Origin: a virus | Lineage: Duplodnaviria; Caudoviricetes | IMG/VR virus record: IMGVR_UViG_3300048502_000015 | Span: 1 to 64,000 of that record | Strand: one strand, 5' to 3' | Length of the DNA: 64,000 nucleotides | Part shown: one piece after another, positions 1 through 64,000 of the stretch | Numbering within the stretch: position 1 is the first letter of the stretch | Layout: the number at the start of each line of letters is the position of its first letter | Position numbers and translations under genes: made by a program | Notes under the pieces: model-generated | The model's database searches: none | What the model saw: only the letters and a program-made list of their open reading frames with translations | Told to the model about the DNA's origin: nothing

Positions 1-24
1 GCAGTGGTATCAACGCAGAGTACT
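1..24 (+). other. library adapter (SMART/template-switch, low-input amplification adapter), not genomic
   Basis: GCAGTGGTATCAACGCAGAGTACT matches the AAGCAGTGGTATCAACGCAGAGTAC(T) oligo. Confidence 0.93.
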
Positions 25-26
25 CT

Positions 27-3000
27 ATTATGCCCAAATAGGGGAGCGCTCATATCAAAGGACGGACAGGATGTCAAGTCCCATGTATCCATTGGCCTAT
101 CATACTGGCTGGATGATGTCAAGCCACGCTTGTCCCAGTCATCTGCTATAGTATGTGTATGCGTGTTGTCCTTGCTACATTGCTTACTCTGCTTGCCGAG
201 TATATCGGACTCGCTCTTGTCCCAAGACATGTTGCCCATCATGACTTGATCGGAGTGTTGATCATAGTCATTGCCCTTTGGATGATTCTGATTATCAGTT
301 TGATTCAAACTTTGATGATTCAAACCAGAACCAAATAAATCCCAATCAAGGGACAATTTGTTTCGGCGCTTCATGAATTGATCTACCCTCGTCTTTCCCG
401 CAGGCGACTCTCGTAGCTCATCTATTTCGTTGCCGATCTGGGAAGAATGCGTGTACTCCTTTGTCGGAGACATTCCTACAGGATTGTTCTCTGGGATATG
501 CCAAGTCTCTCCTAATTGATTATCCGCATTCATTCCATGAATCGGGCAAGTTAGTTTCTCCCCGATAATGCAAGAGCAGCCATGAAGTTCTGGATGGCCT
601 TTCGGATCATCAAACTCTCTGCTGTCGTCATGATCGGCCAAGAATTGTTCTAGCTCCTTGACAATTGGTTGTCCTTGTGCATGAGGAGGGTTCTTACTGG
701 GGTGGTCTGAGAGGATAATCGAAGATTTATGCTCTTGTTGCCATTGGTCTGAGAGGAGTTTGGACTTCTTTGAAGGCCAAGCTGATGTCATAGGGGTACC
801 ATAGGGTACATAAGGATTAGTTTGATTCGTCCCTCGCATCACATCAATCTGATGAGTAACCGGAGGATCAGGTACAAGCCTAATCCGACTTGGATCAATG
901 TCCCCCGGATGATAAAATGACCCGCCCAAATCGCCTAAATAATCTTCACCATAATCATCGCCCCAAGGATCGTGATGAATTGGTAACCCCGTTGTATCAA
1001 TTTGCCATACATCGTTCCGCTCGGGATGATATAGATATGGATCTGTTGAGTATTGTGGATGCTTTGGTGTCATAAATACCGCTGGCTGGGGATCAACATC
1101 GGGATCACCATTTGCCCTTAAACCATTCTGCTGAATACTATTCCGAACTGTCTTCGGTGCTTGATGATACATTGTAGTCGGGGCATTTTGAATTAGCTCC
1201 CCATCTGGTCCCCAGATTCCCATCGAATAATGTTCGATATCTGATACCTTATCGGGCTTAATGTTCCATATCTGGTACTTTAAACCATTCTGTCCATTCT
1301 GGAGTCTATTGGCCGTTCTTCGATATGCTGGCCGATTTTCTGGAAGCCGGAAGTCTGTCTTGCAGTTAGGACAATAATGAGTCGGCTGTTCATATTGGCC
1401 ATTCGTCACAGGCGTCCATCCTGCTCTGCCGCTATTGAACAATCCCTGCCCGCAATGAGGACATTGAGCCATTCCTTCATAATGCCACCAATCTTGGCTG
1501 CCGCCTTCTCTTCTAGGATATCCCCATCCTTCCCCGCCCAAGTCTGATGGAGTTGGCCATTGCTTCTGAATATATCCATTAGCATCGGCGTATTGTTTTA
1601 GCCGCTCAATTGTATTAGTATCAGGCGGGCGATTGCGCTGGCCAAGGATACCCATGACCGCAGGCAACCGTTCCACTTGTCGCACTCGGGACGCGGGCCA
1701 AACCTCAGGCGCATTGGCTGTATCAAAGAATGCCGCTCTCGGAATTCCATGAGGATCGTGCAAAGCCATATATCTTGTGCCCTGCAACGATGTAGGGAAT
1801 TTTCCATCTGTGCTCTGCCAACAGTTGTGCATCATTTGTCCAACTCGATTAATGTCAAGTTTGTTAGGATGATGCTGAACCGTCCAGCCATCATCGAATT
1901 GATGCACGACCTGAGATTGCGGCTGATACTTTTGGGAGAACGATTTGTTCAGGTCCTCCCATTCTCTGATCTCTTGGGGCAATGTCATTGTCGCCGTTTT
2001 GCCTTGATGGATTGGCCCGAGATCCCATCCCTCTCCATAATCCTCCATTGCTTGCGGCAAATACTTATCCCGATGAAGCATTTGATTCATTGGCTCGTCC
2101 CATCCGACCGGATAGTAATTCCGGCATTCAGGGCAATGGATATATCCCTTGAGGATATTCGCTGGCTCCAAAGGAGAATGGCAATTTGGGCATTGGATTG
2201 AAGCCAATCCGTTATCTGTCCGATCCTGTGCTATAATGGTCTTATGAGAAAAAATATTTGGGAGATCCTCGATGCATTCCTTGTCTTTGTTCTGTTTGTC
2301 AACGCGGCTATTTTGATCTTTGGTCATCCCGATCTCAGCGAAGTCAAAGGCGTAGTCGGCCTCCTTTGCATCTTGATGGTCGGCGTCATTGCTAAGGGCA
2401 ATGCTTAGATGACTATCCTTATGATTATCATTTTCTTCTGGCTCATTATGGCCGGGACTTCCTTTGGCCTTTCGATTATCTTTGCTCTCTGCGACCCATT
2501 CAAACGCCCATGGGTTCTCGACGCCAATCTCGTGTTTATGGGCTGCGGCATTGTGTACTTGATCTTGGCCCTGATCTTTACTATCATCAACGCCATCGTC
2601 TAAATGACCCCAATCCTTGCTCGCATCATTCTCGGCATAATGCTGCTTATCAGCATTGTAATGCTGGCCATTTATGCTCCCATTGTTTTGCTGTGCTTTG
2701 GGGTTATTGCGGTGCTGGGCTTCTTCATGGTGGCTTTGGTCTATTTGATTGAGCACGCTTGGCCCTACTGACTCAAGCTTCCAAAGCGGTTCTGCCTTTG
2801 ATTCATCGTCCTTAATATGGACTTGCCAGCCGGGATAATCATGATCAGCCTCGTCCCGGATATGCTCCTTGAAATCTTTAGTCGGATTGTCTAGCTCGAT
2901 ATGCATCTCATGATGCTCATGATCTAGTTTGATCTTTCCGCCGTTTGATTCGACATCTTCTTTGACTGATGCCGTCCATTCTTGAGGAACTGTCAAAGGC

Positions 3001-4004
3001 GCATTCTCATTAACTTGGTTGGCCCAATCTTCGATATGCATTGGGCTAGGCTCAGAGTTAGGAAGAATGGATCCCTCGTCCATCCATCCTTGAACCTGCT
3101 CAGGACTGTACTTTCTTCTTCGATCTCCGATATCGAAATGATGCTCGCCGCCTCCGAATCCTCGATATGTCATCAAAGCAGGATTGCCCAAGTTCTGGCC
3201 AAGCGGATTGCGATCATGGCGATACTTGAGCGTCTGCAACAAATACATTTGGCGAGGGGACCAGACAGCATATTCCTGTCCAGGCAACAATGCAGCAATT
3301 CGTTGATTAGATGAATTCGTGCCAATTAGACTTCTTGGCTTAGTAGGCAACTTAGCTGGCTCGCCATATGAATATGGCCATTCCCATTCTTCTCCTGTCG
3401 GATATGATCTCCCCGGTTGCCAAGGCTCTTCTTCAATTGGAATCCAGCTTCTAAAGCCCGATTGAATCTGAGGCAAGCTCCACATTAGATTCTCGGCGTG
3501 TCCATAAGGATCGGCTTGAACAGGAGCAGACGGAAGCAACGAACCAACTTCCAATCCAGCGTTCGCAATCATCGCTCGCTGATCTTGATCTAGGAAACGT
3601 TCTGGCTTTGCATCAGGGCCTCTAAATGGATTGAACTGCCAAACCGATCCATCTGAATTGATGTGGAAATTGGATGATGGAATAGCATCTGTTTCGTAGT
3701 TGCGTTCGACTCGTGCTTGCTGTTTCTTCTGGTCATGATTTGGCCGCATATCTTTGGTCGGCCAAGTCCAAACCGATCCATCCTTGAGGATAAATCCTTT
3801 GCCTTCTTGTCCCGGATTCCATTCAAGCTTATGCTGAGGCAAACCTGCCAACTTGACATCTTGCCAATCCGAAAAAACGTCATCTTCTGTCAACTTCGTA
3901 TCGTTTTGATACGGAATGTGTTGAACATTAGCTGTCAAGCTATTAGGTACAACATTTGGTAGCACATTTGTATCATCGGGACTTAGCTTATCTGTTGTAT
4001 TCAT
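27..4004 (-). CDS. giant multidomain (polyvalent) protein, 3'-truncated by contig end, >=1326 aa; CxxC Zn ribbons, PcfJ-like domain, Tpt1/KptA-like ADP-ribosyltransferase fold
   Basis: Hand translation from ATG at 4004 (MNTTDKLSPDD) has no stop to the window edge; motifs VVHQFDDGWTV..GQMMHNCW..YMALHDPHGIP..ILGQRNRPP and TMYHQAP..SIQQNGLRA..DVWQIDTTGL..GDIDPSRIRLV. Confidence 0.85.
144..152 (+). promoter_or_regulatory. extended -10 promoter TGCTATAGT for leaderless gene at 159
   Basis: TGn-TATAnT followed 6 nt later by ATG, same geometry as many minus-strand promoters in the window. Confidence 0.6.
159..338 (+). CDS. small 2-TM membrane protein nested antisense in the giant ORF
   Basis: MRVVLATLLTLLAEYIGLALV..LIGVLIIVIALWMILIISLI; leaderless promoter. 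Confidence 0.6.
   Translation: MRVVLATLLTLLAEYIGLALVPRHVAHHDLIGVLIIVIALWMILIISLIQTLMIQTRTK
2227..2237 (+). promoter_or_regulatory. extended -10 promoter TGTGCTATAAT, leaderless start at 2244
   Basis: consensus TGn-TATAAT, 6-nt spacer to ATG. Confidence 0.75.
2244..2408 (+). CDS. small 2-TM membrane protein (54 aa) nested antisense
   Basis: MRKNIWEILDAFLVFVLFVNAAILIFGHPDLSEVKGVVGLLCILMVGVIAKGNA*. Confidence 0.7.
   Translation: MRKNIWEILDAFLVFVLFVNAAILIFGHPDLSEVKGVVGLLCILMVGVIAKGNA
2409..2603 (+). CDS. small 2-TM membrane protein (64 aa) nested antisense
   Basis: abuts previous stop (TAGATG); two hydrophobic helices. Confidence 0.7.
   Translation: MTILMIIIFFWLIMAGTSFGLSIIFALCDPFKRPWVLDANLVFMGCGIVYLILALIFTIINAIV
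2604..2771 (+). CDS. small 2-TM membrane protein (55 aa) nested antisense
   Basis: abuts previous stop (TAAATG); MTPILARIILGIMLLISIVMLAIYAPIVLLCFGVIAVLGFFMVALVYLIEHAWPY*. Confidence 0.7.
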   Translation: MTPILARIILGIMLLISIVMLAIYAPIVLLCFGVIAVLGFFMVALVYLIEHAWPY

Positions 4005-4059
4005 CTCTTCTATTATTGTCCCGATACTAAAGCCAAGTTTGGCCTAAGTACCTACAACG

Positions 4060-4842
4060 CTAATAGCCTATAGCAAAAATATCTACTTGGGCGGTGTACG
4101 GAGAAGTAGATGGATGAGCAAACGTTACGTCGGTATTTAGTCCGTTAGGAGTGGCATAAAAGGTATAGGGTTGATCCGGGGCATTTGGTCCTTGAAGAAA
4201 CCATCCGCCGATCCAAGCATATAAACATGCGGTAGGAAATGATGGTCCAAAGCTAGCTGCGGTAAATCCACCTGTAGCTGCCCCCAATATTATCAGGGTA
4301 GAATTATGCTTTAGCATGTAGTTATGCGAACCACCGAAGATTTGAAGAAATGGAAGAGATGATGAAAGCTGAGTTGCTGTTATTGTCCCGTTAGCTATCT
4401 GGGCAGCCGTTACGGTGTTGTTGGCTATCTGGCTTGCTGTAATCGTGTTGTTAGCAATTTTGGCTGCGGTTACTGATGTGTTAGCTAACTGCGTAGTTCC
4501 AACCGCTCCTGCTGCTAGCTGTGTTGAGCCAATAGCATTGGCTGCTACATTCTCTACTCCTGCCCCATAGACGGCTTCAAAGGCTTCTGTGTAGGGAGTA
4601 ATAGATGGCGACCCTCCAGAGACAGCCATGTTGTAGCTACCCTCGGCTATCCACCCGCCTACAAGCCCATTAGCGTCTGTTGTAATTGAGCCTAGTGGAG
4701 ATCCACCGGATTCAGTAGAGTATACGTTGACTGATGCTCCACCAACTCGGTTGGTGATAACGACAGTGGCTCCCACAACAGGCTGTACGTCAGAAGAGAC
4801 AACCTTCTGAACTACATACGGGATATATACTCGGGACGCCAA
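4060..4842 (-). CDS. virion structural/tail-fibre-like protein
   Basis: beta-sandwich-like N-terminus plus 10-aa repeats (IANNTITASQ). Confidence 0.6.
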   Translation of the reverse strand: MASRVYIPYVVQKVVSSDVQPVVGATVVITNRVGGASVNVYSTESGGSPLGSITTDANGLVGGWIAEGSYNMAVSGGSPSITPYTEAFEAVYGAGVENVAANAIGSTQLAAGAVGTTQLANTSVTAAKIANNTITASQIANNTVTAAQIANGTITATQLSSSLPFLQIFGGSHNYMLKHNSTLIILGAATGGFTAASFGPSFPTACLYAWIGGWFLQGPNAPDQPYTFYATPNGLNTDVTFAHPSTSPYTAQVDIFAIGY

Positions 4843-4843
4843 G

Positions 4844-5026
4844 TTAACTCACCGGGCCGAAATCTCGATAGGCAATTTTAGTTGCTTTCTTCCAAGCAGC
4901 TAAACGAGTAGACTTCTCGCCCTGTTCGATAGCTGCACCCGTAGTAGGATATGAACTATCTCGGACTTCCCAGAACCAACGATCAGGGGAGTGTTCCCAA
5001 ATGCTAATGTCAACGGTCCAATTCAT
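4844..5026 (-). CDS. hypothetical protein
   Basis: ORF in tightly packed minus-strand run. Confidence 0.55.
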   Translation of the reverse strand: MNWTVDISIWEHSPDRWFWEVRDSSYPTTGAAIEQGEKSTRLAAWKKATKIAYRDFGPVS

Positions 5027-5051
5027 CTCAACGATTATCCGTCGTTAGGAT

Positions 5052-5459
5052 CTACTTTGATGATTTGGCTGTACTGTTCTCAATTGCCTTGCAGTCGAGC
5101 GCGCTCAAACGATAAGGGTGGAGAATAAGGACGCCGTGGCTCTTGTCAAGAGTATTCACGATAACCTTGATGTAGAGATTGGCAAATGCTTTGTCGGCTG
5201 CTGAAAGCTGATGCTGTTGATTAAGCGCATTCTCTAGGGCTATTCCTCTATTCTTAGCTTGCAAAACGGTTCTGGTTTCAAATAGCTGATCGTAAACGCG
5301 ATTCTGGTTGATCGCGTTGCACCATGTAGCCACATTCTTTACCCGGTTATTTAGTTGGCTCTTAGTCAAATCGTTGACTTGATTTATGGAGTAGATAACC
5401 GCAACGACAAGAATCGCGTATGCCAAGCCGTTTTTGTATTTCTTGATAAGATCAATCAT
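5052..5459 (-). CDS. N-terminally anchored membrane protein
   Basis: single TM helix followed by helical region. Confidence 0.65.
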   Translation of the reverse strand: MIDLIKKYKNGLAYAILVVAVIYSINQVNDLTKSQLNNRVKNVATWCNAINQNRVYDQLFETRTVLQAKNRGIALENALNQQHQLSAADKAFANLYIKVIVNTLDKSHGVLILHPYRLSALDCKAIENSTAKSSK

Positions 5460-5567
5460 TATTTGGGTAACAGCATAACGAAGATTTCAACACAAACAAC
5501 GAAAGTGATGTAAGGAATGAAAAGTTTGTGTTGGTTTAGTATCCAGGTCATTGTGTGTATTTTCACT

Positions 5568-5783
5568 CTATTCATCTTCCTTATGTTCCTTGTCTTTTTT
5601 GCCGTAGCCTGTTGGACTAAAGAATGCAGGTAGTCCCATCATTGAGGCAAACAGAATGAGCAACTCTAGGTTGACTGTTGTGGCCAATCTGGTTTCGTAG
5701 TAAACTCCAAGAAGACCGGCCACAAACAGGATATTCGTCTTGTTGAATATCTTGTTTAGGATTTTTTGTAGTGATTGATTCAT
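5568..5783 (-). CDS. 2-TM membrane protein, holin-like
   Basis: two TM helices, charged C-terminal tail. Confidence 0.5.
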   Translation of the reverse strand: MNQSLQKILNKIFNKTNILFVAGLLGVYYETRLATTVNLELLILFASMMGLPAFFSPTGYGKKDKEHKEDE

Positions 5784-5890
5784 TCATATTTGCTTACTCA
5801 CGCAGTAACGGAGCGAATAGCTCATGTATTACATAAAAGTAAAGCCACCTAAAAAAGGTGGCCCTAAATAATGCATTATTTTTGGAGGGA

Positions 5891-6232
5891 TTAGGGGGCT
5901 TTTGGTGGGTACATATCGAAGCCAATAATCGGCTCAACAGTGAACCCAAGGTTGGGATAACGAGCGTGCCAAATCTTAGTGCGCTGATCGTTGACCGTCT
6001 TAGCCTTACGAATTACCTCGGCCATATCCCATGGGTTATCGGGTTCATTGTATCCAAACTGATATCCCTCTGGGTCGTCATCTTCCCAGATACAGGGAAT
6101 GCCCGTAACCTTTCCTGTTTCCTCGTTAACCTCAACTGCAAGAGCTAAGCCAAGCGGATGGAAGAACTGACGATTTACCTCCTGGAGATATCCGTCATTC
6201 AGAAACTTGTTTAGATCCATTTCTTTAGTCAT
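5891..6232 (-). CDS. phage hypothetical, paralog of 28804..29313
   Basis: shared motif DGYLQEVNRxFFHPxGLALxV. Confidence 0.75.
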   Translation of the reverse strand: MTKEMDLNKFLNDGYLQEVNRQFFHPLGLALAVEVNEETGKVTGIPCIWEDDDPEGYQFGYNEPDNPWDMAEVIRKAKTVNDQRTKIWHARYPNLGFTVEPIIGFDMYPPKAP

Positions 6233-6391
6233 AGCTGTATTAATCCATCACCTTATATCCAATGATCTCGTTCTTAGCCTTGGTTAGCTCGTACTGGAGA
6301 TATTCGTTAGCCTGATAAAGCTGTTGAATCTCGTGACGAGCATTGTCCAGATCGGATTTCAAACGGCGGATCTCTTCTTCCTGAATCTGAG

Positions 6392-6778
6392 TCATCTTGA
6401 CGCCTTAAATAGATTTTCAAGGATATTAGGAGCCGGATGAAGACGGCGGGCCTCATAAGGTCCTACCGGATGCTCTATTTTATCCCAGTACTCTCCCTCC
6501 AAACGAACGTAATATTCATCTGGCGATTCGACAATCTCTCCACGTTCTTCATTGAGTTGGCCCGGATTGATTACAACCTTGTCGCCAACCTTAAACTTTG
6601 GCTTAGGAGGAGCAAGAGATAGATCGCGTTCAGGAATCCACCAAGTATTATGATCCCTAGAATCTTCCCAGTTGATCTGGTAATGATACTGGACCTTTTG
6701 AACGGTCCCGGTAGAAGGTCCTCGATGTATGGTTGCTCCTCGGATTACCCTGTCTCCCGCTTTGAATTTGGCGCTCAT
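6392..6778 (-). CDS. hypothetical with two SH3/KOW-like repeats
   Basis: KFKAGDRV and KFKVGDKV repeats. Confidence 0.7.
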   Translation of the reverse strand: MSAKFKAGDRVIRGATIHRGPSTGTVQKVQYHYQINWEDSRDHNTWWIPERDLSLAPPKPKFKVGDKVVINPGQLNEERGEIVESPDEYYVRLEGEYWDKIEHPVGPYEARRLHPAPNILENLFKASR

Positions 6779-7080
6779 AGTTCTTCAATTACCTCGTCTA
6801 GAAAGGACAGGATCTCTTCGTGGGAATGCAGGTCGTTAAAGGTCGAAATACTGGCGATCTTGGAATAAAGATATTTCTCAAAATCGGTGAGAATTAAATC
6901 TCTATTATCACAAACTTTAGCAATGGCTCCCATAAGGCACCAACCAACGGCCTCCGACCCAAAGATTAGAGCACGATTGCCATCCTTATCTACTGCACAA
7001 AAGTCCCGAGTCCAATGATCTGGATCGGCAATCAGTTCTCGAACCTGAACGGCTGTCTTCTTTAGTTGTTCGTTATTCAT
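6775..7080 (-). CDS. hypothetical protein
   Basis: start revised to MNNEQ; WCLMGA motif; overlaps neighbours. Confidence 0.65.
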   Translation of the reverse strand: MNNEQLKKTAVQVRELIADPDHWTRDFCAVDKDGNRALIFGSEAVGWCLMGAIAKVCDNRDLILTDFEKYLYSKIASISTFNDLHSHEEILSFLDEVIEEL

Positions 7081-7303
7081 GAGATATAAATTGGATCGTG
7101 ATCGTATCGCCGTTGATCTTGGTCTTGGCTTGAATTCCGCGTGCCCTCTTTGTGCGATGAACAAGAGTACGGAACGAACGAGGATCGCAAGTGAAATCAA
7201 CGCCCCGTTCTAACTGCCAAACCTCACCATTAGTCCATATGTCCCAGTTGTAGATATTGGGCCGTCCTCGATGCTTAGGAAACTCTGTTAGAGTATGAGC
7301 CAT
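7073..7303 (-). CDS. small basic protein, possibly DNA-binding
   Basis: RGRP..YNW motif. Confidence 0.65.
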   Translation of the reverse strand: MAHTLTEFPKHRGRPNIYNWDIWTNGEVWQLERGVDFTCDPRSFRTLVHRTKRARGIQAKTKINGDTITIQFISHE

Positions 7304-7509
7304 TACACATCCTCCTCGTGATTTTCGGGAACATTGACAATCTTAGACTTGCGGAAGACTGTTAGCTGAAATTCATCTCCTGGTTCAAGCCCCAACTCAA
7401 GAGTAGCATTGGCAATTGCTGGACCAAGTGCTCGCCATTTCTCAAGTGTGGTCGGAACCGTTAGAATCCCGCCTCCGATAATCTCTCTATCTTGTGGTGT
7501 ATCAGTCAT
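7303..7509 (-). CDS. hypothetical protein
   Basis: coupled ORF. Confidence 0.6.
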   Translation of the reverse strand: MTDTPQDREIIGGGILTVPTTLEKWRALGPAIANATLELGLEPGDEFQLTVFRKSKIVNVPENHEEDV

Positions 7510-7960
7510 GCGTTACCTCTATTCCGTGGTGATTTAAAGTCTGTTTAATTTGCTCGGGCGCAGAACTATGCCAATCGATATCGTTCTCTTTCCCTGTTAC
7601 TTTGTAGGGTCGATATTCAGCCCGTTCTTTATATGGCCCATATGTATCTATCATATCACACATTCTTTTGCTTCCCGCTGAGTTCCAAGAATGCACGACA
7701 ATTTGGCCAGATGGCCAAGCAGCGTGTTCCACTATCCAGCGCACGAAATCTAATCCTGAGCCGTCTGACGAGTTCCCAGCTAGGTATATGGCCTCGCTCG
7801 GACGCCATCCTTCTGGAGCTACTGCTCCGAGATCGTGGTCGAGAGACATATAATCGATTTCGTTCTCTTGTGCGTACTCGATAGCCTCCTCAACCGTCTT
7901 AGCCCAATGCCAAGAATTGTTAGGCGGTTGCCGAATATCATCCAACCATAATTTCTTCAT
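7502..7960 (-). CDS. cyclic-phosphate-processing receiver-domain protein
   Basis: LWLDDIR..SLDHDLG..VHSWN motifs. Confidence 0.8.
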   Translation of the reverse strand: MKKLWLDDIRQPPNNSWHWAKTVEEAIEYAQENEIDYMSLDHDLGAVAPEGWRPSEAIYLAGNSSDGSGLDFVRWIVEHAAWPSGQIVVHSWNSAGSKRMCDMIDTYGPYKERAEYRPYKVTGKENDIDWHSSAPEQIKQTLNHHGIEVTHD

Positions 7961-8205
7961 GTCAGCGTATACCTCTTGATCTTCTTATCGGCTTCGGCTT
8001 CCAAAGCCCGTTTATCCTTGTACTCCTGGACTCGGATAGGAGCGAGTTCCTCTGCTCCTTCCATTGTATCAACAAATTCATCGGCCACCCTTCCTATATA
8101 ACCCACTCTTTTTCGATGTTCAATTTTCAAGTGATAACCCCTTTGATTATCACTTGTGATTATTGGTCTTATGGTGACTGGGTAGTAATCGTTAATTCGA
8201 CTCAT
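7957..8205 (-). CDS. hypothetical protein
   Basis: ATGA-coupled. Confidence 0.6.
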   Translation of the reverse strand: MSRINDYYPVTIRPIITSDNQRGYHLKIEHRKRVGYIGRVADEFVDTMEGAEELAPIRVQEYKDKRALEAEADKKIKRYTLT

Positions 8206-8456
8206 GTTACCAAATACCTAATAATCTTTTCATCTAGTTCAGCCAAGTCCTTGAGCCTTTTCTTGTCGTCCTTGATAGCCAAGTCTACAAATACTTTGGC
8301 CTCGGCTATTGAAACTGCATGACCAGTTGCTAATCCACTCGTGTTAAAGCTATCGCCGTAATGACAACGGACATCGACATTCCAGTAAATAGTAGAAGGC
8401 CGACTAGATGGATCAATAGTTACGAGATACTCAACCTCCCTCTTTAATTTTCTCAT
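8202..8456 (-). CDS. hypothetical protein
   Basis: ATGA-coupled. Confidence 0.6.
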   Translation of the reverse strand: MRKLKREVEYLVTIDPSSRPSTIYWNVDVRCHYGDSFNTSGLATGHAVSIAEAKVFVDLAIKDDKKRLKDLAELDEKIIRYLVT

Positions 8457-8652
8457 AAGCCAAATAGAATGCGTCGAAGTTTGATCCAGCCGGTATCCGG
8501 CAGGAGCCGATAGTTCTTCTCAATACCTTCTTGAGAATACCACATCTCATAGTTATCGGGATAACGAATTAGGCAATTCTTCCCGTATAGCTCGAATGCG
8601 AATCACGTTTCCGTGATGCTCAAGGTCTTCCCAGCGTTGATCTTTCTTAAAC

Positions 8653-8994
8653 TCAGTCATCTTCTTCCTCTTTGATATAGAATCCGATTGCTTCATCAAA
8701 TCGGCCTCGCTTCTGAACCTTTCGAAACTTAGCTATTTCTAGATGCCACAACGTCATGTCCTTTAAACCTAAATCTCGTTTTAGGAGAGCCAATAGAACC
8801 TCATATACATCGGCAGCCTCTTCGATAGAGGGATTCTCCATGTACTCTACGGCCTCTTCGATAAGCTTCTTTCGGAGTAACTTAACTACCTCATCCTCAT
8901 CGGAGATAGTTTCGCCAAAAGCGAGGTATCTCTCGTTAGGACCAAAGACCTTATCTCGTACCAGTTTAACTAAAATTGGATCATGTTTACTCAT
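8653..8994 (-). CDS. MazG-like nucleotide pyrophosphohydrolase
   Basis: KLVRDK..KLIEEAVE..EEAADVYEV..KRGRF. Confidence 0.8.
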   Translation of the reverse strand: MSKHDPILVKLVRDKVFGPNERYLAFGETISDEDEVVKLLRKKLIEEAVEYMENPSIEEAADVYEVLLALLKRDLGLKDMTLWHLEIAKFRKVQKRGRFDEAIGFYIKEEEDD

Positions 8995-8998
8995 TATA

Positions 8999-9673
8999 TC
9001 AGCCCGCTATCAGTTCGGCAATTTCCTTATCCAATTGTTCATTCTCTCTATCAAGCTCAATTGATCGCGCCTTGAGTGCATCTCGTCTATCCTGCTTAGC
9101 TAGATGATTGGCATATGAACCGGCATAGATACTGATCGGCTTGACATTGAAACTGTCGGCAATTCTCTTTGCTTCTGCGGCCCGCTTATGTACGGCGGCA
9201 TCCTTCTTAGCTGCTTTGATTATCTCGCTTGCAACTTTGAGTTTGCTGTTTGCAGTAAAGATGGTCAACGGTTGTCGAATATGCGGTGCTGCGATGTAGT
9301 CCTCGTTGAAAGGATTACCCTGCGAGTAACTGTATACGTACTCCTTAAATTCGGGATCGTATAAAATCCCATTCCACTTGACCGTGGTTCCTACGATCTC
9401 GCTCCAAATCTTGTAGGAGTACCCCTTAGCTAGCTTTCCTGGTCCCCAACCATAGGAAAGAAGATTGTTCTCCTCGGTGAGCGTAAACATTGTGTAGACG
9501 ACCAGAAATAGCCCTGTACTCATAATATAGAAGGGCATTGCACCATGATGGTCATTCAAAGCAATTGAAGCCCAAACAATGAATCCAACAGGGAGCAAAT
9601 GACCAATCAGTTGGACCAATGCAAGAAGCGGATTCCAAATCCGACTAATGTATAGTTTCTCAAATAGGTTCAT
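8999..9673 (-). CDS. membrane protein
   Basis: two N-terminal TM helices. Confidence 0.7.
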   Translation of the reverse strand: MNLFEKLYISRIWNPLLALVQLIGHLLPVGFIVWASIALNDHHGAMPFYIMSTGLFLVVYTMFTLTEENNLLSYGWGPGKLAKGYSYKIWSEIVGTTVKWNGILYDPEFKEYVYSYSQGNPFNEDYIAAPHIRQPLTIFTANSKLKVASEIIKAAKKDAAVHKRAAEAKRIADSFNVKPISIYAGSYANHLAKQDRRDALKARSIELDRENEQLDKEIAELIAG

Positions 9674-9978
9674 TTCTTCACCGTGTACCTTATGGTTCCC
9701 TTTTCAAAATCTCGTTCTTTTCTCAATTTCTTATCCCGTTCAGCACAATAATTTTGGATAGCCCATGTAACATGACATTGGGCCTCTGTTAGATCCCACC
9801 AATGTTCCGGACGCCCAGAACCAATGACCGTTCTGTGAATATCTCCGTTGGCAATTTGAGTAAGTAGGGTAACCGTCCAGTCAAGATCAGGCGTAATCTC
9901 GACATCGAAGATATCTTCAGCAAACACCGGGGATCGTTTAAACACTTTCAACTTCCTTAGCTGTCTCGACTGGACCAT
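9670..9978 (-). CDS. hypothetical protein
   Basis: coupled ORF. Confidence 0.6.
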   Translation of the reverse strand: MVQSRQLRKLKVFKRSPVFAEDIFDVEITPDLDWTVTLLTQIANGDIHRTVIGSGRPEHWWDLTEAQCHVTWAIQNYCAERDKKLRKERDFEKGTIRYTVKK

Positions 9979-10207
9979 ATTGAGTGAGTACGTAATCGAT
10001 TACTGCGTCCCTGCGCCTTCTCCATTCGCTAGCCTCATCAACCGCATGATCCTTGGCTAGTCCATGAGCAGCCTGATGTTCGGCTAGTAGAGAAACGGCC
10101 TCTACCATGATGATATCATGCTCATGTAACTTGGAAGCCAAATAGCTAGCTCGTCCAGCTAAGGCTCCTGCGCTTTCAAACGCCTTTAGGAGATTCTCGT
10201 CAATCAT
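9938..10207 (-). CDS. hypothetical protein
   Basis: coupled ORF. Confidence 0.6.
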   Translation of the reverse strand: MIDENLLKAFESAGALAGRASYLASKLHEHDIIMVEAVSLLAEHQAAHGLAKDHAVDEASEWRRRRDAVIDYVLTQYGPVETAKEVESV

Positions 10208-10569
10208 ACAAACAACCCTTCCGGTTCAGACTTGATAATCGTTGCAATCTCCTTAAACGAAACACCCGAATCGTTCAGACCCGAAAGCCTGATCTCGTTG
10301 CTTATAGCTGTATTAAATGTTCCAAGAGGATCTCTAAGGCCCAACCATTTCAGGACTACCTCCGGAAGAGAAGAATGAGCACCATCATAAAGGTATACAT
10401 CGTTATCTGGATTTGGTTTCTCTACAAAAAGTTGGTTGCCGTCCTCGATATAGAGTTCACAAGCAACCCCTAGACAACAATACTTATCGCCTTCACGAAG
10501 ATAGCCGTTGCCCTGCTTGTATTTTCCTGACTTGAGAGCTTTGATCCACTTTTTGGCGTTCTCGTTCAT
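10204..10569 (-). CDS. phage hypothetical (tandem paralog)
   Basis: KWIKALKSGKYKQ..CCLGVAC..SFKEIA. Confidence 0.8.
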   Translation of the reverse strand: MNENAKKWIKALKSGKYKQGNGYLREGDKYCCLGVACELYIEDGNQLFVEKPNPDNDVYLYDGAHSSLPEVVLKWLGLRDPLGTFNTAISNEIRLSGLNDSGVSFKEIATIIKSEPEGLFV

Positions 10570-10940
10570 ACAAACAACCCAACTGGTTCGGCCTCGATGA
10601 TGTCTGCGATCTCTTCGAATGTTTTGCCGGAATCATTTTGCGAAGCTAGATCTAGTCTAAACCGCAAACCACTATCATCGTTATAGCTTCCTGACCAAGT
10701 AGAAATTCCTAGCCAATTTTGTACAATTTCGGGAAGATAAGACGCCATCCCATTGTAGTAATACCTGTCGTCACTACCACTCGCCAACTCCTTAAGGTCC
10801 CCAACCTCCTTTTGATAAAGGTCGCAAGCAACACCAAGACAGCAGAACTTGTTACCGACTCGAAGATACGACTTTGTTTGCTGCTTGTACTTTTCGGAGC
10901 GGAGGGCTTCCACCCATTTCTTTGCATTATCGTTAAGCAC
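10566..10940 (-). CDS. phage hypothetical (tandem paralog)
   Basis: KWVEALRSEKYKQ..CCLGVAC..TFEEIA; GTG start at 10940. Confidence 0.75.
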   Translation of the reverse strand: MLNDNAKKWVEALRSEKYKQQTKSYLRVGNKFCCLGVACDLYQKEVGDLKELASGSDDRYYYNGMASYLPEIVQNWLGISTWSGSYNDDSGLRFRLDLASQNDSGKTFEEIADIIEAEPVGLFV

Positions 10941-11250
10941 GATAAGGCTCCAGTCCATCTTCACCGTACCAGAAAGACTTCCCGCTGTGATGGAGGACGT
11001 TATAAGATCGTAGATCCGAATAAACCTCGGAAACAATCAAGGCTCCATCGATAAATTGATTCTTACTACGTGCTTGTACTGCTTGGCCGACCTTAAACAG
11101 CGGTGCTGCTACTTCAAACTCTTCTGCGAATCGTCCGCGACCCAAACTCCCATCCTCAAATTCAAGGGTATAGCTTTGACCAACGACCTTTGCTTTATAC
11201 CCCCATTGGGTTTCTACTTGCTGTCCTATTCTAACGTCTTTGTCTTCCAT
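10933..11250 (-). CDS. hypothetical with SH3-like repeats
   Basis: SD-preceded ORF. Confidence 0.65.
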   Translation of the reverse strand: MEDKDVRIGQQVETQWGYKAKVVGQSYTLEFEDGSLGRGRFAEEFEVAAPLFKVGQAVQARSKNQFIDGALIVSEVYSDLRSYNVLHHSGKSFWYGEDGLEPYRA

Positions 11251-11302
11251 TATTTCCTTTCAAATAGAGGCTAGGGGATTTCTCCCCTAGCCCATTCCTT
11301 TC

Positions 11303-12406
11303 TTAGACGGCCCAGCTTGTGCGGTTCTTTGGCTCGTCGGGATCAATTAGCTTCCATCCCTGGGCCTCTGCCAACTTCACAATCGACTGCTTACGAGACT
11401 TCTGACGCTGTAGGAGGGCATCCCAATCGAAGATAGAGGGATAACGATCTTCCTCCGCTTCCTGATCGAGTTGGTAATTATCCTCGTCCTCCTCATCCTC
11501 TTCATCCTCGTACTGCTCAGGATAGCAGAGGCAGCATTCCAGATCACCACAGTTGTTGTCGTCGTTAAGGGCGTCATAATCTACGTCCTCATCTTCGTCG
11601 TCATCTACGTCAGCCCCGAAATATGCGGACTGAATCTCCGAGTGAATGACATCGGCCACGTAGTAGCGGCAGACACGGATCTTCTCCCAGTCACTATCGG
11701 TCGGGACCGAAACCACGTCACGAGGGTTCACATGAACTTCCAGGACAGTACCGGCGAAGCTATTTGCATAGCGCCAATTACCAACGTGAAGTCCGGTCGA
11801 ACAACCAACTGACGGATCGTGATGAACCTCAAGGCGAGGCATCTCAATGACTGATCCAAGCGGGTTAGGAATGTATCCGTTGACCACTTCGCCATCGACA
11901 ATTGCCCGACCCGAATGAACGCTCTGGAAGCCGTTCTCAGTTACCGTAACGCCCTTGTAAGCCACGATGTACCCATCCTGGTCAATCGTGAAGTCACGAC
12001 GGCTAAGCCAATCGTAAAGCTGCTCACGAGAATGAGGATGCGGATTCTGGGCCACGTTCTCCAAGAAACGGACAAGCGGGGTCCAATCTCCAATTCCTTC
12101 ATTCAGGAAGCGGACGATCTGCTTTGAGAGCGAATCATTGACTTCATCGTTGTCGAGATACACACGACCGTTTGCAACCGAGACACGCTCTGACAGCGGC
12201 TTGAAGTACTTCGCAGCGGTCTGAGCAACATCAAACAGATCGATCAACTCTTCATCAGAGTAGTCAAGATCCTCGTCAACAACGGCGATGACGATCTCAT
12301 CGTAATTCGGATGAGTGTTGTTCGCCAGAAGCGGATTCTCTCCTGGGATATAGACGGTGATGCTGGACTCTTCTCCGTCGCTTACAATTGAATACTTGCG
12401 TGACAT
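11303..12406 (-). CDS. rIIB: rIIB-like protein
   Basis: FLEN..NP..QLYDWL..DGYIVAYKGV..CSTGLHVG..VNPRDVVSVPTD..KIRVCRY. Confidence 0.9.
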   Translation of the reverse strand: MSRKYSIVSDGEESSITVYIPGENPLLANNTHPNYDEIVIAVVDEDLDYSDEELIDLFDVAQTAAKYFKPLSERVSVANGRVYLDNDEVNDSLSKQIVRFLNEGIGDWTPLVRFLENVAQNPHPHSREQLYDWLSRRDFTIDQDGYIVAYKGVTVTENGFQSVHSGRAIVDGEVVNGYIPNPLGSVIEMPRLEVHHDPSVGCSTGLHVGNWRYANSFAGTVLEVHVNPRDVVSVPTDSDWEKIRVCRYYVADVIHSEIQSAYFGADVDDDEDEDVDYDALNDDNNCGDLECCLCYPEQYEDEEDEEDEDNYQLDQEAEEDRYPSIFDWDALLQRQKSRKQSIVKLAEAQGWKLIDPDEPKNRTSWAV

Positions 12407-14347
12407 TTAGATTGTCTCCTGTTCCGCGAGGTAGCTCGCATTAATGTAGATAAGGGTGTGCGTAAGGTGGTTCGTGTTGATTAGCGGGTACTTCTCAAGG
12501 GGATTAACCCATTCACTGTATTGTATCACATTATGTCCACGCTCATAACGTAGAACTTTGTTAAGGTCATCGAGCTTTGTCACAACATCTTTCGGTAGCT
12601 CGTATGTGGCAAGCTTGATTCCCTCCACAACAGCCGGGTCTTCGATGTAGTCTTCAATCGGAGCGTAGCTAAGCTCACGAAGAGAATTAAGCGCCCACTG
12701 ATGCTCAGATCGCTTGAGGCCATATACCTGCTTCTCTTCCTCTGTAAGAAGATCAGCGGTATCCTTGTATGCCTGAATAACTGCATCAGTGACCTTGATC
12801 GCGGATGGGAAATCCCTCTGGAACTTCGAAATACGGTTCAGGGCAAGCTCGACCAAAGTGCTATCAGGGTAGTTTACTCGAACGTATGCCGTCACATTCG
12901 AATCCGTTTCCTTTGTGTACCAGAAGAGATCCTCTGAAGTATCAATGTCGGCAGCCATCACGTCATACTTGTAGCTACCCTTGACCACGGCGTTGTAGGA
13001 GCCACGCAGACGGTTGTTGCGGGTATGAATGGTGGTTTCCAGCTTGATGGCCTTGATAAGGCCCCAATCAACCATCAGGTTGGAATCAATCCAAGACACG
13101 TTCAGCGGAGTATTCGTCAGAATGTAATTGCTCGGGGCAAGTGCATTCTCTACCGAGTACTGAAGCAGCTTCTTCTTGTGGGTCGGAGTGAAGCTATCGT
13201 GATCGTAGCCATGAACCAGAAGTCCATCAACGAAAGTCTCGGCATTGAGCGCCGGATAGCGACTTGATGAGTTCAGCTTATAGCTATTGGCAGGAGCAAC
13301 AACAATCCGCTCGCCGGTAGGAGCATCGATCTGTTCAGGAATGTCGCTCTTCTGATAAGTGAAGTTGACCTTGGTGTTGACGATAATGTTGCGCCAGTCA
13401 ACCGACTTCCTGAAAGCCTCGATAGAGGAAGCAGCCGAATCGATGTCCTTCTGTGCAGCGTCGATAAGACCAGCTTCAACCTCAAGAGCAACGCGCTCAA
13501 GCGTAGCCTTGGTCTTCTTCGTGTACTGAAGAGTCTCACGACTCGGAGTGAAGTTGACATCCCCGATGTTGACGTAAGCCACAACGCTGTAGCTCTTGCT
13601 GAGTGTGGGGAGATTAAGATCGTCCTCGTTGACCGGGTAAGGAACGCCGCCCATGACAACGATGTGCTTGCGGGTATGAAGGTTGACGTTCTTCTGGATC
13701 AGCAGGCTATCAGAGACACTGAAGCCCTCGGCATAAGCAGGCTCTTCCCCATTCAGGAGAACCGTTCCGGGCTTCCAAAAGCTGAAGAAATGCTGAGCCT
13801 TGCGACTGATCTCGTTGTAGCTCTTAGCCGGGATAATGATCTCGACGCCGTTCTCCTCGACCGTAAGACTCTGCTCAAGGATCGTCATTGATCCTGCGCC
13901 GTCCTCATCGCGGCCAATGCTGACCATCGTGCGAACGCCATCCTTGATGCCGACAAGCGTGAACTGCGAAGTGTAGGTAAGAGCCGACTTGCAGCCAAGT
14001 CCAAGGACACCGACCTGCTCGTTTGTCTCGCGCTTAGTTGAAGCGCCGTACTTGGAGTAGGTGTTGATGATGCCTGCCTCGTCCATGCCGACGCCGTAAT
14101 CCTTCACCTTGAAGAACGGTGAAAGACTGGTCGGAGTGGTAACCTCAATCGGACGAGTCTGACCGGCCTCAACATGAGAGTCGAGTGCGTTGGTGCTGTA
14201 CTCGCGGATGATCGCAAGCTCCTGGTCGGAGTAAAGGTCCGTGAGAACCGACATTAGATGAACGAGCGAGTTCTCATCGAACTTCATCCCGATCTTGTTG
14301 CCCTCAATGTTTCCTTGAACTTGAATATCGGAGCGGTCAGCGATCAT
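12407..14347 (-). CDS. rIIA: rIIA-like protein (GHKL/HSP90-type ATPase N-terminus)
   Basis: IREYSTNALDSH..DYGVGM..GASTKR..GLGCKS..SRETL; adjacent to rIIB. Confidence 0.9.
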   Translation of the reverse strand: MIADRSDIQVQGNIEGNKIGMKFDENSLVHLMSVLTDLYSDQELAIIREYSTNALDSHVEAGQTRPIEVTTPTSLSPFFKVKDYGVGMDEAGIINTYSKYGASTKRETNEQVGVLGLGCKSALTYTSQFTLVGIKDGVRTMVSIGRDEDGAGSMTILEQSLTVEENGVEIIIPAKSYNEISRKAQHFFSFWKPGTVLLNGEEPAYAEGFSVSDSLLIQKNVNLHTRKHIVVMGGVPYPVNEDDLNLPTLSKSYSVVAYVNIGDVNFTPSRETLQYTKKTKATLERVALEVEAGLIDAAQKDIDSAASSIEAFRKSVDWRNIIVNTKVNFTYQKSDIPEQIDAPTGERIVVAPANSYKLNSSSRYPALNAETFVDGLLVHGYDHDSFTPTHKKKLLQYSVENALAPSNYILTNTPLNVSWIDSNLMVDWGLIKAIKLETTIHTRNNRLRGSYNAVVKGSYKYDVMAADIDTSEDLFWYTKETDSNVTAYVRVNYPDSTLVELALNRISKFQRDFPSAIKVTDAVIQAYKDTADLLTEEEKQVYGLKRSEHQWALNSLRELSYAPIEDYIEDPAVVEGIKLATYELPKDVVTKLDDLNKVLRYERGHNVIQYSEWVNPLEKYPLINTNHLTHTLIYINASYLAEQETI

Positions 14348-14387
14348 GTAAGAGGTTTCCTTTCTAGTGGTTTAAGCTTGTAAGGAT

Positions 14388-14398
14388 ATTATATCACA
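14388..14398 (-). promoter_or_regulatory. extended -10 promoter TGTGATATAAT upstream of rIIA
   Basis: consensus motif. Confidence 0.7.
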
Positions 14399-14625
14399 GA
14401 TTAGGCTATCAAACACTGTAAGTGTGATTTGACCGACGATAATTTTCGCCCTGACGAAGACGCTGGCGAGCACTAAGGTACTCTTCAATAACATCTTCGC
14501 CGGGATCAAGAGGGTTCATCGCAATCTGATTTGCGGCCCGAGTCATGGTTACAATGTCCTGCTTAAGTTGAGTCTCTTTTGTGGTCATAGCTATATTGTA
14601 TCAGATTGCTAGCCAAATGTGGGAA

Positions 14626-14886
14626 TTAAATGTAGGACGACCACGCTTTAGAATCCCGATCTATAAACCAACCAATGTCCTTTAGACGACACATATCCTC
14701 CATGGTGATTCTAGAATCTATGATAACCGGCTCACCGTATTCGTCTAGATCACATTCGTTTTCAACTACATCAGCCGTTACAGCATAAAGAATGTCATGC
14801 TCGGCTCCATTGATATATGCACCCAAACCCTTAGTCTCGTATTTGGCAAGAATCTGAAGGCCCTCAATCACATTTCCTATTTTCAT
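14626..14886 (-). CDS. hypothetical protein
   Basis: ORF, AEHDILY motif. Confidence 0.65.
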   Translation of the reverse strand: MKIGNVIEGLQILAKYETKGLGAYINGAEHDILYAVTADVVENECDLDEYGEPVIIDSRITMEDMCRLKDIGWFIDRDSKAWSSYI

Positions 14887-15269
14887 TTATTCTACATTTT
14901 CCTTAAATATTGTTTGATTTGCGGCTTGTGTCTCTTGCTTAGGCGAAGGGAGTTATCGCTGATGAAATAGCCCAGGCTTCTACGGAAGGATTTGGCAGAA
15001 TGTCGATAGACTTGGGTAATATCTGGATCGGCAATCCAGTGACCGAGAACCCAGATCGAAATCCAAAATCCCCTCTTGCCTCCTGTAAGAGACTTACGAT
15101 AATTCCTGTTGTAAATCACTATTCCTCCTCGTACCCATCGAACCAACCGTCTTGTGGGTTGTGGGTATCTTCGCGTCTACAATGGGCTTGTGCCTCTTTG
15201 AGGGTAAGCCCAGTTAGTAGGGTTTGGTTGATGTCCTCCTGAAAGAAGAACCGAATAATCTTGTATGTC

Positions 15270-15482
15270 TTAGACGCCATTATCGAGAAAATCCTGATCG
15301 TCTATTCCGTCGCTATAACCATCTTCGTAGCCATTATCATAGGCGTCCAGGACTTCTACGACAGCGATCTGCCGTTCATGAGCACGCCCGCGCTCGTAGG
15401 AAGATTGATAAACCTCTTCAATCTTTGCCTCTGCCGTTTTCTTCATGTCAGCGTATACCTCTTCTAGTTTCGATCTTTTCAA
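15270..15482 (-). CDS. hypothetical protein
   Basis: ORF with YxxG repeats. Confidence 0.55.
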   Translation of the reverse strand: MKRSKLEEVYADMKKTAEAKIEEVYQSSYERGRAHERQIAVVEVLDAYDNGYEDGYSDGIDDQDFLDNGV

Positions 15483-15765
15483 CCGGGACCCCCTGTTGAT
15501 AAGACTTGATCATATCCTGCTCTAGTGAAACATGGAGGGTTCCATCGAAAGCGATCTCGATAAGCGTTAAAGCGCTCTCCACATATCTCAAAGCGTTTTC
15601 CTTCGAATACACGTCACATCGCATAAAACCAACTGCGGGCATGATTTTGCCGCGTACCTCCTTAAGCGTATCGATATAACGTTCACGCTCGATAACAACT
15701 TCAGCAAGCTGCTCAACAAGCGCCTGATACTGCGCCGGAGAGATTACGATGTCGCTAACTTCCAT
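15448..15765 (-). CDS. hypothetical protein
   Basis: SD-preceded ORF. Confidence 0.6.
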   Translation of the reverse strand: MEVSDIVISPAQYQALVEQLAEVVIERERYIDTLKEVRGKIMPAVGFMRCDVYSKENALRYVESALTLIEIAFDGTLHVSLEQDMIKSYQQGVPVEKIETRRGIR

Positions 15766-15866
15766 AGGTTCTGTCCTTTCAAAGTTTTCATTGTATTGTA
15801 CCAGACTTATTGTTGATTAGATATTAAGCGGGTAGATGTCTACGGGAATGCCCTTCTTTGGAACAA

Positions 15867-17186
15867 CTATCTCCTACGACGAACTGCTGGTCCCGGTGGT
15901 CTAAGCTCAGGTCTAAGTACAACCTCGCTAGGAAAGTGAAACGCAGACACCCCAAATGGTTCCATTGGTCCGTTGTTCTTGCAAGGACCGCTGTACAAAA
16001 CGTTAATCATTTTGGTTGTCGGATCGGTTCCAAGGATCTCTCCGACTGAACCTCCAGGGATGGCCATTTGCTGGCCTGCTCCATGCTCCTCCGACCTTCC
16101 GAGGGCCGTTCCGACATCATCGTATCGAAGGGAAACTAGGTTCCCGTTGGCCCAAGGATCATTAGACACAACCTGAATTGTATCAGGTTCACCATATCCC
16201 CAACCGTTATATGAGGAGAAGGTTCCACCGGGATATTGGACTGGATTTAATGGACTTGGCTGTTTTAGTCCGGGAACGGAGATAGGATTGACAGGAGTAT
16301 TCAAAGCAGGGTCCATAGGCCATGGGGGAAGGATCTCGTTTCCAGGAGGAAGCTGAGGCTGGCCCGGAACAGGAGCGGTTGCAGACGGCATTCCTTGAAG
16401 TTGTTCTATAGATGGTTGTCCGCCATCTGGTCCTGTTGGAGGAGGAGCAGAATCAAATCCTCCTGGTCCTACAGGAGCGGATTGTCCTGGCGGCTGATTA
16501 AACGGAGTCGGCTGAACAGGATTCTGTGGAGTCTGAGGATTGTACTCATCGTCTAATGGTGTTCCTTGGCTTTTCCACCACGTAGAAAGAAGATGTGAGC
16601 ATGGGCGCTGCTCGAATTTCTTGAACTGGCGGGTCCTGCCTGTACTAAAGCTCCACCACGGACATTCGCAATTCATTTGTGTAGCCGCTTTTGAATTAGG
16701 ATCGTCCCGTCCAATTTCGCATTGGTAACTTCCATGGTCCCCCTGGACCTGGGAGACAATGTTATTAGCGCCATTTCTGAGCATTTGAACTGCTCCGGAT
16801 TGAAGGAGCCGCTTAGCCTTGGCCATCACGTCTGACCAAGTTCCAAGTCTAACTGAGGCCAAATGGAAATCGGGATTGATCTCCTCGTTCTCCAGCATAT
16901 CGATTTTCTCTGACGGATCTCGATCCATCTCGTACTGAGAAAGTGTGTATCCATGACCGTTTAGTTGAGCACGGACTACACAATAGGCAAGATACTTATC
17001 CTCAATCGTTCCTCCGGTTGATAGGATATTGGCTATCCCTGGTTCTATTTCAAACCATTCTATATTGGTTGAGCCAATTTTTTGCTGGGCAGGAGGCAGC
17101 GATGATGGCTCGGAGGCAATAATCAAATCGACTAAATCACTAAACCAAGCTTCCTCTGACTGCGTTGATTCTACTGTAAAATCCAT
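15867..17186 (-). CDS. SWIM Zn-finger-containing protein with Pro-rich linker
   Basis: NCECPWW..RPCSHL. Confidence 0.7.
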   Translation of the reverse strand: MDFTVESTQSEEAWFSDLVDLIIASEPSSLPPAQQKIGSTNIEWFEIEPGIANILSTGGTIEDKYLAYCVVRAQLNGHGYTLSQYEMDRDPSEKIDMLENEEINPDFHLASVRLGTWSDVMAKAKRLLQSGAVQMLRNGANNIVSQVQGDHGSYQCEIGRDDPNSKAATQMNCECPWWSFSTGRTRQFKKFEQRPCSHLLSTWWKSQGTPLDDEYNPQTPQNPVQPTPFNQPPGQSAPVGPGGFDSAPPPTGPDGGQPSIEQLQGMPSATAPVPGQPQLPPGNEILPPWPMDPALNTPVNPISVPGLKQPSPLNPVQYPGGTFSSYNGWGYGEPDTIQVVSNDPWANGNLVSLRYDDVGTALGRSEEHGAGQQMAIPGGSVGEILGTDPTTKMINVLYSGPCKNNGPMEPFGVSAFHFPSEVVLRPELRPPGPAVRRRR

Positions 17187-17205
17187 ACATTCCTTAAGAT
17201 GTAGA

Positions 17206-17235
17206 AAGCCCCCGCTTGATTAGAACGGGGGCTTA
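17206..17235 (-). terminator. hairpin terminator
   Basis: AAGCCCCCGTT..GCGGGGCTTTC inverted repeat between genes. Confidence 0.55.
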
Positions 17236-17284
17236 GCTATAAAGGAGAGTTTCCTGGTAGAGGATTCAAAGGCATCACCCCCTT

Positions 17285-17512
17285 TTACCACTCGTCTTCA
17301 ATAAAGTTCTCGTGATCGTCAAGGAAGAACCGGGGATCGTCCTCTTCAGCGTTGTAGTCCTGATCCTCAACAAGAAAACGATCAACGTACTCGTCATCGT
17401 CGTCATCCGCCAGTTCCCAATCTGAAACATAGATATCAAGATCGATGCCATCCGCAGATCCAGAACCACCGGCAACATAATCATCTTCCAACGTCTGATC
17501 ATACACTGACAT
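17285..17512 (-). CDS. highly acidic small protein
   Basis: D/E-rich 75 aa. Confidence 0.6.
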   Translation of the reverse strand: MSVYDQTLEDDYVAGGSGSADGIDLDIYVSDWELADDDDDEYVDRFLVEDQDYNAEEDDPRFFLDDHENFIEDEW

Positions 17513-17826
17513 TATTTAACGGTTCCTTTCCCATTGACCAAGAACAGCAACAACCCAGCAACAATGCTCTGCCAGAAGTAGTTAATCGTTGGAGCATGAA
17601 ATACCGAATGAACCCCAAAGACATTCCACACAAGGTAAACAATGATGGCGCTGAGAAAAACACCCACGACAAAAAACACGATAATGAGCAGAATAATTAC
17701 TCCAATCGAAAGTCCAGAGGTAGTAAATGAGCCACCAGGGAATTTGATTGTCTGCTTTGAATTTGGACCACTATACTTTGACATTTTGTTTCCTTTCGTA
17801 GAGGGCTGCCCATAAGCAAACCGCAT
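17512..17826 (-). CDS. membrane protein
   Basis: hydrophobic helices; start may be internal MSKY. Confidence 0.6.
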   Translation of the reverse strand: MRFAYGQPSTKGNKMSKYSGPNSKQTIKFPGGSFTTSGLSIGVIILLIIVFFVVGVFLSAIIVYLVWNVFGVHSVFHAPTINYFWQSIVAGLLLFLVNGKGTVK

Positions 17827-17939
17827 AAATATTTGGACCGCTATGCACTACCCGTTCTTTGCCATACCAGTCGGCAAAGACAACCCAATGATTGTTGTAC
17901 CGATTTGGGTACTGTACAATTCTCATTCAGTGAATTATA

Positions 17940-18782
17940 TCACAGAATCGGCTTCATATCCTTAATGTGATTTACCATCCACTTATTGATTTTCTTCAAC
18001 GCAGCAGACTCCGCAGACTCCGCAGCAGACCTCGCAGACCCCGCAGCAGACCCCGCAGCAGACCCCGCAGCAGACCTCGCAGCAGACTCCGCAGCAGACC
18101 ACGCAGCAGACTCCGCAGACCCCGCAGCAGACCACGCAGCAGACTCCGCAGACTCCGCAGCAGACCTCGCAGCAGACCACGCAGCAGACTCCGCAGACCC
18201 CGCAGCAGACCCCGCAGACCTCGCAGCAGACCTCGCAGCAGACCACGCAGCAGACTCCGCAGACTCCGCAGCAGACCTCGCAGACCCCGCAGCAGACCCC
18301 GCAGCAGACCTCGCAGCAGACCTCGCAGACCCCGCAGACTCCGCAGCAGACCTCGCAGCAGCTTTATTTTCTTCGCTAGGATCTTCTAGGCAGATTTTGG
18401 CTGCTTCAATGGCCTTGCGAACTCGATCATCGCCGGGATACAGCTTTTCGTAATTCTCTAGCACCAATTCGGCAGAGAAAATTGAAAGAGTAATGCTATC
18501 CTTTTGCGTCCATTCGTATGCTTCAACGATTCGCATACTCGAAGAAGCCTCTTTATCGCCTTCTTCAACGATAGTTCCCTTGATCTCTACTTTTGCGAGA
18601 ATTTCTCCCGAGACATAGTTCAACGCATCCAGAGGAAGCTTAGAACTATGAAGACCGTTTTGACAGGGAACGACTCCTCCATCTACGTGCTGCCATTCTC
18701 CGACTTTCCATTCCAAATCACCATGACTTGAAAGGATCTTTTCGTCCCTCAAATTCAGAAATTTATATCTAGTTTTAGTCAT
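17940..18782 (-). CDS. phage protein with Ala/Ser-rich SAAx repeats
   Basis: CQNGLHSS domain then (SAAx)n; leaderless promoter TGTGATATAAT at 18790-18800. Confidence 0.8.
   Translation of the reverse strand: MTKTRYKFLNLRDEKILSSHGDLEWKVGEWQHVDGGVVPCQNGLHSSKLPLDALNYVSGEILAKVEIKGTIVEEGDKEASSSMRIVEAYEWTQKDSITLSIFSAELVLENYEKLYPGDDRVRKAIEAAKICLEDPSEENKAAARSAAESAGSARSAARSAAGSAAGSARSAAESAESAAWSAARSAARSAGSAAGSAESAAWSAARSAAESAESAAWSAAGSAESAAWSAAESAARSAAGSAAGSAAGSARSAAESAESAALKKINKWMVNHIKDMKPIL
18001..18360. repeat. coding tandem repeat of 9/12-nt units (GCAGCAGACnnn)
   Basis: directly visible. Confidence 0.95.
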
Positions 18783-18790
18783 ATGGAATA

Positions 18791-19390
18791 TTATATCACA
18801 GAATGAATGCCGCATTCAATTTTGTCTGATCCAACCCATCTTCCTTCTCTGCCAGCCCCGGCAATAGTGCAAGGGGCGCAGCCAATTGAGTCATAGCCCT
18901 CGTTATGAAGAAGGTTGTATGGAAGACCGCGTTCGTTGATATACTCCCAGACCTGTTCTTCTGTCCAGTCAGCTAAAGGAGCAGCCTTCCATACATTTCG
19001 TTGGTCATCAAAATCGAGCTTAGGAGTATTGGTCCGTGTAGGAGCCTGTTCTCTCCTTAATCCAGTAATCCATCCATCAACGTTCTCAAGCGCGGTATCC
19101 AATGCCGCGATCTTGGAGTTGGAGCAACAATTGTCCTTAGTCCATTTTCCAAAAGCGGCGTAGTCCTCAATCACGATATCGTAATGATCTTCAATCTTCT
19201 CCCAAGTTCGATATGTCTCGGGAAAAAGCTCTCCCGTATCAATCGTAAAGATCTTGATTTCTGGCTCCAGTGACAAAGCCATGTCGATAAGAACAGAATC
19301 CTCTTTCTGAAATGAGCAGGCTAAAGCCAGCCGGGGATGATAAGTGAGTATCATATGGCTAAGGATTTCTTCTGCCGAATCAGCAATCAA
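18791..19390 (-). CDS. cysH: APS/PAPS reductase
   Basis: IDTGELFPETY, CC, WITGLRREQ, GYDSIGCAPCT, ECGIH. Confidence 0.9.
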   Translation of the reverse strand: MIADSAEEILSHMILTYHPRLALACSFQKEDSVLIDMALSLEPEIKIFTIDTGELFPETYRTWEKIEDHYDIVIEDYAAFGKWTKDNCCSNSKIAALDTALENVDGWITGLRREQAPTRTNTPKLDFDDQRNVWKAAPLADWTEEQVWEYINERGLPYNLLHNEGYDSIGCAPCTIAGAGREGRWVGSDKIECGIHSVI

Positions 19391-19838
19391 GACGCGCCTC
19401 TATTTCGTCAATTAGTTCTAGATAGCTCTCGCAAACGGGAATGTAATATCGTTCTGCAACGATATCTACGTTTCCTTTGCGCCAGAATTTATCTGTGCAA
19501 TAGATAATAACCTTGCCGCTGTTAGCAAACAACCCTAACTCTAGGAGGCTAATTGGAGACAATGTACCTTCGGCTAAATACAAAACGATCAAGTCGGCTG
19601 CACATAGCATATCAAGCTCCCAAGTAACCTGTTCATAGAATTCGGGATTATCTATCGATTGGACCCAACTAGAATCCCAATCATCTCTGCGAGGGTTAAG
19701 AATGGTTAATTTCTTAACCCAAGATAAATCTTCTGTGAGATTTGCTTGCCAGTCTACGGCCTTCCCCATATCAATACTCCCTGCAAGGAATAACCTGAAT
19801 TTCCAATCGGGATGATCCGGTGCTTTAACTACTTTCAT
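19380..19838 (-). CDS. nucleoside 2-deoxyribosyltransferase-like protein
   Basis: FLAGSI..NPRR..QVTWEL..SPISLLELG. Confidence 0.85.
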   Translation of the reverse strand: MKVVKAPDHPDWKFRLFLAGSIDMGKAVDWQANLTEDLSWVKKLTILNPRRDDWDSSWVQSIDNPEFYEQVTWELDMLCAADLIVLYLAEGTLSPISLLELGLFANSGKVIIYCTDKFWRKGNVDIVAERYYIPVCESYLELIDEIEARLDC

Positions 19839-19858
19839 GTGCTACTCCTTATCTGTTG

Positions 19859-21079
19859 TTACACTTTTTGTTCGTCGTAATACGTATGCAAATCTTTCAA
19901 CGGTCCTACATTGAATTGTAGACCAGGATGTTCTATTTGTACAGGCTCAGGGGAATGAGCAACTGTGATATGAGGTTTATAGCCACCTTCAAATCTAGAT
20001 ACAGGGAGTCCACGAGCCTCGGCTTCATTCATCAAGGCTTCTGTATGCTTAATTAGATCATCATTATGGACACGCACCACAATGGGATGAGGTTTTTCGT
20101 CTTCCATTGGAGAAAATGCATCTACGCTTTGAGTAGATACAGGATAAGTTAATCCGCTGCGTTCTTGTACCCAACGCTGATGATCGGGATTAGAAAACCC
20201 ACTAGGACTATAAATCCCCGTAACATGATAACGCTCGGGAGGAGCAAGCTTAGTCCCCTCAGGCCATTGTTGATTCTGGGTCCATTCGTTGATCTGTTGT
20301 TTGGCTTCATCGGGAACCATGTAACTAGGAGCAAACCAATCCCCTGCCGATTTCTTAACGCTCGCAATATGAATTCCGGTTAGTTCTGAAATCTTCTCAA
20401 GCAATCCTCGTTTAGCTAGAAACTTGTACAACACATTCGATTCTGCAAAATCCCCTTTTCCTGCGGCCTGATCTCTTTGTCGTTTAGCATGGATCTGATG
20501 ATAGAATTGAACGGCCTTGTCTGGTTCATATCGTATCAACCTTTCAAGTTTGTCTGCCATCTGCAAAGCCCATGTATAGAATCCATTTTCCTCTTGCTCT
20601 ACATTATGAGCACGAGAATGCTCAGGTGGAACAAACCATTTATCTTCATCTAAACTATAGGCTGATCTTAGTCCCGGCTTGTATAAATCTTCTGGCTTGA
20701 TATCATGGGCCACTACGAAATTCTGAAGCGGAAATGATGTTCCTGGAAGATTCTTGCCGTCAAGATTTCCGACCATAACACCAATCATCTCGGCGCGACT
20801 CCATTCGGGAAAACGCTTTGAATCTACAAATAATGAAACGTCTACATCAGAATCCTGTCCATATTGATATGTCGTAAGAGAACCCGTTAAATACAAGGTT
20901 AGCCATGTTTCAGAATCAGTATATCCAGCCTGTTTTAAGGTCTGATAAACCTCTCGAATAATCCAGTTACGATGCTGAAGCTTTAGTTTTGGCTCAGGGG
21001 ATTCGGGATCATCGAAAACGAGCGGTGATAAACCGGCATGAATAGGATCTAGGATATTCGACCGTTTAGACTTGGCCAT
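19859..21079 (-). CDS. Pol-beta-type nucleotidyltransferase fused to 2H phosphoesterase
   Basis: LTGS..SDVDV (GS + DxD); two HxT motifs YHVT and PHIT; start revised to MAKSK. Confidence 0.8.
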   Translation of the reverse strand: MAKSKRSNILDPIHAGLSPLVFDDPESPEPKLKLQHRNWIIREVYQTLKQAGYTDSETWLTLYLTGSLTTYQYGQDSDVDVSLFVDSKRFPEWSRAEMIGVMVGNLDGKNLPGTSFPLQNFVVAHDIKPEDLYKPGLRSAYSLDEDKWFVPPEHSRAHNVEQEENGFYTWALQMADKLERLIRYEPDKAVQFYHQIHAKRQRDQAAGKGDFAESNVLYKFLAKRGLLEKISELTGIHIASVKKSAGDWFAPSYMVPDEAKQQINEWTQNQQWPEGTKLAPPERYHVTGIYSPSGFSNPDHQRWVQERSGLTYPVSTQSVDAFSPMEDEKPHPIVVRVHNDDLIKHTEALMNEAEARGLPVSRFEGGYKPHITVAHSPEPVQIEHPGLQFNVGPLKDLHTYYDEQKV

Positions 21080-24000
21080 TGTGGTACTCCATCGCGCGCT
21101 GAAGCAGCGTATCTCTGTCGTTGAGAGTCGGGTCGTCCACAACGTCGTTGGTCAGATTTCTGAGCACGGCTCCCAGACCAGCACCCTGAGGAATGCCCAG
21201 ATTGATTAGGTCATTTCCATTCACGGCGATAGCAGATTGTTGAGTAGGATCTTGAGCCGAACGAGATTGCTCGACAAGTCCTCGCATTTGATCAACGTCG
21301 CCATCCCAAGGATTCTTCTTTCCTCCGGCATCAGCTTCTCGAAGAGTTAGAAGATCGTCCGCATTATCCCCTACTTTGTTAAGGAACTTGCGTGCGCCCT
21401 TAGAAGAATTGAAGTGAGGGAACATGTGCATTGCAACGAGAGACTGAATTCTACGGATTCTAGATACAGGATAATGAAGGTTTCTCAGATTGTCTTCAAC
21501 CATTTGGGAGCCAAGGATTTCGTGATCTGCCCCTTGGCCTTCGGCATTCTGGTAGTAATGATTGTATCCATCGGGTCCCGTCCAAGCCGAATTTGGCTTG
21601 CCGATATCATGGAGAAGAGCAGCCAGTCTAAGATCGGGATCAGAAGAATTCTGACTTACATGATCAAGAACGTTTAGAGAATGATCTCCAAGGGTCATTG
21701 AATGATGCTTGTTATTTTGGTCGAAGTCGAAGTTATGAGCTAGCTCAGGGAATAGATGATGAAGAACTCCAGTATCCTGAGCTAGACGAATAGCCCCGGC
21801 AGGATTAGGAGACTGGAATAGCTTATCCAGTTCTTTGTTGATTGCATCAGGCGATTCTCCTCCAAGTTTAGCGGAGTTGTCAATCATCTCTTGGCGAGTT
21901 CTTTCATCCGGAATGAGTCCATGACGAGATGAGGCCACAAGAGCACGAACAAGCCGAGTAGGGTCTTCCTCAAATGAAGACGGATGAGTTGTTCTGAGAG
22001 TAGAACGCTCAATGTCTTTTGCCCCACCAAATGGGTCGATAAGCTTTCCATTATCGAGATTGACGGCCATCGAGTTAACCGTAAAGTCTCTGCGCTCAAG
22101 GTCTTTTTCAACAGGAAGAGTATGATCGACGGTGATCTGTCCTTCTCCTCTGCGCCCGGATTCATACTTGTCTTGTCTCGGAAGAGCAATCTCTACTTCT
22201 GCTCCATGAGTCTTATAGCGATAGACGCCAAACTTCTTTCCGGTAAGATTAACCGAACCCTTAAGCTGGGATAGAGCGTGTTCAACCTCTTCTGGCGGAA
22301 TGCCAGAAACCATAAGGTCGATATCCTTAGGCTCGCGCTGGAGAAGGGCATCTCTTACTGCACCACCAACGACGTAGACCTGTCCACCAGCAGCCTTAAG
22401 GGTACGATAAGCCGACCAAGCAGCCGGGTCCGTAGCTGTCATTGTACGAATGTACTGACCTACGCTTTGCGAGGTAGCAAGTTTTGTCGTATTTCCTGTT
22501 GGGTCTTTGAGTTCCACGCTTGTTACTTCCATCTGAGGATGGCTATAATACCAGAGTTGAATTAAATGTCGCACAGAATATGGCTGATCCGTCATATTCT
22601 GAACGGTTACCTTACCTCCGGGAGCGTAGTATCCTTCTACGATTCCCCCTGGGGTAAACTGGCCGATGATTTCAGATGTTTTAGTTCCTGGATGTCCAAT
22701 TGTAATTGTATCATGCTGAACGTCGAAGATGAAAGGAATATCCGCTTCGATCATATCCTTAGGCATTTTCCCTGCCGCATGAACATACCTCTGCCCTTTG
22801 ACATTGACGAATCCTAAGCGAGTCATTAACCTCGCTCCCTCTTCTGAACCAGCATGAGAATAAACGCCCGGATGATACTCAAGGATCTTCTTGCCCATTG
22901 CATATCCGAGTCCTCTACCAGGAACGGCATTGATCATTACGATTTCTGTTTGATCTCCATCTGGACGAACGCAAGCATATCCAAGAAGCTCCCCATTATC
23001 ATAGCCCCCGTAAAAAACTAGACCGTCATCCCTATCAAATCCCCAAAGGGATGAATACAAGTCAAACCCCTCGACGTTGGTGGCCTCACGGAAGGATGCA
23101 AGCGGGACAGCAGTTGGCCGAGAATCATGTCGTCTAGCAGGAAGCGGATCTTCTAGGTTTCCCGGAACTGGGAAATGCCCATCTTCAATTGGATCGACGC
23201 CGGGATGATGGTTCTGTACATGAAGCATGTATTCCCCAAATGTATCTAGGGGAATGTGGCAAGAAGGACATTCAAAGTTTGTATCCGGCTCTGGATTTTC
23301 CTCTTCCTTAGGTTTCCAATCCGGGTCCCAGCGATCAAAAGTCTCAAGAGTTTCGTCCTTCTTGATCTTGTCGTTGAAGTCTGTTTCTGTGCCAGGATAC
23401 TCGGCTAGTTTGTATCCGAAATCCTTTGCCCAATCTTCTAATCCTCCCAAAAAGGGTTCTTGCTCATACCCGCTGGAGGAAAGGTCATTAGCAGCATTGT
23501 AGCGTACCGTTGCATTAGTTCCTTCAATTTCAATAGTTCCTGCGAATCTTCTAAGTGGTCTTTCGGAAAGTACCAAACCCTTGTCCCACGCAAAATACAT
23601 TGTTCTTTGAGGGCCGAATGAAGATTGGACATTGTTTCCGAATCCGTCAAACTTCCATCCCACCGACTTCCCGTAATCGGAAAAGATTCGGCTGAGTCCT
23701 CGGAGAGCCATATTGCTCTGGACGTTCCATTTAGCTCGTCCCCCAGTAACACTAATCGTTCCGGTAGCGATGGGTCCGTTATGATCTTCAGGGGTCCCAG
23801 ATAGCGCTCGGAGTTGGTCGGTAGAGTGTATCGGAGAGACATGAAGTTGTCCCTGTCCGTAGAAAAATTGGAATTGCTTTGTGTCACTGTCATTTTCGTT
23901 TACCCATGGTTCATCGTGTAGATATTTGTTGTTCATATCCTCAATCGCTTGAGGAGTAGAACCGGGATATGCAGTTGGCCCCATGAGATCTGCCGTTTTA

Positions 24001-24398
24001 CGACCGGCTAGGATATCATCTGCCCTTTTAGCAAACAGTTTAGCACGCGGAGTATCTGGCGTGTTAGTTTTTACTCGAAGATCTTTGAAGAGTTTATGAG
24101 AAGTTCTTTTGAATAGAACCGGCCCAGGATTCTTTCCGGAAGGATGAGCATCTCCAGTGAGATCCACCGCATGAGTCTTATCCGGAGAAACCCAAAAGTA
24201 ATGACCATTCTTGATTCCGACATATCCTCCCCAATGCTTAGTTAACCATTTTGAAACTACGTAGCAATGACCATGACTTAGATTCGGATGGCCAGCGAAC
24301 TTCTCGTGGCGCGTATCGTCCCCGAAAGCTTGCTCGGCAGCATTTCGATAAGTAAGAAGTTTGTCTTGGCTTAAGCTAGTAGGATCAAAATCTGACAT
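21066..24398 (-). CDS. cca: polyvalent protein: papain-like domain, C2H2 Zn, GNAT, class II CCA-adding enzyme + HD domain
   Basis: VVGGAVRD..KDIDL..DLERRDFTVN..EDPTRLVRA..LLHDIGK; N-term GHC..HYF..VDLT; GRGLG..RLGF. Confidence 0.88.
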   Translation of the reverse strand: MSDFDPTSLSQDKLLTYRNAAEQAFGDDTRHEKFAGHPNLSHGHCYVVSKWLTKHWGGYVGIKNGHYFWVSPDKTHAVDLTGDAHPSGKNPGPVLFKRTSHKLFKDLRVKTNTPDTPRAKLFAKRADDILAGRKTADLMGPTAYPGSTPQAIEDMNNKYLHDEPWVNENDSDTKQFQFFYGQGQLHVSPIHSTDQLRALSGTPEDHNGPIATGTISVTGGRAKWNVQSNMALRGLSRIFSDYGKSVGWKFDGFGNNVQSSFGPQRTMYFAWDKGLVLSERPLRRFAGTIEIEGTNATVRYNAANDLSSSGYEQEPFLGGLEDWAKDFGYKLAEYPGTETDFNDKIKKDETLETFDRWDPDWKPKEEENPEPDTNFECPSCHIPLDTFGEYMLHVQNHHPGVDPIEDGHFPVPGNLEDPLPARRHDSRPTAVPLASFREATNVEGFDLYSSLWGFDRDDGLVFYGGYDNGELLGYACVRPDGDQTEIVMINAVPGRGLGYAMGKKILEYHPGVYSHAGSEEGARLMTRLGFVNVKGQRYVHAAGKMPKDMIEADIPFIFDVQHDTITIGHPGTKTSEIIGQFTPGGIVEGYYAPGGKVTVQNMTDQPYSVRHLIQLWYYSHPQMEVTSVELKDPTGNTTKLATSQSVGQYIRTMTATDPAAWSAYRTLKAAGGQVYVVGGAVRDALLQREPKDIDLMVSGIPPEEVEHALSQLKGSVNLTGKKFGVYRYKTHGAEVEIALPRQDKYESGRRGEGQITVDHTLPVEKDLERRDFTVNSMAVNLDNGKLIDPFGGAKDIERSTLRTTHPSSFEEDPTRLVRALVASSRHGLIPDERTRQEMIDNSAKLGGESPDAINKELDKLFQSPNPAGAIRLAQDTGVLHHLFPELAHNFDFDQNNKHHSMTLGDHSLNVLDHVSQNSSDPDLRLAALLHDIGKPNSAWTGPDGYNHYYQNAEGQGADHEILGSQMVEDNLRNLHYPVSRIRRIQSLVAMHMFPHFNSSKGARKFLNKVGDNADDLLTLREADAGGKKNPWDGDVDQMRGLVEQSRSAQDPTQQSAIAVNGNDLINLGIPQGAGLGAVLRNLTNDVVDDPTLNDRDTLLQRAMEYHNGQV

Positions 24399-24414
24399 TC
24401 CATATATTAAGTAT

Positions 24415-25224
24415 CTAGAAAGGCATATCGGGATGGGTTGCGCCGAATCCAGCCGACTCCGGAACTCCCTCGGTTACCCCAACAGGAGAAGGATTTGTGG
24501 GGTCCATGTACGGGTTGTGGAATGGTACTTCGGCCACCAAATGTTCGGCATTGACGGATCGGAAAGTCTTTACTCCATCAGGCATTTCCTTGACGTAGAT
24601 ATCAGCGAAATTAGTGCGAAAATTCAACAGAACCAACAAACCCAAGACACCCTTGACTCCCAACTTAGCCGCGTGCTCATCCTTAGCGCTCTTTGTTGTA
24701 ATATCTCCAGGAATCCAACGGTGGTTCTTTGTATCCATCGACAGAGTTTTAACTTCAATTCCCCAATCGGTAGTTGCCCCATCGAGAGGAGAGTTGCTTC
24801 CAATCCCTCCTGGATGCCACCAAACAATTTTTCCATAGCCAGGAATCTCCCCAAGATTTCGAACAAGGTTCTCTCCAATCTCACCAATCTCTCCTACGGA
24901 GAGTCCAGAAATTGATGTTCCTCCACTTTGGTAATTTCCTGGTTCACGACTTTGTTCCCAATTGTGGGCTGCGACTTCCTCAGGGACGCCTAATGCAGGA
25001 AGCTCGTGAAGCAGGTTGTACGAGTGATAGCATACTGGACAAGTGTAGTAGCCGTCTGCTGATTCGGCTACCTTTGTTTGAGCCTCGGGACTAATCCAAA
25101 AGGGACAAGGAACTCCCGATGACCTATAGGATTGGGTATAGCAATGGACATATCCCTCCTTTTCAATAAGGGCCTCCGTCGTTGGGTCGGTTGCTTTAAT
25201 CCCGTCTTGTAACGTCAGAATCAT
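24415..25224 (-). CDS. Zn-ribbon + PD-(D/E)XK nuclease-like protein
   Basis: GEIGE..PLDG..IEVKT. Confidence 0.65.
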   Translation of the reverse strand: MILTLQDGIKATDPTTEALIEKEGYVHCYTQSYRSSGVPCPFWISPEAQTKVAESADGYYTCPVCYHSYNLLHELPALGVPEEVAAHNWEQSREPGNYQSGGTSISGLSVGEIGEIGENLVRNLGEIPGYGKIVWWHPGGIGSNSPLDGATTDWGIEVKTLSMDTKNHRWIPGDITTKSAKDEHAAKLGVKGVLGLLVLLNFRTNFADIYVKEMPDGVKTFRSVNAEHLVAEVPFHNPYMDPTNPSPVGVTEGVPESAGFGATHPDMPF

Positions 25225-25414
25225 TGGTTACCTTATAGTTTGGCATAACGTCGCCGTCGCAGAATGGGCAGAAGCTAATAACGTGGCGATAGCGAATTGT
25301 ACGAAGAGGAAGGGCAACCAATTTCATTGGCCACATATCTCTTCTTTCCCATCTACCCTTGCAATTTGGACAAACTTCTCCGGCCTTAGGAAATGGGTTA
25401 ATCTTTGTCGGCAT
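25196..25414 (-). CDS. small Zn-ribbon protein
   Basis: CPNC..CPFCD. Confidence 0.6.
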   Translation of the reverse strand: MPTKINPFPKAGEVCPNCKGRWERRDMWPMKLVALPLRTIRYRHVISFCPFCDGDVMPNYKVTNDSDVTRRD

Positions 25415-25982
25415 CTAAGATTTCTCTTGTAAGAGTGTCAAAGTTGTGGGCATTCAGATAAGAAACCTGACAATTCAGAACGTATTCTAATTTGGGGTCC
25501 TTGGCAAGCCGGATGATAGTAGGGGCAACAACTCCCTCTTGTTCTTGAAGGGCTATGATAAGGATGGCATCGTTATCCGCCACTACCTCGAAGGCCCGCC
25601 GAACCTTTGCGGCGTGATCATTATCTGGTTCCTCAATCTCTTCCCCAACCTCTTCGGTCTTCCCAGAAAATAGCTGAGAGATACTGGAGGCAAATGTATT
25701 TGCCGCCTCTTGAATGAGTTCTTCTTTAGTCTTTTCCATGCTCTTCTCCACTATATCGAAATGTGATTCGTAAGTCCAACAATCTTCTAAGCCGTTAAAG
25801 GCCCAGTGGTTCTTGTCCCACTCCATAAACACCTGGGGATAACCAAATTTGTCATCGCGTCGTCTACGACGAACCCATCCTTGATTTCCAGAACAAGCGA
25901 GTCCGCCATAAAGTGATCCATCAACCGTGTCCTTAAGTTTAACCTTTGAGTTAACCGGGATCTGAAATTCGATTTGGTCCAT
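25398..25982 (-). CDS. hypothetical protein
   Basis: coupled ORF. Confidence 0.7.
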   Translation of the reverse strand: MDQIEFQIPVNSKVKLKDTVDGSLYGGLACSGNQGWVRRRRRDDKFGYPQVFMEWDKNHWAFNGLEDCWTYESHFDIVEKSMEKTKEELIQEAANTFASSISQLFSGKTEEVGEEIEEPDNDHAAKVRRAFEVVADNDAILIIALQEQEGVVAPTIIRLAKDPKLEYVLNCQVSYLNAHNFDTLTREILDADKD

Positions 25983-26580
25983 TTAATCCTCTTTCGGCTA
26001 GGAGTCGTGTAATATTTGAACGTGCTTGATCTTCATATATTTCGTAAGCGACATCCGTTTTAAATATGCGATCCAAGTTCAAAAATCCCTGGAGGATTCG
26101 GTTACTGCCTTCGATAAAGTCGTTTTCGGAAACATTTCGATATTCTCGCCGGATATCAGCGTTATTCTTCTGAAACTGCTCCCACGGCACACCGAGTCTA
26201 AGGAGATCGGCATCAAGGAAATACGACAAATCATTTGTTTCTGCGTCAAGAAGAATTACATCTGGTTCAGGCTCGTGATCAATTGTTGCACGAATATACG
26301 TGGCAACCAACGAAGCTCTAAAACCACCTAAAATTGGTTGTAATTCATATCCAGCAAGGTGGGAGCTTAAAACTTCATTTACGCTATGAGGGGCACCAGG
26401 AACATAAATCGCATCATGATATATGGTAGCCCAAATTATAACCTCCGGATCACTTTGATCACCATAATACTCGCGTAAGAAATCGAGCATTTCGACTACG
26501 TGAGCTTGATTGTGATAGTGTCTCCATGGCTCATTGTATCGTAGAACCATTGCTCTTGTTAGGATCTCTTCGAGCACCAT
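25951..26580 (-). CDS. HD-superfamily phosphohydrolase
   Basis: RHYHNQAH..YHDAIY..FLDADL..IRREY. Confidence 0.85.
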   Translation of the reverse strand: MVLEEILTRAMVLRYNEPWRHYHNQAHVVEMLDFLREYYGDQSDPEVIIWATIYHDAIYVPGAPHSVNEVLSSHLAGYELQPILGGFRASLVATYIRATIDHEPEPDVILLDAETNDLSYFLDADLLRLGVPWEQFQKNNADIRREYRNVSENDFIEGSNRILQGFLNLDRIFKTDVAYEIYEDQARSNITRLLAERGLNGPNRISDPG

Positions 26581-26746
26581 TAGAAATCGAACTCCGGAAT
26601 ATCGTCATCCCCAAGGAGGACATCCCTTAAATCTGCCGGGATATTCTTCTGTTTCTTGCTGTGCTCGTCCATGATCTTAGCAAAGCGGGCATCCATATCC
26701 CTAATGAATTCGGGATCGAAATCATCTTCCCATGCTCGTGCAGTAT

Positions 26747-27211
26747 TCATTGAACCTCCTTGATGTAAGTAACGCTGTCATAAGTCTCGTTTGGAAGATC
26801 GACCAGCATCTTCTCGTACTTCTTAATCATTGTGGCCATTGCGTCATCTGGGACAGGGACTTCTCTCGCAGCATTGCGGAGAACGGCCTGCTCAGGATTA
26901 GCAAATACTATAGCATGAATCTCGACTTTGTGATCCTTGGCCACTTCCCAAAGTCGTTCTCTAGCTCCCTGGGATAGAGCGGTTGAGTCCGCTACGGCAA
27001 TAGCGTAGCCACAACAAAAACGAGAACAAATTCGTAAATGAAAAATCTCAAAGACCTTATCGTTGAAATCCTGGTTATATGGATCTCCGTGAAGTTCTTT
27101 GCGGATCTCATCGGATGCCACTACAGCGGTTGGAAACCAACGCTCGGCAAACGTACTTTTGCCGCAACCCGGAATGCCAACCAGCATGATAAGTTTTGGT
27201 GTTGGTGCCAT
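26747..27211 (-). CDS. polynucleotide kinase-like P-loop protein
   Basis: GIPGCGKST..SDEIR..DST..R; leaderless promoter at 27218-27226. Confidence 0.85.
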   Translation of the reverse strand: MAPTPKLIMLVGIPGCGKSTFAERWFPTAVVASDEIRKELHGDPYNQDFNDKVFEIFHLRICSRFCCGYAIAVADSTALSQGARERLWEVAKDHKVEIHAIVFANPEQAVLRNAAREVPVPDDAMATMIKKYEKMLVDLPNETYDSVTYIKEVQ

Positions 27212-27250
27212 TGTTAAAGTATAGCAGATTTACGCGCGAGAGACAGAAAA

Positions 27251-27487
27251 CTACTTCAAATAAGCATAAACCGAATCTCGAAGCTCAAGGATATCGCTAT
27301 CTGCTTCGCCAAAATTTGGATCGTCCAGCATATGATACCACTCTTCTAGGTCGGCTTTAGCTACCGAGATCGTATTTGTATTATCAACCGGCTCTTTGGC
27401 CAATTTCAACTCTTGAGAAATCTTCTCTAACCGCTCTGCCGTCCTTCGGGGATCAGGGCTGAAGAAACTGTTTTCCGGAAACGACAT
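27251..27487 (-). CDS. hypothetical protein
   Basis: coupled ORF. Confidence 0.6.
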   Translation of the reverse strand: MSFPENSFFSPDPRRTAERLEKISQELKLAKEPVDNTNTISVAKADLEEWYHMLDDPNFGEADSDILELRDSVYAYLK

Positions 27488-28242
27488 TATGACTCCAACG
27501 GAAGATGAGGAGATTCGGGCAATAGTCCTTTACGGACCAGCCATGCTGACAATCCGCTCCACGTTGGACTGAGAAAAATATCCTCAAGGTCTGTTAAGGC
27601 CCGATTATATTCATACATCAAGCTAAGACCCCAACGATGGTCACCCTTCCAAGAAGGATCATGTACAAACTCAACTAGAGTTCGAGGACGGTCATCAATG
27701 ATATACTGGCACTCCTTTAGGAAAGGAATCTTCGATTCCATTTGACAATGGACTTCTACGCCAGCATGGATTGGAAATCCGCTATTCTCTAACCATTCCC
27801 GAGTTGCTGCTGCGGCATCGGGACTACGATTTGAAAGATATTTCAAACCAAAGCCTTCAGAATGAAGAGCCTGGAGAGTTTCTACTGCCCCAGGAAACGG
27901 CTTCTGTCGAAGGATGACTTCGGGCTGGTGACACATCTGAATAACGTCCATCCAGATATCAATTCCACATACGTCGGCAGGAGAACGCCATTCTACCCAA
28001 GATGTATACGCGCCTCGGAGATAGTCCCTATCGCCAGTCTCGTCCGCAAGTTTGAGAAACGCTTCTCTTGCAGCCGTTTCGAACGAGTAGAGAATCGAAT
28101 CGATGTCGATAGCAAACTGCGGCTTCTGATCCCTCACAGCGTACAAATGCGGTTGACGAATCTTATGAGAGGAGTTTGTTAAGATGGACTCGAAGGGATT
28201 CTTTGAGATCGGCAATGCTTCCATCGTTAATGATTGTGACAT
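27487..28242 (-). CDS. HAD 5'(3')-nucleotidase-like protein (start uncertain)
   Basis: IDIDSIL..PFPGA..IIDD..YN. Confidence 0.8.
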   Translation of the reverse strand: MSQSLTMEALPISKNPFESILTNSSHKIRQPHLYAVRDQKPQFAIDIDSILYSFETAAREAFLKLADETGDRDYLRGAYTSWVEWRSPADVCGIDIWMDVIQMCHQPEVILRQKPFPGAVETLQALHSEGFGLKYLSNRSPDAAAATREWLENSGFPIHAGVEVHCQMESKIPFLKECQYIIDDRPRTLVEFVHDPSWKGDHRWGLSLMYEYNRALTDLEDIFLSPTWSGLSAWLVRKGLLPESPHLPLES

Positions 28243-28807
28243 CTATTAATTCCTCTGGCAATCGTTTTTCTGATGCGTGAGCATCCTCTTTTAGTGTAGC
28301 AGACGGTCTTTGGATTTCCCAAACTTTTCCTCCGGCGAATCTTACTGCCTCCGCTTCATTTTGGAAGCGGCAATCAGTAATGACAAGGATCGGGTTAAAT
28401 CCGTCTTGAACCAATTCGGCCAAGTCCTTACGACCATAGTAGTGGTCATCAAAAGAAGGGATTACAGCATTGATCCAGAAGTCCTGATCGAAGACATCTC
28501 GATGGGCCTCTGTCCCATAGAACTGGAGATACTCTCGACCCGTAATTATATGAGAAGGACCATCATCATTCTCGTAATAAACGGCAATTTTGCCATGCTC
28601 TTTTAGCTGATTTGCAATAGCTACGGCTTCGGCTATGGAATCTGAATCATCAAGTCCCAAAGCAGCTACAGCACTCTTCTTCAAACGATCAGCAAATGCA
28701 TCTCTAACGGCCACAAGCATTCCAGGATCTTCTTCACAAAGCTCTTTGATCAAAGCGTATGAGGTATCTTTACCGCTTTCGAGTTTTCCGTTCAATCCGA
28801 TGATCAC
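28163..28807 (-). CDS. deoxynucleoside monophosphate kinase
   Basis: IIGLNGKLESGKDT..FAD..REYLQFYGTE..DCRFQNE..HASE. Confidence 0.9.
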   Translation of the reverse strand: MIIGLNGKLESGKDTSYALIKELCEEDPGMLVAVRDAFADRLKKSAVAALGLDDSDSIAEAVAIANQLKEHGKIAVYYENDDGPSHIITGREYLQFYGTEAHRDVFDQDFWINAVIPSFDDHYYGRKDLAELVQDGFNPILVITDCRFQNEAEAVRFAGGKVWEIQRPSATLKEDAHASEKRLPEELIDVTIINDGSIADLKESLRVHLNKLLS

Positions 28808-29313
28808 GTTGTCTTCCTAAGAAGGTTGGTGTGTTCGTCCATATAAAATGGATAATAAGGTGGATCGAATCCGTCAATTGGCTCAGTCATAAATCCTAAT
28901 GCCGCGCGACGAGTAGGGAACATCTTAGCTCGTTGGGCTTCAACAACATTAGCTTTCTTTAAACCAATGGCATTCCATTCCGGATCACTAGAGTCGTTGA
29001 ATCCAAATGTAATACCTTCAGGATCATCCCGATAATCCCATACTCCCGAAATATATTGTGTGCCAGGAGGATTTAGTTCTCGGACAACAGCCTCTAAATG
29101 TTCACGAGGAACATTTGGTAATTTCTCTTGAAGTTCATCGGCTCTTTTCTTGTAGTCTTTCTCTAGTTCTTCGTGGTGTTCGGGAGAATCGTCCTCGAAG
29201 TACTCTGTTACCTCAAGGGCAAGGCCACAAGGATGGAAAAATCTACGATTAACCTCTTGTAAATATCCATCATCACAAAATACCTTAGTGTCTAAATACT
29301 TAATTGCCATCAT
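28804..29313 (-). CDS. phage hypothetical, paralog of 5891..6232
   Basis: shared motif. Confidence 0.75.
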   Translation of the reverse strand: MMAIKYLDTKVFCDDGYLQEVNRRFFHPCGLALEVTEYFEDDSPEHHEELEKDYKKRADELQEKLPNVPREHLEAVVRELNPPGTQYISGVWDYRDDPEGITFGFNDSSDPEWNAIGLKKANVVEAQRAKMFPTRRAALGFMTEPIDGFDPPYYPFYMDEHTNLLRKTT

Positions 29314-29475
29314 TTATCCCTTCAACTGGGACCATAAACCTTTTAACTATGTTGCCGCTCTTTGCAATTCTGGTTACTTCTTCGAATCCGCAATCCTGTC
29401 GAGCCGGATGCTTAGCTCCGCAATAGCGACACCACTTGACTGGGCCGATCTTACCAAAAGGTGTAAATGGGTGCA

Positions 29476-29721
29476 TTAGTACCTCGCATCAATTCGAATA
29501 TCTCGTTCTTCATTAAGAATCGGACTGATAGCCTCTTTCAATTCAAGGATCTTTCCAAGTTGAAATTCAAGAGCTTGGTCTTCCGTCCAGTCAGGCGGGA
29601 TAGTATATCGCTGAGATAGAGACATACTATAGCCCGAACTTTCCTTGCCGTATTCTGCAAGAGCAATCTTGCCGTCGCCGGAATAGTGGCAATTCACTTC
29701 AATAATCTGTGGTTCTGTCAT
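29476..29721 (-). CDS. hypothetical protein
   Basis: ORF. Confidence 0.6.
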   Translation of the reverse strand: MTEPQIIEVNCHYSGDGKIALAEYGKESSGYSMSLSQRYTIPPDWTEDQALEFQLGKILELKEAISPILNEERDIRIDARY

Positions 29722-29915
29722 TTAATCTTCTTTCTTGAAACTACTCTCATCGCATACAGTATAACAAACGGATACAAAGGTTTCTGCCACCATTTGTCAA
29801 TAACAGGGAAACATGATACCTTACAGGTTTGTCCGACACCAGGATGCCTATACTCGACTCGAAATCCGGCAGGCTTCCCTTTGCTAATTTTCCAACCCAT
29901 TAGATCACTTTCCAT
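29718..29915 (-). CDS. hypothetical protein
   Basis: coupled ORF. Confidence 0.5.
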   Translation of the reverse strand: MESDLMGWKISKGKPAGFRVEYRHPGVGQTCKVSCFPVIDKWWQKPLYPFVILYAMRVVSRKKIK

Positions 29916-30048
29916 AATCTTTTCGGATTTACGATATCTTCCTTCAAGCTTATCATAGATCCCTTCTCTGTTCTATCCGGAACCTTGACGGTCCAGAATA
30001 TTGTGCTGCCCTTCTGAAACTCAGAAGGAGCCGTTACCTGTACTAACT

Positions 30049-30282
30049 TCACGGGCTTAAAACGTCTTTTATGTTAACCCCTACATGAGTAACAACTACT
30101 TCTACATCCGGCGGAACAACCTTCCTAAATTCATCTCTTGTTTCCACTAATTGTTCTGGGCCTGGAATCCAAGGTTCCAATCCATCGCCCATCTCCATCC
30201 CTAACTGTATATGAACAATAGATCCACGACTAAGATTAGCCACGTTAATCGTCTTAACTAGCTTGTTCTTTCTCTTGAACAT
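30049..30282 (-). CDS. hypothetical; shares MGDGLxPWxPGPEQL with the portal
   Basis: MEMGDGLEPWIPGPEQL vs portal MDMGDGLPPWVPGPEQL. Confidence 0.7.
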   Translation of the reverse strand: MFKRKNKLVKTINVANLSRGSIVHIQLGMEMGDGLEPWIPGPEQLVETRDEFRKVVPPDVEVVVTHVGVNIKDVLSP

Positions 30283-30518
30283 TACGTTGTGGCCACTCCT
30301 ATGAGCAGCTTGTTATCGAGAGCAACTTGAAGAACCGAATCTTCAAGTTCCTTCCTTACTTTGGATGGAATCGTTTGGCCCTGCGGGTCGTAGACACTAA
30401 TGCAAATGGCATTAATGTGATACTTGTATGTCTGTCCCGGACGGCGCTTTCTTGTCTTTTTGTTATCTGTCATTTTCCTCAAATCCGTTTGTAAAGTCAG
30501 CAAAATACTTCTTTCCAT
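30282..30518 (-). CDS. hypothetical protein (start probably MTDNK)
   Basis: ORF. Confidence 0.55.
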   Translation of the reverse strand: MERSILLTLQTDLRKMTDNKKTRKRRPGQTYKYHINAICISVYDPQGQTIPSKVRKELEDSVLQVALDNKLLIGVATT

Positions 30519-30759
30519 ACTCTAATAGACTGGCATTAAGATCCTTTAGGCTACCACCCATTAAGTCCTCGTCCAACATAGCCGTTCCTAATTCAAGGGT
30601 AAGTGTGAGAGTACCGGGAGTAACAAAATAATAGACTATTTCGGTCTTTGGTTGACTCAAGAAAAACGATTTAACGCCAATCCAAGACCCTTTCTGTTTG
30701 CCATCAACAATAGCCTTTGGATAAGGATCAACCGGATCTTGTAAAGGAAATCCTGTCAT
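30463..30759 (-). CDS. hypothetical protein
   Basis: coupled ORF. Confidence 0.6.
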   Translation of the reverse strand: MTGFPLQDPVDPYPKAIVDGKQKGSWIGVKSFFLSQPKTEIVYYFVTPGTLTLTLELGTAMLDEDLMGGSLKDLNASLLEYGKKYFADFTNGFEENDR

Positions 30760-31064
30760 TAAATCTCCAATCTATCCCGAAGATCTTCAAGATTTTGAAT
30801 GATCTCAAATAATCCATTATTGTGATTACGAATACGACTGGTCAATCCACTCGTTAATGGACTAGGAACATTATTCGAATCGTCGTCAATCATGGCTTTA
30901 CCGGGACCTAAAATGGGTTCCAAGCGATGCCTTAGCTCATCAACGACATCCTTCAAACTACCAATTCGGCTGTCTACCCCAAGCAGTTGCGTTTCTACCG
31001 GCGAGGAGATTTTAGTCTTCTCTTGTCCATATCCGCTAGTGCTCGATATATCATTGTCATACAT
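30759..31064 (-). CDS. coiled-coil hypothetical protein
   Basis: coupled ORF. Confidence 0.65.
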   Translation of the reverse strand: MYDNDISSTSGYGQEKTKISSPVETQLLGVDSRIGSLKDVVDELRHRLEPILGPGKAMIDDDSNNVPSPLTSGLTSRIRNHNNGLFEIIQNLEDLRDRLEI

Positions 31065-31078
31065 TCTTTACTCACTTC

Positions 31079-32401
31079 CTATTGGTAGATTTCATCTCTC
31101 CAAAGGAGAGCGCCGTCGATGTACGTTGCCAAATCTATACGGAAGAATTTCCCGTGTGTTGAAACCGTAGCCCAACCATTTTGCCAGTCGGGGGCGGTTG
31201 TATAGTTAGGCCACTTTCGCCCCTTCTGGGTAGACTGATTAATCCTGCACATGCAACCCGCTTCTACTCCTGTAAGCGTAGATGGATCTCCGTTGATATC
31301 GTGCTTTGTGTGATACACAATTGACTGACGATGACTGTGGCCGATGATGCATGAGTAGCCAAGATGATTTAGGGTCGATAGTGCCGAAGCACCAGATCCG
31401 GCCCTAGCAATCCATCCATGTCGTACTGCCAAATTAGGAGTAATGTTGATTTGGCCTAAAGCATATGGTCCCTCCGGATCAATATATTTGATTCCAAGTT
31501 CATCAAATCGAAGAAGATAAGGAAGGGTTAAAACCTTCTCGTCCTGAACTTCCTCTGTATCGGCACGCTTGATGTCATAAAGCTGAGGGCTTCTATCAAT
31601 AAGGATATCCCTCAATCGCTGATCGTGGTTCCCGTCAAAGAACTCGATATCGGCATTCAAGGCTGCCTGACGATAATCTCGAATGATGTCGTAACCGCTC
31701 TGAATACACTCGTTTACCAACGCTGTATTCTCGGGATCTAGTCTATGGCGAGAGATGTTTGGAAAGTCAACTAGGTCACCAAGACAGATAATCCGGTCTG
31801 GTTGATTCTCTTCAAGCCAGCTACAGAATAGATCGTGAAGTCTTTCATCGTGGTAAGGTGCCTGTTGATCTCCCACGACGACAATCAGTTGATCCCCATA
31901 TGTAGGAGTCGCACGAGGAGGGGCTACCCAGCCATCACTTCGAGCCGGAAGAATCTGTAGTTCAGATTGCTTACGCTTTAGCTGAAGCTTGGCTTGATGA
32001 TAGGTTACTATTGATCCACCAGATTGAGGCCCATCCCATTCGTTTAGGGTTGCGCCTTGAAGAACCCATTCTTCGGGATCAAGTCCTCTTTCTCGAAGCA
32101 TTGCTTCGGGATCATCCAAATGCGGATAAGGATTCTCGTAAGCAGTAAGAGTCTGATGGCCAATTACTTCGGCCTCGTCGCCCTTGATTAGAAGTCCACC
32201 CTTTTCCTGAGTCGGGATACCCAATCCGTGACGCTTACGAAAACGCTTGATTGATGACTCGGTTGTATCCTTACCATATACCGTATGCAAACTACGAACT
32301 ATAGTGGTAGTAAATTCACCTAAATTAACAAGACCTATAATGTAACTTTTATATGGTTCTTCGTCCAGCCAACTACTCTGCTTGTTCTTCTTTGGACTCA
32401 T
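31079..32401 (-). CDS. calcineurin-like metallophosphoesterase
   Basis: GDQQ, GDLVD, GNHD, HG, GHSHR. Confidence 0.85.
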   Translation of the reverse strand: MSPKKNKQSSWLDEEPYKSYIIGLVNLGEFTTTIVRSLHTVYGKDTTESSIKRFRKRHGLGIPTQEKGGLLIKGDEAEVIGHQTLTAYENPYPHLDDPEAMLRERGLDPEEWVLQGATLNEWDGPQSGGSIVTYHQAKLQLKRKQSELQILPARSDGWVAPPRATPTYGDQLIVVVGDQQAPYHDERLHDLFCSWLEENQPDRIICLGDLVDFPNISRHRLDPENTALVNECIQSGYDIIRDYRQAALNADIEFFDGNHDQRLRDILIDRSPQLYDIKRADTEEVQDEKVLTLPYLLRFDELGIKYIDPEGPYALGQINITPNLAVRHGWIARAGSGASALSTLNHLGYSCIIGHSHRQSIVYHTKHDINGDPSTLTGVEAGCMCRINQSTQKGRKWPNYTTAPDWQNGWATVSTHGKFFRIDLATYIDGALLWRDEIYQ

Positions 32402-34838
32402 CAGTGTCTTCTAACTCCTCGTCAATTATTTCGGCTAACGGATCAACAATCGAATACTTCTTCTCGGTTTCAAAGGATACTTTACGCTTCTTTGGAACTT
32501 CCAGAATACTCTGTTCGGCAGTTACGGTCCTTCCATGAAACTTCCATTTATTACTGCCTTCTCGGAGTTCCTGGTTATCCTTTAATTCAAGCTCTTCATC
32601 AACTATAGCAGACTCGTCATTAGTGTCAACTTCGGCTTCCTCATCTGCAAGCATCAATTTAGCTAGTCTAGCACGTTCCTTATAAACCGCAATGATCGTT
32701 TCCAAGGTTGGAGCGCTAGAAGTAACGGATGAACCATAGTCCAATCCCGGACGACGTTCGTTAGAAACTTCAGGAACATTTCCTGCCGGTCCCCCTTCAA
32801 TCGGACTCGTCGGAGGAGCACCGCCACCAGGAGGAGCCGTTCCCGGACCAGAGCCAAGATCCGGTGGAGGATCAGGCATCACTATTGGGGAACCAGGGGG
32901 ACCACCAGGACCAGGATCTCCTGCGCCAGCACCACCAGGAGGAGCGGCTGCACCAGCCCCCTGAATAAGAACGGATTCTACCTCGGCCTTTAGGTCTGCC
33001 GGAACAGGAAGACCCTGAACCGTAAGAGCGATGTATGTGTCCATCTTTGCTCGCTGCTGAGAAATGGTCTTCTTCTCAAGTTCTCGGTTGTAGTCGTCTG
33101 TGACATCTGTAATATCCCATTCAATTCCGACCATAAGCTTGCTATCCGGAATCGGCACTCCAATTTGGCGAAGCTCCATTAGGAACTGACGTTCGGTGGC
33201 CTCATCTCTAAGATCAAAGGTGGAAAAGTTTAGCTGAGGACACGTATACTTAGGAACTTCTTTAAGGGTCTTGTTTCCCTCGTCATCGTAGGTCACGATA
33301 GTCTCATAAAGAGGAATTCTAGTCTGTCCTTTTCTCTCAAAATCTTGGTGTCCTTGGGCCTCTGCGACAACTAAGGCTCGCTCCATATAGTGCTTCTTGA
33401 GTTGCTTCTGGAAGGTTCGAAGAACCTGATTCATGAATTCTGCCTGAAGAGCCGAACTAGCATAAGGCTGAGAGTTTGATCCTCCGGAAAGCAACGAAGG
33501 GTTGATTCCGAAAACCTGGAATAGACGACGTTCAATACGATCAAAGTCATCACCCAATCGAGGCATTTGTTCTCGTCCGAAAACGGACGACATTTCAAGT
33601 CCGAAGTGGTGGACCATAACTCGGAAGTCAGATGCCATGGCGATATCAATATCGTCACGGACGGATTCAAGTTGTTCTGGACCGGGAACCCAAGGGGGAA
33701 GTCCGTCGCCCATGTCCATGATTCCTAGCTTGGCAAGAATGAACGGCGAGTAAAGTCGTTCTGCAATAGCATCCTGAGAAGCCAAAAGCTTCTCTTCGTG
33801 AAGGAGAGTACGAAGGCCACGGAGAAGAATCGGCGTTCCGTGGTCATCCCAGTCGTTAAGCTTGTTTGCTACCTGTCGAAGCATGACCGGCGAAATCGGA
33901 ATATGCTCTCCCTTTTGAAGATAAGGAATAAGCTCTGAATAGTTCTCGTTTAGCATGTACCACTCACGAGCAGGCGACTTAGTTTGAACAATTCTACGGA
34001 GATAATCTGGCGGAACGATCTTTAGCTGCTGAGTATCGAGAAGAGGGAAGTTGTCAATGACGATATCTTCCGGATTGATCAATTCCTCATGTGTCCAGAC
34101 ACCAAGGTCTTCATCAAACTGACCAAGAGGAAATGCCTCTCCAACCGTCCATACTTCTCGACCCATCGAAACAAAGAAGTCATCGTATTCAAGATTGCCC
34201 AAGAAGATGTCTTCGTAAATTGCCTTTAGCGCAGGGTCCTTATGTTCCAATTCCATACCAATTAGAGGGAATCTAGTAAAGATGTCGATAAGGCTCGGGA
34301 CCAAATAATGAGTCGCGTAATAGAGTCTTAACCACTTGTGAAGCTTATGTCGATGTCCTTCGTCGGCAATGTTCCACGGAAGTCCTGAAAGATCCCAGTA
34401 TTCAAGGGGATCATAGAAACGAGGGATAGCGTTATAAACATCGCCTCCCATTGCTCCTCCACCACCGGCTCCAATAGAGCCGTACTTTCCTGCCAACGAA
34501 GGATAGTTCTTGTCGTGAATGGCTGAACGGCGAGCCTGGAAACTAGAAGCCTGTCGATTAAACCCGCCTCCCCGTTTGCTAGCCATAGCGTTAGAAAGAG
34601 CCTTGTTCTCTCCCATGATGCGCTGAACCTCGGGGGTATCATAATTGGCCTGAGTAATCGGTCGGCCAATTCGGACTTCCAATCCACGCAAATCTCTTTC
34701 AGCGGTTTTGTTGATCTGGTAGTTGGTATTAATCGTATCCCCGTAGGCTTCTATAGCCCGTTGAGGATGCTTTGGAAGGATTAACCCATTATCACGGAGT
34801 CTCTGTAACTCCGCTCCCATTTTGTCTTGATCTGACAT
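32373..34838 (-). CDS. portal protein
   Basis: size, near terminase; LIDIFTRFP..GEAFP..INP..HGTPILLR..SPFILAKLG motifs. Confidence 0.8.
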   Translation of the reverse strand: MSDQDKMGAELQRLRDNGLILPKHPQRAIEAYGDTINTNYQINKTAERDLRGLEVRIGRPITQANYDTPEVQRIMGENKALSNAMASKRGGGFNRQASSFQARRSAIHDKNYPSLAGKYGSIGAGGGGAMGGDVYNAIPRFYDPLEYWDLSGLPWNIADEGHRHKLHKWLRLYYATHYLVPSLIDIFTRFPLIGMELEHKDPALKAIYEDIFLGNLEYDDFFVSMGREVWTVGEAFPLGQFDEDLGVWTHEELINPEDIVIDNFPLLDTQQLKIVPPDYLRRIVQTKSPAREWYMLNENYSELIPYLQKGEHIPISPVMLRQVANKLNDWDDHGTPILLRGLRTLLHEEKLLASQDAIAERLYSPFILAKLGIMDMGDGLPPWVPGPEQLESVRDDIDIAMASDFRVMVHHFGLEMSSVFGREQMPRLGDDFDRIERRLFQVFGINPSLLSGGSNSQPYASSALQAEFMNQVLRTFQKQLKKHYMERALVVAEAQGHQDFERKGQTRIPLYETIVTYDDEGNKTLKEVPKYTCPQLNFSTFDLRDEATERQFLMELRQIGVPIPDSKLMVGIEWDITDVTDDYNRELEKKTISQQRAKMDTYIALTVQGLPVPADLKAEVESVLIQGAGAAAPPGGAGAGDPGPGGPPGSPIVMPDPPPDLGSGPGTAPPGGGAPPTSPIEGGPAGNVPEVSNERRPGLDYGSSVTSSAPTLETIIAVYKERARLAKLMLADEEAEVDTNDESAIVDEELELKDNQELREGSNKWKFHGRTVTAEQSILEVPKKRKVSFETEKKYSIVDPLAEIIDEELEDTDESKEEQAE

Positions 34839-34882
34839 CTACTCTTTTACCTTACAGTTTCGCCCCATTTCGGAGCACTTGA

Positions 34883-36400
34883 CTAATCTGAAGCTTTATT
34901 TGTTACTGGGTCTGCTTGGTCGCCTTTAGGCCAAGTCTTGGTCTTTGGTCCCTTTGATTCTCCACCTGGAGCAAAGCCGCCATCATCTAATCCGGTTCCA
35001 GAAGGCAACTCTTCCTTCTTGATATCGCCAATTTCCTTTAGCTCGTCATCATTCTTAGGAATGATCGGCTCAAGGATATCCTTGATGATTCCGTCTGACT
35101 TGATTGGATCAAGATTCTCTGGAGTCCACTTACGCTTGTCAATCTTTGGTTCTGGTCCGCCTAGACCAGTCGTTTCCGTTGCTACTCTGCTTTCTAGAGC
35201 ATCAAGGGCAGATGGTCCCCAATCAGAAACTTTTCCTTTGCCGTGGCAACGAGAACACTTAGGGTTGTCGCCTCCACACAATGGGCAAGTTACCTGCTTA
35301 GGAGAATCATCCTTATCGGATGCTGGGTTATACTCTTTTGGGGATGCCGTTCGGCTATCCGGGGTTTTAACCCCTGACTCCGCAATGGTCCGAACATCTT
35401 TAGGAGTCCAAGCTGCCGTTAATCCGCCACCGCCATAAAGCATTCCCTGAAGATCAGCTAGACTCTTCTGAATCTGTTGCGCATGAGGATGTCCGCCTCC
35501 GCTGGCCATAGCTGCCTGCTGAAGAGTCATAATCGCGTTTTGAACACCTTCTGGGTTCTGTACCGGGGTTGCAGGAGCGTTTGTAGGAACTCCACCCATA
35601 GCATTTGGATCGACCGCATTCGGATCTAGAGAAGCCGGATCTGTAGGACCATTTGCAAACTCAACTCCGTTATCTGCTGTACGCACACTAGCAGCCATCG
35701 CCATAGGCTCTCCTGCGCCCTCAGAGCCTCCAGAAAAGCCTTCTGAACCGGAATCAGAGGTTTCTGCGCCCGGACTTGGGAAATCAATTACGTTGTCTAC
35801 AGGAGCTTCGGTCTGATCGCTAATTTGTTCGGTGTTCTGATCTGGCACATCAAGAGTAATCGGCTCGTCAATAACCTGATTCTTCTTGTCTTCTCGTGCC
35901 TTAGCTCGGTCGTCCCAATAAGACTGGGTTACCATTTCCTTCTTGAAGTTACACTTGCCTTCAAAGCTTCCCTTACAATGCTGATCTGTCCAAGCATGAG
36001 AAGCCATAGCGTTAAAGCCTGCTGAAGGATCTCCTGAAGCCAACGAAATATCGGTAACCTCGGAATGATAAGGACACATCTTAACGCGAGCTTCATGAAT
36101 GCTTGCTGTACGAACATCTACATTTTGTCGCGCTTCATACGGACGATAATGATCTCGAAGAGTCTGAGCGATATTTGCTGGAGACTTGTGACCAACCTCG
36201 TCACAAGCAACAAGGACAACCCCATTGAAGTCATCTTCAACAAGGGCAAAACGAGCATCGAATTCCGCTGCCGTCTTTGCCTGCTTAAAGTAGTTTCCGT
36301 ACATAGCATCTGTACGAGCCTCAGCAACGACTAAAGCTTGGCGGGAAGCCAATCGGGGATTTTCATCTTCTGCGGCTAAAACTTCAAAAAGTCCGGTCAT
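34883..36400 (-). CDS. head-associated protein with Zn-ribbon inserts
   Basis: between terminase and portal; many K/R-x-A motifs. Confidence 0.6.
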   Translation of the reverse strand: MTGLFEVLAAEDENPRLASRQALVVAEARTDAMYGNYFKQAKTAAEFDARFALVEDDFNGVVLVACDEVGHKSPANIAQTLRDHYRPYEARQNVDVRTASIHEARVKMCPYHSEVTDISLASGDPSAGFNAMASHAWTDQHCKGSFEGKCNFKKEMVTQSYWDDRAKAREDKKNQVIDEPITLDVPDQNTEQISDQTEAPVDNVIDFPSPGAETSDSGSEGFSGGSEGAGEPMAMAASVRTADNGVEFANGPTDPASLDPNAVDPNAMGGVPTNAPATPVQNPEGVQNAIMTLQQAAMASGGGHPHAQQIQKSLADLQGMLYGGGGLTAAWTPKDVRTIAESGVKTPDSRTASPKEYNPASDKDDSPKQVTCPLCGGDNPKCSRCHGKGKVSDWGPSALDALESRVATETTGLGGPEPKIDKRKWTPENLDPIKSDGIIKDILEPIIPKNDDELKEIGDIKKEELPSGTGLDDGGFAPGGESKGPKTKTWPKGDQADPVTNKASD

Positions 36401-36408
36401 ATTGATCC

Positions 36409-37407
36409 TTACAAGAAGAGAGAAGCGTCCGGAGCATCCTTAAAGGATTGTTCCTGAACAGCCGCTTCCTTATGAATTGAAGACTGTCTATCCGCAAGCT
36501 CTGCGCGGCGAGCTAATTCGACTTTGGCTACGAAGGCATCTCGATAGTCATCTACCTTATCGCCGCTAAATCCTGCGGTCTTAGAATGAATGTGGGAATA
36601 AGCCATTTCTCGTGTAACTCCGGCATCAGCCAAAGCTCCAAGGTCAAGCGTTGAAGCAAAGATTCCTGGCTCCTCTGAAAGGATCTTGTCAAAGTCCTGT
36701 CCTTCAGATTCGGCAATCATTTCTGACGAAACAACATCAAGCCAGTCGTTGCCCTTTCCTCGTCCAAGATCAGCTTGTTCGGCTACACCATAATCGAACT
36801 TAGCTGGAGCAGCAAAGGCTTCTGCATCGGAGCTATCAAGGTGCTCGATAGCCTCCTTGATTTCAAGCTGCTCGTTCTGAGCTTCTAGGGCAAACTTGTG
36901 AAGAGTGGTTTCATCAGCATATGATGAACCCTGAACGATAAGATCTCCAATTTCTGTCTGAAGGTCATTAAGCTTAGCGATACGAGTTGCAAGAGATCGC
37001 TTGTCGTGAGGGTATGTCTCATCAAGGTCTTGACGAATTCGAACAATCGGGCTAGTTGGAACCGAAGCAAGCTTCTCATTGTGATAAACAAGGTCGTCAT
37101 CTGATCCGTGAGTCTCAAACTTAGAGATGCGCCCGTTTTCAAGTCTGATGGTGATTTCATTTCCCCAAACGCTAGGGATACGACTAAGAATCTCTCCCTT
37201 TAGTCCGTTAGGGGTGATAATGTGAGTAGCGGTCTTCTTGGCCTCATCGCGGGCCTTTTGCTTGCGTTCCTTCTCGACGGTATCGAGATAGTCAACCGCA
37301 TCCTTTTCCACTTCTTTGAAATCGTCACCGGAAGCGATTCTACGGCCTTCAAAAACGGCGATAGTGGTGCTTCCTTCAAAAACGTATGTTGGAATATATT
37401 CGGACAT
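36409..37407 (-). CDS. head-associated hypothetical protein
   Basis: position; K-x-A motifs. Confidence 0.6.
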   Translation of the reverse strand: MSEYIPTYVFEGSTTIAVFEGRRIASGDDFKEVEKDAVDYLDTVEKERKQKARDEAKKTATHIITPNGLKGEILSRIPSVWGNEITIRLENGRISKFETHGSDDDLVYHNEKLASVPTSPIVRIRQDLDETYPHDKRSLATRIAKLNDLQTEIGDLIVQGSSYADETTLHKFALEAQNEQLEIKEAIEHLDSSDAEAFAAPAKFDYGVAEQADLGRGKGNDWLDVVSSEMIAESEGQDFDKILSEEPGIFASTLDLGALADAGVTREMAYSHIHSKTAGFSGDKVDDYRDAFVAKVELARRAELADRQSSIHKEAAVQEQSFKDAPDASLFL

Positions 37408-37450
37408 CGCTAATTATTATCTAGATACAATGAGAATACAGGTATGAAAC

Positions 37451-39592
37451 TTATCTCCATCCTGCTCTTCTTCCTCTTTGTCCTCGGGATCGACCTATAG
37501 CTGATCCCTGACGCAAAGCTCGATTGGCTTCCGTTTGTTCTCTGGAATGATAGAATTCGTGGATATTGACTGGGCCAACCCCTCCAACCGGAGGAGCATC
37601 AGAACCTCCAATTGGATATCCTCCTGCGGCCCCTCCTACAAGGGCACTATTAGCAAGACGATCTTGCATTCGGTTAACCATAAGGTTTCCGATGAGCGAG
37701 TAAACGCATTCAGCCACGCAATCGGCCCTATCCTTTAACTGCACAGGACCAATAGTTTGCTTGTCTACGCGAGGGAACTTTCCTCCCGTGTTCTGTTGCT
37801 GGAGGAACTTGAGTTCTTGATCGACACCAAACGGCTTCTGATCTTTGGAGTCATAAGGCGCATGAACCAACCCTTGATAAAGGGCCGTCTTAAAGACTTC
37901 CCAACGCTTCCAGTTTAACTCGTTCGTGGCGACCTTTTCGTACACCCTTGTAGGGATATTTCTATCTCGTAATCGTTCTGAAAGATCATAGATCGGATCG
38001 ACGCTTTGGTGTTGGTCCATTGTGATTTCGAATGGACGGAAAATGTCTGCAAATTCTTCAAGCTCTCGAAGAATGGTTGGCCAACGAATAACCTGTCCAG
38101 GGAAGTTTTTCGGGTCCCAAGACTTAATCAAGTCAAACACGCAATGCTCCTCTAGAACGCCATCAAACCTCGGAAGCATTTCGAGATGGGCCATAGCAAA
38201 ACCGAATCCAGCCGTTGTTGAAGAGGGGTCTACATGGATCTTGTATCGGAATGTGTTAAGGGCAGATTGACCACCGATATCCGAATGATAAAGCTTTCGC
38301 TTAAGCATCGGCATTCCCTGTACATTGACTTCCCAGTGAGTAGGAATGCCCTCGAACATCTGGTCCACCATTCGGGGAAGCAAGAATGCCTCTGTTACTT
38401 CGGCAAATTTTCCTCTACGTTCAACTTTGTAGGTTTCAGGATTGTCTGCTTCCTTAGCTCGCGCCTGAATGATTCTTCGCTTGTCTTCTTCGCTATAAAG
38501 TGGCTCTCCATTCGCATCGACCCCATCTGGGTCCCAATCAGGAGAAGCGGTAATGACAAAATTGAATTTGTGCTTTGGCTGCCACTTGCTTTTATACCTT
38601 CGGTAGTTTTCAAATAGTGCCCAAGACGGATACTGAAAGGCCATAAGTCGAGGGTCGCCGTTGGCTCCTTCGCTACTTTCTCCCTCACCAAAATCTTTTG
38701 CGAAGTCAACGGGGCGATCTCGATCAAAAGACCTCATCGACTTCTCATAACGTTCATAAAACATTCCCACTTTAGTATATGGAGAACTGTTACAGAAAAT
38801 CATTCCGTCGTTCCCGAATTGGTCGAGGGATGGGTCGAGGGCAGTATATACCTCGGAGGCACTAGCTTTGCTAAGACCAGGAATCATGTGGGCCATCTCG
38901 TCAATAACACCGATCATTGTCGCTGATCCTCGAAGAGTACCGGCGTTAGCTGCTAAAGCATTTCCTCTGATTCGGGCAATAGCCCTAGAGATCTTAGCCT
39001 GTCTCTCAGAAATTTGGCTAATTTGACGAAGATCGGCCTCGGTCGATAGGCGAATCTCGGTTTCCAAAGTAGGGAACTTTCGGAATCGTTCCATAGCCTT
39101 ACAAGATTCAACTATGGATACAAGGTCGGCATATTGGAACTGTTTTGCCTGAGATTCAGAACCCGCGACGCAAGAAAAGTAGATTTCCTTTTTCTTATCA
39201 ATTCCGTAATGTTCTCCGGGATCGCCTAACTGAAGGGTTTCCAGCATAATTTTCCCCATGGCGGCGGCGGTCATCCATCCCTTTGATGAACGTCTACCCC
39301 CAATAAGGGTTACTTCCCGAAAGTGTTTGTAACTGTTTTCTCGAAGAAATTCGATCCTCTCTCGAATATCCGGAGAGATTTGGATCTCTGTCCCGTTGCG
39401 TCCTCCTCGAATCCAGTAATCAACCGTATCCTCTTCTTCGCCGGTTAGTTCCTCTAAGAAGATTAGCTTCAAAAAAGTAGTCTGTGCGGGATAAGCGGCT
39501 TTCCCACAGTACTCATCTGACTCAATAAATTGCTGGATTCCTACGGGTCGAACAACTAAGCTACTCTCGATAGTGTCGAGAAGATTAACCAT
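37451..39592 (-). CDS. terL: terminase large subunit
   Basis: GGRRSSKG Walker A, VIDEMAH Walker B, SSP motif, HVDPS/MDQ/KDRAD RNase H-type nuclease. Confidence 0.92.
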   Translation of the reverse strand: MVNLLDTIESSLVVRPVGIQQFIESDEYCGKAAYPAQTTFLKLIFLEELTGEEEDTVDYWIRGGRNGTEIQISPDIRERIEFLRENSYKHFREVTLIGGRRSSKGWMTAAAMGKIMLETLQLGDPGEHYGIDKKKEIYFSCVAGSESQAKQFQYADLVSIVESCKAMERFRKFPTLETEIRLSTEADLRQISQISERQAKISRAIARIRGNALAANAGTLRGSATMIGVIDEMAHMIPGLSKASASEVYTALDPSLDQFGNDGMIFCNSSPYTKVGMFYERYEKSMRSFDRDRPVDFAKDFGEGESSEGANGDPRLMAFQYPSWALFENYRRYKSKWQPKHKFNFVITASPDWDPDGVDANGEPLYSEEDKRRIIQARAKEADNPETYKVERRGKFAEVTEAFLLPRMVDQMFEGIPTHWEVNVQGMPMLKRKLYHSDIGGQSALNTFRYKIHVDPSSTTAGFGFAMAHLEMLPRFDGVLEEHCVFDLIKSWDPKNFPGQVIRWPTILRELEEFADIFRPFEITMDQHQSVDPIYDLSERLRDRNIPTRVYEKVATNELNWKRWEVFKTALYQGLVHAPYDSKDQKPFGVDQELKFLQQQNTGGKFPRVDKQTIGPVQLKDRADCVAECVYSLIGNLMVNRMQDRLANSALVGGAAGGYPIGGSDAPPVGGVGPVNIHEFYHSREQTEANRALRQGSAIGRSRGQRGRRAGWR

Positions 39593-40079
39593 TAGCTCGT
39601 TTCTTAGCCTTTGTCGTTCGGTTAGGATCTTCCTTCTGTCCTAAGAAGGCTTCTCCTCGCTCCTGAGCCTTTCTAACTTCGTAACCCTTGCGGTCGTGAT
39701 CGTGGCCATATTTGGATACCGAATGGCTTCCAAGTGCGCCCTCAAAGGAAACTACAATCGGCTTACCCTCAAGAAGAGGGGTAACATCAACACTGACCAA
39801 GAGATCGCATTTTTCCATCATCGTGGTCTTGATCTCGTCTTCAAACTGATCAACCAGTTTCATGGCCGCATCAACATCAAATTTGGGATCTCCTTGAAAT
39901 CTTCCGAGAAATTTCTGTCGCCACTTGTTGGTAATCGGGAGCATTGTTCGCCATGCCTTAGCGATTTCTTCATCGGTAAGGTCAAGGGTAAGGGCATTCG
40001 AGAAGTCTACTGCCGACTTAACAATTCCTTGATTGACATCAAGCTCTGGAGAGGTTACGGCAAAATCTGAATCAGTCAT
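39585..40079 (-). CDS. hypothetical protein coupled to terL
   Basis: overlaps terL start. Confidence 0.65.
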   Translation of the reverse strand: MTDSDFAVTSPELDVNQGIVKSAVDFSNALTLDLTDEEIAKAWRTMLPITNKWRQKFLGRFQGDPKFDVDAAMKLVDQFEDEIKTTMMEKCDLLVSVDVTPLLEGKPIVVSFEGALGSHSVSKYGHDHDRKGYEVRKAQERGEAFLGQKEDPNRTTKAKKRANG

Positions 40080-40163
40080 ACTATCCTTTGGTTATACTTG
40101 TCTACCCCTTACAACGCAGAATGGCCCTAACAAGTAGGGCCATTCGTTGTTATAGACTGAGGT

Positions 40164-41369
40164 TTATGGACGTGCTGCAAACAATGCTGGAGCAACAAAC
40201 GATGCTGCTACCGAGTTGTTTACGAGGTATACTGCCAACGGAGTAATGTTGGTAAAGGTTCCCGTTACCGTTGCCGAAGCAGTCGCGTTACCAGAAAGGG
40301 TTACCGTCCCGGCTCCTGCCGCAGTAGATGGAGTAATCGCCGTTACATATAGATATGAGCCTGATGTTGGGGCAAGTCCTGTTCCGTTAACTACCGCGCC
40401 AATCTGAATTCCGGCTGTATTAGCTACAGAAAGAACGTTAGATGAGCTTGTCGTAGTTACTGGAGTCTGAGTAATTCGACCAGAGTTAGCTGGGTTAATT
40501 GTCGGAAGAACAGCCGTTCCTACAGTTGTGGTTACCGGACCCGTTAGGTTGATAATCAAACCAGTTGGAAGAGCAGCAATAACGTCAAATCGCTCTGATC
40601 CTGATGCTGGCTTAGTAGCCAAAACATTAGTTGTGGTCAAACAAGTCTGATAAAGACCTGTGCTTCTCTGCTTTAGTTCTCCACCAGACGGGGTTAGCGT
40701 CAAGGTAGAAAGAGATAGGGTCGGTAGTGAGTTGAAAACCAAATCGTAATTGCTATTTGAAATTCCACCTACAACATAGTATGCACCAATGGCTGATGAA
40801 GAAGATAGTTCCTTACGAAAGTTTCTGTTTGTCTCGTTCAAAAGTACAGTATTGTTAACCGTGTTAGGAACCGTGTTTGCCACTCCTAGTTGATTGACAG
40901 CCGGGTTAACTGTGCTAACTGTAGTACCCCAACCAGCCGTCTGAACTGCCAAGCCGTCTGCATAAATCGTTCCACCAGAAACGTTAACCAAGAAGGTTTC
41001 TGCTCCAGTAGCCGTTCCTCGGTAAATGTTATAACCATTGACTGGCTCAACATAGTTGCCGTCCTGATCAATGATTGGAAGCCAACGAAGAGTAAGGTAA
41101 GAGGTTGTATCGGCTGACGTTGTAGCCGTTACTTCTACTGATGCTGGGGTTTCTCCACCAAAACCGTCTACAGCGGTAATCTGGTAGTAGTAAGCCTGTC
41201 CTGAAGAAAGTCCTGTACCACCAGTTGTGGTTTCAACAGGGGTCTGTACTCCGACCGGAATAGGCAACTTTCCTAAGTCGATATAGGAAGTACTGTCTGA
41301 AGAAATCTTATAACCACCGATACGGAGATTCTGACTTCGGTTAAATGAGCGAATTGGCAAATACGGCAT
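40164..41369 (-). CDS. virion structural protein with Fn3-like domain
   Basis: YYYQITAVD..GET..LRW..GYNIYRG; Thr/Ser-rich. Confidence 0.7.
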   Translation of the reverse strand: MPYLPIRSFNRSQNLRIGGYKISSDSTSYIDLGKLPIPVGVQTPVETTTGGTGLSSGQAYYYQITAVDGFGGETPASVEVTATTSADTTSYLTLRWLPIIDQDGNYVEPVNGYNIYRGTATGAETFLVNVSGGTIYADGLAVQTAGWGTTVSTVNPAVNQLGVANTVPNTVNNTVLLNETNRNFRKELSSSSAIGAYYVVGGISNSNYDLVFNSLPTLSLSTLTLTPSGGELKQRSTGLYQTCLTTTNVLATKPASGSERFDVIAALPTGLIINLTGPVTTTVGTAVLPTINPANSGRITQTPVTTTSSSNVLSVANTAGIQIGAVVNGTGLAPTSGSYLYVTAITPSTAAGAGTVTLSGNATASATVTGTFTNITPLAVYLVNNSVAASFVAPALFAARP

Positions 41370-41482
41370 ATTTTGTGTCCTTTTGTTACCTACTTTATTC
41401 GGCAACGATAGTTTAGGGATCATAGCCTACTTTATTCGGCTATCAACCTTTATGGGACCGAATTGTGACCTAAATATAGTGA

Positions 41483-42604
41483 TTAGTCAGAGATTATGAT
41501 AAGAGAACCATTAGAAGCTCCCGATCCTGCCGTCAAAGTAACGGTTCCGGTATTTGTAACCGTATTACCTATAAGAGCCACAGTTCCCCCTGCGCCTCCA
41601 TATGCTGTCGTATAATGAATTCCCGTTCCCGTTCCCGGATTACCGCCTGTAGAAGTAATTGTTCCAGCAAGGGTGATAGTTGGAGAAGCAACGGCTAATC
41701 CATATCCACCACCGCCTCCACCACCGCCTGCACCAGCACCAAGTTCGGCACCGCCTCCACCGCCTCCACAGCCAGTACAACCCCATGGACCCAATAATCC
41801 CTGTACAAAATGGGTAGCCCCACCACTAGAAGATATGGCATAGGAGTTTCCGCTGCCGCCATATATCAAACTTGAGTTACCGCCATAAATTCCAAAACCA
41901 ACGCCACCCCCGGCGCTCCCTCCGGTAACGCCTGCGCCGGAACCCCCGGCGGTTCCGGAACCCCCCATAGTACCCCCAGACCCTCCATAAGCTAGACCAG
42001 AACCCGAAGTTTGACCGGAGCCTCCTCCACCACCGCTACCCCCGCTACCCCCATTACCTGCCACAGTAGAAGACGAGGCATTTGTTCCATTACCTCCGTT
42101 GGCATTAATTGTAAATGCTGACGCCTCACTCCAACTGGTTTTACAAAAATGTCGAAATCCTTGGGGATACAGGGTTATGGTTCCAGACATCAAAAACGTT
42201 GTGGCATAAACATCTCGAAGTTGAATATAAGTATAGGAACCAACGCTACCAGTAGTAGAGAAAATTCCAGGATAGGTGTTCGTCCCGTTTAGAACAATGG
42301 CCCCATCAGAGCCGTCCCCATAAAAACCAGACGCCGACAGAAGTTGACTTTGAATGGAGGCTGATAGTTGTGTATATCCTACCGCGCCTGCCTGTATCTG
42401 GGTTGTTCCAACTGCCCCAGTTGCAATCAGGGTATTTGTAATTGCGCCCGGTAAAATCCCTGCCGTTCCGATTTGAACCCCTCGACCAGTCGAATGATCG
42501 TGATAAGCGATCTTGGTAAAGTTTCCGGCCAACTGAGTATTGCTATAGAGATCGTCATTCTGATCCCAAAGGACCAAAGACATTTTTGGATCGATTCTAG
42601 CCAT
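41483..42604 (-). CDS. glycine-rich tail-fibre-like protein
   Basis: GDGSDG and poly-Gly tracts. Confidence 0.7.
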   Translation of the reverse strand: MARIDPKMSLVLWDQNDDLYSNTQLAGNFTKIAYHDHSTGRGVQIGTAGILPGAITNTLIATGAVGTTQIQAGAVGYTQLSASIQSQLLSASGFYGDGSDGAIVLNGTNTYPGIFSTTGSVGSYTYIQLRDVYATTFLMSGTITLYPQGFRHFCKTSWSEASAFTINANGGNGTNASSSTVAGNGGSGGSGGGGGSGQTSGSGLAYGGSGGTMGGSGTAGGSGAGVTGGSAGGGVGFGIYGGNSSLIYGGSGNSYAISSSGGATHFVQGLLGPWGCTGCGGGGGGAELGAGAGGGGGGGGYGLAVASPTITLAGTITSTGGNPGTGTGIHYTTAYGGAGGTVALIGNTVTNTGTVTLTAGSGASNGSLIIISD

Positions 42605-42693
42605 CGCTAATTACTCGTCTGTTTGTGTCTAGAAACCAAAAAGACTCCAGAAGGAGTCTCGTTGTTACTTCTTTCTGATGAGGATCGGTTCCA

Positions 42694-43026
42694 TTATAGC
42701 TTATTAACGTTGATCTTGACCAACGCACGGATAGCTGCATAGAATACCGCTACTGCTCCGACGACGATCTTTGGAACATGTCCTTCATGAGCAAAAGCGC
42801 TGTTAAGGGCAGCCGCTACAACTCCCCAAAATTCGGTTGTCTTATATCCAGCCTTAACTTCTGAAACTGCGGCAGGAATCTGAGCGATAATTGAAGAACC
42901 CTGAGTGGTTCCAAGGGTTACTAGACCAGCGACATTTCCTGTTTCAATGTCCTTAACAACAACCGGGACATCCTTTGTTACGTCGGCAATCACTGTGTTT
43001 ACTGCTGGATCTGGGTTTACTGCCAT
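42694..43026 (-). CDS. holin-like protein
   Basis: GYKTTEFW plus hydrophobic C-terminus, directly after lysin. Confidence 0.6.
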   Translation of the reverse strand: MAVNPDPAVNTVIADVTKDVPVVVKDIETGNVAGLVTLGTTQGSSIIAQIPAAVSEVKAGYKTTEFWGVVAAALNSAFAHEGHVPKIVVGAVAVFYAAIRALVKINVNKL

Positions 43027-43036
43027 TTGCTTCTCC

Positions 43037-43702
43037 TTATTTCTTAATTTTGTGTCGTAAACGACTGAAAGCTGGAGCTAGGATAGAGATATCTGAATTC
43101 TCTCCGATTCCAGGAATTCTATGAGGAGCCGGTCCATGAACCCCATCACTAAGCTGAAGCGCCCACAAGAATGCGTTCTTTGGAAGAGCGGCCTTTACCT
43201 TATCCCAAAGGGATTCTACTGTATCTCCTGGAGCGCCATAATCGGCAGCCCAAACATTTCCTGATGGCGGAACAAGTTCCTTGTCTCCGTTCTCCAAGAA
43301 GAAGGCCAAATCGGTATAAAGCGGAGCGCCCTTGTGACCGTGAAGATAAAGATATGCGAAAGCAACCTTTGTCCAGTTAATGGTTTCGACAACTGTGGCT
43401 GCTGGCCACTCGACATCTAGAACGAGATGATCTCCGCGCTTGAAATGCGGAGCAACTGTTTCAAGGAAGAACTTAATCTGGCCCGCAGGATCTCCCAAAG
43501 CAGGCTCAGCGAAATGATAATGGATAACCTTGAGTCCCGCTTTATGAGCGGCGGTTACACGTTCTACATACGGCGGCTGAGTCCCAGTTAGTCCCTGAGT
43601 AGCCTTTGTAGCATACGTTCTAGAACCAGACTTCTTGTACTCTGCTGCGTTAAATGTCGGAGAGTTGTTATCACTCTCATCTGCGAAATATCTATTAGCC
43701 AT
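43037..43702 (-). CDS. endolysin, GH25 muramidase
   Basis: D-S..KATQG..YHFA..VLDVE..LYT..WAADY. Confidence 0.85.
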   Translation of the reverse strand: MANRYFADESDNNSPTFNAAEYKKSGSRTYATKATQGLTGTQPPYVERVTAAHKAGLKVIHYHFAEPALGDPAGQIKFFLETVAPHFKRGDHLVLDVEWPAATVVETINWTKVAFAYLYLHGHKGAPLYTDLAFFLENGDKELVPPSGNVWAADYGAPGDTVESLWDKVKAALPKNAFLWALQLSDGVHGPAPHRIPGIGENSDISILAPAFSRLRHKIKK

Positions 43703-43750
43703 CGTCTATTACCTTACTGTATTGAGAAACTTTATGCGCCCGGTTTTGAA

Positions 43751-43821
43751 TTGCGACAGAGGGAATTGAACCCTCCTCTAGACACCGTATGAAAGTGTAC
43801 GCCCACCACGGGCTTGTCGCA
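43751..43821 (-). tRNA. tRNA-Met/Ile (CAT), atypical D arm
   Basis: cloverleaf, loop TTCATAC. Confidence 0.65.
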
Positions 43822-43920
43822 TTGGATTTCCCCTACCGCCTATCCCGGTCATAGGGTACTCAAGGTTGTGCTTACAGACTCCCTAAATCCGGGGTGCGGT
43901 CTGTAGATAGGCGTCACAAG

Positions 43921-44334
43921 TTAAACTACGTTTACCCGTCGAGAAGACTTGTACCAATGATAATGCTTAAAATGGCGTCGATTAGCTCGGCCATTTTTGC
44001 CGCAATAAACGCACATTTTGTACTCTCGTGTAACGAGATATGGTTTACGAGGAGGCCAAGGATAGGCCATAACCTCTTCTTCACCAGTCAAATAAGCGTG
44101 TCGCTTATGTCCTTCTCGGGCAGGGCAATACGAGATCTTCTTCTTTTCCTTCTTTCGAGACTTTCCGTTAGAAGGATGATCTAGAATCGGGGGCTGACGA
44201 TCATCTCGTGCTGCCCAGCTATCGGTTCGAACCGTTTTGATAGGGCCTCCTCGAAGGGCGGCTGCTTCTGCGGAACGAACTCTCTTGTTGTCGATTCGTT
44301 TACGAATGTGACGACTTGTAGATTTACGAGCCAT
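43921..44334 (-). CDS. highly basic protein with Cys/His motif
   Basis: strong SD AAGGAG; Arg/Lys-rich; CVYCG. Confidence 0.75.
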   Translation of the reverse strand: MARKSTSRHIRKRIDNKRVRSAEAAALRGGPIKTVRTDSWAARDDRQPPILDHPSNGKSRKKEKKKISYCPAREGHKRHAYLTGEEEVMAYPWPPRKPYLVTREYKMCVYCGKNGRANRRHFKHYHWYKSSRRVNVV

Positions 44335-44404
44335 GTTTGTTTTCTCCTTGTTAATAGGTTACTTTACAAACATATTCGTTCTCCTTGGTTAGTTGATTAT
44401 AAAG

Positions 44405-44476
44405 AGCGGGTAGAGGGAATTGAACCCTCATCTCAGGTGTGGAAGACCGGCATAATAGCCTTTATACTATACCCGC
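44405..44476 (-). tRNA. tRNA-Gly (TCC)
   Basis: cloverleaf. Confidence 0.9.
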
Positions 44477-44508
44477 AAGATACCTTTTATAGTCATGCTC
44501 AGGACTGA

Positions 44509-44582
44509 AGCCCATTTAGGGAATCGAACCCTATCTATTTCGCTTTACAAGAGCGATGCAGCACCATTTCTGCATAATGGGC
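44509..44582 (-). tRNA. tRNA-Thr (TGT)
   Basis: cloverleaf. Confidence 0.9.
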
Positions 44583-44589
44583 GATACTA

Positions 44590-44910
44590 TTACAGCTTCA
44601 TTATCCGGGGTTCTGTCCCTATTTCTAGGTGACGATCATCTGTCTCAGTTAGCCTATTTCTAGGCTTCCCTGGCGGATTCTTGACGAGTTGCCCGCTGCC
44701 CTCTACCTGCTATGTCCGTAGGTCTTTGCCCTTAGGATTCGCGTCTTGAGGTTGCATCCTCAGTTCCCATTCGAGGTTCAAGCGCCTTAGCTCCCTCCAA
44801 ATGTTACTTATTTACTGAGTTAGTTAAGCTCATAACCGAGTTTCCTCGGCCAGGATGCCCCGAAATTCCTCTACATATACCTTCTATGCAGCGACCGTCT
44901 TTAACTGTAA
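44590..44910 (-). ncRNA. rnpB: RNase P RNA
   Basis: P1 TTACAGTT/AGCTGTAA, P2 GACGGTC/GATCGTC, P3, CR-I GAGGAATTTCGGGG pairing with CR-V ACAGAACCCCGGATA, GGCAAAGACC, AGACAGATGATC. Confidence 0.85.
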
Positions 44911-44912
44911 GT

Positions 44913-45122
44913 TTAGGAAATTCTTTGAACAACTACTACTTGAGTATCCCCTTTCATGAAGGTCCGGACTACCTTACTCTTGATATTGACCTGTCCAGGA
45001 TGGGCATGAACGATTGCACCAGGACCATACTTGGGGGCCGGTATAACCACACCCAAGTCTTCGTTGTTCCAATCTCTCGTGTATAGCTCTTCTACAAAAA
45101 GAGCCTTAGTATGTTTGCTCAT
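44913..45122 (-). CDS. hypothetical protein (leaderless)
   Basis: TGTGATATACT 6 nt before ATG. Confidence 0.65.
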   Translation of the reverse strand: MSKHTKALFVEELYTRDWNNEDLGVVIPAPKYGPGAIVHAHPGQVNIKSKVVRTFMKGDTQVVVVQRIS

Positions 45123-45140
45123 ATACATAGTATATCACAA

Positions 45141-45229
45141 ATCCTACAGCAAGATTCAAACTTGCGACACCATTTCGATTCCGGGTCCTACCCGGATGAT
45201 CTGTGCTCTGATCACTGAGCTATGTAGGA
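45141..45229 (-). ncRNA. tRNA-like RNA with anticodon arm replaced by long hairpin
   Basis: acceptor TCCTACA/TGTAGGA, D arm GCTC/GAGC, T arm; TCCGGGT-AGG-ACCCGGA. Confidence 0.65.
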
Positions 45230-45368
45230 TGGCCTAGATAGAAACCCGCCGCTTATCTTCGGTCGGTTACGTAGCGACAAATCGCGGGAGATAAGCCCAA
45301 CGAAAACCTTGCCTCCTGGTACTCCCCGGTCATCATGAATCCGAGGGCCAGTTCCACCGTCTATCTAA

Positions 45369-45428
45369 TAGTGATAGGAGAATCGAACTCCAAATTAAGG
45401 GGTCTTCCTTAATCAACCTATATCACTA
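45369..45428 (-). ncRNA. mini tRNA-like RNA lacking a D arm
   Basis: TAGTGATA/TATCACTA stem, T loop TTCGATT, one hairpin. Confidence 0.5.
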
Positions 45429-45479
45429 GCTTTCTACTGAGTTAATTATCATGTGCTGATTCCTGGCGATGAGCCAGAG

Positions 45480-45551
45480 AGGAGTAGAGCGGTTTCGAGC
45501 CGCCTTCTGGGACATGGCAAGCCCCTGTAATAGCCAGTATACGACTACTCC
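45480..45551 (-). tRNA. tRNA-Gly (GCC)
   Basis: cloverleaf. Confidence 0.85.
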
Positions 45552-45632
45552 AAACACGCGGCAAACATATGATCATGGGAACTTCGGGTTTACCGCGTTA
45601 TACCCTAGCCGCACCATATGTTTTATTTTTAG

Positions 45633-45705
45633 TACCCCTGGACGGATTCAAACCGCCGACCTGATCGTTCGAAGCGACCCACTCTATTCACTGAGCTACA
45701 GAGGC
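45633..45705 (-). tRNA. tRNA-Arg (TCG)
   Basis: cloverleaf. Confidence 0.9.
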
Positions 45706-45844
45706 AAGAACTACAAATTATCAATCTTCTCTTCAATCCGTCTTTCTACATCGTGATCTCTGTCTTCTTCAACCGAATCTGCCTTTACCTCGACCGTCCA
45801 TCTATTCCATAATGTCTTCATCTACCTTTACCGTCTTGGTAAAG

Positions 45845-46165
45845 CTACTGAAGCACTAAATCTGTTTCATACCAACGATAATCGCTTAGTTGGTTATTGA
45901 AAAATTCTAGCCAATCAGAAGTACCTTTTGCTTCGTCCCATGTTACCAGAAAGTACGGAGGATCAGGTGACACTCTAGGAGTAATATCCTCTTTCTCTTC
46001 AATCAAGGAAGAAATCGTCCCAACAGGATCGTCGCCCTTGAGATAGGCGAGCGCTCCAATTAGATACCAATTGATTTCGTCGCTGGAATCCAATTCAAGG
46101 GCAATATCGTTTGCCACGCCGTTTGAAAGCTTTACTTTATCTCCAATTTTCATTTCATACCTCAT
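45845..46165 (-). CDS. hypothetical protein
   Basis: MKIGDKV SH3-like. Confidence 0.6.
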   Translation of the reverse strand: MRYEMKIGDKVKLSNGVANDIALELDSSDEINWYLIGALAYLKGDDPVGTISSLIEEKEDITPRVSPDPPYFLVTWDEAKGTSDWLEFFNNQLSDYRWYETDLVLQ

Positions 46166-46339
46166 AGACTTGAGTTGTTTTACTTACGTAGTACTTTCCA
46201 TCGGCGGCAAGAATACCGACGAGGGTTCCTAAATGAATGGCAGCTATTTCTAGCTCCATCAGAGGCTTCCTCCGCTTCCATGTTCCTTGAACTGGATTCC
46301 ACTTCCTCATTGGACTTATTTCTATCTTGTAGTACATAG

Positions 46340-46415
46340 TACCCCGTATGCGGATCGAACGCATCTGATATCTCGATTAAGAGTCGAGTGCCACCACCAT
46401 TGGAGCCAACGAGGT
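46340..46415 (-). tRNA. tRNA-Lys (CTT)
   Basis: cloverleaf. Confidence 0.85.
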
Positions 46416-46480
46416 AAGCGGGCTAATTATCGTCAAGCCCAATGACTATTCGGTTGTCTAATGGCCAACCGACAAACCCA

Positions 46481-46553
46481 TGCGACTGGAGGGATTCAAA
46501 CCCACGACCTTCGGTTTCGTAGACCGACGCTCTTTTCGCTGAGCTACAATCGC
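46481..46553 (-). tRNA. tRNA-Arg (ACG)
   Basis: cloverleaf. Confidence 0.9.
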
Positions 46554-46567
46554 GTTTTGAGTGAGTA

Positions 46568-47236
46568 CTAGCCCTCACTCACGGCTTTGAGCATCTGGAT
46601 GCTATCTTCGATCTCAAAGGAATTGTCTTCCTTTGCAAACTCCCCTAGAGTGAAGTCCCTCAAGAGAGTATATTCGTAGCTGGATTCATCTCCCGCCAAG
46701 ATCAAGTCGTATACTACTGGACGCTGTTCCTTGAACTCGGTTAGCATTTTTTGAGCGAACTTTCGTTCGTCGTTTGTCATAGACGGCGCAATGCTTTTTG
46801 AAGCCAATTCTCCGACCCTTAGATGTAAGTCTCTGTGAGCTTTCAAACAAATTGGGATGGTACACTTGGACCGAGAAGCATATGCCTGATAGTTCTCAAG
46901 CATGAGCATCATCCAACGAGGTACATAGTGATGCCTCGTTATCCTACCTTCGCAAGTTAGTCCATGAATAGAGCAAATTCGGCAAACTGGTTCAATCCCT
47001 GCAAGCCGAATTCTTTCTAGGCGGCGCTCGATGACATGAGCCGGAACCACATTATCATCAGAAGCCAAACGAAGTCGATAAAGAACCTGACGCTGAGAGA
47101 GATCTTCGTCTAGAAGATCGTCCACATCAATGTCTTCGAGATCGGCAAGAAGCTCAAGCTGAGCAACAGTAGCCTTAGCTCGTTGATCGAACCAAATTTG
47201 GCCTGCTGGAGTGTTGAAAGGTCTAGCGCGGCTCAT
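46568..47236 (-). CDS. HNH-like nuclease domain protein
   Basis: CRIC..TRHHYVPR..IPICLKAHRDLH. Confidence 0.65.
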   Translation of the reverse strand: MSRARPFNTPAGQIWFDQRAKATVAQLELLADLEDIDVDDLLDEDLSQRQVLYRLRLASDDNVVPAHVIERRLERIRLAGIEPVCRICSIHGLTCEGRITRHHYVPRWMMLMLENYQAYASRSKCTIPICLKAHRDLHLRVGELASKSIAPSMTNDERKFAQKMLTEFKEQRPVVYDLILAGDESSYEYTLLRDFTLGEFAKEDNSFEIEDSIQMLKAVSEG

Positions 47237-47275
47237 TTATTTTCTCCATCTATTATATCATAGAATTGAAGTCTA

Positions 47276-47349
47276 CCCGATATTTTACCTTAAACTACAT
47301 ATCCCGTGATCAAGCGGTCAACGACGGGACTCGAACCCGCATCTTCGGA
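47276..47349 (-). ncRNA. circularly permuted tRNA-like RNA (YrlA-like)
   Basis: TCCGA-T arm-closed acceptor-D arm-TCGGG. Confidence 0.55.
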
Positions 47350-47350
47350 G

Positions 47351-47424
47351 TACCACCACCGGGATTTGAACCCGAGTTTCCGCCGTGAGAGGGCGGCGTC
47401 CTAAACCAACTAGACGATGGTGGC
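47351..47424 (-). tRNA. tRNA-Glu (CTC)
   Basis: cloverleaf. Confidence 0.92.
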
Positions 47425-47531
47425 TTGGCGGGGGTCCACCCTTTAACAGGTCTACCCCCATAATACAGCAAATATGATGCCTTATGGCCGCTTTAGGCAT
47501 TTAAAGCATCATATTTGCATCACTACAGGAA

Positions 47532-48947
47532 CTACAATGCCGCCCTCTCACGAATGTTGGCAAACGTCTGATGCCGAGTAATCTTTCCATTCTCGAAAAC
47601 AGTTTGTAGTACATCCGGGATTTGTACGTCATACATAGGAATAACGCCGTAACGTTCCGTAGCGTAGTTACCCGCCTGACTAAAGACAAGCTTCAAACGG
47701 CCTGCCTTACTTCTCTTCGAAGTATCGAGAGGAATCTTTGAGACATCATGCCAAATTCCATCTCGCTTCTGTGCGCTGCATTTGAACGCAAATCTTTGCG
47801 TATCACGGTTGACCTTCTGGAGCAAGCCCCCACCCATTCCGAAGACCATGTTTTCGGCTGAGTAGCCAGCAAGCTGGAGTCGTCCAAGGATCTTGTCGAT
47901 GCCGTTAGGATCGATCCCATCGCCCCACAAGACACGAATCTTGGGGTTAAGGACCTTGAATCCCTTAGAATTCGTAGTGGTTCCAAAACCCTTAGCCAGA
48001 GTATCTACAATCCATTCGGTTAGTAGATCTGGCGTAGGATGCTGAACGGTAATCGAATCAGGACGGACTACGAAAACCCCTTCGCGTTCAAGAATCTTAT
48101 CCTTGTACCAGGAGTTGAGATCAAGGCCAGCGACCGTATTGACAAAACGATAGATGTCATAGCTGTCGGCTACCACTGAAAGAATTCCAGTTGGGTATTT
48201 CTCAAGTAGGTCAGCCACGATCATCATTTCCTGCGCTTGTCCTCCTGCCGTCATAACCGAATGCTCAGTAGCAGGAACCGAAAATGCGAGACTTTGAGGG
48301 TCCGCATCGTAGGCTTGCATCGCCAACACCATTGCAGGGAGCGTATCTGTGCCCATGAAGTTGACTAGATGGGCTGCTCCACCGATGGCTGCTGTTTCGT
48401 CGCTTGAAGCTCCGCGATAACCAAAATCATGAAGCATGAACGGAAGACCGTCCCGGTTATCTGCTGTAGCGTCAAGATGGCCAGCAATCATTTCCTTTGT
48501 ATGGCGGCTGAGCGTAGCAACCGTTGATGGATACCAAACATGAGTCAAAAGGGACTCAACAAAGTTGGTAAGCCAAGCGCACTCTGGATCGGTATTTTCA
48601 ACCGTCATAAGCACGTTACCTGTCGGGATTACAGAACCCTCCGGAACCGCCTTGATGCGGATCGGAAGCTTGCCGTCAAGCTTGTTAACAATGTAATTCC
48701 ATCCATCAAAATTGAAGAGATTAGGATTACCAAAGTGAGTCTCGGCAATACCATAAGCCTCCCGGACATCATCCATCGTAACCGGCGTTTCAAGCTTCTC
48801 TAGGATCTTCTGCAATCCGAAAAACACCGTGTAAGGGAACTCTGCTCCCTGACGGCTTTCAAAATATGAGTAAACGCCCTCTGTCCCCTCGGGGTACATT
48901 TGATGGTGCGTCAACTTGTAGCTGTCTGTACTGAGAATTGTATTCAT
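47532..48947 (-). CDS. nadV: nicotinamide phosphoribosyltransferase (NAMPT)
   Basis: TDSYKLTH, LHDFGYRG, PATEHS, SVVADSYD, VRPDS, GDGI, FGMGGGLLQ. Confidence 0.95.
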   Translation of the reverse strand: MNTILSTDSYKLTHHQMYPEGTEGVYSYFESRQGAEFPYTVFFGLQKILEKLETPVTMDDVREAYGIAETHFGNPNLFNFDGWNYIVNKLDGKLPIRIKAVPEGSVIPTGNVLMTVENTDPECAWLTNFVESLLTHVWYPSTVATLSRHTKEMIAGHLDATADNRDGLPFMLHDFGYRGASSDETAAIGGAAHLVNFMGTDTLPAMVLAMQAYDADPQSLAFSVPATEHSVMTAGGQAQEMMIVADLLEKYPTGILSVVADSYDIYRFVNTVAGLDLNSWYKDKILEREGVFVVRPDSITVQHPTPDLLTEWIVDTLAKGFGTTTNSKGFKVLNPKIRVLWGDGIDPNGIDKILGRLQLAGYSAENMVFGMGGGLLQKVNRDTQRFAFKCSAQKRDGIWHDVSKIPLDTSKRSKAGRLKLVFSQAGNYATERYGVIPMYDVQIPDVLQTVFENGKITRHQTFANIRERAAL

Positions 48948-48985
48948 AATCTTATCCTTGTATAGATTGTTGAATGTATATTGTA

Positions 48986-49966
48986 CTACACTTGCTGCTT
49001 ATGTGCTCTGCGGGTCACAATGACGTTGATCAAATCCTGGTGATTCGGAACAACGTCCAAATCCCAGTCAAGATCAAACCACTTAACCTCGGCAATGTCA
49101 TCTCCTGGCTTAGGAGTCCCGAACATATGCTTGGCCTCGAAGAGCAGAGTCTTGATAACTCTATCTGGCTCTTTGCGATAGCGCCAATCATCGATTAGGT
49201 AGCTCCCGACATAGACCGGATCAGTAATCTCGATCCCGGCTTCCTCTGAAACCTCTCTGCGGGCATCTGCCTCGTAGCTAGGACTCTTAGGATCGGAGAA
49301 CCCTCCGATCAGTCGGAACTTCTTCTCATTGGCTTTGCGGCCTAGAAGGATCTTGCTTCCGTCCTCGTTGAGGATGGCAACATCGACTGTTGCAAAGCAT
49401 TGAGGAAACTGGCTGAATGCAGCCCAGACAACGCCTGCGCGGAAATCCGGAGTCCCTCGAACGCTTGTGCGAGAAACCTCTTTGCGGATTTCGCTTCCCG
49501 AAACAAAGACCTGAGATTCAAGCTCTTCGCTGGGATGCTTTCCCGAATAATGAGAGATGAATGAGTCGCGTCCTCCATAGAGAAGAACGGTCTGATTCGG
49601 GGTAATCACATCATCGATTTGAGTATCGAGATTGCGGCTCCAAACTTCATCGTCGGGCTGGTCCTTGATGTAAAGGACGTTCACATGAGGGAACTTGGCA
49701 AGGATCATCTGCTTGCGTCCCTCGAAGTCCAAAGGATTCTCTCGGGTGACCATCAAAGGCGACAAGCCAAGAAAGATGATTACTTTTCCATGGCGGTCAC
49801 AAACGGTCTGAATAAGTTCCATATGAGCATCATGTAGCTCGGGAACCTGAAAACGGCCTACGATTACACCGACATCCTGGCTGTTAGCTCTGGCGCGATC
49901 TCTAGATGCACCTTTGCTAAGCTTCAAGTTTCTTTCAAACTCTGTGTATTCTGCTGGATATGTCAT
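48986..49966 (-). CDS. nadM: bifunctional NMN adenylyltransferase / Nudix hydrolase
   Basis: GRFQ..LHDAH..NPL; Nudix GGF..ARREVSEEAG. Confidence 0.9.
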   Translation of the reverse strand: MTYPAEYTEFERNLKLSKGASRDRARANSQDVGVIVGRFQVPELHDAHMELIQTVCDRHGKVIIFLGLSPLMVTRENPLDFEGRKQMILAKFPHVNVLYIKDQPDDEVWSRNLDTQIDDVITPNQTVLLYGGRDSFISHYSGKHPSEELESQVFVSGSEIRKEVSRTSVRGTPDFRAGVVWAAFSQFPQCFATVDVAILNEDGSKILLGRKANEKKFRLIGGFSDPKSPSYEADARREVSEEAGIEITDPVYVGSYLIDDWRYRKEPDRVIKTLLFEAKHMFGTPKPGDDIAEVKWFDLDWDLDVVPNHQDLINVIVTRRAHKQQV

Positions 49967-50013
49967 TTTCTTCCTTTCAATTCCATCAATAACGAATTGT
50001 TTGGTTTATAAAG

Positions 50014-50089
50014 TACCAGTAGGGGGAGTCGAACCCAACCTCACTCTTGTTTAAAAGACAAGTGCCCAGTCCACACGGGCGCTACTGGC
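50014..50089 (-). tRNA. tRNA-Lys (TTT)
   Basis: cloverleaf. Confidence 0.8.
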
Positions 50090-50092
50090 AAG

Positions 50093-50176
50093 CTAATGAA
50101 CTCCTGCTGCTACAAGAACGGCTACAACGTAGCCTATCAAGATAAACAACAAAAGCGCAATCAATTTATAGTTCAT
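50093..50176 (-). CDS. 27-aa membrane peptide (leaderless)
   Basis: TGTGATATAAT-6nt-ATG; MNYKLIALLLFILIGYVVAVLVAAGVH. Confidence 0.55.
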   Translation of the reverse strand: MNYKLIALLLFILIGYVVAVLVAAGVH

Positions 50177-50200
50177 AACTACATTATATCACAGTTTAAG

Positions 50201-50272
50201 TACGCCCACGAGGATTTGAACCCCGATGTGCTGGGAATAAGCCAGATGTTCTAACCGTTGAACTATGGGCGC
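50201..50272 (-). tRNA. tRNA-Ile (TAT)
   Basis: cloverleaf, loop CTTATTC. Confidence 0.7.
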
Positions 50273-50277
50273 AAGAG

Positions 50278-50349
50278 GGTGACTGATGGGAAATGACCCC
50301 ATACCAACCGGCTTCACAGGCCAGGACTCTACATTAAGCTACAGCCACC
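50278..50349 (-). tRNA. tRNA-His (GTG)
   Basis: cloverleaf, G-1/C73. Confidence 0.85.
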
Positions 50350-50496
50350 ATGATTACTACAAACCGCTGCCGAGTCGCCACTGTCCGTTCCTAACTCCTG
50401 CTCTCGGCCAGTATCCCGTTCATCGGATACTCTCATCCACGAGACTTAAATCGTCTACCTATTAAAATGCCTTTACCGTTTATAATTAGTAGAAAG

Positions 50497-50583
50497 TAGC
50501 GGTAGAGAGGATCGAACTCTCAATTCCCTTACGGGACAACGATTTTTAAGACCGTCCTGTATACCTAATTCCAGCATACCGCC
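50497..50583 (-). tRNA. tRNA-Leu (TAA)
   Basis: cloverleaf, long variable arm. Confidence 0.9.
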
Positions 50584-50587
50584 AAAT

Positions 50588-51112
50588 ATGACTAAACCAA
50601 GAAAATACAATGATCCTGATCTAATTGCTGCTGTTAAATCATCAACTTCAATTGCACAAGTCTTGAATCAACTGGGACTTAAACCTGCGGGAGGTAACTA
50701 TACCACAATCAAGAATCGAACACAAGAACTTGGCTTAGATACCTCTCATTGGAGGGGTCAAGCTTGGAACAAGGGGTTAAAGGTTCCTGGTTATACCAAA
50801 CGTAATCTACAGGATATCCTAGTCGAAAATAGTCCACATAAGCAAAGTCACGGTTTGAAAATTCGCCTCATTAACGAGGGTTTACTCGAAGAAATTTGTG
50901 ATGAATGTTCAATTACTAACTGGATGAATCGGCCACTATCCTTTCATTTGGAACATATTAACGGTGTTCATAGCGATAACCGTCTTCCCAATCTACGGCT
51001 TCTATGTCCTAACTGTCATTCACAGACGCCTACCTATTGTGGCCGAAATATTGGCAAAGCCGAATCCCTCTGCCATTGGGTAGATGCCCTTGGTGCTAAA
51101 TTTCTCTCTTGA
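50588..51112 (+). CDS. HNH homing endonuclease
   Basis: CDEC..LEHING..DNRLPNLRLLCPNCHSQT. Confidence 0.9.
   Translation: MTKPRKYNDPDLIAAVKSSTSIAQVLNQLGLKPAGGNYTTIKNRTQELGLDTSHWRGQAWNKGLKVPGYTKRNLQDILVENSPHKQSHGLKIRLINEGLLEEICDECSITNWMNRPLSFHLEHINGVHSDNRLPNLRLLCPNCHSQTPTYCGRNIGKAESLCHWVDALGAKFLS
51055..51089 (-). pseudogene. 5' half of a Leu-type tRNA broken at the anticodon loop
   Basis: GGGCATC-TA-CCCAATGGCAGAGGG-A-TTCGG-CT-T. Confidence 0.6.
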
Positions 51113-51302
51113 TCGTCAAGCAGGGACCAGAACTATATTGATCGTAGCTAACCGATCTAGCCTTTACAACATAACGTTTACCGTCGATGTCAAAGGAAAT
51201 CCAAGTTGGCTCGTAGCCACAATTATCAGAAACGCCGACAATCGTTGCGGTCTTTCCTTCGAGTCCTACAAACTCGTTCTTCTTGACTGTTTCAAATTCC
51301 AT
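51096..51302 (-). CDS. hypothetical protein (leaderless)
   Basis: TGATATACT-6nt-ATG. Confidence 0.65.
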   Translation of the reverse strand: MEFETVKKNEFVGLEGKTATIVGVSDNCGYEPTWISFDIDGKRYVVKARSVSYDQYSSGPCLTIKREI

Positions 51303-51326
51303 AACTACAGTATATCATACTTCAGG

Positions 51327-51686
51327 CTAACCAAGGGCCTCTTCGATAACTTTCCAATCTTCGTCTGTTCCGTATGCTATCGGATTATCTTCGGTAAAGA
51401 CTTCGGGAATTGCATTTGGACTCACTATGATATAGAAATCATTGGGATAATCAAGTTGATTGGTCGCCTCTTTTGGCGTTGTAATTCCCTGTTCTACATG
51501 GGCGTTTACTGCATGACGCAATCCGCGTTCCGAAGCCGGAACGACTATGACGGGAGAAAATTGGTGAAGTAGTACTACTCGCTCATCCCGAAAATCTGCG
51601 GCAGTAATTTCTGATGCCTTCAGTAGACCGATTACCTGTTCTCTTTCTTTTTCGGAAAGAGCATATCTCTTTACTATTTCTCCCAT
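51327..51686 (-). CDS. hypothetical protein
   Basis: SD AAAGGA. Confidence 0.65.
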   Translation of the reverse strand: MGEIVKRYALSEKEREQVIGLLKASEITAADFRDERVVLLHQFSPVIVVPASERGLRHAVNAHVEQGITTPKEATNQLDYPNDFYIIVSPNAIPEVFTEDNPIAYGTDEDWKVIEEALG

Positions 51687-51710
51687 ATCTTTCCTTTAGG
51701 TTGTACTTAG

Positions 51711-51784
51711 CTGCGGGGAAGAGAATCGAACTCCTGATGGCTACGGTTCAAAGCCGCAGTTGCGATGCCAGCACACACCCCGCA
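51711..51784 (-). tRNA. tRNA-Gln (TTG)
   Basis: cloverleaf. Confidence 0.8.
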
Positions 51785-51885
51785 ATAAGGCGGGTTCTCA
51801 CCGCACATGCGCCATATCGTAGATGGCCCGTCTATAGACCCTTTAATTCTATAGTCGCCAAGTATCCCCTTGGTGGTCACTTAAG

Positions 51886-51957
51886 CTGCGGAAGTTGGAT
51901 TCGAACCAACATCAGACGGCTTCAGAGGCCGCTATCTTGCCATTAGACCACTCCGCA
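51886..51957 (-). tRNA. tRNA-Gln (CTG)
   Basis: cloverleaf. Confidence 0.9.
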
Positions 51958-52083
51958 AAGAGTTTGGTTGTTGTCGTACAACCATAAACGAGTCATTTCT
52001 CTGGCCTTGCTGCCGCTGCATGGCTGACTACCGGAGCGTTACCTGGGACTTAATACCCTGTTCTGAGGCGGCTAGACGATTTA

Positions 52084-52158
52084 TGGCGGCAACAGGTAAC
52101 GCTCCTGTATCGATTGGCTTATGAAACCAAGCTGGGTCTATCTCCAGTCCATACCGCA
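52084..52158 (-). tRNA. tRNA-Met (CAT), 1:72 mismatch (initiator-like)
   Basis: cloverleaf, atypical T loop. Confidence 0.7.
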
Positions 52159-52165
52159 TTAAAGG

Positions 52166-52252
52166 GAACAGGGGAAGGAATCGAACCTTCGTAGATCTGG
52201 ATATGAGCCAAATTGGAGAAAGCCCTTTAGGGCAACCAACACTCTCCCTGCA
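52166..52252 (-). tRNA. tRNA-Met (CAT) with hairpin inserted in D loop
   Basis: anticodon and T arms canonical; GCCC-TAAA-GGGC insert. Confidence 0.6.
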
Positions 52253-52264
52253 CGTAAACAAATC

Positions 52265-52340
52265 GAGGAACAACCTTACCCGTTAGGTGAAATCTAATGC
52301 CAGAGACATTAGACTATCGGACTCGAACCGATGTATCCTC
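52265..52340 (-). ncRNA. circularly permuted tRNA-like RNA (YrlA-like)
   Basis: GAGGA-T arm-closed 11-bp acceptor-D arm-TCCTC. Confidence 0.7.
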
Positions 52341-52344
52341 TCAG

Positions 52345-52430
52345 TACTCAAGAAGGGACTCGAACCCTTACGCCGTTTCACGGGCACACGCTTTTGAGGC
52401 GTGCGTGGCTACCAATTACACCACTTGAGC
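52345..52430 (-). tRNA. tRNA-Leu (CAA)
   Basis: cloverleaf. Confidence 0.9.
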
Positions 52431-52533
52431 AAAATATATACTGGACCTAGCCCTCGCGCGCTTTGCAGGGTGTTTCCGGATTTGCCATTCCTTCGTTGGA
52501 ATGGACAGGTAAGTAGTATATGTACCACCTTAG

Positions 52534-52607
52534 TACCACCAGAGGGATTTGAACCCTCGATATCTTGCTTGAAAGGCAAGCGAATTAGACCGCTATTCTA
52601 TGATGGC
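52534..52607 (-). tRNA. tRNA-Glu (TTC)
   Basis: cloverleaf. Confidence 0.9.
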
Positions 52608-52790
52608 GTGTGTACGCTCTCTGTGACAATTTGCGCATACAAGATCACATTTGGCTATTTCGGCCAAAACAGACCTTAGAGAACGTCCGTTTGTAATCAA
52701 TTGAGAAATATTATTATCCTTTTGTGAGGGATCTAAATGATGAAAATCGGTGACATAGTAGCGAAATTGCCTGATTCCTCCGCTGGCCAA
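52593..52790 (-). pseudogene. N-terminally truncated HNH endonuclease remnant
   Basis: DFHHLDP..EIAKCDLVCANCHRERT; stop lies inside tRNA-Glu. Confidence 0.65.
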
Positions 52791-52942
52791 TTCGGAAGTG
52801 GTCCTCGATTTGAATCGTCATAAAAGCTATCCTGAAGGTCCTCTTCAAGTTCAAGAACTCGATCAAGGGCTTCAAGCAGAAGACCAACTATTTCACCGAA
52901 CGAGAACCGTTCTTCGTAATATTCTCTAGTGTGTCGTTCCAT
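52733..52942 (-). CDS. hypothetical protein (leaderless)
   Basis: TGCTATACT-6nt-ATG. Confidence 0.55.
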   Translation of the reverse strand: MERHTREYYEERFSFGEIVGLLLEALDRVLELEEDLQDSFYDDSNRGPLPNWPAEESGNFATMSPIFII

Positions 52943-53049
52943 AACTACAGTATAGCAGAACTTCAAAATTCGTGCAACACCTTAACCACCTGAACGTTGG
53001 CCCAATTCGGCAAAGAACTTAGGGCCAGTAGTCTAGGGCGTTACACAAG

Positions 53050-53123
53050 TGCGAATGGGAGGACTCGAACCTCCGACCACTTCCATATCAGGGAAGCACT
53101 CTAGTCCACTGAGTTACACTCGC
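53050..53123 (-). tRNA. tRNA-Ile (GAT)
   Basis: cloverleaf. Confidence 0.92.
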
Positions 53124-53125
53124 AA

Positions 53126-53191
53126 TCTCCGTAAGAGGACCTGAGCCTCTACCTCTGGCTGCCGCCAGGATGCTTCTTACACCATACGGAA
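53126..53191 (-). ncRNA. degenerate tRNA-like RNA with shrunken anticodon loop
   Basis: acceptor, T arm intact; CTGGC-GGCA-GCCAG. Confidence 0.5.
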
Positions 53192-53192
53192 G

Positions 53193-53264
53193 TGGTCCCA
53201 GAGGGAATCGAACCCTCTACGCCCTCCTCTTCAGGGAGGCGCTCTACCATTGAGCTACAGGACC
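53193..53264 (-). tRNA. tRNA-Phe (GAA)
   Basis: cloverleaf. Confidence 0.92.
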
Positions 53265-53630
53265 ATATACCTGCCGATCTCTCAGAAGGTATCTACAACA
53301 GGCGGACATGTTGAGCCGCCGAAAAGCTTGCAATCCACTTTTGTAGAATGGATTCGTTACTTTTCGGTGCCGGTTTCATCGTCCAACCGCTTGGTTAAAA
53401 CTACTATTTTCTTTGGCTTTTGCATACTATTTATACTACCTATTATCGGGTTATTACACTTGTACAAAAGTACAAGATTTAGTGGCTTATTCTATCCTTA
53501 CACCACTATCCAGTGATAACGTCGGTGTCACGACCTGATAGATGGCAATTAGATAGATCGGAGTGTGCGGTATGACCAGAGGAGTCCACACACCCCTGAT
53601 ACCGAGTGGATTTTACACAAGAACGATCTA

Positions 53631-53714
53631 CGGAATACCAGAGAATCGAACTCTGCCGGGACATAGCCCCTTATCTCGTTTCCAGCGAGACTCCTAACCA
53701 ATCGGTTATATTCC
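53631..53714 (-). tRNA. tRNA-Ser (GGA)
   Basis: cloverleaf, long variable arm. Confidence 0.85.
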
Positions 53715-54122
53715 AGAGTCCTCCGACAAGTGCCACCAGCGGCGTTCCTTGGTTTTTGGCGGCAAATCCTTGTACGTCCTGAAGTCTCCAAAAGTAGCCT
53801 GGACATGAAGATCGTCCTTATCCACAATCTCGACTCCGAGAGCAGTATAAGAAAACGGCTGAATCTCAGTTCGGCCTTCATCGATGATGATTGCCGTTTT
53901 GAATCCGCGTTCCTTAATGTACCGCTCAATGACCAGGAGTTGATCCGCATCCTCAGCCAGCATAACCAGCTTTGTGTAGTGCTTTCCGTAATTCCAGTTC
54001 TCGATCATCTTCCGATCAGAAATTTGGAATGCTTCGACGGCAGCATGAGCGACCTGCGCAGCAGATTTGCCAACCGACATACCTAAACCTCGGTTCAGGA
54101 ACAAATACATTGCAGGTCGCAC
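53706..54122 (-). CDS. pth2: peptidyl-tRNA hydrolase, Pth2 type
   Basis: LGMSVGKSAAQVAHAA..KLV..IIDEGRTEI..TALG. Confidence 0.9.
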   Translation of the reverse strand: MRPAMYLFLNRGLGMSVGKSAAQVAHAAVEAFQISDRKMIENWNYGKHYTKLVMLAEDADQLLVIERYIKERGFKTAIIIDEGRTEIQPFSYTALGVEIVDKDDLHVQATFGDFRTYKDLPPKTKERRWWHLSEDSGI

Positions 54123-54130
54123 ATTCTCTC

Positions 54131-54352
54131 CTAGCTGTCAATTTTTGTATAAACACCAAACACATCGAATAGCTTATCTACCGCCCATGCAGCAAGTGCC
54201 CATACTGTCCAAACTTTCCAAGCCGCGCCTAAGACAAGGGCCGGAGCAAGTAGAGAGTACAAAGCAAATGCTAGAAATAGTACTGCGAGAAACAAAATCA
54301 GTTTCTTGAGAATCATATGAATCTTTCTGATGGTGCTACATTTATTCGTCAA
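54131..54352 (-). CDS. small membrane protein
   Basis: hydrophobic helices. Confidence 0.55.
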   Translation of the reverse strand: MTNKCSTIRKIHMILKKLILFLAVLFLAFALYSLLAPALVLGAAWKVWTVWALAAWAVDKLFDVFGVYTKIDS

Positions 54353-54384
54353 ATTAGGGAACGTACAGGTTTCTGTACGTCCAG

Positions 54385-54470
54385 CGGAAGGGAGGAGGGT
54401 CGAACTCCTAAGGCTTGCGCTCGTCTGTTTTCAAGACAGATGCCGTCGCCAACTGTCGGCTAGCCCTTCC
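54385..54470 (-). tRNA. tRNA-Ser (TGA)
   Basis: cloverleaf. Confidence 0.9.
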
Positions 54471-54512
54471 AAACGGATCGTAACCCCATTTCAGGTTCGC
54501 TACGATCCTAAG

Positions 54513-54588
54513 AGATCAGAGTGAGATTCGAACTCACGATATTAAATGCTTTGCAGGCATTCCCGTTCAACCACTCCGGCATCTGATC
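54513..54588 (-). tRNA. tRNA-Cys (GCA)
   Basis: cloverleaf. Confidence 0.9.
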
Positions 54589-54862
54589 TTGGTCCCAGCC
54601 GACGCCTTCCGACGCCGACCGAGATGTGAAATCCGGATTGCCTACCGAAAACTTTGGACCAATATTGGTTTATAGTCAATATTACCGCAGTACCCATTGT
54701 TAGCCGCTAAGCACAACTGCCATCCGCTGCTAACGGACGCCACTAACTGTCTCAGGAACTTTCCCGTTGATGCGTTAGCTTGACGTTGCCAATGTTGCCT
54801 TATCCCCTATTGGTGCAGGGATTATTCAGCCATTTCTAGGTGCAACCGTCGCTACACCATAG

Positions 54863-54933
54863 CTCCTGAACAGGGACTCGAACCCCGATTAAATGGTTAA
54901 CAGCCATTCGTCCTGCCATTGAACGATTCAGGA
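54863..54933 (-). tRNA. tRNA-Asn (GTT)
   Basis: cloverleaf. Confidence 0.92.
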
Positions 54934-54970
54934 ATGTTACTACAAGATCCTATGCGAGAACCATAGGATA

Positions 54971-55056
54971 CGGAATGCCTGGGATTTGAACCCAGAACGG
55001 GTATTAGACCGCACTTCCTTAGCAGGGAAGCTCCTCGTGCCATTCGGACACATTCC
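54971..55056 (-). tRNA. tRNA-Ser (GCT)
   Basis: cloverleaf. Confidence 0.9.
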
Positions 55057-55117
55057 AAAGTAAATACTACTTCGGTTACGGGAATCCTCGCGGCCCACAC
55101 GATTTTGAAGGTAGTAA

Positions 55118-55189
55118 TGTCCCTGATGGGAGTCGAACCCATTCTCGCGGTTTAGGAAACCGCTGCCTTGTCCGTTTGGCTTCAAGGAC
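55118..55189 (-). tRNA. tRNA-Arg (CCT)
   Basis: cloverleaf. Confidence 0.88.
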
Positions 55190-55282
55190 CGAGAGAAAGA
55201 GTCCCGTAGGACCCTTTCTGATTTGCTAGCACAATTAAAGTTCCCGCACCCGCCCGAGAGCTACAAACTCACTTGGGAACTA

Positions 55283-55353
55283 TTGATAAGTCCAGAATCG
55301 AACTGGAATCTCTGCCGTTTAGCAGCGAGGTTTCCAAAACCTCTTCATTATCT
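55283..55353 (-). ncRNA. tRNA-like RNA, long D stem, no canonical anticodon loop
   Basis: T arm TCCAG-TTCGATT-CTGGA; GAGGTTT/AAACCTC; CTGCT-AAAC-GGCAG. Confidence 0.45.
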
Positions 55354-55384
55354 CCCCAGTACCCATGCATTGGCGTTGGAGTTA

Positions 55385-55783
55385 TGGATCATGTCGGAAT
55401 CGAACCGACGTGTTCGGTACGCCTATTAGGTTACTTCTATCAGCTTTGGGGCAGGCTTTAACCCGCCTCCACCAAAGAGTTTATACGATACTCATAAACG
55501 AAAAGCCCCGCTACCAATCTAGCTTTTATTCAGGTCTTTCTAGACGTGCTAGACAACGCTAGAAGACCGACTCTTGTTCTGGTTCCAAGTCAGAGTTGAC
55601 TCATGCAATGGCTAAACCAATGCTAGGAGTGAATCTCCCGCTGTTACCTGATCGCACTTGGCGAATAGGCTTGCCGGAATGTTCACGAGTGAATCGTTGT
55701 CATGTATTGACTGTTTGGTTTATGGTGACCAACCGCTGAATAACACTAACCGCTTCTTACCGAGTCGAATGCCTGTATGACCC
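55385..55783 (-). ncRNA. ssrA: tmRNA
   Basis: GGGTCAT/ATGATCC with G3:U70, TTCGAC, T arm, tag ORF DNDSLVNIPASLFAKCDQVTAGDSLLALV*. Confidence 0.88.
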
Positions 55784-55877
55784 GAGATTAGATGGACTAG
55801 GATTTCTGGGTTCAGTTCCCCACGTTACCTAGACTGGTGCGGTTGTTCCCGCTGTCTCTATTTGGACTACCCATCTA

Positions 55878-55949
55878 TATCCAGTACTGGATTCGAACCA
55901 GTGATCTCTTGCGTGTCGAGCAAGCGTAATCCCACTTTACCAACCGGAT
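55878..55949 (-). tRNA. tRNA-Val (GAC)
   Basis: cloverleaf, C33. Confidence 0.85.
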
Positions 55950-56004
55950 GAATTTCTCTGTCGCGGCGTTACCCACAGAGCCTCATCGCATCTGGATGAG
56001 AAAG

Positions 56005-56077
56005 TACTCGATATCCGTTCTGCCCGGATTACCTTTTGCGTGTAAAACAAACGCTCTCCTAATTGAGCTAATCGAGC
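56005..56077 (-). tRNA. tRNA-Val (TAC)
   Basis: cloverleaf, atypical T loop. Confidence 0.8.
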
Positions 56078-56457
56078 AAGAATCCAAAGAGAGTCTGCGT
56101 TCACATCAAATAACTTTCAGAGCTACTGTCTTCCTGCCGGTCAAGTAGGTGGTTATTTGGCTGACTGTCACTCGGGACCTAGATCTTTGAGTCCTGTTTC
56201 TTTGGGTAAGAGTCCCCTTAAGGTATTACGTTGCCCCGCCTCTACCGGGGTCGCAAGGGGATAAGATTACGAGCGGTCACCAGCCATTGGAGGAATCGAA
56301 CCTCTCTACTCTAGGTGTACCATTATAAACAAGAATCGAACTTGACACCGTTAGGTTAAACTGTAGTCTAGATGCCTACACGGGTTCCCCGTTTACCGTA
56401 GTTGCTTGCGGTCTTAGCGCTAAGGAACCAAATTTGGTACATGGACCTACAGTTAAG

Positions 56458-56529
56458 CGACCCCATGGGGACTCGAACCCCAACTTCAACTTCGACAGAG
56501 TAGTGTGATGACCTTTTCACTATAGGGCC
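56458..56529 (-). tRNA. tRNA-Asp (GTC)
   Basis: cloverleaf. Confidence 0.85.
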
Positions 56530-56581
56530 ATTAAATGAACCCCTACCGTCGCATAATGTATGAAACGATAAGGATGCAATA

Positions 56582-57253
56582 ATGAAATTACAACAACGAA
56601 CAGAAGCCCGTCATTTACGACAAGATTATGGTTGGTCTATTAAACAAATAGCCCAAAACCTCAATGTATCTCCCAGTTCAGTTAGTACCTGGACTAGAGA
56701 CATTGTTCTTACACCCGAACAACAGAAAAATTTGGATCTAAAAAATCCAGCATTGAATCCCACCGGAACAAACACAAATACCAAATTCTTTCGAGATAAA
56801 CGAAAGATATCACAAAACATCGGAGCCTCCCAAATCGGGAACCCCGAGTTTGCTGCTGGTTGTTGTCTGTATTGGGGAGAAGGATCTAAAAATCGTAATT
56901 CTGTTAGTATTACTAATACAGATACGAATCTTTTAGTCTTCTTTTTGCAATTTATACGAAATCACTTCGTCATTGACGATAATGAGATTCACGTAACCGT
57001 TTCCTATCATGTCGATAATGGATTCGATAAAGATACCGTCGAAGGATTTTGGTTACAAGCATTAAATCTACCCAAATCCTGTTTAAGAAAACCCATTCTA
57101 GATAGTCGATCTCGTTCGGCCACTAAAGCCCCAAATAAAAAGTATCCCTTTGGGTGTTGTCGAATTGAAATAGGTCGCACAGATATTATCCAAGCCATTT
57201 ATGGTGGTATTCAAGCACTTGGGGGATTTACAAAAACCGAATGGTTAGATTGA
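56582..57253 (+). CDS. HTH + LAGLIDADG-like putative endonuclease
   Basis: GWSIKQIAQNLNVSPSSVSTW HTH; LYWGEGSK..TNTD..FW..FGCCRI. Confidence 0.75.
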   Translation: MKLQQRTEARHLRQDYGWSIKQIAQNLNVSPSSVSTWTRDIVLTPEQQKNLDLKNPALNPTGTNTNTKFFRDKRKISQNIGASQIGNPEFAAGCCLYWGEGSKNRNSVSITNTDTNLLVFFLQFIRNHFVIDDNEIHVTVSYHVDNGFDKDTVEGFWLQALNLPKSCLRKPILDSRSRSATKAPNKKYPFGCCRIEIGRTDIIQAIYGGIQALGGFTKTEWLD

Positions 57254-57288
57254 CAGGGTAGCGCTTTAAGCCACTAAGCTACAACTCC
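57251..57288 (-). pseudogene. 5' half of tRNA-Asp (GTC) broken after A37
   Basis: GGAGTTGTAGCTTAGTGGCTTAAAGCGCTACCCTGTCA. Confidence 0.8.
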
Positions 57289-57359
57289 AGAAGCCACGAT
57301 GCCGACTGCATACGGCGGTTTGCGCAAACTCCCTCATGGCTTGAGGAGCGACCGTTAAG

Positions 57360-57430
57360 CAGGCCATATCCGAATCGAACAGATGTTAAGGGGTTTGGAA
57401 TCCCTTGTGCTACCACTACACCAATGGCCC
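57360..57430 (-). tRNA. tRNA-Trp (CCA)
   Basis: cloverleaf. Confidence 0.85.
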
Positions 57431-57438
57431 TTATTTTA

Positions 57439-57624
57439 CTACCGAATTACAAAACGTCCCTGTCCAATGTGGCGGCGAGAACACTCCCTCTTCAAACCTC
57501 TAAGAAGTTTGTTCTTTTCGTCACTCATAGAGCCAAATCCGGATGAATAAAGCGCTGAAGTTAGAGAAAGAATTTCCTCGTCCGAGAAGACCGACCAACG
57601 AATCTTATTTGGAGTTTTGTTCAT
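57439..57624 (-). CDS. hypothetical protein (leaderless)
   Basis: TGTGATATACT-6nt-ATG. Confidence 0.6.
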   Translation of the reverse strand: MNKTPNKIRWSVFSDEEILSLTSALYSSGFGSMSDEKNKLLRGLKRECSRRHIGQGRFVIR

Positions 57625-57729
57625 AACTATAGTATATCACATAAATAGGCTCGCAAGGGGAATCAAAACCTATCGGAGCGCTCCCCAGCGCGGTTTAGAT
57701 AAGGATTTATATGATCGTTTGTCCGCCTA

Positions 57730-57800
57730 AGCCACAAGATGGTGCTGATCCATCGTCCCTGGGGTACGAATCCAGAATTCTTCCGTTGAACTATTGTGGC
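57730..57800 (-). tRNA. tRNA-Thr (CGT)
   Basis: cloverleaf, atypical T loop. Confidence 0.75.
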
Positions 57801-57949
57801 GCTACTAATGAGATAGGAGTAAGCTACTCCATAGGTTCGGTTAATCCGTTGATCATGCCAATCTAATCAGCATAAGAGGCATCGATACTCTTCGTTAGCC
57901 AATGCTGTTAGCAACCCTTAGGATGGTCCCTTTCGGGAAAACTATCTCA

Positions 57950-58021
57950 AGCCGCCACCGAGAATCGAACTCGGGATGCATCCGTACCAAGGATGTGTGA
58001 TACCACTTACACCATGGCGGC
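57950..58021 (-). tRNA. tRNA-Thr (GGT)
   Basis: cloverleaf. Confidence 0.9.
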
Positions 58022-58126
58022 GAATTGGGAATCCAATAAATTGGCAGTTAGCATCAAATGCTACTGGTTTATATTCCCAAGATCTCTACAAGAAACTGTT
58101 GCCCAGCTTCTTGCAAGTTTGAATTA

Positions 58127-58201
58127 TCGGGACGGCTGGATTCGAACCAGCGCTCACTCACTTCCAAGGCGAGGATGTTGACCAGGCTACACTACGCCCC
58201 G
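58127..58201 (-). tRNA. tRNA-Pro (TGG)
   Basis: cloverleaf. Confidence 0.9.
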
Positions 58202-58247
58202 TTGGAGCAGAGAAGACCTTTGACAGCCTACTCTGCAAGTTACTTCA

Positions 58248-58322
58248 TGGACCTATTCGGGTTCGAACCGAAAACCTTCTCCGTGCAAGGGAGTTGCTCT
58301 ACCAAATTGGAGCTACAGGCCC
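58248..58322 (-). tRNA. tRNA-Ala (TGC)
   Basis: cloverleaf, G3:U70. Confidence 0.9.
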
Positions 58323-58445
58323 AGACACCTGGGAAGATTGGTATCCCAGGCTTACTATCCAATGTATATTTAACGATTGGCCAATCACCGACCGACAGAG
58401 CAGGGCTAGACCCCTCTGTGATGCATGGCCTCTTCTAGCGAGGAG

Positions 58446-58519
58446 TGCCTCTCCTGGGACTCGAACCCAGACTGATACGCTTCTAAGGCGTAGTCCTCTA
58501 CCAATTGGGATAGAGAGGC
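58446..58519 (-). tRNA. tRNA-Leu (TAG), short variable arm
   Basis: cloverleaf. Confidence 0.85.
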
Positions 58520-58711
58520 TAGTGCCCTCTCCTACCAGAAAGGAGGAGGGTTAGGAGAGGGCTGGGGGGACCAAGGGAATAAGCCCTTTACGCGGTCCCC
58601 GGTGCTACATTCTAGATACTGCAAATCACTCTAATAATCACATATTACAACTTGGAATCCGATCTAGGCCGGAACTTTTATGTTTCATGGATCCATAACC
58701 GCCGAAGCGGA

Positions 58712-58792
58712 TACCCACAAGAGGATTCGAACCTCTACGCCTTTCGGCACAACGTTCTTAGCGTTGCATGTCTACCATTCCATCATGTGGGC
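58712..58792 (-). tRNA. tRNA-Leu (AAG)
   Basis: cloverleaf, loop CTAAGAA. Confidence 0.88.
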
Positions 58793-58861
58793 GTACCCAT
58801 CGTGGCTCATGGGGCATCCGGACTACGATGGCTATCCGGTTTAGGCCAACCCTTACTAACT

Positions 58862-58932
58862 CTCGGGACGCCGGATTCGAACCGACTTCTCAGGGAACAA
58901 GATCCCTGCGCATTTCCTGTTGCTAATCCCTA
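58862..58932 (-). ncRNA. tRNA-like RNA with non-canonical anticodon loop
   Basis: D and T arms canonical; CAGGGA-TCTTGT-TCCCTG. Confidence 0.55.
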
Positions 58933-59255
58933 CCTCAATCCAACCGTCGCCAGAAAGAGGATACTTGGTCCGTTGGGGTACATGGCCACGATCCCGTCAT
59001 CGTGGACGGGGCACCCATGAGATATGCCAACGGAAAGTGATCCAAACCATTTTCAGAAGAATTCAGGCTATACCTGTTCAATCTACGCGGATTGTCTTCT
59101 AGGTTCAGCTTGCAGTCGTGGGAATCGCACCCAATGGCGGTATTACCCGTCCACTCTTCGTGGGTCCATAAGATAGCGGCCCTCTTGTACTCCCGGAGGC
59201 TTCACTTCTACGTATTCCGGTTTCCTCATGCATATCTTACTTATCTTCGACTAAG

Positions 59256-59342
59256 TGCTGGCCGAGGGATTCGAACCCCCATGGATTGTTTTGCCCGCTC
59301 GGGTTACAGCCGAGTGCAGCTAACCGTATCTGCGTGACCAGC
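59256..59342 (-). tRNA. tRNA-Tyr (GTA)
   Basis: cloverleaf. Confidence 0.88.
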
Positions 59343-59583
59343 ATAAATATAGATAACCGGGCGCTAAACCCAGTGGTTCTAATCACCCGCTTTATAGACC
59401 CTATATGTATTGTCTACGAATAGGCGGGGAGTCATCGCCATCCAGGGGGTTATTGGCCCACCTAAGTCTAAATCAAACTTCTGAAGTATCTTAGATCCTG
59501 GTCAGGCTGCGGATTGATTTGTGCCCCGGAGGGTTATTCCTTTTCGGAACCGCGTGGTTTATCTATGTTTTACTGCTTTCAAC

Positions 59584-59613
59584 AGTATATCAGACTTTCT
59601 GATGTCCTGTCAA
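59584..59613 (-). promoter_or_regulatory. sigma70/SigA-type promoter TTGACA-18-TATACT
   Basis: near-consensus. Confidence 0.8.
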
Positions 59614-59614
59614 G

Positions 59615-59688
59615 TACCCCTGGAGAGATTCGAACTCCCGACCTAGCCGGTAGAAACGGCTTGCTCTAATCCACTGAGCTACAAAGGC
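59615..59688 (-). tRNA. tRNA-Arg (TCT)
   Basis: cloverleaf. Confidence 0.92.
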
Positions 59689-59754
59689 AAGATGGTTGTT
59701 TGTATTTTAGCGGCCATTCCATACCGCTTCTATAAGATATCATACTTCCAATTC

Positions 59755-59793
59755 AAAAAACAAGGCCCCAGAAATAAATTTCGGAGGCCCTTG
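59755..59793 (-). terminator. intrinsic terminator of putative attenuator
   Basis: CAAGGGCCTCCGAAAT-TT-ATTTCTGGGGCCTTG-TTTTTT. Confidence 0.75.
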
Positions 59794-59819
59794 GGTCCAA
59801 GCATATTGGTTCCCAAGGA

Positions 59820-59879
59820 TTACAAGGCAAAGCCTCTTTGCGAATAATTCGGTAGTAATACTGGATCAGACATGTTCAT
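59820..59879 (-). CDS. 19-aa leader peptide MNMSDPVLLPNYSQRGFAL
   Basis: starts 8 nt after -10 box; precedes alternative hairpins. Confidence 0.6.
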   Translation of the reverse strand: MNMSDPVLLPNYSQRGFAL

Positions 59880-59887
59880 ATATTATC

Positions 59888-59917
59888 AGTGTAGCATATT
59901 CTATTTTGTAGTGTCAA
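59888..59917 (-). promoter_or_regulatory. promoter TTGACA-18-TACACT at head of tRNA array
   Basis: near-consensus with TG extension. Confidence 0.75.
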
Positions 59918-60054
59918 TGAGGAATTAATTTGTGGGGCCGTCCGCGATAATCATCTATACCAACGATCAGTCCATGGTCCAACAGTAGCGCTCCATATGA
60001 AAATTCCAATCCAACATATGATAACACCGCTAAATGTGATAACAAGCACTTCAA

Positions 60055-60630
60055 TCATTCAGTCCTCCTTGTAGACCTTGAGTACCCGTCCGGCAATAAA
60101 ACACCTTCAAGCGGAACGACTGCACCATGCGCGCGAAACGCCTCAGAGAACGCGTCCAGATCGCACCCGTAGTAGATGACAGCACAAGACATTGGGGCGC
60201 CTTTGTGGTCCGGTCTTCCTGCGATATAGAATTTGACCCGAGGTTCGTAGAGGAAGCAAACTGCGGCGGCTCGCGGATACACGAAGCGTTTCCAATGGCT
60301 GGTGTTGGTAGCGACTGGGACGAGCGCGATGACCTCTGATCCTGCGGCCGCTGCCTCTGCGATCCGCGCGAACCAGTCCAGGATCCGAGTGCCCCTCTGT
60401 TGGTCGGAACCGTACGGCGGGTTGACATAGATCCGTTGGTAGTCCCACGACTCAGCCAGGCCATCGTGCTCGGGGAGTTCGTAGCTGACGCGCGCGCCCA
60501 CCACCGAGTGAGCATTGGAGCACGGGTCGAGATCAATGTCGCCTCCGAACGTCCGTCGGACGGACGCGAGAAGCGCAGGTGGTGTGCACCAATCCTTCGT
60601 CTCAGTGACTGATTGTCGGCCTGCGGTCAT
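60055..60630 (-). CDS. DNA N6-adenine methyltransferase (phage type)
   Basis: WCTP..DLDPC..DGL..YVNPPYG. Confidence 0.85.
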   Translation of the reverse strand: MTAGRQSVTETKDWCTPPALLASVRRTFGGDIDLDPCSNAHSVVGARVSYELPEHDGLAESWDYQRIYVNPPYGSDQQRGTRILDWFARIAEAAAAGSEVIALVPVATNTSHWKRFVYPRAAAVCFLYEPRVKFYIAGRPDHKGAPMSCAVIYYGCDLDAFSEAFRAHGAVVPLEGVLLPDGYSRSTRRTE

Positions 60631-60833
60631 GCGCGTTCAGCCTTAGTCCGGTTCTCGTCGCTCATTCGCTAGACCCGACCATCCACGGATCATCGTCTGT
60701 GCCGATCACGTCGTTGCCATCGGTCGGCAATGAAGTCTCGAACGGTGGGACTAGCTCGTGCTCGTACGCTGCCTGGTCGCCGCTCCGCGTCGGCGGCGTA
60801 ATCGGCCCGTCCATTATCCAGTCAGCGAGCTTG

Positions 60834-61247
60834 TCAGGCATCTGGCTTTCCTTCCTGCCTCTCAGACCCCAAAGCGCTCAACGGCTGATAATCGGGGATT
60901 GAGCGCCAGACGCCGTGATCGAGCCAGCCATGCCAGCCAGCGGGCGAATCGAAGACCGAAGGCGTCACGGTGATCGAGCAGCCCCGAGTGTGACCTATCG
61001 CAGCCGCCCGTTCCCTCTCGTCAGCCGGGCTACTCCCGAGCGGGTCGCCAGCCGACACGGCGCCGTCATCGTGTTCGGTGACCGACCAACGATCATCTAG
61101 ACGTCCGAGCACGCCAGTCGGCAGACATACCCACCAGTAGAGATCGGTGGGGTCCGCGACGCCCTTACCGGCGCGACCATAGTCCCCTGGTTCGTAGTCG
61201 TTGGGCACCGTACCGATGGGGACGCGCCTGCCCTGTAGCTCAGTCAT
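60834..61247 (-). CDS. hypothetical protein (GC-rich island)
   Basis: SD AAAGGAG before MTELQ; ITVTPSV..WHGWL. Confidence 0.6.
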   Translation of the reverse strand: MTELQGRRVPIGTVPNDYEPGDYGRAGKGVADPTDLYWWVCLPTGVLGRLDDRWSVTEHDDGAVSAGDPLGSSPADERERAAAIGHTRGCSITVTPSVFDSPAGWHGWLDHGVWRSIPDYQPLSALGSERQEGKPDA

Positions 61248-61512
61248 CGTCGCTCCTTTCCAGAATCCGTAGCGCCTCGGCGCAGACGATCCACTCTGAC
61301 CGGCCCAGACGCTCACGTAACACGGCCTCCCGGCTCTCCTTTTCGAGTTCTTCTCTGATCTGCTGATAGAGGCCGGGAAGGGCAGCCGCGAGGATTAGTT
61401 TCGTGATGCGCTGATCGAGCAGAATTACCGGATTCGTCATTCCGATGTTCCGTCGCTCTCTCCCGAGTATCCTCGCTCCAATTTCTATCGCTTCTTTGCT
61501 TGGCTCGATCAT
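61240..61512 (-). CDS. hypothetical protein
   Basis: coupled ORF MIEPS. Confidence 0.55.
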   Translation of the reverse strand: MIEPSKEAIEIGARILGRERRNIGMTNPVILLDQRITKLILAAALPGLYQQIREELEKESREAVLRERLGRSEWIVCAEALRILERSDDD

Positions 61513-61712
61513 CCTACCATTTCTCCGTGTAGCGGGCAAATATAGGAGTACCCGGTCTTTAGGACCATCTGCTTACCGCAAGACGAATACTCGCCTTCCT
61601 TCTTTGCAGTATTAGCATGACATACTGCTGTTTCGTTTACTACATGGCTTCCAGAAAGAGGAGAAGTCTTTCTCCCCGATCCGGGATTATATCCTCTAGA
61701 TGTTTGCATCAT
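61509..61712 (-). CDS. small Cys-containing hypothetical
   Basis: coupled ORF. Confidence 0.55.
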   Translation of the reverse strand: MMQTSRGYNPGSGRKTSPLSGSHVVNETAVCHANTAKKEGEYSSCGKQMVLKTGYSYICPLHGEMVG

Positions 61713-62017
61713 AGCTTCACCAGATCCTCAAACGTAAAGCCCCGTCCGTAGACATGATGCCCGTCAAAGTAGTCCTCGATTCCGTCATCGAAGAGAATTG
61801 TAACTCGCGGAGGCCAGTATACAGAACGGCCTTCGTCGTCAACATCTCCATCCGGATCGCTAAGCTGGATGATAACTCCCGACGATTCCTCTACAGGAAT
61901 CTTGTTAGGACCAGCAAGCCTTACTCGATCACCCTTGTCGAATGATTCCCATTCGGCGTCGTGATATCCATAGGCATCTGGCGGACCTTCATATTCACCT
62001 TGTTCAAAATAATTCAT
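61709..62017 (-). CDS. hypothetical protein (leaderless)
   Basis: TGTGCTATACT-6nt-ATG. Confidence 0.65.
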   Translation of the reverse strand: MNYFEQGEYEGPPDAYGYHDAEWESFDKGDRVRLAGPNKIPVEESSGVIIQLSDPDGDVDDEGRSVYWPPRVTILFDDGIEDYFDGHHVYGRGFTFEDLVKL

Positions 62018-62046
62018 AGATGAAGTATAGCACAACTTGATCACTA

Positions 62047-62185
62047 AAGCGAAAGAGCCTCCATAACGGCCCGCTCAGCGGACTAGGAGACTCTTTCTGG
62101 GAATGTCAGATGGTTCCTGACGCCGCTGGGAATTGCCTATCTATCCCGAGATACACACCCTTGGTTCCTGGCAACCTTTCTGACT
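62047..62185 (-). ncRNA. candidate small RNA
   Basis: promoter TGTGCTATACT (62191-62201), long stem, terminator hairpin. Confidence 0.45.
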
Positions 62186-62238
62186 ACCTAAGTATAGCAC
62201 ATAGTCGTTAGTACACGTAAAATGTGTATTCGCGTACT

Positions 62239-63927
62239 TTATGCGCCGCAAACACCTGAACGGCAAAAGGCATCTTCCGACTCCTCAAAAGTTACTCCAG
62301 TTTGTCCTAGAGCCTCTTCGTAAGGAACTGCCGTCAAAGGTTGTCCTGCACGAGCGCCATCCGGATAACAGGTCACACCACGAAGTCTTGGAAGATAAGT
62401 CATCAGCGTATCCCCAAATAGTTGAACATCCTGATCGTCAACAACAGATGAAGGTAGGTTGATAGTTGATGAAATTCCGTGATCTACATAGTCCTGAAGA
62501 TCGGCCTGGAACTTGATCCTACGCTCATAATCATAGGAGAGCATGTAAGCATCCTCGATCTTATCGGGATCGATTCCATGTTCCTGAACCAATCTGTGGG
62601 CAGTTGGATCAATAACGTATTGGTACTTCCACTTTTGATCTGTATCAAGGAAGCGACGCTTCATCGCTGTACAGAACACTGGTTCAGCAGAAGTAGTGGT
62701 TTCTGCCACAATCCCAATTGTTCCGTTTGGAGCAATTGCCCGAGTCTTAACTGGACGACTCAGCTTATGCTTGTCTGCCCATTCTCCGGCTCGCTCAGTA
62801 GACGTTGTATAGACTTCCATCCATTCACGAAGCTCTGGAACCATCTCGTAACGATATCCACGCTTTAGAAGCCATTCATGGACACCCATTAGACCTAGAC
62901 CTAGACGACGGTTCTTTTCTCGTGTCTTACGAATCTCCTCATGGGGAAGATCTGAGTATACGGTTCCGGCTAGCAAGAATAGGGTTCCAAGCTTTACTAC
63001 CTCGGCAAACTCTTCTTTAGACTCGATACGAGAAAGATTGATTGACCCAAGACAACAAACGTCAGAATCATCTTCGCTAGTTATCTCACAACAAGGGTTA
63101 CGTAGGTTCTCTTTAGCATTCTGGCCAACATCAATTGAGAATCCTGGCTCTCCGTGTCGAAGCATATGTTCTGTGGCCGTCCAATAGACCCGGTTCGCCC
63201 AATCATGCTTTGGATGTTTTTCATTGTTGTACGCAAAAAAGAACTCGGTATCCAAAATGACAGAGATGTTCGTCATGTCTAAAGTAGCCGGAGCACTAAA
63301 GTCCTTTTCCTTCGCGGCCTTAACCTCATCTGACCAATCCTTAGAAGTGATCCACGAAAAGATATCGGGATGATTCCAATGGAGTCCTCCCCAAATAGCA
63401 CTTCTACGAGATCCTCCCTGCATAACATGACGAGCAACTTCGTTAACCATACATGCGGGAGAAAGAGGACCAGTTGCTACTCCACCAGTCTTCTTAATGA
63501 GCTTTCCGCTCTCCCGAATGTCGGAGTATACGACACCTACACCACCGCCGCTAGACAACGACAAAATAGACTTTCTAACTAGATCGGCCCATCCCTCTCT
63601 AGAATCTTCACATCTATAGAGGAAACAGTTGTTAATGTAATGAAGCTCATGTCCTGCCGAACGCAAATAACGTCCACCGGGCATAAATTTACGCTGTGCT
63701 ACGAGAGCTACTAACCTTTGAAATTCTGGGTCCCGATCCGTATACCCAAGTGCTCCTAAAACGAATCTAACTACTCGATAAGCTGTATCTGGCCAAGCTT
63801 CAACCGGGTTCTGATTGTCGTCTTTCCATGCGTACTTATCCGTGTACTGCTTGATTGCCCAGTCTCCCATTTTGTCATTCGGATCGATCAACTCGTGTGG
63901 GTCAAAGGTTAGTGTTGCTGCTTCCAT
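62239..63927 (-). CDS. nrdJ: ribonucleotide reductase, class II (B12-dependent) type
   Basis: PGGRYL, NNCF, RRSA, NPCCEI, CCLGSIN, IAPNGT, ISSTINLP, C-terminal CRSGVC. Confidence 0.88.
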   Translation of the reverse strand: MEAATLTFDPHELIDPNDKMGDWAIKQYTDKYAWKDDNQNPVEAWPDTAYRVVRFVLGALGYTDRDPEFQRLVALVAQRKFMPGGRYLRSAGHELHYINNCFLYRCEDSREGWADLVRKSILSLSSGGGVGVVYSDIRESGKLIKKTGGVATGPLSPACMVNEVARHVMQGGSRRSAIWGGLHWNHPDIFSWITSKDWSDEVKAAKEKDFSAPATLDMTNISVILDTEFFFAYNNEKHPKHDWANRVYWTATEHMLRHGEPGFSIDVGQNAKENLRNPCCEITSEDDSDVCCLGSINLSRIESKEEFAEVVKLGTLFLLAGTVYSDLPHEEIRKTREKNRRLGLGLMGVHEWLLKRGYRYEMVPELREWMEVYTTSTERAGEWADKHKLSRPVKTRAIAPNGTIGIVAETTTSAEPVFCTAMKRRFLDTDQKWKYQYVIDPTAHRLVQEHGIDPDKIEDAYMLSYDYERRIKFQADLQDYVDHGISSTINLPSSVVDDQDVQLFGDTLMTYLPRLRGVTCYPDGARAGQPLTAVPYEEALGQTGVTFEESEDAFCRSGVCGA

Positions 63928-64000
63928 TTATCTTCCTTGTTAAAAATTTTCTGATGCTCGTGGGTATTACCCTCCAGAGTTAATCATCCATATAGGAGGC

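Follow-up and report, generated by a model that had tools for sequence, protein, structure and literature searches.

The setBA operon, which encodes the ShET1 enterotoxin, lies on the opposite strand inside pic/she in Shigella flexneri 2a and enteroaggregative E. coli, and to our knowledge it has not been described as a design that recurs over a gene family. It is cited as a nested gene pair (PMC3219829). The phage locus described here, which probably consists of real nested antisense genes, resembles setBA in that a multi-gene operon sits wholly within a far longer gene of the opposite strand, with both taken as expressed. Unlike the present locus, setBA is a single bacterial locus, is not leaderless and encodes secreted toxin subunits; its host gene specifies an autotransporter, whereas the host gene here specifies a modular, spacer-rich protein.

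Overlapping phage genes such as lambda Rz/Rz1 and those of phiX174 share one strand in shifted frames and have no separate promoter. As in these cases, a gene for a small membrane-associated protein is embedded here within another phage gene, but it lies on the opposite strand and has a predicted promoter of its own. In Thermus phage phiYS40, the genes of the middle and late classes are leaderless. In phage lambda, cI expressed from PRM provides a leaderless mRNA (PMC10491246). As in lambda cI and phiYS40, an extended -10 element is predicted here to set the transcription start at the A of the ATG; the leaderless genes of those two phages, unlike the ones considered here, are not nested. Phage polyvalent proteins are said to have been described by Iyer, Burroughs, Anand, de Souza and Aravind in 2017, and the giant host gene of this locus is like them in being a chain of shuffled independent modules. 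We know of no report, and found none in the literature searched, of a polyvalent gene with antisense genes in its spacers.

Antisense embedded overlapping genes (OLGs) have been described in E. coli O157:H7 and Pseudomonas aeruginosa, with support from promoter-like elements, expression data and purifying selection (PMC9927249, PMC8850804). The present locus shares with them antisense ORFs within annotated genes as well as promoter-like elements. For OLGs, the supposed origin is de novo, through overprinting in ordinary genes, whereas the relatives of this phage suggest the capture of a pre-existing small gene, because standalone copies of their small-gene family (MINPN, see below) exist. Moreover, unlike OLGs, the nested genes here are always found in a spacer of a giant modular gene and always with the exact leaderless promoter geometry.

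The giant modular gene and its antisense cassette

The analysed stretch of 64,000 nucleotides (the window) belongs to a peat phage of an uncultured lineage, with a genome of about 160 kb assembled as a circular contig. Window positions 23-713 are identical to genome positions 159711-160401, and two other assemblies are continuous over that junction. Because the circular contig closes and these assemblies cross the junction, the window edge does not truncate the minus-strand ORF, which comprises 2848 codons. The part of this giant modular ('polyvalent-type') gene within the window (3..4004, minus strand) holds the first 1334 codons, and the rest runs from genome position 159710 to 155146. The giant protein has 98 homologues, each matching single modules only and at differing positions; elsewhere its modules are found in different orders and also as proteins of their own. 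The gene thus has the makeup of a polyvalent protein, that is, many independent modules reshuffled in relatives. Homologues of the gene bear Acb1-like, cREC and NUDIX modules. The modules flanking the cassette on either side have homologues in the same giant frame, while residues of about 324-636 were covered by an identical copy only in an exhaustive search with giant residues 1-1200. Neither the giant protein nor a module-B alignment retrieved matches in IMG/VR scans, and GenBank phages queried with the giant protein and the DNA gave none either.

A hydrophilic spacer of the giant protein (2244..2771, minus strand; residues 412-587) is stop-free over the cassette for 176 codons. Its D/E/N/Q/H/K content is 54%, compared with 36% in the remaining giant protein, which agrees with the linker rich in these residues that the earlier note had described. 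On the plus strand, TGTGCTATAAT is located at 2227-2237 and the extended -10 promoter TGCTATAAT at 2229..2237, followed by 6 nt (GGTCTT) and an ATG at 2244. This ATG is the predicted leaderless start of nested ORF1 (2244..2408, plus strand, 54 aa). ORF2 (2409..2603, plus strand, 64 aa) begins with an ATG directly after the TAG of ORF1, and ORF3 (2604..2771, plus strand, 55 aa) begins in the same way after the TAA of ORF2. Each of the three products has two predicted transmembrane helices, with hydrophobicity peaks of 2.7-3.0 (Kyte-Doolittle, 19-residue windows). All three ORFs lie wholly within a longer, real coding ORF of the opposite strand, in exact codon-for-codon register antisense to the minus-strand ORF that runs from 4004 to 3. 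The promoter, the 6-nt spacing, the start, the three abutting two-helix ORFs, the TAGATG and TAAATG junctions and the antisense register were therefore all found where the earlier note had placed them.

Zero-gap junctions between a stop and an ATG also occur between bona fide large genes of this phage, for example at 12409, 87240, 89952, 95193, 102067 and 147549. A terminator scan 3' of ORF3 revealed no convincing terminator. Contigs from one peat metatranscriptome overlie 174-657 and 2379-2729, among others, as unstranded assemblies in which DNA carry-over is possible and which show no strand, start or level. The locus is present in peat metagenome runs; the run of a related strain lacks coverage of 2400-3400 and hence supplies no cassette variants.

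A second site of the same kind is found in the same giant gene. The extended -10 promoter TGCTATAGT (144..152, plus strand) is followed by six nucleotides and an ATG at 159, which opens nested ORF159 (159..338, plus strand, 59 aa, two predicted transmembrane helices) in the exact antisense frame. This ORF lies opposite another spacer, about 40 residues past module D. Scored by synonymous codon usage, the small frame resembles a gene (z = +0.39), and the giant frame does not (z = -2.0).

In homologue searches, ORF2 gave no candidate in a set of 5.8 billion proteins, and its best score in the ESM Atlas (0.87) was under the meaningful level. ORF1, ORF3 and ORF159 had no matches in IMG/VR, and the four small ORFs of the window had no usable match in Pfam and PHROGs. 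A comparison of related genomes over the cassette found identical copies only, and no diverged relatives, among the libraries searched. Paralogy among the four ORFs was excluded, with z-scores of at most 1.3. The size and the two helices of these ORFs do suit class II holins or T4 Imm-type exclusion proteins; such an identity was rejected, as the C-termini are not charged tails and Pfam and PHROGs gave no match.

Promoter class and related phages

At 2244, the motif TGnTAnnnT ends 6 nt before the ATG, and a leaderless transcription start is predicted there. This geometry is strongly enriched in the phage. The window contains 9 copies of the strict form, TGNTATANT-N6-ATG, where 0.06 are expected by chance and none of 100 shuffles has more than one, and the loose promoter-N6-ATG pattern has 11 matches against 1.9 expected. 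Over the whole genome, the frequency of TG.TA...T-N-ATG shows a sharp peak at a spacer of 6, where 16 of the 20 sites head ORFs of at least 50 codons; other spacers have 0-9 sites and 0-6 sites heading such ORFs, with N7 also raised (the 6). The earlier note had counted at least eight leaderless genes on the minus strand, and this is roughly true: TGNTANNNT-N6-ATG has nine minus-strand matches, seven of them with an ORF of at least 59 codons. Class members elsewhere precede clear genes, in which motifs resembling those of primases, helicases and ligases were recognised by eye. On the plus strand of the window there are only two members, both antisense within the giant gene and both heading two-helix ORFs. 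In terms of sequence statistics, the nested ORFs have promoter and start signals beyond chance.

Homologous giant genes in 7 other contigs carry, antisense in a spacer, a conserved membrane ORF of 41-44 aa ('MINPN...'). It stands behind TGCTAnnnT-N6-ATG and in the exact antisense frame of the spacer. For this small-protein family, here named MINPN and different from the cassette ORFs, pN/pS in the spacer amounts to 0.46 when the small frame is read, compared with 0.94 for the giant frame; the adjoining module has 0.25 in the giant frame and 0.99 in the antisense frame. Judged by these substitution patterns, the comparison shows that the nested MINPN frame, and not the giant frame, is under purifying selection. 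The TG and T-A...T bases of the MINPN -10 element are invariant, despite falling on synonymous sites of the giant frame. In 6 further contigs, the family occurs as an ordinary standalone gene coupled to an upstream gene. Standalone copies contain 1-6 TTA, CTA or TCA codons and embedded copies contain none; the giant frame is stop-free across all 7 of the 7 embedded relatives, and standalone copies bear stops.

A metagenome scan with the MINPN alignment added two loci only, with the same small-gene sequence, and the standalone member P0106 had no match among GenBank phages. The relation of the window ORFs to MINPN is one of architecture only, not of sequence. Membership of the four window ORFs in the family was excluded by local alignment, with z-scores of -0.5 to 0.7.

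Weighing the readings of the locus

One stretch of DNA thus probably codes on both strands. The earlier note had inferred true dual coding, and this is supported in part and indirectly: the core so supported is a self-promoted membrane operon, antisense in a low-constraint spacer, with the giant frame kept open. The support comes from the enrichment of the promoter class, the synonymous codon choices, the avoidance of about 8 giant-frame stops and the conserved MINPN ORF of the relatives. The same note had assigned the giant gene to a late or virion protein; here the sole pointer is synteny, with a tail-fibre/Collar-like gene adjoining the giant gene directly upstream, and it gives a hint that the product may be of this kind.

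The opposite view, that the small ORFs are mere shadows, holds that a hydrophilic spacer yields open hydrophobic antisense and that coincidence accounts for the promoter-like site as well as for the His-Leu junctions. Composition alone does explain the openness. The amino acids of the spacer predict 3.8 antisense stops where the sequence has 3 (P = 0.44), the length of the open stretch is not beyond chance, and open runs of 81-174 codons occur in this antisense frame at other places in the giant gene. Additionally, the ATGs arise opposite His codons (CAT), of which the spacer has many, and the cassette ORFs have no homologues in the libraries searched. Hydrophobic open reads thus arise automatically, as the earlier note had cautioned, and the informative parts are the promoter and the junctions only. 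Composition does not explain these parts. When synonymous codons are resampled at genome usage without altering the giant protein, the probability of promoter-N6-ATG is 0.018, that of each antisense stop being followed by an ATG is 0.017, and that of at least three tiled ORFs is 0.0008. With 0.06 strict sites expected per window, the giant gene yet holds two that head two-helix ORFs, and the same architecture is conserved and selected in the relatives, which makes coincidence very improbable. Another alternative accepts the antisense promoters as real and takes their product to be a regulatory RNA that acts on the giant gene through interference or pairing and sets its timing or amount, the ORFs being incidental or untranslated. 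It agrees with the reality of the promoter class, with the position of both promoter sites within one giant gene and with the status of the cassette ORFs as orphans without measurable selection. The codon usage of the cassette, which does not separate the two frames, would fit it as well: the synonymous usage of the small-ORF frame (z = -3.7) is like that of antisense controls (-4.3 +/- 1.2), and the giant frame is at about -3.7 too. A pure RNA regulator would have no need of the exact N6 distance to an ATG, which is the geometry of leaderless translation, and the tiled junctions would be improbable under it; the nested ORF of the relatives is constrained as a protein (0.46 vs 0.94), and its family includes standalone protein genes. 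This account is considered unlikely.

It may also be supposed that the small genes are real and that the giant frame is not expressed across them, either because the cassette is removed or bypassed or because the giant 'gene' is in fact several separate genes. The occurrence of the flanking modules elsewhere in other orders and as separate proteins would fit, and so would the spacer of the relatives, which evolves like non-coding DNA (pN/pS 0.94). Against this stands the avoidance of TTA, CTA and TCA, a check that the earlier note had suggested and that came out positive: with the small proteins fixed, 7.95 giant-frame stops are expected and 0 are seen over the 176 codons (P = 1e-4). The relatives point the same way, as open giant frames opposite the embedded copies and stops in the standalone copies are sensible only if ribosomes read through. 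A Pfam search of the giant gene detected neither an intein nor an intron signature. Of the three alternatives, this is the least probable.

Proposed expression and wider significance

If the nested genes are real, TGCTATAAT would act as a host-type extended -10 element, in the N6 geometry that also precedes many ordinary phage genes. From this geometry, the first transcribed base is predicted to be A2244, the A of the ATG, and the mRNA would be leaderless. Ribosomes would load at the 5' AUG to make the ORF1 product, and ORF2 and ORF3 would be translated by termination-reinitiation at the TAGATG and TAAATG junctions, so that the predicted products are three two-helix membrane proteins of 54-64 aa. 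From the opposite strand, the 2848-codon gene would be read straight across the cassette. Since exact antisense turns hydrophobic NTN codons into hydrophilic NAN codons, the cassette, as read in the giant protein, would form a disordered spacer under low constraint, with folded modules on either side. The sole price for the small genes would be the absence of TTA, CTA and TCA codons. By analogy with the related phages, small membrane-protein genes may have been captured backwards into polyvalent-type spacers, with protein-level constraint acting on the small gene and not on the spacer.

As a guess, the small proteins might be made together with the replication genes of the same promoter class, either earlier than the giant gene or independently of it, and might act at the host membrane, for instance in superinfection exclusion, membrane-linked counter-defence or lysis timing. 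A broader proposal is conceivable, if on balance doubtful. Polyvalent spacers could be a regular landing place for backward, in-frame, self-promoted membrane genes, with the hydrophilic readthrough serving as a disposable spacer that is perhaps trimmed at the W-x-[FIL] boundaries of modules, and the two transcripts, as perfect antisense partners, could form a switch like those of type I toxin-antitoxin systems. In such a switch, the leaderless small peptides would come first and be silenced upon transcription of the giant mRNA, or the order would be the reverse.

The case of the relatives is unusually clean for antisense dual coding, as the direction of constraint flips between a module and its adjacent spacer and standalone copies exist. 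It points to a simple rule by which dual coding can cost little: a membrane-protein gene in reverse is a hydrophilic spacer, and giant modular proteins accommodate spacers. Within an uncultured peat lineage, the locus also supplies candidate phage functions that act at the membrane and a candidate timing switch based on antisense transcripts. Should the nested genes be real, annotation is systematically overlooking a class of phage membrane proteins. Gene finders forbid fully overlapping antisense genes, and as a result the public annotations of these phages call the giant gene alone in every one.

The cassette and its promoter

Three plus-strand ORFs (ORF1, 2244–2408; ORF2, 2409–2603; ORF3, 2604–2771) lie inside a spacer, residues 412–587, of the giant minus-strand gene. 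As the earlier note had claimed, the promoter TGCTATAAT at 2229–2237 (+) is followed after 6 nt by the ATG at 2244, and the ORFs, of 54, 64 and 55 codons, abut at TAG–ATG and TAA–ATG junctions. The same note's further points, that the ORFs are codon-for-codon antisense to the giant ORF, that each encodes two hydrophobic helices and that the giant frame reads there as a hydrophilic linker, were likewise reproduced; the helices are strongly hydrophobic, and the linker has 54% D/E/N/Q/H/K vs 36% elsewhere in the protein. Upstream of the promoter, at a distance of 18 nt, is a 7-bp hairpin, TGGATTG-AAGC-CAATCCG (2194–2211, +), which may be fortuitous or belong to a cassette boundary.

Open hydrophobic antisense reads had been said to arise automatically from such a linker, and they do. 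The spacer's amino acid sequence predicts 3.8 antisense stops, and it has 3 (P = 0.44); elsewhere in the giant gene the same antisense frame stays open over 81–174 codons, so that antisense ORFs of this length are no evidence by themselves. The promoter and the junctions, in contrast, are not automatic, again as proposed. When the giant protein was held fixed and synonymous codons were redrawn from the genome's usage, promoter-N6-ATG appeared in 1.8% of redraws, an ATG after every antisense stop in 1.7%, and at least three tiled ORFs in 0.08%. Conversely, with the small proteins fixed, 7.95 giant-frame stops are expected and none is seen (P = 1e-4), in line with an avoidance of in-frame TTA, CTA and TCA in the small genes, codons that make up 3.4% of those in the genome's genes. 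There are thus signs that each of the two frames has been maintained. Synonymous codon usage in the cassette scores equally low in the small and the giant frame (z about -3.7 in each) and does not tell them apart.

The promoter belongs to a class used across the genome. Counts of TG.TA...T-N-ATG peak at a spacer of 6: the genome has 20 such sites at 19 distinct loci, and 16 of the sites precede an ORF of at least 50 codons; other spacers give 0–9 sites and 0–6 such ORFs, the 6 belonging to N7, which is also raised. The strict form, TGNTATANT-N6-ATG, occurs 9 times in the window against 0.06 expected. Seven of these strict sites are gene starts on the minus strand, which roughly agrees with the at least eight leaderless genes of the earlier note. 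The two plus-strand sites are those at 2229 and 144 only. The latter (144–152) falls within the giant gene as well, exactly antisense in frame to a second hydrophilic spacer, and heads ORF159 (159–338, +), which has 59 codons and two helices; its synonymous codon usage favours the small frame (z = +0.39 vs -2.0 for the giant frame). Zero-gap stop–ATG is, moreover, the junction style between bona fide genes of the phage, including rIIA and rIIB. That the promoter class exists, that its geometry is leaderless and that both frames are kept open is established by statistics.

The rIIA-like and rIIB-like genes (11303–14347, minus; Pfam HATPase_c_3, weak, and Phage_T4_rIIB) belong to the same minus-strand block and meet at a zero-gap TAA–ATG. 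Among the tRNA genes, ORFs of 27–69 codons stand behind near-identical boxes, TGATATACT-[A/G]TAGTT-ATG (45120–45137, 50174–50191, 51300–51317, 52940–52957 and 57622–57639, all minus), and the 27-codon ORF at 50176 encodes a membrane peptide. Possibly a cassette of promoter plus small ORF is repeated here, which recalls the mobile early-promoter cassettes known from T4-type phages. Outside the window, an 82-codon two-helix membrane ORF with a leaderless (N7) start (genome 97200–97448, +) lies between minus-strand structural genes without being overlapped, so the phage places such genes backwards between genes as well as inside them. At genome 132764–132958 (+), an ORF of 64 codons, soluble by its look, stands behind a strict leaderless promoter and overlaps a 240-codon minus-strand ORF (132706–133428); unless the latter is spurious, the phage has a third overlap here.

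The same design in related phages

Four homologous giant genes, on contigs L004, L005, L007 and L008, all carry, within a hydrophilic spacer and exactly antisense to its frame, TGCTAnnnT-N6-ATG followed by a conserved membrane ORF of 41–43 codons starting MINPN (or MHINPN). Three further embedded copies occur in L010 (a complete 170-kb IMG/VR phage, which also uses -10-N6/7-ATG genome-wide), L030 and L031. Across the seven embedded copies, pN/pS in the spacer is 0.94 in the giant-gene frame and 0.46 in the antisense small-ORF frame; in the adjoining folded module D the values are 0.25 and 0.99. In related phages, then, the spacer is exactly where constraint changes from one frame to the other. 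Variation is highest at the small ORF's third codon position, which is the giant frame's first, and the -10 bases TG and T-A...T are invariant although they fall on synonymous positions of giant-frame Ala and Val/Ile codons. Six other contigs (L011, L012, L013, L028, L032, L033) carry standalone MINPN genes, translationally coupled to an upstream gene and without a long antisense ORF; these contain 1–6 TTA/CTA/TCA codons, the embedded copies none. Since different modules of different giant proteins adjoin the spacer and its small gene, the two behave as a unit of their own.

The cassette shares with these loci the host-gene family, spacer position, exact antisense frame, promoter class and a sense-frame footprint, His-x-x-[I/S/T]-[I/V]-Ala. 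Its three proteins and that of ORF159 are orphans, with no kinship to each other or to the MINPN family. Related genomes support the design indirectly, with another small gene; the three public copies of the cassette locus are all identical. Two relatives (L010's record G001, 105712; L008, 3675) share a weaker site on the antisense strand, TGCTATCCTCCA-N-ATG before a 27-codon ORF, which coincides with H-x-W-R-I-A, a sense motif conserved at a module boundary. The site's conservation may belong to the giant protein rather than to the small ORF, which cautions against counting every such match.

Readings and a possible mechanism

The cassette probably consists of real nested antisense protein genes. 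A functional promoter with a role at the RNA level only would fit the promoter statistics, but the tiled ORFs here and the constraint on the antisense frame in relatives speak for protein, and this reading is rather unlikely. Pure coincidence of ORFs and promoter agrees with the unexceptional stop count and not with the rarity of the arrangement among redraws; it is distinctly improbable. Least credible, by a little, is that the small genes are real and translation of the giant frame does not run across them, an idea compatible with the relaxed spacer frame in relatives and at odds with the stop-free giant frame of the cassette.

If the cassette indeed holds nested protein genes, A2244 would be the transcription start, a 70S ribosome would load on the 5' AUG, and ORF2 and ORF3 would be made by reinitiation at the abutting junctions, while the giant gene would read through the region as a low-constraint spacer. 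Genes in which primase-like, helicase-like and ligase-like motifs were read by eye also stand behind this promoter class, so the small genes may well be expressed with these and apart from the tail-fibre-linked giant gene. The small proteins may act at the host membrane. The perfectly complementary transcripts could provide a timing switch like a type I toxin–antitoxin pair. The setBA operon nested in pic is a single published locus (PMC3219829), and embedded antisense genes have been described from both E. coli and Pseudomonas (PMC9927249, PMC8850804). No paper found in a literature search describes antisense genes within the genes for phage polyvalent proteins; the present case would be the phage form of such nesting, in which the promoter is leaderless and selection flips cleanly in relatives.

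The giant gene and its genome

The window, the first 64 kb of a virus contig of 160,424 bp, encodes portal, terminase, head, ribonucleotide reductase and tail-fibre-like proteins along with 35 tRNAs and one tmRNA. A 691-bp exact direct repeat joins the contig ends (23–713 identical to genome 159711–160401), and two other assemblies of the same phage cross the junction without interruption. Hence the genome, of about 159.7 kb, is either a closed circle or terminally redundant, and the minus-strand ORF from 4004 is uncut at 2848 codons. Bases 1–26 repeat the very end of the contig in inverted form, which is probably an artefact of assembly.

Searched exhaustively with a profile, 1.84 billion proteins yielded 98 relatives of the giant protein (up to 3053 residues), each matching single modules only (residues about 55–180, 235–323, 650–812, 824–896, 940–1059 and 1120–1191), differently placed and ordered among them. 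Phage polyvalent proteins behave in the same way. Acb1-like, cREC and NUDIX modules occur in the relatives, where a Collar/tail-fibre gene precedes the giant gene as it does in the window. Judged by sequence, the host gene is a genuine one to either side of the cassette. For residues about 324–636, the same search returned only an identical copy, so the cassette spacer is lineage-specific. W-x-[FIL]-x motifs (WKL, WHI, WRI, WHF, WNF) flank spacers in the giant protein and its relatives, for example ...PLWKLES at about 2772–2790 (minus frame); if they mark protease cleavage, antisense-coded spacers would be excised from the mature proteins.

Follow-up and report, generated by a model that had tools for sequence, protein, structure and literature searches.

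Can DNA inside the reading frame of a giant phage gene also encode a small membrane protein on the opposite strand, and which features would tell such a gene from an open frame that arises by accident? The question is raised by a short ORF near the start of the window, that is, the 64,000-nucleotide stretch of a virus of the class Caudoviricetes (positions 1 to 64,000 of IMG/VR record IMGVR_UViG_3300048502_000015) that was analyzed here. The first-pass annotation had described this ORF as a second, independent membrane gene nested antisense within a giant ORF. The features discussed below are listed in Table 1. We consider it about an even chance (a probability of roughly 0.5) that the candidate ORF is a real leaderless gene for a small membrane protein, lying backward within one of the spacers of the giant gene. 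This weighting, which is approximate, uses the promoter-like start module, the synonymous-site and residue-order signals, the precedent found in relatives, and the presence of a consensus module 1.9 kb away.

Table 1. Coordinates of the features of the locus, in window positions
Feature	Position	Strand	Remarks
SMART-type library adapter	1..23	.	Non-phage sequence; its reverse complement terminates the contig
Giant polyvalent-type ORF, in-window part	3..4004	-	Start at 4004; runs across the contig junction to the far end
Exact terminal repeat, 689 nt	24..712	.	Second copy at genome positions 159712-160400
Extended -10 promoter-like motif TGCTATAGT	144..152	+	Fits TG[AC]TATA[AC]T except for G as the fifth hexamer base
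Sense spacer, giant-gene codons 1224-1284	153..335	-	Hydrophilic, N/Q/D/H-rich
Candidate leaderless ORF, 59 aa plus TAA	159..338	+	Stop at 336-338; an alternative ATG at 153 would give 61 aa
First cassette, for comparison: TGCTATAAT, 6 nt, ATG and first 54-aa ORF	2229..2408	+	Consensus module; same antisense frame

The contig is 160,424 nt long and carries the adapter at both ends, and the adjoining 689 nt, just inside the adapters, are the same at the two ends. This end overlap closes the assembly as a circle of 159,688 nt, so that the candidate ORF falls within the terminal overlap of an assembly that is circularly closed. The contig junction is spanned at 100% identity by an independent Logan assembly (L005). 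The genome is that of a large phage and encodes rIIA, a portal, a terminase, a CCA-adding enzyme and NAMPT. When the ends are joined by the overlap, the giant gene is a single ORF of 2848 codons that runs uninterrupted at the adapter. It is a real coding gene, with a coding signal of 0.43 per codon (log-likelihood ratio) and with homologues of its domains. Searched against 5.8 billion proteins by a word-based method, the giant-gene segment had domain-level homologues only, at 36-40% identity, and the 89 matches from a full HMMER scan against 1.84 billion representatives fall without exception in the flanking domains. The segment had no relatives among viral contigs, and a scan of the viral contigs with the domain alignment returned one locus.

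The part of the giant gene that lies opposite the candidate, codons 1224-1284, is a spacer between a Cys/His domain ("CPxHGM") and a domain with the signature "YHxAPTxxR". It ranks second for hydrophilicity among the 60-codon windows of the gene and was matched by no homologue in the protein searches; the spacer is non-conserved. A mate from the same 90%-identity cluster (P0095, from the Logan assembly) was considered as a source of variation. Its DNA proved 100% identical to that of the phage and therefore offers no substitutions to analyze.

The elements of the candidate as first described (the motif TGCTATAGT, a 6-nt gap, the ATG and 59 open codons) are all present in the sequence. The ORF runs codon opposite codon with the giant gene, in the in-register antisense frame, and it shares this frame with the cassette at 2244 (both phase 0), which lies 1.9 kb away, as annotated. 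Both module sites also lie within hydrophilic spacers of the giant gene, in agreement with the linker location assigned to them. The peptide has two hydrophobic stretches with PRHVAHHD between them. Pfam and PHROGs gave no match to it, no homologue was detected among 5.8 billion called proteins or among viral contigs, and no paralogue was found within the phage genome. Gene callers had not called the ORF among the called proteins that were searched. The sole metagenome match (L013) is spurious, as it falls in a non-coding frame of a response-regulator gene of 70% GC. Since the peptide has no homologue, selection on the ORF is unreadable from substitutions.

How much do an open frame of this length and a membrane-like product say by themselves? 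The in-register antisense ATG-ORFs of the giant gene measure 221, 150, 110, 92, 92, 75, 64 and 61 codons, followed by shorter ones. When the gene was shuffled synonymously so that its protein was preserved, 9.07 +/- 1.76 antisense ATG-ORFs of at least 59 aa were expected, compared to eight observed, and an antisense ORF of this size covered the spacer in 19% of the shuffles. The hydrophobic character is similarly constrained. The genetic code sets NAN codons opposite NTN codons, which makes the hydropathies of the sense and in-register antisense readings complementary, and the two are indeed strongly anticorrelated in this phage, with an r of -0.80 for the giant gene and of -0.73 for other genes. 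Resampling the codons of the spacer gave an antisense hydropathy of 1.35 +/- 0.16 against 1.46 observed (p = 0.096), and two TM-like segments appeared in 67% of the resamples; whichever codons are chosen for this hydrophilic spacer, the peptide read antisense to it is hydrophobic. Furthermore, no promoter module accompanies a hydrophobic antisense ORF of 92 aa that lies at codons 2328-2420. Length, mean hydrophobicity and the two TM-like segments thus follow largely from the sense protein, the hydrophobicity for the most part, and the shuffles together with the hydropathy complementarity deprive the open frame and the two-TM look of evidential weight when taken alone. The first-pass description of a two-TM protein is accurate insofar as both hydrophobic segments exist; their appearance is largely what the sense protein dictates.

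A different kind of evidence is provided by the start module. In this genome, two forms of an extended -10 motif are enriched, with 13 sites of TGNTATAAT against about 7 expected and 25 sites of TGNTATACT against about 6. An ATG follows 6-7 nt downstream at 18 of these 38 sites, compared to about 1.3 expected, and most of the 18 open real genes. The complete module, TG[AC]TATA[AC]T followed by 6-7 nt and an ATG, stands at no fewer than 17 true gene starts, and the genes that it heads include primase-, helicase-, ligase- and kinase-like ones. An orthologous gene in a relative (L002) retains the module. This enrichment at gene starts indicates that the phage employs extended -10 promoters with leaderless mRNAs.

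The site upstream of the candidate reads tcatc TGCTATAGT atgtgt ATG. Its TGC at 144-146 lies directly 5' of the hexamer TATAGT and supplies the TG of an extended -10 element. The gap to the ATG is 6 nt, as at 12 verified gene starts, and its sequence, ATGTGT, resembles ATGTCT and ATGTAT at two of the verified starts (type ATGTNT). The hexamer itself departs from TA[TC]A[AC]T, as verified starts carry A or C at the fifth base. A G in this position occurs at none of the 17 training sites and is absent also from the modules listed in relatives, and the TGNTATAGT class to which the site belongs is found at background frequency in the genome (7 observed, 6.2 expected). This departure from the consensus genuinely weakens the candidate. 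A PWM of 23 columns, trained without the two candidate sites, gave the site 13.6 bits and rank 15 in the genome, a score that about 1.4 positions per genome reach by chance; true sites scored 12.7-27.0 in leave-one-out tests (median about 25), so that the candidate lies at the low end of their range. A 39-column PWM was dropped as overfitted.

In synonymous shuffles of the giant gene, an antisense module followed by an ORF of at least 50 aa was expected 0.010 times per gene. Two were observed, and none of 3000 shuffles contained two such modules. Over all 98 genes of at least 150 aa, 0.013-0.06 chance modules with an ORF of this size are expected per genome. At both module sites, in addition, isoleucine is encoded in the sense gene by ATA, a rare codon (14 of 110). 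The start module departs from chance with a p of about 0.02-0.06 genome-wide, a value that should be discounted because about ten tests were run.

Synonymous sites and residue order provided further tests. Given the amino acids, the codon usage of the antisense ORF is gene-like (z = +0.58), and that of the sense reading departs from what is typical (z = -1.84). The antisense-minus-sense difference is significant against resampled codons (p = 0.002-0.006), and the antisense usage considered alone gives p = 0.087. As controls, seven further long antisense ORFs in the giant gene gave p values of 0.08-0.87 for the difference, and three nested genes of relatives that are described below gave 0.011, 0.27 and 0.038. 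Calibration on 513 tiles of ordinary genes showed that 5% of them reach the value of the candidate. As the test is over-dispersed in real genes, an empirical p of about 0.05 is the appropriate one. Among 48 tiles of the giant gene, the tile of the candidate ranks first for the codon difference and one from the first cassette ranks second. The polar residues of the peptide are concentrated in the loop and at the ends beyond what shuffles of residue order produce (p = 0.029). A TM test by synonymous resampling (p = 0.013) was discounted as biased, since its control windows also skew low. The codon-usage and residue-order results are weakly positive (p of about 0.03-0.05), and, with about ten tests run and several of them null, all positive p values in this analysis need to be discounted.

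The presence of two cassettes in one gene had been taken as making chance less likely and as a sign of a repeated strategy. The shuffles described above support the former argument; the independence of the two sites may be incomplete. Over the 33 nt preceding the two motifs, identity is 48% (27% expected, p = 0.006), and the sense spacers of the two cassettes align weakly (p = 0.006). The two sites may share ancestry, for example through one duplicated boundary between a spacer and a domain. Paralogy was also considered at the peptide level and was rejected, as the four antisense peptides are no more similar to each other than their composition predicts (p = 0.14-0.77). Neither the repeated strategy nor the assignment to early genes is shown by the sequence. 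The extension past the adapter that had been proposed as a check completed the gene to 2848 codons and added no nested cassette, and the rest of the gene has no module beyond the two sites.

Homologous giant genes of other phages bear on whether nested genes of this design exist. Ten distant homologues were scanned (L002, L003, L004, L006, L007, L008, which is the same as L010, and L014-L017). In L006, L008 and L016, the giant gene contains, antisense and in register, an ORF of 41-45 aa that encodes a hydrophobic peptide of the pattern M(x)INPNA...IVN and is preceded by TGCTACA[AC]T, 6 nt and an ATG, which is the own consensus of those phages. Between L006 and L008, the nested ORF is identical at 25 of 41 positions when read as the antisense peptide and at 14 of 41 in the sense frame, and its immediate flanks do not align. 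The nucleotide differences are distributed 13/10/23 over the three antisense codon positions, and 13 changes are silent when read in the antisense frame, compared to 2 in the sense frame. Judged from this substitution pattern, the antisense frame of the nested MINPNA gene is demonstrably under selection. Small genes of the same family occur free-standing in L009, L011 and L012. Collectively, the evidence from L006, L008 and L016 indicates that backward membrane mini-genes with leaderless promoters exist in this giant-gene family. No such antisense module was found in the giant genes of L002, L003, L004, L007 and L015. The giant genes of L014 and L017 each have one antisense module of another kind.

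The candidate resembles the MINPNA gene in being in-register antisense and hydrophobic, in having an extended -10 motif 6 nt before its ATG, and in lying within a hydrophilic, non-conserved spacer of a homologous gene. In L008, the MINPNA gene follows a "CPxHGM...IPExxPVG" domain, which also precedes the spacer in the window. The MINPNA gene differs from the candidate in being conserved in three phages, in its pattern of selection and in its free-standing copies. The 59-aa peptide itself has no similarity to the MINPNA product, is longer, has an off-consensus -10 motif and lacks relatives; searches of the genome with the MINPNA family (tblastn) and of all fetched loci with the 59-aa peptide gave no match below E = 0.06 except the spurious L013.

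Three readings of the locus can be weighed against these results. If the candidate is a gene, RNA polymerase would recognize TGCTATAGT as an extended -10 element and would begin transcription some 7 nt further on, with the A of the ATG at 159. The leaderless transcript would present a 5'-terminal AUG that is translated directly into the 59-aa product, and this product would probably insert into the membrane as a hairpin of two helices. Because hydrophobic NTN codons of an in-register ORF read as hydrophilic NAN codons on the opposite strand, the same DNA can encode a soluble spacer. It is also quite conceivable, at somewhat short of even odds, that the giant gene is the sole coding sequence here and that the ORF is its by-product, with the motif and the ATG brought together by coincidence. 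The antisense frame would then be open owing to the scarcity of TTA, CTA and TCA in the sense gene, the product would look membrane-like because a hydrophilic spacer rich in NAN codons reads as NTN backward, and the promoter-like motif and the ATG would be favored by Ile-Ala and His codons that the spacer contains. Such a by-product is what the unremarkable number of long antisense ORFs (eight, and one at the spacer in 19% of shuffles), the hydropathy anticorrelation, the 67% of resamples with two TM-like segments and the module-free hydrophobic ORF of 92 aa would lead one to expect. The background frequency of the fifth-base G, the 1.4 chance PWM matches per genome, the resemblance of the 33 nt upstream to those of site 2229, which could reduce the two motifs to one event, a peptide that has no homologue and the lack of a terminator agree with it as well. 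However, coincidence would have to supply a module with an ORF of at least 50 aa, for which the chance expectation is no more than 0.01 per gene and 0.013-0.06 per genome, together with the rare ATA codon at both module sites. Moreover, the codon-difference and residue-order tests are positive here and negative in the seven control ORFs, and homologous giant genes contain real nested genes of the same design. Frame, length and the greater part of the hydrophobicity are accounted for by the by-product explanation, which leaves the module, the synonymous-site signal (p of about 0.05) and the residue order (p of about 0.03) unexplained.

A promoter could also be functional when the peptide is not. 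According to this third reading, which we regard as improbable, the promoter is real and the peptide has no selected function, and the antisense RNA interferes with or times the giant gene, or is tolerated noise. The motif statistics favor a functional promoter, no terminator-like site was found on the + strand 3' of the ORF, so that transcription could continue against the giant gene, and the lack of peptide homologues is as expected. An RNA would nevertheless need neither the exact 6-nt spacing to the ATG nor 59 open codons, the synonymous-site and residue-order signals indicate the level of protein, and the nested ORFs of the relatives are selected as proteins. The even odds that we assign to a leaderless membrane-protein gene reflect these considerations. 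If the gene is real, the kinds of genes that the module heads elsewhere in the genome (replication and nucleotide metabolism) suggest expression before that of the giant protein, which is probably delivered with the virion. Its function is a guess: by likeness to small phage membrane proteins, it might act at the membrane in host take-over or superinfection exclusion.

A broader proposal, which on present evidence we hold to be doubtful, is that the giant polyvalent genes of this phage group serve as hosts for backward small membrane genes, and that the gene in the window has two independent cassettes (159-338 and 2244-2771). A gene made of NTN codons that avoids TTA, CTA and TCA would leave its opposite strand free of stops and hydrophilic. 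Such a backward gene, with its own leaderless promoter, could come to sit inside the giant ORF, or two neighboring ORFs could fuse across it. The spacer of the giant protein would then literally be a membrane-protein gene in reverse complement.

Antisense overlapping genes form a disputed class, which gene callers are designed to discard. If the candidate is real, one stretch of phage DNA would encode both a soluble spacer of a giant protein of the injected-effector type and, on the opposite strand, a membrane protein with different timing. The small-protein inventories of large phages would be undercounted, and some "linkers" of polyvalent proteins would have been shaped by a gene on the opposite strand. 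For the in-register antisense frame, ORF length and transmembrane look are worthless as evidence; usable evidence comes from the start module of the genome itself and from synonymous-site tests that include internal controls.

Compared to chance ORFs of the same frame, the candidate shares the frame, the length distribution and the hydrophobic character, and differs in having the promoter-plus-start module of its own genome and gene-like synonymous usage, neither of which is expected of them. A known case of antisense nesting is the set1B/set1A (ShET1) operon of Shigella flexneri, which encodes the subunits of a secreted bacterial toxin and lies on the opposite strand inside pic/she. Going by its description, it is similar in that functional genes are nested antisense in a large gene whose own reading frame runs through them uninterrupted, and it is different in that its products are subunits of a secreted bacterial toxin and are translated in the ordinary leadered manner. 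The founding paper on polyvalent proteins mentions no antisense or overlapping genes. Antisense overlapping genes have been reported in E. coli O157:H7 (PMC9927249) and in Pseudomonas aeruginosa (PMC8850804) and have been reviewed (PMC7457138). The candidate resembles them in being wholly embedded opposite an annotated gene with start signals of its own, and it shares with them the contested status for which chance in-register antisense ORFs are the main confounder. The bacterial cases rest on RNA-seq and ribosome profiling, whereas the present candidate is known from its sequence alone, and it is further set apart from them by being leaderless, by belonging to a phage and by its place in the inter-domain spacer of a polyvalent protein.

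The genome is closed at 159,688 nt. Library adapters lie at both contig ends (window 1-23 and, at the far end, within genome 159712-160424), and the ends overlap exactly over 689 nt, with window 24-712 repeated at the far contig end. The giant ORF of 2848 codons crosses the contig junction, which is bridged at 100% identity by locus L005, from a separate assembly. The giant protein carries up to three copies of a 'YHxAPTxxR...GIGLPDRVIGS' domain, the one most widely shared among its homologues.

Within the giant gene, the first cassette consists of three ORFs in which the stop codon of one is directly followed by the start codon of the next (TAGATG at the first junction and TAAATG at the second, both His-Leu in the sense frame); these junctions look like translational coupling. 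Three further tiles of the giant gene show antisense-like synonymous codon usage that nearly matches the strength of the two candidate regions, the cassette and the 59-aa antisense ORF; the promoter module is absent from all three tiles.

In related phages, a family of small membrane genes, 'M(x)INPNA...IVN', sits backwards within three giant genes and occurs as a free-standing gene in three other phages (L009, L011 and L012 at 6001-6123). Substitution patterns prove that the nested members are under selection in the antisense frame. In another relative, L017, TGCTACTCT-6-ATG heads a 140-aa non-membrane ORF, antisense and in register, within gene 1334-5518, a homologous giant gene of 1394 aa; the expectation for such a module-headed antisense ORF under synonymous shuffling is 0.2.

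Coordinates of features in the giant gene, in relatives and at module-headed gene starts
Feature	Location	Remark
Junction TAGATG	window 2406-2411	first cassette
Junction TAAATG	window 2601-2606	first cassette
Antisense-like tile	codons 649-708	window about 1880-2060
Antisense-like tiles	codons 1829-1888, 2006-2065	outside window
Repeated domain	residues about 941-1045, 1374-1520, 2695-2844	giant protein
Nested membrane gene	L006:11946-12092	antisense to giant gene
Nested membrane gene	L008:11808-11948	antisense to giant gene
Nested membrane gene	L016, inside gene 4676-8959	antisense
Example module sites	window 14603, 17942, 18798, 27226, 45137, 51317, 52957, 57639, 62032	minus strand

Outside the giant gene, the tRNA region (window 50096-50191, minus strand) holds a consensus module, TGATATAAT-6-ATG, scoring 24.8 bits and followed by a 27-aa mini-ORF with a single TM segment (MNYKLIALLLFILIGYVVAVLVAAGVH). 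In the region genome 132706-133428, beyond the window, the module ranked second in the genome, at 29.1 bits, starts a plus-strand ORF of 64 aa that overlaps a minus-strand ORF of 240 aa. Coding scores are positive for both; the two readings are a shadow ORF called in error and a further overlap.

The leaderless start module, TG[AC]TATA[AC]T followed after 6-7 nt by ATG, is phage-wide, heading at least 17 gene starts in the whole genome with neither a -35 element nor a Shine-Dalgarno sequence, and it is conserved at an orthologous gene in the relative L002 (6600-6616). This arrangement suggests that leaderless mRNAs are frequent in the host.

Follow-up and report, generated by a model that had tools for sequence, protein, structure and literature searches.

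An RNase P RNA homolog with a remodeled fold in the tRNA array of a tailed phage

Results

An RNase P-like RNA lies within a phage tRNA array

The DNA analyzed here (hereafter, the window) comprises the first 64 kb of a virus record of 160,424 bp that CheckV rates as complete (100%). The record carries genes typical of tailed phages, among them those for a terminase, a portal, a head-like protein, rIIB, ribonucleotide reductase, NAMPT and a GH25 endolysin. Between positions 43751 and 59688 (43.7–59.7 kb), the minus strand of the window holds 34 tRNA genes and one tmRNA, and within this array lies the RNA described below (Table 1). The open reading frames that overlap this RNA all encode 45 amino acids or fewer. 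Upstream, a gap of ~570 nt (44913..45478, minus strand) extends to tRNA-Gly(gcc) and contains a 71-aa ORF without a homolog in any locus examined. The tmRNA is an ARAGORN call with the tag AGDSLLALV, on which the Rfam tmRNA model is silent at its gathering threshold; the syntenic tmRNA of a related phage (L034, see below) has a longer tag that ends in AGDSLLALI.

Searching the window against Rfam at gathering thresholds reported tRNAs only and no RNase P RNA. A permissive cmscan of positions 44480..45000, by contrast, matched the class A RNase P model RF00010 at 44586..44910 on the minus strand, across model positions 1–367 of 367 (39.2 bits, E 7.6e-11; E 5.5e-12 for the same match when the whole 160-kb genome was searched). 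This score is far below the curated gathering cut-off of 100 bits. The fold of the RNA is more stable than that of all 100 shuffled sequences (z = -3.2), and BLASTN of the RNA region, and of the RNA of another phage contig (L003, see below), against 50,697 deposited phage records returned tRNA matches or nothing. The initial annotation had placed a phage-encoded RNase P RNA of 321 nt at 44590–44910, inside the tRNA array, and would have been contradicted by the lack of any covariance-model hit. Its coordinates proved exact: RF00010 matches over its full length (E about 1e-11), though under the Rfam cut-off, in a complete virus record and amid 34 tRNAs and a tmRNA. From these comparisons at the sequence level, descent and core structure mark the RNA as a homolog of RNase P RNA, one that lies outside the class A definition of Rfam. 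A scan for promoters and terminators around it stayed at chance level, with none that stands out, so that co-transcription with the array is only inferred.

Table 1. Features of the RNA and its surroundings, with the P4 strands of four homologs. Coordinates are those of the window; nucleotide n of the RNA is window position 44911-n (nt 1 = 44910; nt 321 = 44590). In P4 sequences the bulged U is in parentheses.
Feature	RNA nt	Window position	Strand	Remarks
Whole RNase P-like RNA	1-321	44590..44910	-	321 nt; first to last base of P1
P1, 5' strand	1-8	44903..44910	-	partner nt 314-321, 44590..44597
P2, 5' strand	12-18	44893..44899	-	GACGGUC; partner GAUCGUC, nt 274-280, 44631..44637
P3 hairpin	20-40 (20-26/34-40)	44871..44891	-	RNAalifold; three two-sided changes
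J3/4 and P4 5' strand (CR-I)	40-53	44858..44871	-	GAGGAAUUUCGGGG; U48 bulged
P5, 5' strand	54-58	44853..44857	-	CAUCC; partner GGAUG, nt 152-156, 44755..44759
Seven-pair hairpin, invariant GAAA	60-77	44834..44851	-	directly after P5, P5.1 position; three two-sided changes
P8-like hairpin	79-95	44816..44832	-	UUAAC loop; stem covaries in four homologs
Single irregular helix	103-149	44762..44808	-	replaces P10-P12; same kind in 4/4 homologs
J5/15, P15 and P16 arm	157-159; 161-164/208-211; 165-207	44700..44754	-	J5/15 CAA; P15; P16 arm
11-nt GAAA-tetraloop receptor motif	175-180; 191-195	44716..44736	-	in P16; CCUAAG opposite UACGG
L15 loop	203-207		-	AGGUA; GGU at 44705..44707
P15.1-position hairpin	215-239	44672..44696	-	extra, after P15; covarying
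P18 with GAAA loop; J18/2	241-265; 266-273	44638..44670	-	J18/2 AGACAGAU; aligned to RF00010 P18 and J18/2
P19-like hairpin in J2/4	282-293	44618..44629	-	CCUAGAAAUAGG; optional element
J2/4 and P4 3' strand (CR-V)	295-310	44601..44616	-	ACAGAACCCCGGAUAA
tRNA-Thr(tgt)		44509..44582	-	7 nt downstream of the RNA
tRNA-Gly(gcc)		45479..45551	-	upstream syntenic neighbor of the RNA
Basic ORF		43921..44334	-	137 aa, 36 K+R; about 250 nt downstream of the RNA, past two tRNA genes
tmRNA		55385..55783	-	
CCA-adding enzyme		21066..24398	-	1110-aa ORF
P4 of window RNA				5' AUU(U)CGGGG; 3' CCCCGGAU
P4 of L034 RNA				5' AGU(U)CGGGG; 3' CCCCGGCU
P4 of L061 RNA				5' AGU(U)CGAGA; 3' UCUCGGCU
P4 of L060 RNA				canonical; 5' AAG(U)CCGGA; 3' UCCGGCUU

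The RNA and its position are conserved in four phages

Relatives were reached via the phage NAMPT gene and via the shared core motif; searches via the head-like protein and via a basic ORF near the RNA yielded none. Three phage contigs, L034, L061 (the same contig as L057) and L060, carry a homolog, giving four RNAs including that of the window. The NAMPT proteins of L034 and L061 are 72% and 62% identical to that of the window phage, and the RNAs of L034, L060 and L061 share 78%, 65% and 58% identity with the window RNA. A block of 46 nt around L15 is identical between the window and L034. Against RF00010, the L060 RNA scores 63.4 bits (E 1.7e-17), and those of L034 and L061 go undetected even in a permissive search, though clearly homologous by sequence. 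The L034 RNA is missed entirely because of an expansion of ~150–190 nt in its P12-like helix (L034:13060..13255).

All four phages place the RNA between tRNA-Gly(gcc) and tRNA-Thr(tgt), with tRNA-Gly(tcc) and tRNA-Met following. The distance to tRNA-Thr is 3–7 nt across the four, and 3–4 nt in L034, L061 and L060. At the other end, the RNAs of L060 and L061 abut the 3' end of tRNA-Gly(gcc); L034 has a tRNA-Trp in between. Other candidates were set aside: two of three matches to the pattern TGCAANNNCAAG...AGGTAGNNNGCAGC (L053 and L054) are chance matches without homology, and the gap upstream of tRNA-Thr(tgt) in L023 shows no homology and resembles coding sequence.

Cells carry class A RNase P RNA as a core gene, and a stretch of bacterial chromosome could have entered the record by host contamination or misassembly. 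The RNA lies, however, in the middle of a tRNA array in a 100% complete virus record with terminase, portal and endolysin genes, and the same synteny recurs in three other viral contigs. Its variant of the P4 helix (see below), at its own spacing, was found in 0 of about 185,000 species genomes; at wider spacing, only two short contigs of metagenome-assembled genomes (MAGs) among these contain it. On account of the synteny, we consider a chromosomal origin refuted for practical purposes. The two MAG contigs, L062 (JAYVGZ010000557.1) and L063 (JANWKP010000389.1), are labeled Pseudomonadota and Nitrososphaerales, and each carries an RNase P-like RNA with a phage-type P4. Four tRNA genes accompany the RNA on L062, and both contigs probably represent viral DNA mis-binned with cells.

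The catalytic half is complete and P4 has changed pair by pair

The catalytic half of the window RNA is complete, comprising P1–P5 with the bulged U of P4, ACAGAA in J2/4, J5/15, P15 with its GGU, and J18/2; P1, P2, P3 and both strands of P4, all named in the initial annotation, are thus present. J3/4 reads GAGGAA. The bulged U, ACAGAA, the J5/15 adenines and the L15 GGU are invariant in all four homologs, as are the whole AGGUA of L15 and the GCAA at nt 156–159. The surrounding helices have changed in sequence while remaining paired: the seven pairs counted in P1 (nt 2–8) are standard in every homolog, four of them altered on both sides; P2 (seven pairs) shows three one-sided changes in L034 with pairing kept in all; and the P5 pair C57-G153 becomes G-C in L061. 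The stem that follows P15 reads GCGG/CCGC in the window, GCGU/ACGC in L060 and CUUCCC/GGGAAG in L061.

The P19-like hairpin is lacking in L060 and L061 and is larger in L034. In the window this hairpin (44618..44629) and the distal part of P18 (44652..44665), both on the minus strand, share the identical 12-mer CCUAGAAAUAGG with its GAAA loop. At both sites the sequence of L034 is unrelated, so that the repeat seems to stem from internal duplication or conversion in the recent past.

P4 pairs nt 45–53 with 301–308, and all nucleotides of what we take to be the CR-I consensus, GNAANNUCNGNG, are retained. Relative to the canonical helix, three pairs differ, each on both sides, and the bulged U is kept. 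In what we presume to be the corresponding E. coli numbering, these changes are A-U to U-A at 67-359, G-C to U-G at 68-358 and C-G to G-C at 71-356. Positions 67, 68 and 71 also vary between the domains of life. Positions 67 and 68 adjoin metal-binding phosphates, and both, though changed in the window, are still paired. Across the four homologs, five of the eight P4 pairs are altered on both sides and none is broken. Since L060 has a canonical P4, the unusual helix of the window is a derived state, reached via paired substitutions.

A larger set of RNAs agrees with this. Using a degenerate two-strand P4 pattern, whose first scan left positions 67, 68, 71 and 356 free, and with both positions of pair 67-359 unconstrained in the pattern, we collected 22 independent phage or metagenome RNAs, 15 of them from a metagenome scan. 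Pair 67-359 is Watson-Crick in 22/22, as A-U, G-C, C-G and, in the window only, U-A. The proposal that P4 deviates in a compensatory way is thus borne out, both by the canonical helix of L060 and by the occurrence of all four combinations at this pair.

Covariation across four homologs supports the fold

Because a MAFFT alignment of the four full-length RNAs misaligned the 3' half, helix strands were located explicitly in each RNA, with boundaries chosen by hand, and pairs were counted on these strands. Among 54 pairs in ten helices (215 cells across the four homologs), no cell is non-standard; 26 pairs are invariant, 8 vary on one side and 20 on both. The P1-P2-P3 and P5 framework alone contributes 25 pairs, eight with two-sided changes and none broken. 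As a control, 3' partners were slid by 1–3 nt, upon which 38–44% of cells pair, as compared to 199/199 in register. This control is generous, because the structure was derived from these same sequences, and the covariation rests on four sequences only. Compensatory changes also mark the helices that RNAalifold recovered independently from MAFFT alignments of two sub-regions, namely P3, both hairpins after P5, P15, P16 and the one that follows P15. Insertions and deletions among the homologs are confined to peripheral helices. The initial annotation had argued for selection on structure from P4; the pair counts across ten helices likewise speak for selection on the fold.

These data also bear on whether the RNA might be a decaying relic, a captured host rnpB that drifts toward loss and has no function. 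Its low Rfam score (39 bits), the failure of the model to find the L034 and L061 homologs at all, and the large insertions and deletions among relatives are what such decay could leave behind. Yet no cell is broken at 58–78% identity, twenty pairs carry compensated changes, and the indels are only peripheral; moreover, the window phage and L034 share the 46-nt block without a mismatch although their NAMPT proteins have diverged to 72% identity, and four phages, each from another sample, keep the RNA in the same place. As far as covariation can tell, decay is strongly disfavored.

The specificity half is reduced, and a putative tetraloop-receptor contact may replace P6

The initial annotation had described the specificity domain as divergent, and it is indeed left unaligned by RF00010, at model positions of about 76–217. 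It spans only 93 nt (59–151) and contains a GAAA hairpin, a P8-like hairpin and one irregular helix. Like P8 in class A RNAs, the P8-like hairpin has UAAC or UAAU in its loop. The irregular helix is highly variable in length, the region between the P5 strands measuring 93 nt in the window and 241 nt in L034. P7, P9, P13, P14 and P17 are missing from the folds of the window RNA. No conserved sequence resembling CR-II/III, the elbow modules of J11/12 and J12/13, could be recognized among the four homologs, and the P6 pseudoknot is absent, with a single unpaired base after P5 and no P17. With the elbow-reading elements unrecognizable and P7, P9, P13 and P14 missing, substrate binding may be weak or different.

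Two elements of the RNA suggest what may stand in for P6. Firstly, the hairpin after P5 is the sole GAAA hairpin common to all four homologs and emerges where class A RNAs have a strand of P6; secondly, P16 contains a motif resembling the 11-nt GAAA-tetraloop receptor, with CCUAAG invariant in 4/4 homologs and the opposite strand reading UAUGG in L034 and L060, UACGG in the window and UAAGG in L061. CCUAAG/UAUGG is the classical 11-nt receptor, listed for Tetrahymena P4-P6, the Azoarcus intron and the B. subtilis RNase P specificity domain (PMC3494683). A loose form of the receptor pattern occurs six times in the 160-kb genome, which is its chance frequency; support for the receptor therefore comes from its conservation and from the matching GAAA loop, not from rarity. 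From the site at which the hairpin emerges, we infer a clamp between loop and receptor in place of P6. That this clamp connects the P5 junction with the P15/P16 arm seems to us somewhat better supported than not, and it remains an inference from conservation and co-occurrence.

The phage encodes a CCA-adding enzyme and no recognizable RnpA

All 34 tRNA genes lack an encoded 3' CCA, and in 30 of them a T immediately follows the end called by ARAGORN. Elsewhere in the window, a 1110-aa ORF contains a CCA-adding/poly(A) polymerase head domain (residues 674–802), an RNA-binding domain and an HD domain (905–998), with ~670 N-terminal residues that belong to no Pfam family. Leader position -1 is enriched in U (17/34, as compared to 25.8% expected; p = 0.002). 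Bacterial RNase P prefers U at this position.

A search for the protein subunit RnpA (PF00825) in the complete 160-kb phage genome gave no match at E <= 1, as compared to matches in 10 of 14 control genomes. Its absence, previously claimed for the window, thus holds for the whole phage, and because the phage encodes none, a host RnpA is the probable partner of the RNA. The initial annotation had also raised, as speculation, the very basic ORF downstream of the RNA as a cofactor, and one could extend this to a self-contained phage RNase P in which a phage protein such as this one takes the place of host RnpA. Besides its composition, the ORF has proximity to the RNA in its favor, and a homolog of 44% identity at the same array position in L061 (L061:1168..1515). 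It does not, however, resemble RnpA or match any Pfam or PHROG family; neither L034, with a gap of just 340 nt, nor L060 has it next to the RNA; and the atlas offers as look-alikes only phage hypothetical proteins and weak zinc-ribbon folds. With no family match and a syntenic homolog in only one of three RNA-bearing relatives, nothing supports a cofactor role, and we give a phage-encoded partner very little credence. The ORF has a CxxC near its end and possibly a C-terminal zinc ribbon.

The lack of a phage RnpA admits another reading, in which the catalytic half serves as a decoy or takeover RNA that captures host RnpA and withdraws or redirects it, its own cleavage being weak or unimportant. 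P2, P3, J2/4 and P15 contact protein in known holoenzymes. In favor of this reading, these elements are well kept in the phage RNAs, and the specificity domain is strongly reduced and not conserved in length. The nucleotides that serve only chemistry or substrate (the bulged U, ACAGAA, the J5/15 adenines and the L15 GGU) are, however, invariant in 4/4 homologs; 34 tRNA genes, furthermore, call for more RNase P activity rather than less. We therefore regard a decoy function as improbable.

Other large phage contigs carry RNase P-like RNAs

The P4-pattern scan identified RNase P-like RNAs in six further viral contigs of 100–231 kb (L002–L007), four of which have the RNA inside a tRNA array. Those of L003, L004 and L005 score 180–191 bits, above the Rfam cut-off, and keep P8, P9, P12, P16 and P18; phage RNase P RNAs thus recur, near-canonical ones included. 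In all six, P4 has U68-G358, a non-canonical 71-356 pair and a base other than C at 71. Comparison of these sequences hints that small phage RNase P RNAs may share a P4 signature. A further contig, L052, reached via RF00010, has another non-canonical P4, with G68 and a changed 72-355 pair.

Full-text literature searches for a virus-encoded RNase P RNA found no paper (PMC8172020 concerns CPR bacteria, not a virus-encoded RNase P RNA). The earlier remark that such RNAs are rarely reported in phages is, if anything, understated, as no published report was found. Phage-encoded RNase P RNA appears to be undescribed in the literature and not unique to the genome studied here. Phage annotation pipelines overlook RNAs such as those of the window and its three relatives, given that the Rfam threshold misses them and that a permissive search still fails to detect two of the four.

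Discussion

The homology, conservation and fold documented here lead us to conclude, with a probability of roughly 0.7, that the RNA is a genuine phage RNase P RNA, a remodeled derivative of class A that matures the 5' ends of phage tRNAs with host RnpA; its expression, catalytic activity and protein partner are inferred. We envisage that the RNA would be transcribed within the minus-strand tRNA array and excised by the tRNA-processing machinery. As it lies 3–7 nt upstream of tRNA-Thr in all four phages, removal of this tRNA leader by RNase P (7 nt downstream of the RNA in the window) would at the same time make the 3' end of the ribozyme itself. The complete catalytic domain would then fold, with the GAAA hairpin after P5 probably docking into the 11-nt receptor of P16 in the role of P6, and would probably assemble with RnpA of the host, which is unidentified. 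The resulting enzyme could cleave the 5' leaders of the 34 phage pre-tRNAs and of the tmRNA, and so may provide extra or host-independent processing capacity during infection, beside the phage CCA-adding enzyme.

A bolder version of this proposal is an RNase P lineage that evolved in phages, with a clamp for P6, a minimal elbow reader and tuning to pre-tRNAs without CCA, perhaps free of host protein or active after host shut-off or tRNA-directed defense. We consider this possible but on balance unlikely. If true, tRNA production in this phage would depend little on the host, being carried by the RNA jointly with the phage tRNAs, the CCA-adding enzyme and the tmRNA.

RNase P RNA counts as a core ribozyme of cells, and a viral copy that is clearly maintained by selection extends the translation functions of large phages to the 5' maturation of tRNAs. 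These RNAs also offer natural experiments in the paired drift of P4, the replacement of a pseudoknot by a tetraloop-receptor clamp, and the near-loss of the specificity domain.

Among known systems, the window RNA most readily compares with class A (RF00010; E. coli M1 RNA, rnpB), with which it shares the order and pairing of P1–P5, the bulged U of P4, P15/P16 and P18, as well as J3/4 GAGGAA, J2/4 ACAGAA, the J5/15 adenines and the GGU of an internal L15. In RNase P, the GGU of L15 pairs with the CCA end of the tRNA, and the J5/15 adenines contact N-1. The window RNA departs from class A in its score (39 bits, as compared to 100), in its three flipped P4 pairs, in lacking P6, P17, P7, P9, P13, P14 and a recognizable CR-II/III, and in its extra hairpins after P5 (GAAA) and after P15; it is, moreover, viral, and lies within a tRNA array without an adjoining rnpA. 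The hairpins at the positions of P5.1 and P15.1 and the absence of P6 and P17 recall class B (Bacillus, RF00011). A contact between GAAA and an 11-nt receptor is also known from the B. subtilis specificity domain (PDB 1NBS; PMC3494683), whereas in the window the receptor lies in P16, an arm of the catalytic domain. Also unlike class B, which has no P16, P15/P16 is of the class A type, with GGU in an internal loop rather than a P15 hairpin, and P10.1 was not seen, though no separate RF00011 score is available.

Minimized RNase P RNAs, such as that of Mycoplasma fermentans (276 nt) and type T of Pyrobaculum, have a shortened or lost specificity domain and are still active. Like them, the window RNA keeps the catalytic domain at the expense of the specificity domain; those RNAs are cellular and work with cellular proteins, whereas the window RNA is viral and retains a P8-like hairpin and one long helix. 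It shares its setting with the other phage-borne RNAs (L003, L004/L005, L007, L002/L006 and L052), likewise slimmed class A RNAs in or beside tRNA arrays, on contigs of 80–231 kb. None of these has the 11-nt receptor, and the lineage formed by the RNAs of the window, L034, L061 and L060 is a separate, more remodeled branch.

Follow-up and report, generated by a model that had tools for sequence, protein, structure and literature searches.

What large phage tRNA sets are for, and how their timing and dosage are set, is an old open question; the answers offered so far are compensation for codon usage and evasion of host anticodon nucleases. The locus described here raises a more particular one: what might a promoter, a tiny open reading frame (ORF) and a set of mutually exclusive RNA structures be doing at the head of a tRNA array? 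The window – the whole stretch of DNA that was analysed, comprising the first 64 kb (64,000 nt) of a complete 160,424-bp virus record – carries on its minus strand an array of 34 tRNA genes and a tmRNA, which runs from position 59688 down to 43751, and the candidate switch, read on the same strand, forms the upstream end of this array. A preliminary description had named a promoter, then a near-leaderless 19-codon ORF, then exclusive structures, and every one of these elements can be found on the minus strand. The array opens with tRNA-Arg(UCU) (anticodon tct; 59614–59688, minus strand; Rfam tRNA, 61 bits), which alone among the genes lies wholly between the switch and P2, the promoter that comes next. 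Contigs from two other samples contain the 500 nt at the locus in identical form, so the leader locus is no assembly artefact; a near-identical copy of the leader from other samples contributed no added variation.

The upstream promoter, P1 (59888–59917, minus strand), consists of TTGACA (59917–59912), an 18-nt spacer, TG (59896–59895) and TACACT (59893–59888), that is, an extended -10 promoter scoring 10/12; an alternative extended -10, TGaTAATAT at 59888–59880, overlaps it. P2 (59584–59613, minus strand; TTGACA, an 18-nt spacer, TG and TATACT; 11/12) starts 1 nt past the 3′ end of tRNA-Arg(UCU). When both strands of the 160-kb genome were scanned with the pattern TTGAC[AT]-N14-16-TGnTAnnnT, two sites alone were returned, P1 and P2, and these two best host-type promoters of the phage bracket tRNA-Arg(UCU). 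Since they are the sole full-consensus promoters in 160 kb, P1 is unlikely to serve just the expression of a 19-residue peptide. P2 had been described as a bypass that leaves only part of the output gated, and the comparison introduced below bears this out: of 14 array heads, 11 have a promoter immediately after the 3′ end of tRNA-Arg, and in L022, L033 and L087 this promoter is degenerate, which means that at most tRNA-Arg and a share of the array would be gated.

Upstream of P1, within 59951–60630, a gene for a Dam-type N6-adenine methyltransferase (60055–60630) lies in an island of 59% G+C, in a genome of 46% G+C. It was probably acquired, given this composition, and is translationally coupled through a TGA/ATG overlap and AAGGAGG to a 35-codon hydrophobic ORF (59951–60058). 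The end of that ORF lies 34 nt from P1, with no terminator in between.

Downstream of P1 comes the leader ORF, with 19 codons and a TAA stop (MNMSDPVLLPNYSQRGFAL; 59820–59879, minus strand; TAA at 59822–59820). Its ATG at 59879 is 8 nt past the -10 hexamer of P1, which predicts a 5′ UTR of 0–2 nt; it is a second in-frame ATG, at 59873, that lines up with the start in the relative L080. No Shine–Dalgarno sequence precedes the leader ORF in any of the 14 sequences compared, whereas the neighbouring 35-codon gene of the window has its AAGGAGG. The preliminary description had pointed to a richness in A/T-ending codons; the count is true (11 of 19) but uninformative, as the genome-wide third-position A+T of 0.567 makes it ordinary.

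Three structures can be drawn past the stop codon, all on the minus strand. Hairpin A (59789–59818), the candidate antiterminator, starts 1 nt past the stop and combines a CCUUGGG/CCCAAGG stem with an apical CCAA/UUGG helix (-13.6 kcal/mol). Hairpin B (59765–59788; GCCUC/GGGGC plus GAAA/UUUC; -8.5 kcal/mol) is the terminator core left when A has formed, and it ends 4 nt short of the U-tract. The full terminator T (59755–59793; CAAGG(G)CCUC...GGGGCCUUG; -15.1 kcal/mol) has its stem at 59793–59761 and its six uridines at 59760–59755: CAAGG from the 3′ arm of A pairs with CCUUG (59765–59761) atop B, and the resulting 9-bp stem abuts U6, termination itself being predicted. A terminator that shares one arm with the antiterminator and is followed by U6, as had been claimed, is thus found in the window. 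The pairing of GAGGC with GCCUC, by which the preliminary description had extended the antiterminator, fared differently: it is not conserved in the relatives, and in the window it is predicted only as a transient co-transcriptional intermediate.

Seen in one genome, this arrangement is no rarer than chance. The whole window leader folds no better than its shuffles (z -1.35), and the 160-kb genome contains two combinations of a double hairpin with a U-rich tail, where dinucleotide shuffles lead one to expect 1.55. At or above the gathering threshold, the Rfam 15 families – the T-box and known leaders among them – matched only tRNA over the element. The best of the other matches, a sub-threshold one to Spot_42 (window 59757–59860, minus strand; 27 bits, where the threshold is 80; E 0.006), probably reflects a shared shape of several hairpins and a terminator, not homology. 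The fold z-score and the double-hairpin count are what one would expect if the ORF and hairpins were accidents of an intergenic spacer, a reading against which only comparison can speak.

Relatives of the leader were reached by a single route. A blastn search of GenBank phages in distant mode gave tRNA-level matches only and no relative of the leader, and exact-pattern scans of viral contigs for the tRNA 3′ end, the tRNA–promoter junction and the terminator tail gave unrelated phages or random coding matches. The relatives were obtained solely via homologues of the ribonucleotide reductase (RNR), whose gene lies 2.3 kb upstream of the locus; these homologues came from viral and metagenome contigs and, via the protein clusters of the RNR, from Logan, JGI and ENA assemblies. 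Thirteen distinct relatives, with RNRs 68–75% identical, share the same array head – RNR, a few variable genes, tRNA-Arg(tct), tRNA-Tyr, tRNA-Leu and so on – and all comparative counts given here refer to 14 sequences, the window included. The nearest cultured phages by RNR (Streptomyces BRock-like phages and Tunturiibacter Tunturi_3; 52–54%) show no synteny and so give no host assignment. The RNR large subunit of the window has 562 aa and is intein-free; those of several relatives (P0018, P0035, P0048, P0050 and P0097) have 830–984 residues and include homing-endonuclease/intein domains (PF14528, PF05204 and PF14890). Inside the arrays of two relatives, ARAGORN reported tRNA-like genes with a two-base ‘anticodon’ (L077:11352–11437 and L085:16301–16396).

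The leaders of these relatives can no longer be aligned with that of the window by BLAST, so features common to them are selected or structural. As MAFFT placed hairpin A out of register, its arms were annotated by hand and then verified by script. It should be borne in mind that the relatives are not phylogenetically independent, so that probability products overstate significance.

An ATG ORF of 17–25 codons is found in all 14 sequences, with TAA, TAG and TGA all in use as stops. In six of them, the window among these, the ATG lies 5–8 nt past a TG-extended -10 (e.g. TGcTAGAAT), a spacing consistent with leaderless mRNA; the rest have either a predicted leader longer by a few nucleotides or an additional promoter upstream. 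A subfamily (L004:12094–12290; L079, L080, L082 and L083) has an extra upstream promoter and a long hairpin of 12–13 bp with UUAAAACUAG before the leader ORF, an element that the window lacks. Inside the 14 ORFs, there are 0 in-frame stops, compared with 23 and 12 in the other two frames. The encoded peptides are nearly unrelated: beyond Met, they share a third residue that is often Tyr or His, and a loose, faint K-Q-x-G motif whose Gly codons vary among the relatives. The comparison nonetheless marks this as a selected and maintained short ORF right behind a promoter, predicted to be translated.

Neither an Arg codon nor any other codon or amino-acid run is conserved in the 14 leaders – AGA appears once in the window and not at all in the relatives – and an Arg-specific or array-mirroring codon content was considered and rejected, as no codon is enriched across the family and usage is ordinary. 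The first 30 nt of the ORF are unstructured (mean -1.6 kcal/mol, z +0.19), and a conserved hairpin, H0, occupies the last 33 nt, about 10 codons (mean z across the family -2.0; e.g. window 59820–59852, L022:11203–11235 and L080:10363–10395). In the window, H0 is weak (GAGGC/GCCUU; 59824–59836, minus strand; z -0.7). It pairs only within itself and leaves the 5′ arm of hairpin A free, so there is no 1:2 pause or protector hairpin of the kind known from classical leaders. H0 could cause the polymerase to pause, or it could form one part of an sRNA-like body of three hairpins, and H0 together with the K-Q-x-G motif could belong to an RNA or a peptide with a function of its own.

In 14 of 14 sequences, the stop codon falls between -5 and +2 nt from hairpin A, while stop type and ORF length vary. 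With each ATG taken as fixed, the first in-frame stop would fall in this interval by chance with a probability of approximately 0.047 per sequence; the product over 14 sequences, 10^-18.7, is overstated, as the relatives are not independent and the ATG was chosen afterwards. Beyond the stop, hairpin A has a GC-rich basal stem of 6–9 bp and an apical part of 16–24 nt. Hairpin B either adjoins A without a gap or overlaps it by 3–5 nt (in L077, L080, L082 and L084, the 3′ arm of A overlaps the terminator core to this extent); it is short and GC-rich, often with a GAAA-type loop, and a tail rich in pyrimidines comes after it. The distance from the stop to the start of the terminator's 5′ arm is 30–39 nt throughout. 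Both hairpins occur with 13 distinct pairs of arms. For A, own arms pair at 6/6 positions and foreign arms at 3.08/6 on average; for B, the values are 5/5 and 2.51/5. This pattern identifies the arm changes in A and B as compensatory variation. It is such conservation in the relatives that goes beyond chance, and by this comparative measure the element is a conserved, selected module. With the layout present in 14/14, compensatory changes in its stems and an identical locus in two other samples, an accidental origin is disfavoured to the point of being barely credible, the unremarkable window z-score and the expected number of double hairpins notwithstanding.

A conserved module need not be a switch, and the folds bear on this directly. 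Computational folding of the alternatives, which the preliminary description had suggested as a check, sets A plus B against full T. Folded from stop to tail, 10 of the 14 sequences have their energy minimum at A plus B, and the remaining four have it at full T, even unmasked. If 12–15 nt from the stop are masked (the stop and the next 9–12 nt, mimicking a terminating ribosome), the terminator recruits the 3′ arm of A in all 14, gaining 3–6 bp. Across the family, predicted energies are -13 to -23 kcal/mol for A, -2 to -13.5 for the residual B and -12 to -25 for full T. The extension brings a mean gain of -8.67 kcal/mol. Exchanging tails between relatives reduces this gain to about -5.2 +/- 0.55, and none of 108 such exchanges attains the value observed; shuffling each tail gives -5.15, and shuffling the 3′ arm of A gives -4.65. 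The second partner of this arm therefore exceeds what base composition would supply. RNAalifold, applied to the plain MAFFT alignment, also returned the extended terminator as the consensus structure. In the predicted folds of all 14 sequences, then, the 3′ arm of A has two mutually exclusive partners, the 5′ arm of A and the terminator tail.

The sequence that follows T is less uniform. It ranges from U6 in the window to a U-poor tract or none in L004 and L082, is also poor in L084 and L021, and is moderate in several others; the idea that the U-tract count rises uniformly once the stem extends was rejected on the family counts. Poor or missing U-tracts in these four relatives suit a reading in which no termination takes place and the hairpins, as the 5′ leader of a tRNA-Arg precursor, act in processing or stability – as a nuclease entry site or a 5′ stabiliser – with an ORF that is incidental or untranslated. 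The same reading could accommodate a further conserved feature just before the tRNA: in most relatives (L077, L081, L083, L084 and others; the corresponding stretch of the window is 59701–59744), an extended -10 in the region 20–100 nt upstream precedes a small hairpin and then, 10–15 nt before the 5′ end of tRNA-Arg, the motif ACAUAGA. This motif may be a processing signal; ACAUAG is also found 3′ of P2, and over the window as a whole ACATAGA is not enriched (5 occurrences observed, 8 expected). We nevertheless judge a processing scaffold improbable, because the window has a textbook stem followed by U6, because the conservation of the reading frame and of the stop position makes sense only if the ORF is translated, and because nothing in such a scaffold demands mutually exclusive folds.

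A stronger challenge comes from the promoters found downstream of T. An extra TG-extended -10 (TGnTAAGAT/TAAGCT-like) lies between T and the tRNA in 10 of the 14 array heads, so tRNA-Arg there is independent of read-through. In the window, the interval from the U6 of the terminator to tRNA-Arg(UCU) measures 66 nt, and inspection by eye showed in it a weak -10-like TATGAT (59744–59739) and a GCGG/CCGC hairpin (59727–59710; both within 59710–59744, minus strand); TATGAT has neither TG nor a -35, and its position corresponds to that of the extended -10 promoter, hairpin and ACAUAGA motif of the relatives. Together with the promoter behind tRNA-Arg in 11/14, this arrangement agrees with the main rival explanation, namely that P1 drives a constitutive micro-transcription unit – a small RNA of about 125 nt with three hairpins, possibly encoding a micropeptide – whose ordinary terminator chiefly shields the tRNA promoters against transcription coming from upstream, the overlap between A and T being non-regulatory. 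Three tandem hairpins with a U tail are sRNA-like, as the weak sub-threshold match to Spot_42 may echo; there is a hairpin inside the ORF and a faint K-Q-x-G with varying Gly codons; and hairpin B alone already looks like a respectable terminator in the predictions for L079 and L081. Such a unit, however, leaves unexplained both the placement of the stop at hairpin A in 14/14, despite varying stop type and ORF length, and the sequence-specific second partner of A's 3′ arm. Its putative peptides are almost unconserved, and in L080 and L004, T lies 27–38 nt from the tRNA, with no space for a promoter, so tRNA-Arg transcripts there must cross T. We therefore regard it as unlikely, if well worth keeping in mind.

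The reading that we prefer takes the stop placement and the alternative folds together. Attenuation by a leader peptide is a known control for amino-acid genes, and the element may be a ribosome-operated transcription attenuator in which efficient translation leads to termination and slow translation to read-through, a view that we consider evenly poised between right and wrong. It would be placed between the phage's strongest host-type promoter, P1, and the first tRNA gene. P1 transcripts would start at or within about 2 nt of the AUG and, assuming leaderless translation, would be translated without a Shine–Dalgarno sequence. The only properties of the ORF that appear conserved are a length of 17–25 codons, a 5′ half free of structure, a hairpin towards its 3′ end and a stop touching the 5′ arm of A. 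A lead ribosome that keeps pace would sit on the stop codon while the polymerase makes the next 60 nt or so, thereby covering the 5′ arm of A; the 3′ arm of A would then pair with the CCUUG tail, the stem would abut the U-tract and transcription would stop. If the ribosome lags, stalls or was never loaded, A would form first, leaving only B, 4 nt off the U-tract, and the polymerase would read into tRNA-Arg(UCU), adding to the array transcription driven by P2. Given the lack of enrichment for any codon type, the element would gauge decoding speed in general and not the supply of one amino acid; and, as there are neither codon runs nor a 1:2 protector, absence of translation should give read-through.

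The physical premise has a precedent in Escherichia coli, where a terminating ribosome shields approximately 10 nt downstream of the A site and prevents the folding of hairpins that begin only a few nucleotides from the stop (PMC4824070). A terminator placed 5 bp past a stop codon falls there from ~90% to <10% efficiency, in a translation-dependent manner (PMC4824070). The same effect is proposed here on hairpin A, with T lying beyond the footprint. From this geometry we infer the direction of the response; host tRNA cleavage, which the preliminary description offered as a trigger, would be a putative cause of stalling. The same parts might give an opposite or different output: translation or a phage factor could stabilise A, or P1 transcripts could interfere with downstream promoters rather than set tRNA supply. 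In keeping with this, polarity was deduced from geometry alone, and a -35-like TTGATG or TTGACA of the downstream promoter sometimes overlaps the terminator tail in relatives (TTGACA in L084). A stop 0–2 nt from the 5′ arm of A, however, means that a terminating ribosome cannot leave A intact (PMC4824070), and we hold such alternative outputs to be quite improbable.

Set beside known attenuators, the candidate shares features with two classes. With trpL, hisL, pheL, leuL and thrL of E. coli, it has in common a promoter-proximal short ORF, a stop just before the 5′ arm of the antiterminator and a 3′ arm shared with an intrinsic terminator, as well as the expectation that a ribosome at the stop leads to termination. 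Unlike these leaders, it has no regulatory codon run and no pairing between segments 1 and 2, so that no super-attenuation is expected; its ORF is leaderless, or nearly so, and without a Shine–Dalgarno sequence; and the gene under its putative control is a phage tRNA. In the lack of a specialised codon run, it resembles attenuators of the whiB7 type (also the antibiotic sensors of vmlR, bmrCD and mef/mel), which likewise combine an upstream ORF (uORF) with a terminator and a competing antiterminator. Efficient translation of the mycobacterial whiB7 uORF leads to a rho-independent terminator, and impaired translation to an antiterminator and read-through, with the amino-acid content of the uORF deciding which shortages are sensed (10.1101/2023.06.02.543512). 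By analogy, the phage element may be grouped functionally with such general translation-stress attenuators, although it has no sequence relationship to them, its target is a tRNA array and not a transcription factor or resistance gene, and its response is a prediction. Leaderless short ORFs that act as sensors are known from mycobacteria too, where polycysteine ORFs with runs of Cys codons gauge ribosome occupancy for downstream genes and affect their translation through masking of a Shine–Dalgarno sequence (10.1101/834739); the phage element, by contrast, would act by means of a terminator and has no codon run.

The nearest published stress-responsive tRNA array is the trn operon of Anabaena, whose 26 genes are induced by translational stress under the repressor TrcR, which binds direct repeats over the promoter (PMC8421152, PMC10272220). 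The logic is the same, but that array is cellular and its control rests on a protein repressor; attenuation, leader and terminator all go unmentioned in the 2021 paper on it. Our literature searches found no published attenuator before tRNA genes.

For this family of soil and peat phages with genomes of approximately 160–178 kb, the picture that emerges, which we put forward tentatively and with some doubt, is that of a leaderless mini-ORF serving as a gauge of decoding speed, whose lag – through codon–tRNA mismatch, starvation or host tRNA attack – would permit read-through into tRNA-Arg(UCU) and the array. If this is true, translation would feed back homeostatically on tRNA supply, a form of control for which we found no printed precedent among tRNA genes, and leader-peptide attenuation would extend from amino-acid and resistance genes to tRNA genes. 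The element would also be a compact, portable part of about 130 nt, in which the stop flush with the antiterminator yields clear mutational predictions. As a cis-acting sensor, it would place phage tRNA arrays under demand-driven control, exerted through the quality of decoding itself.
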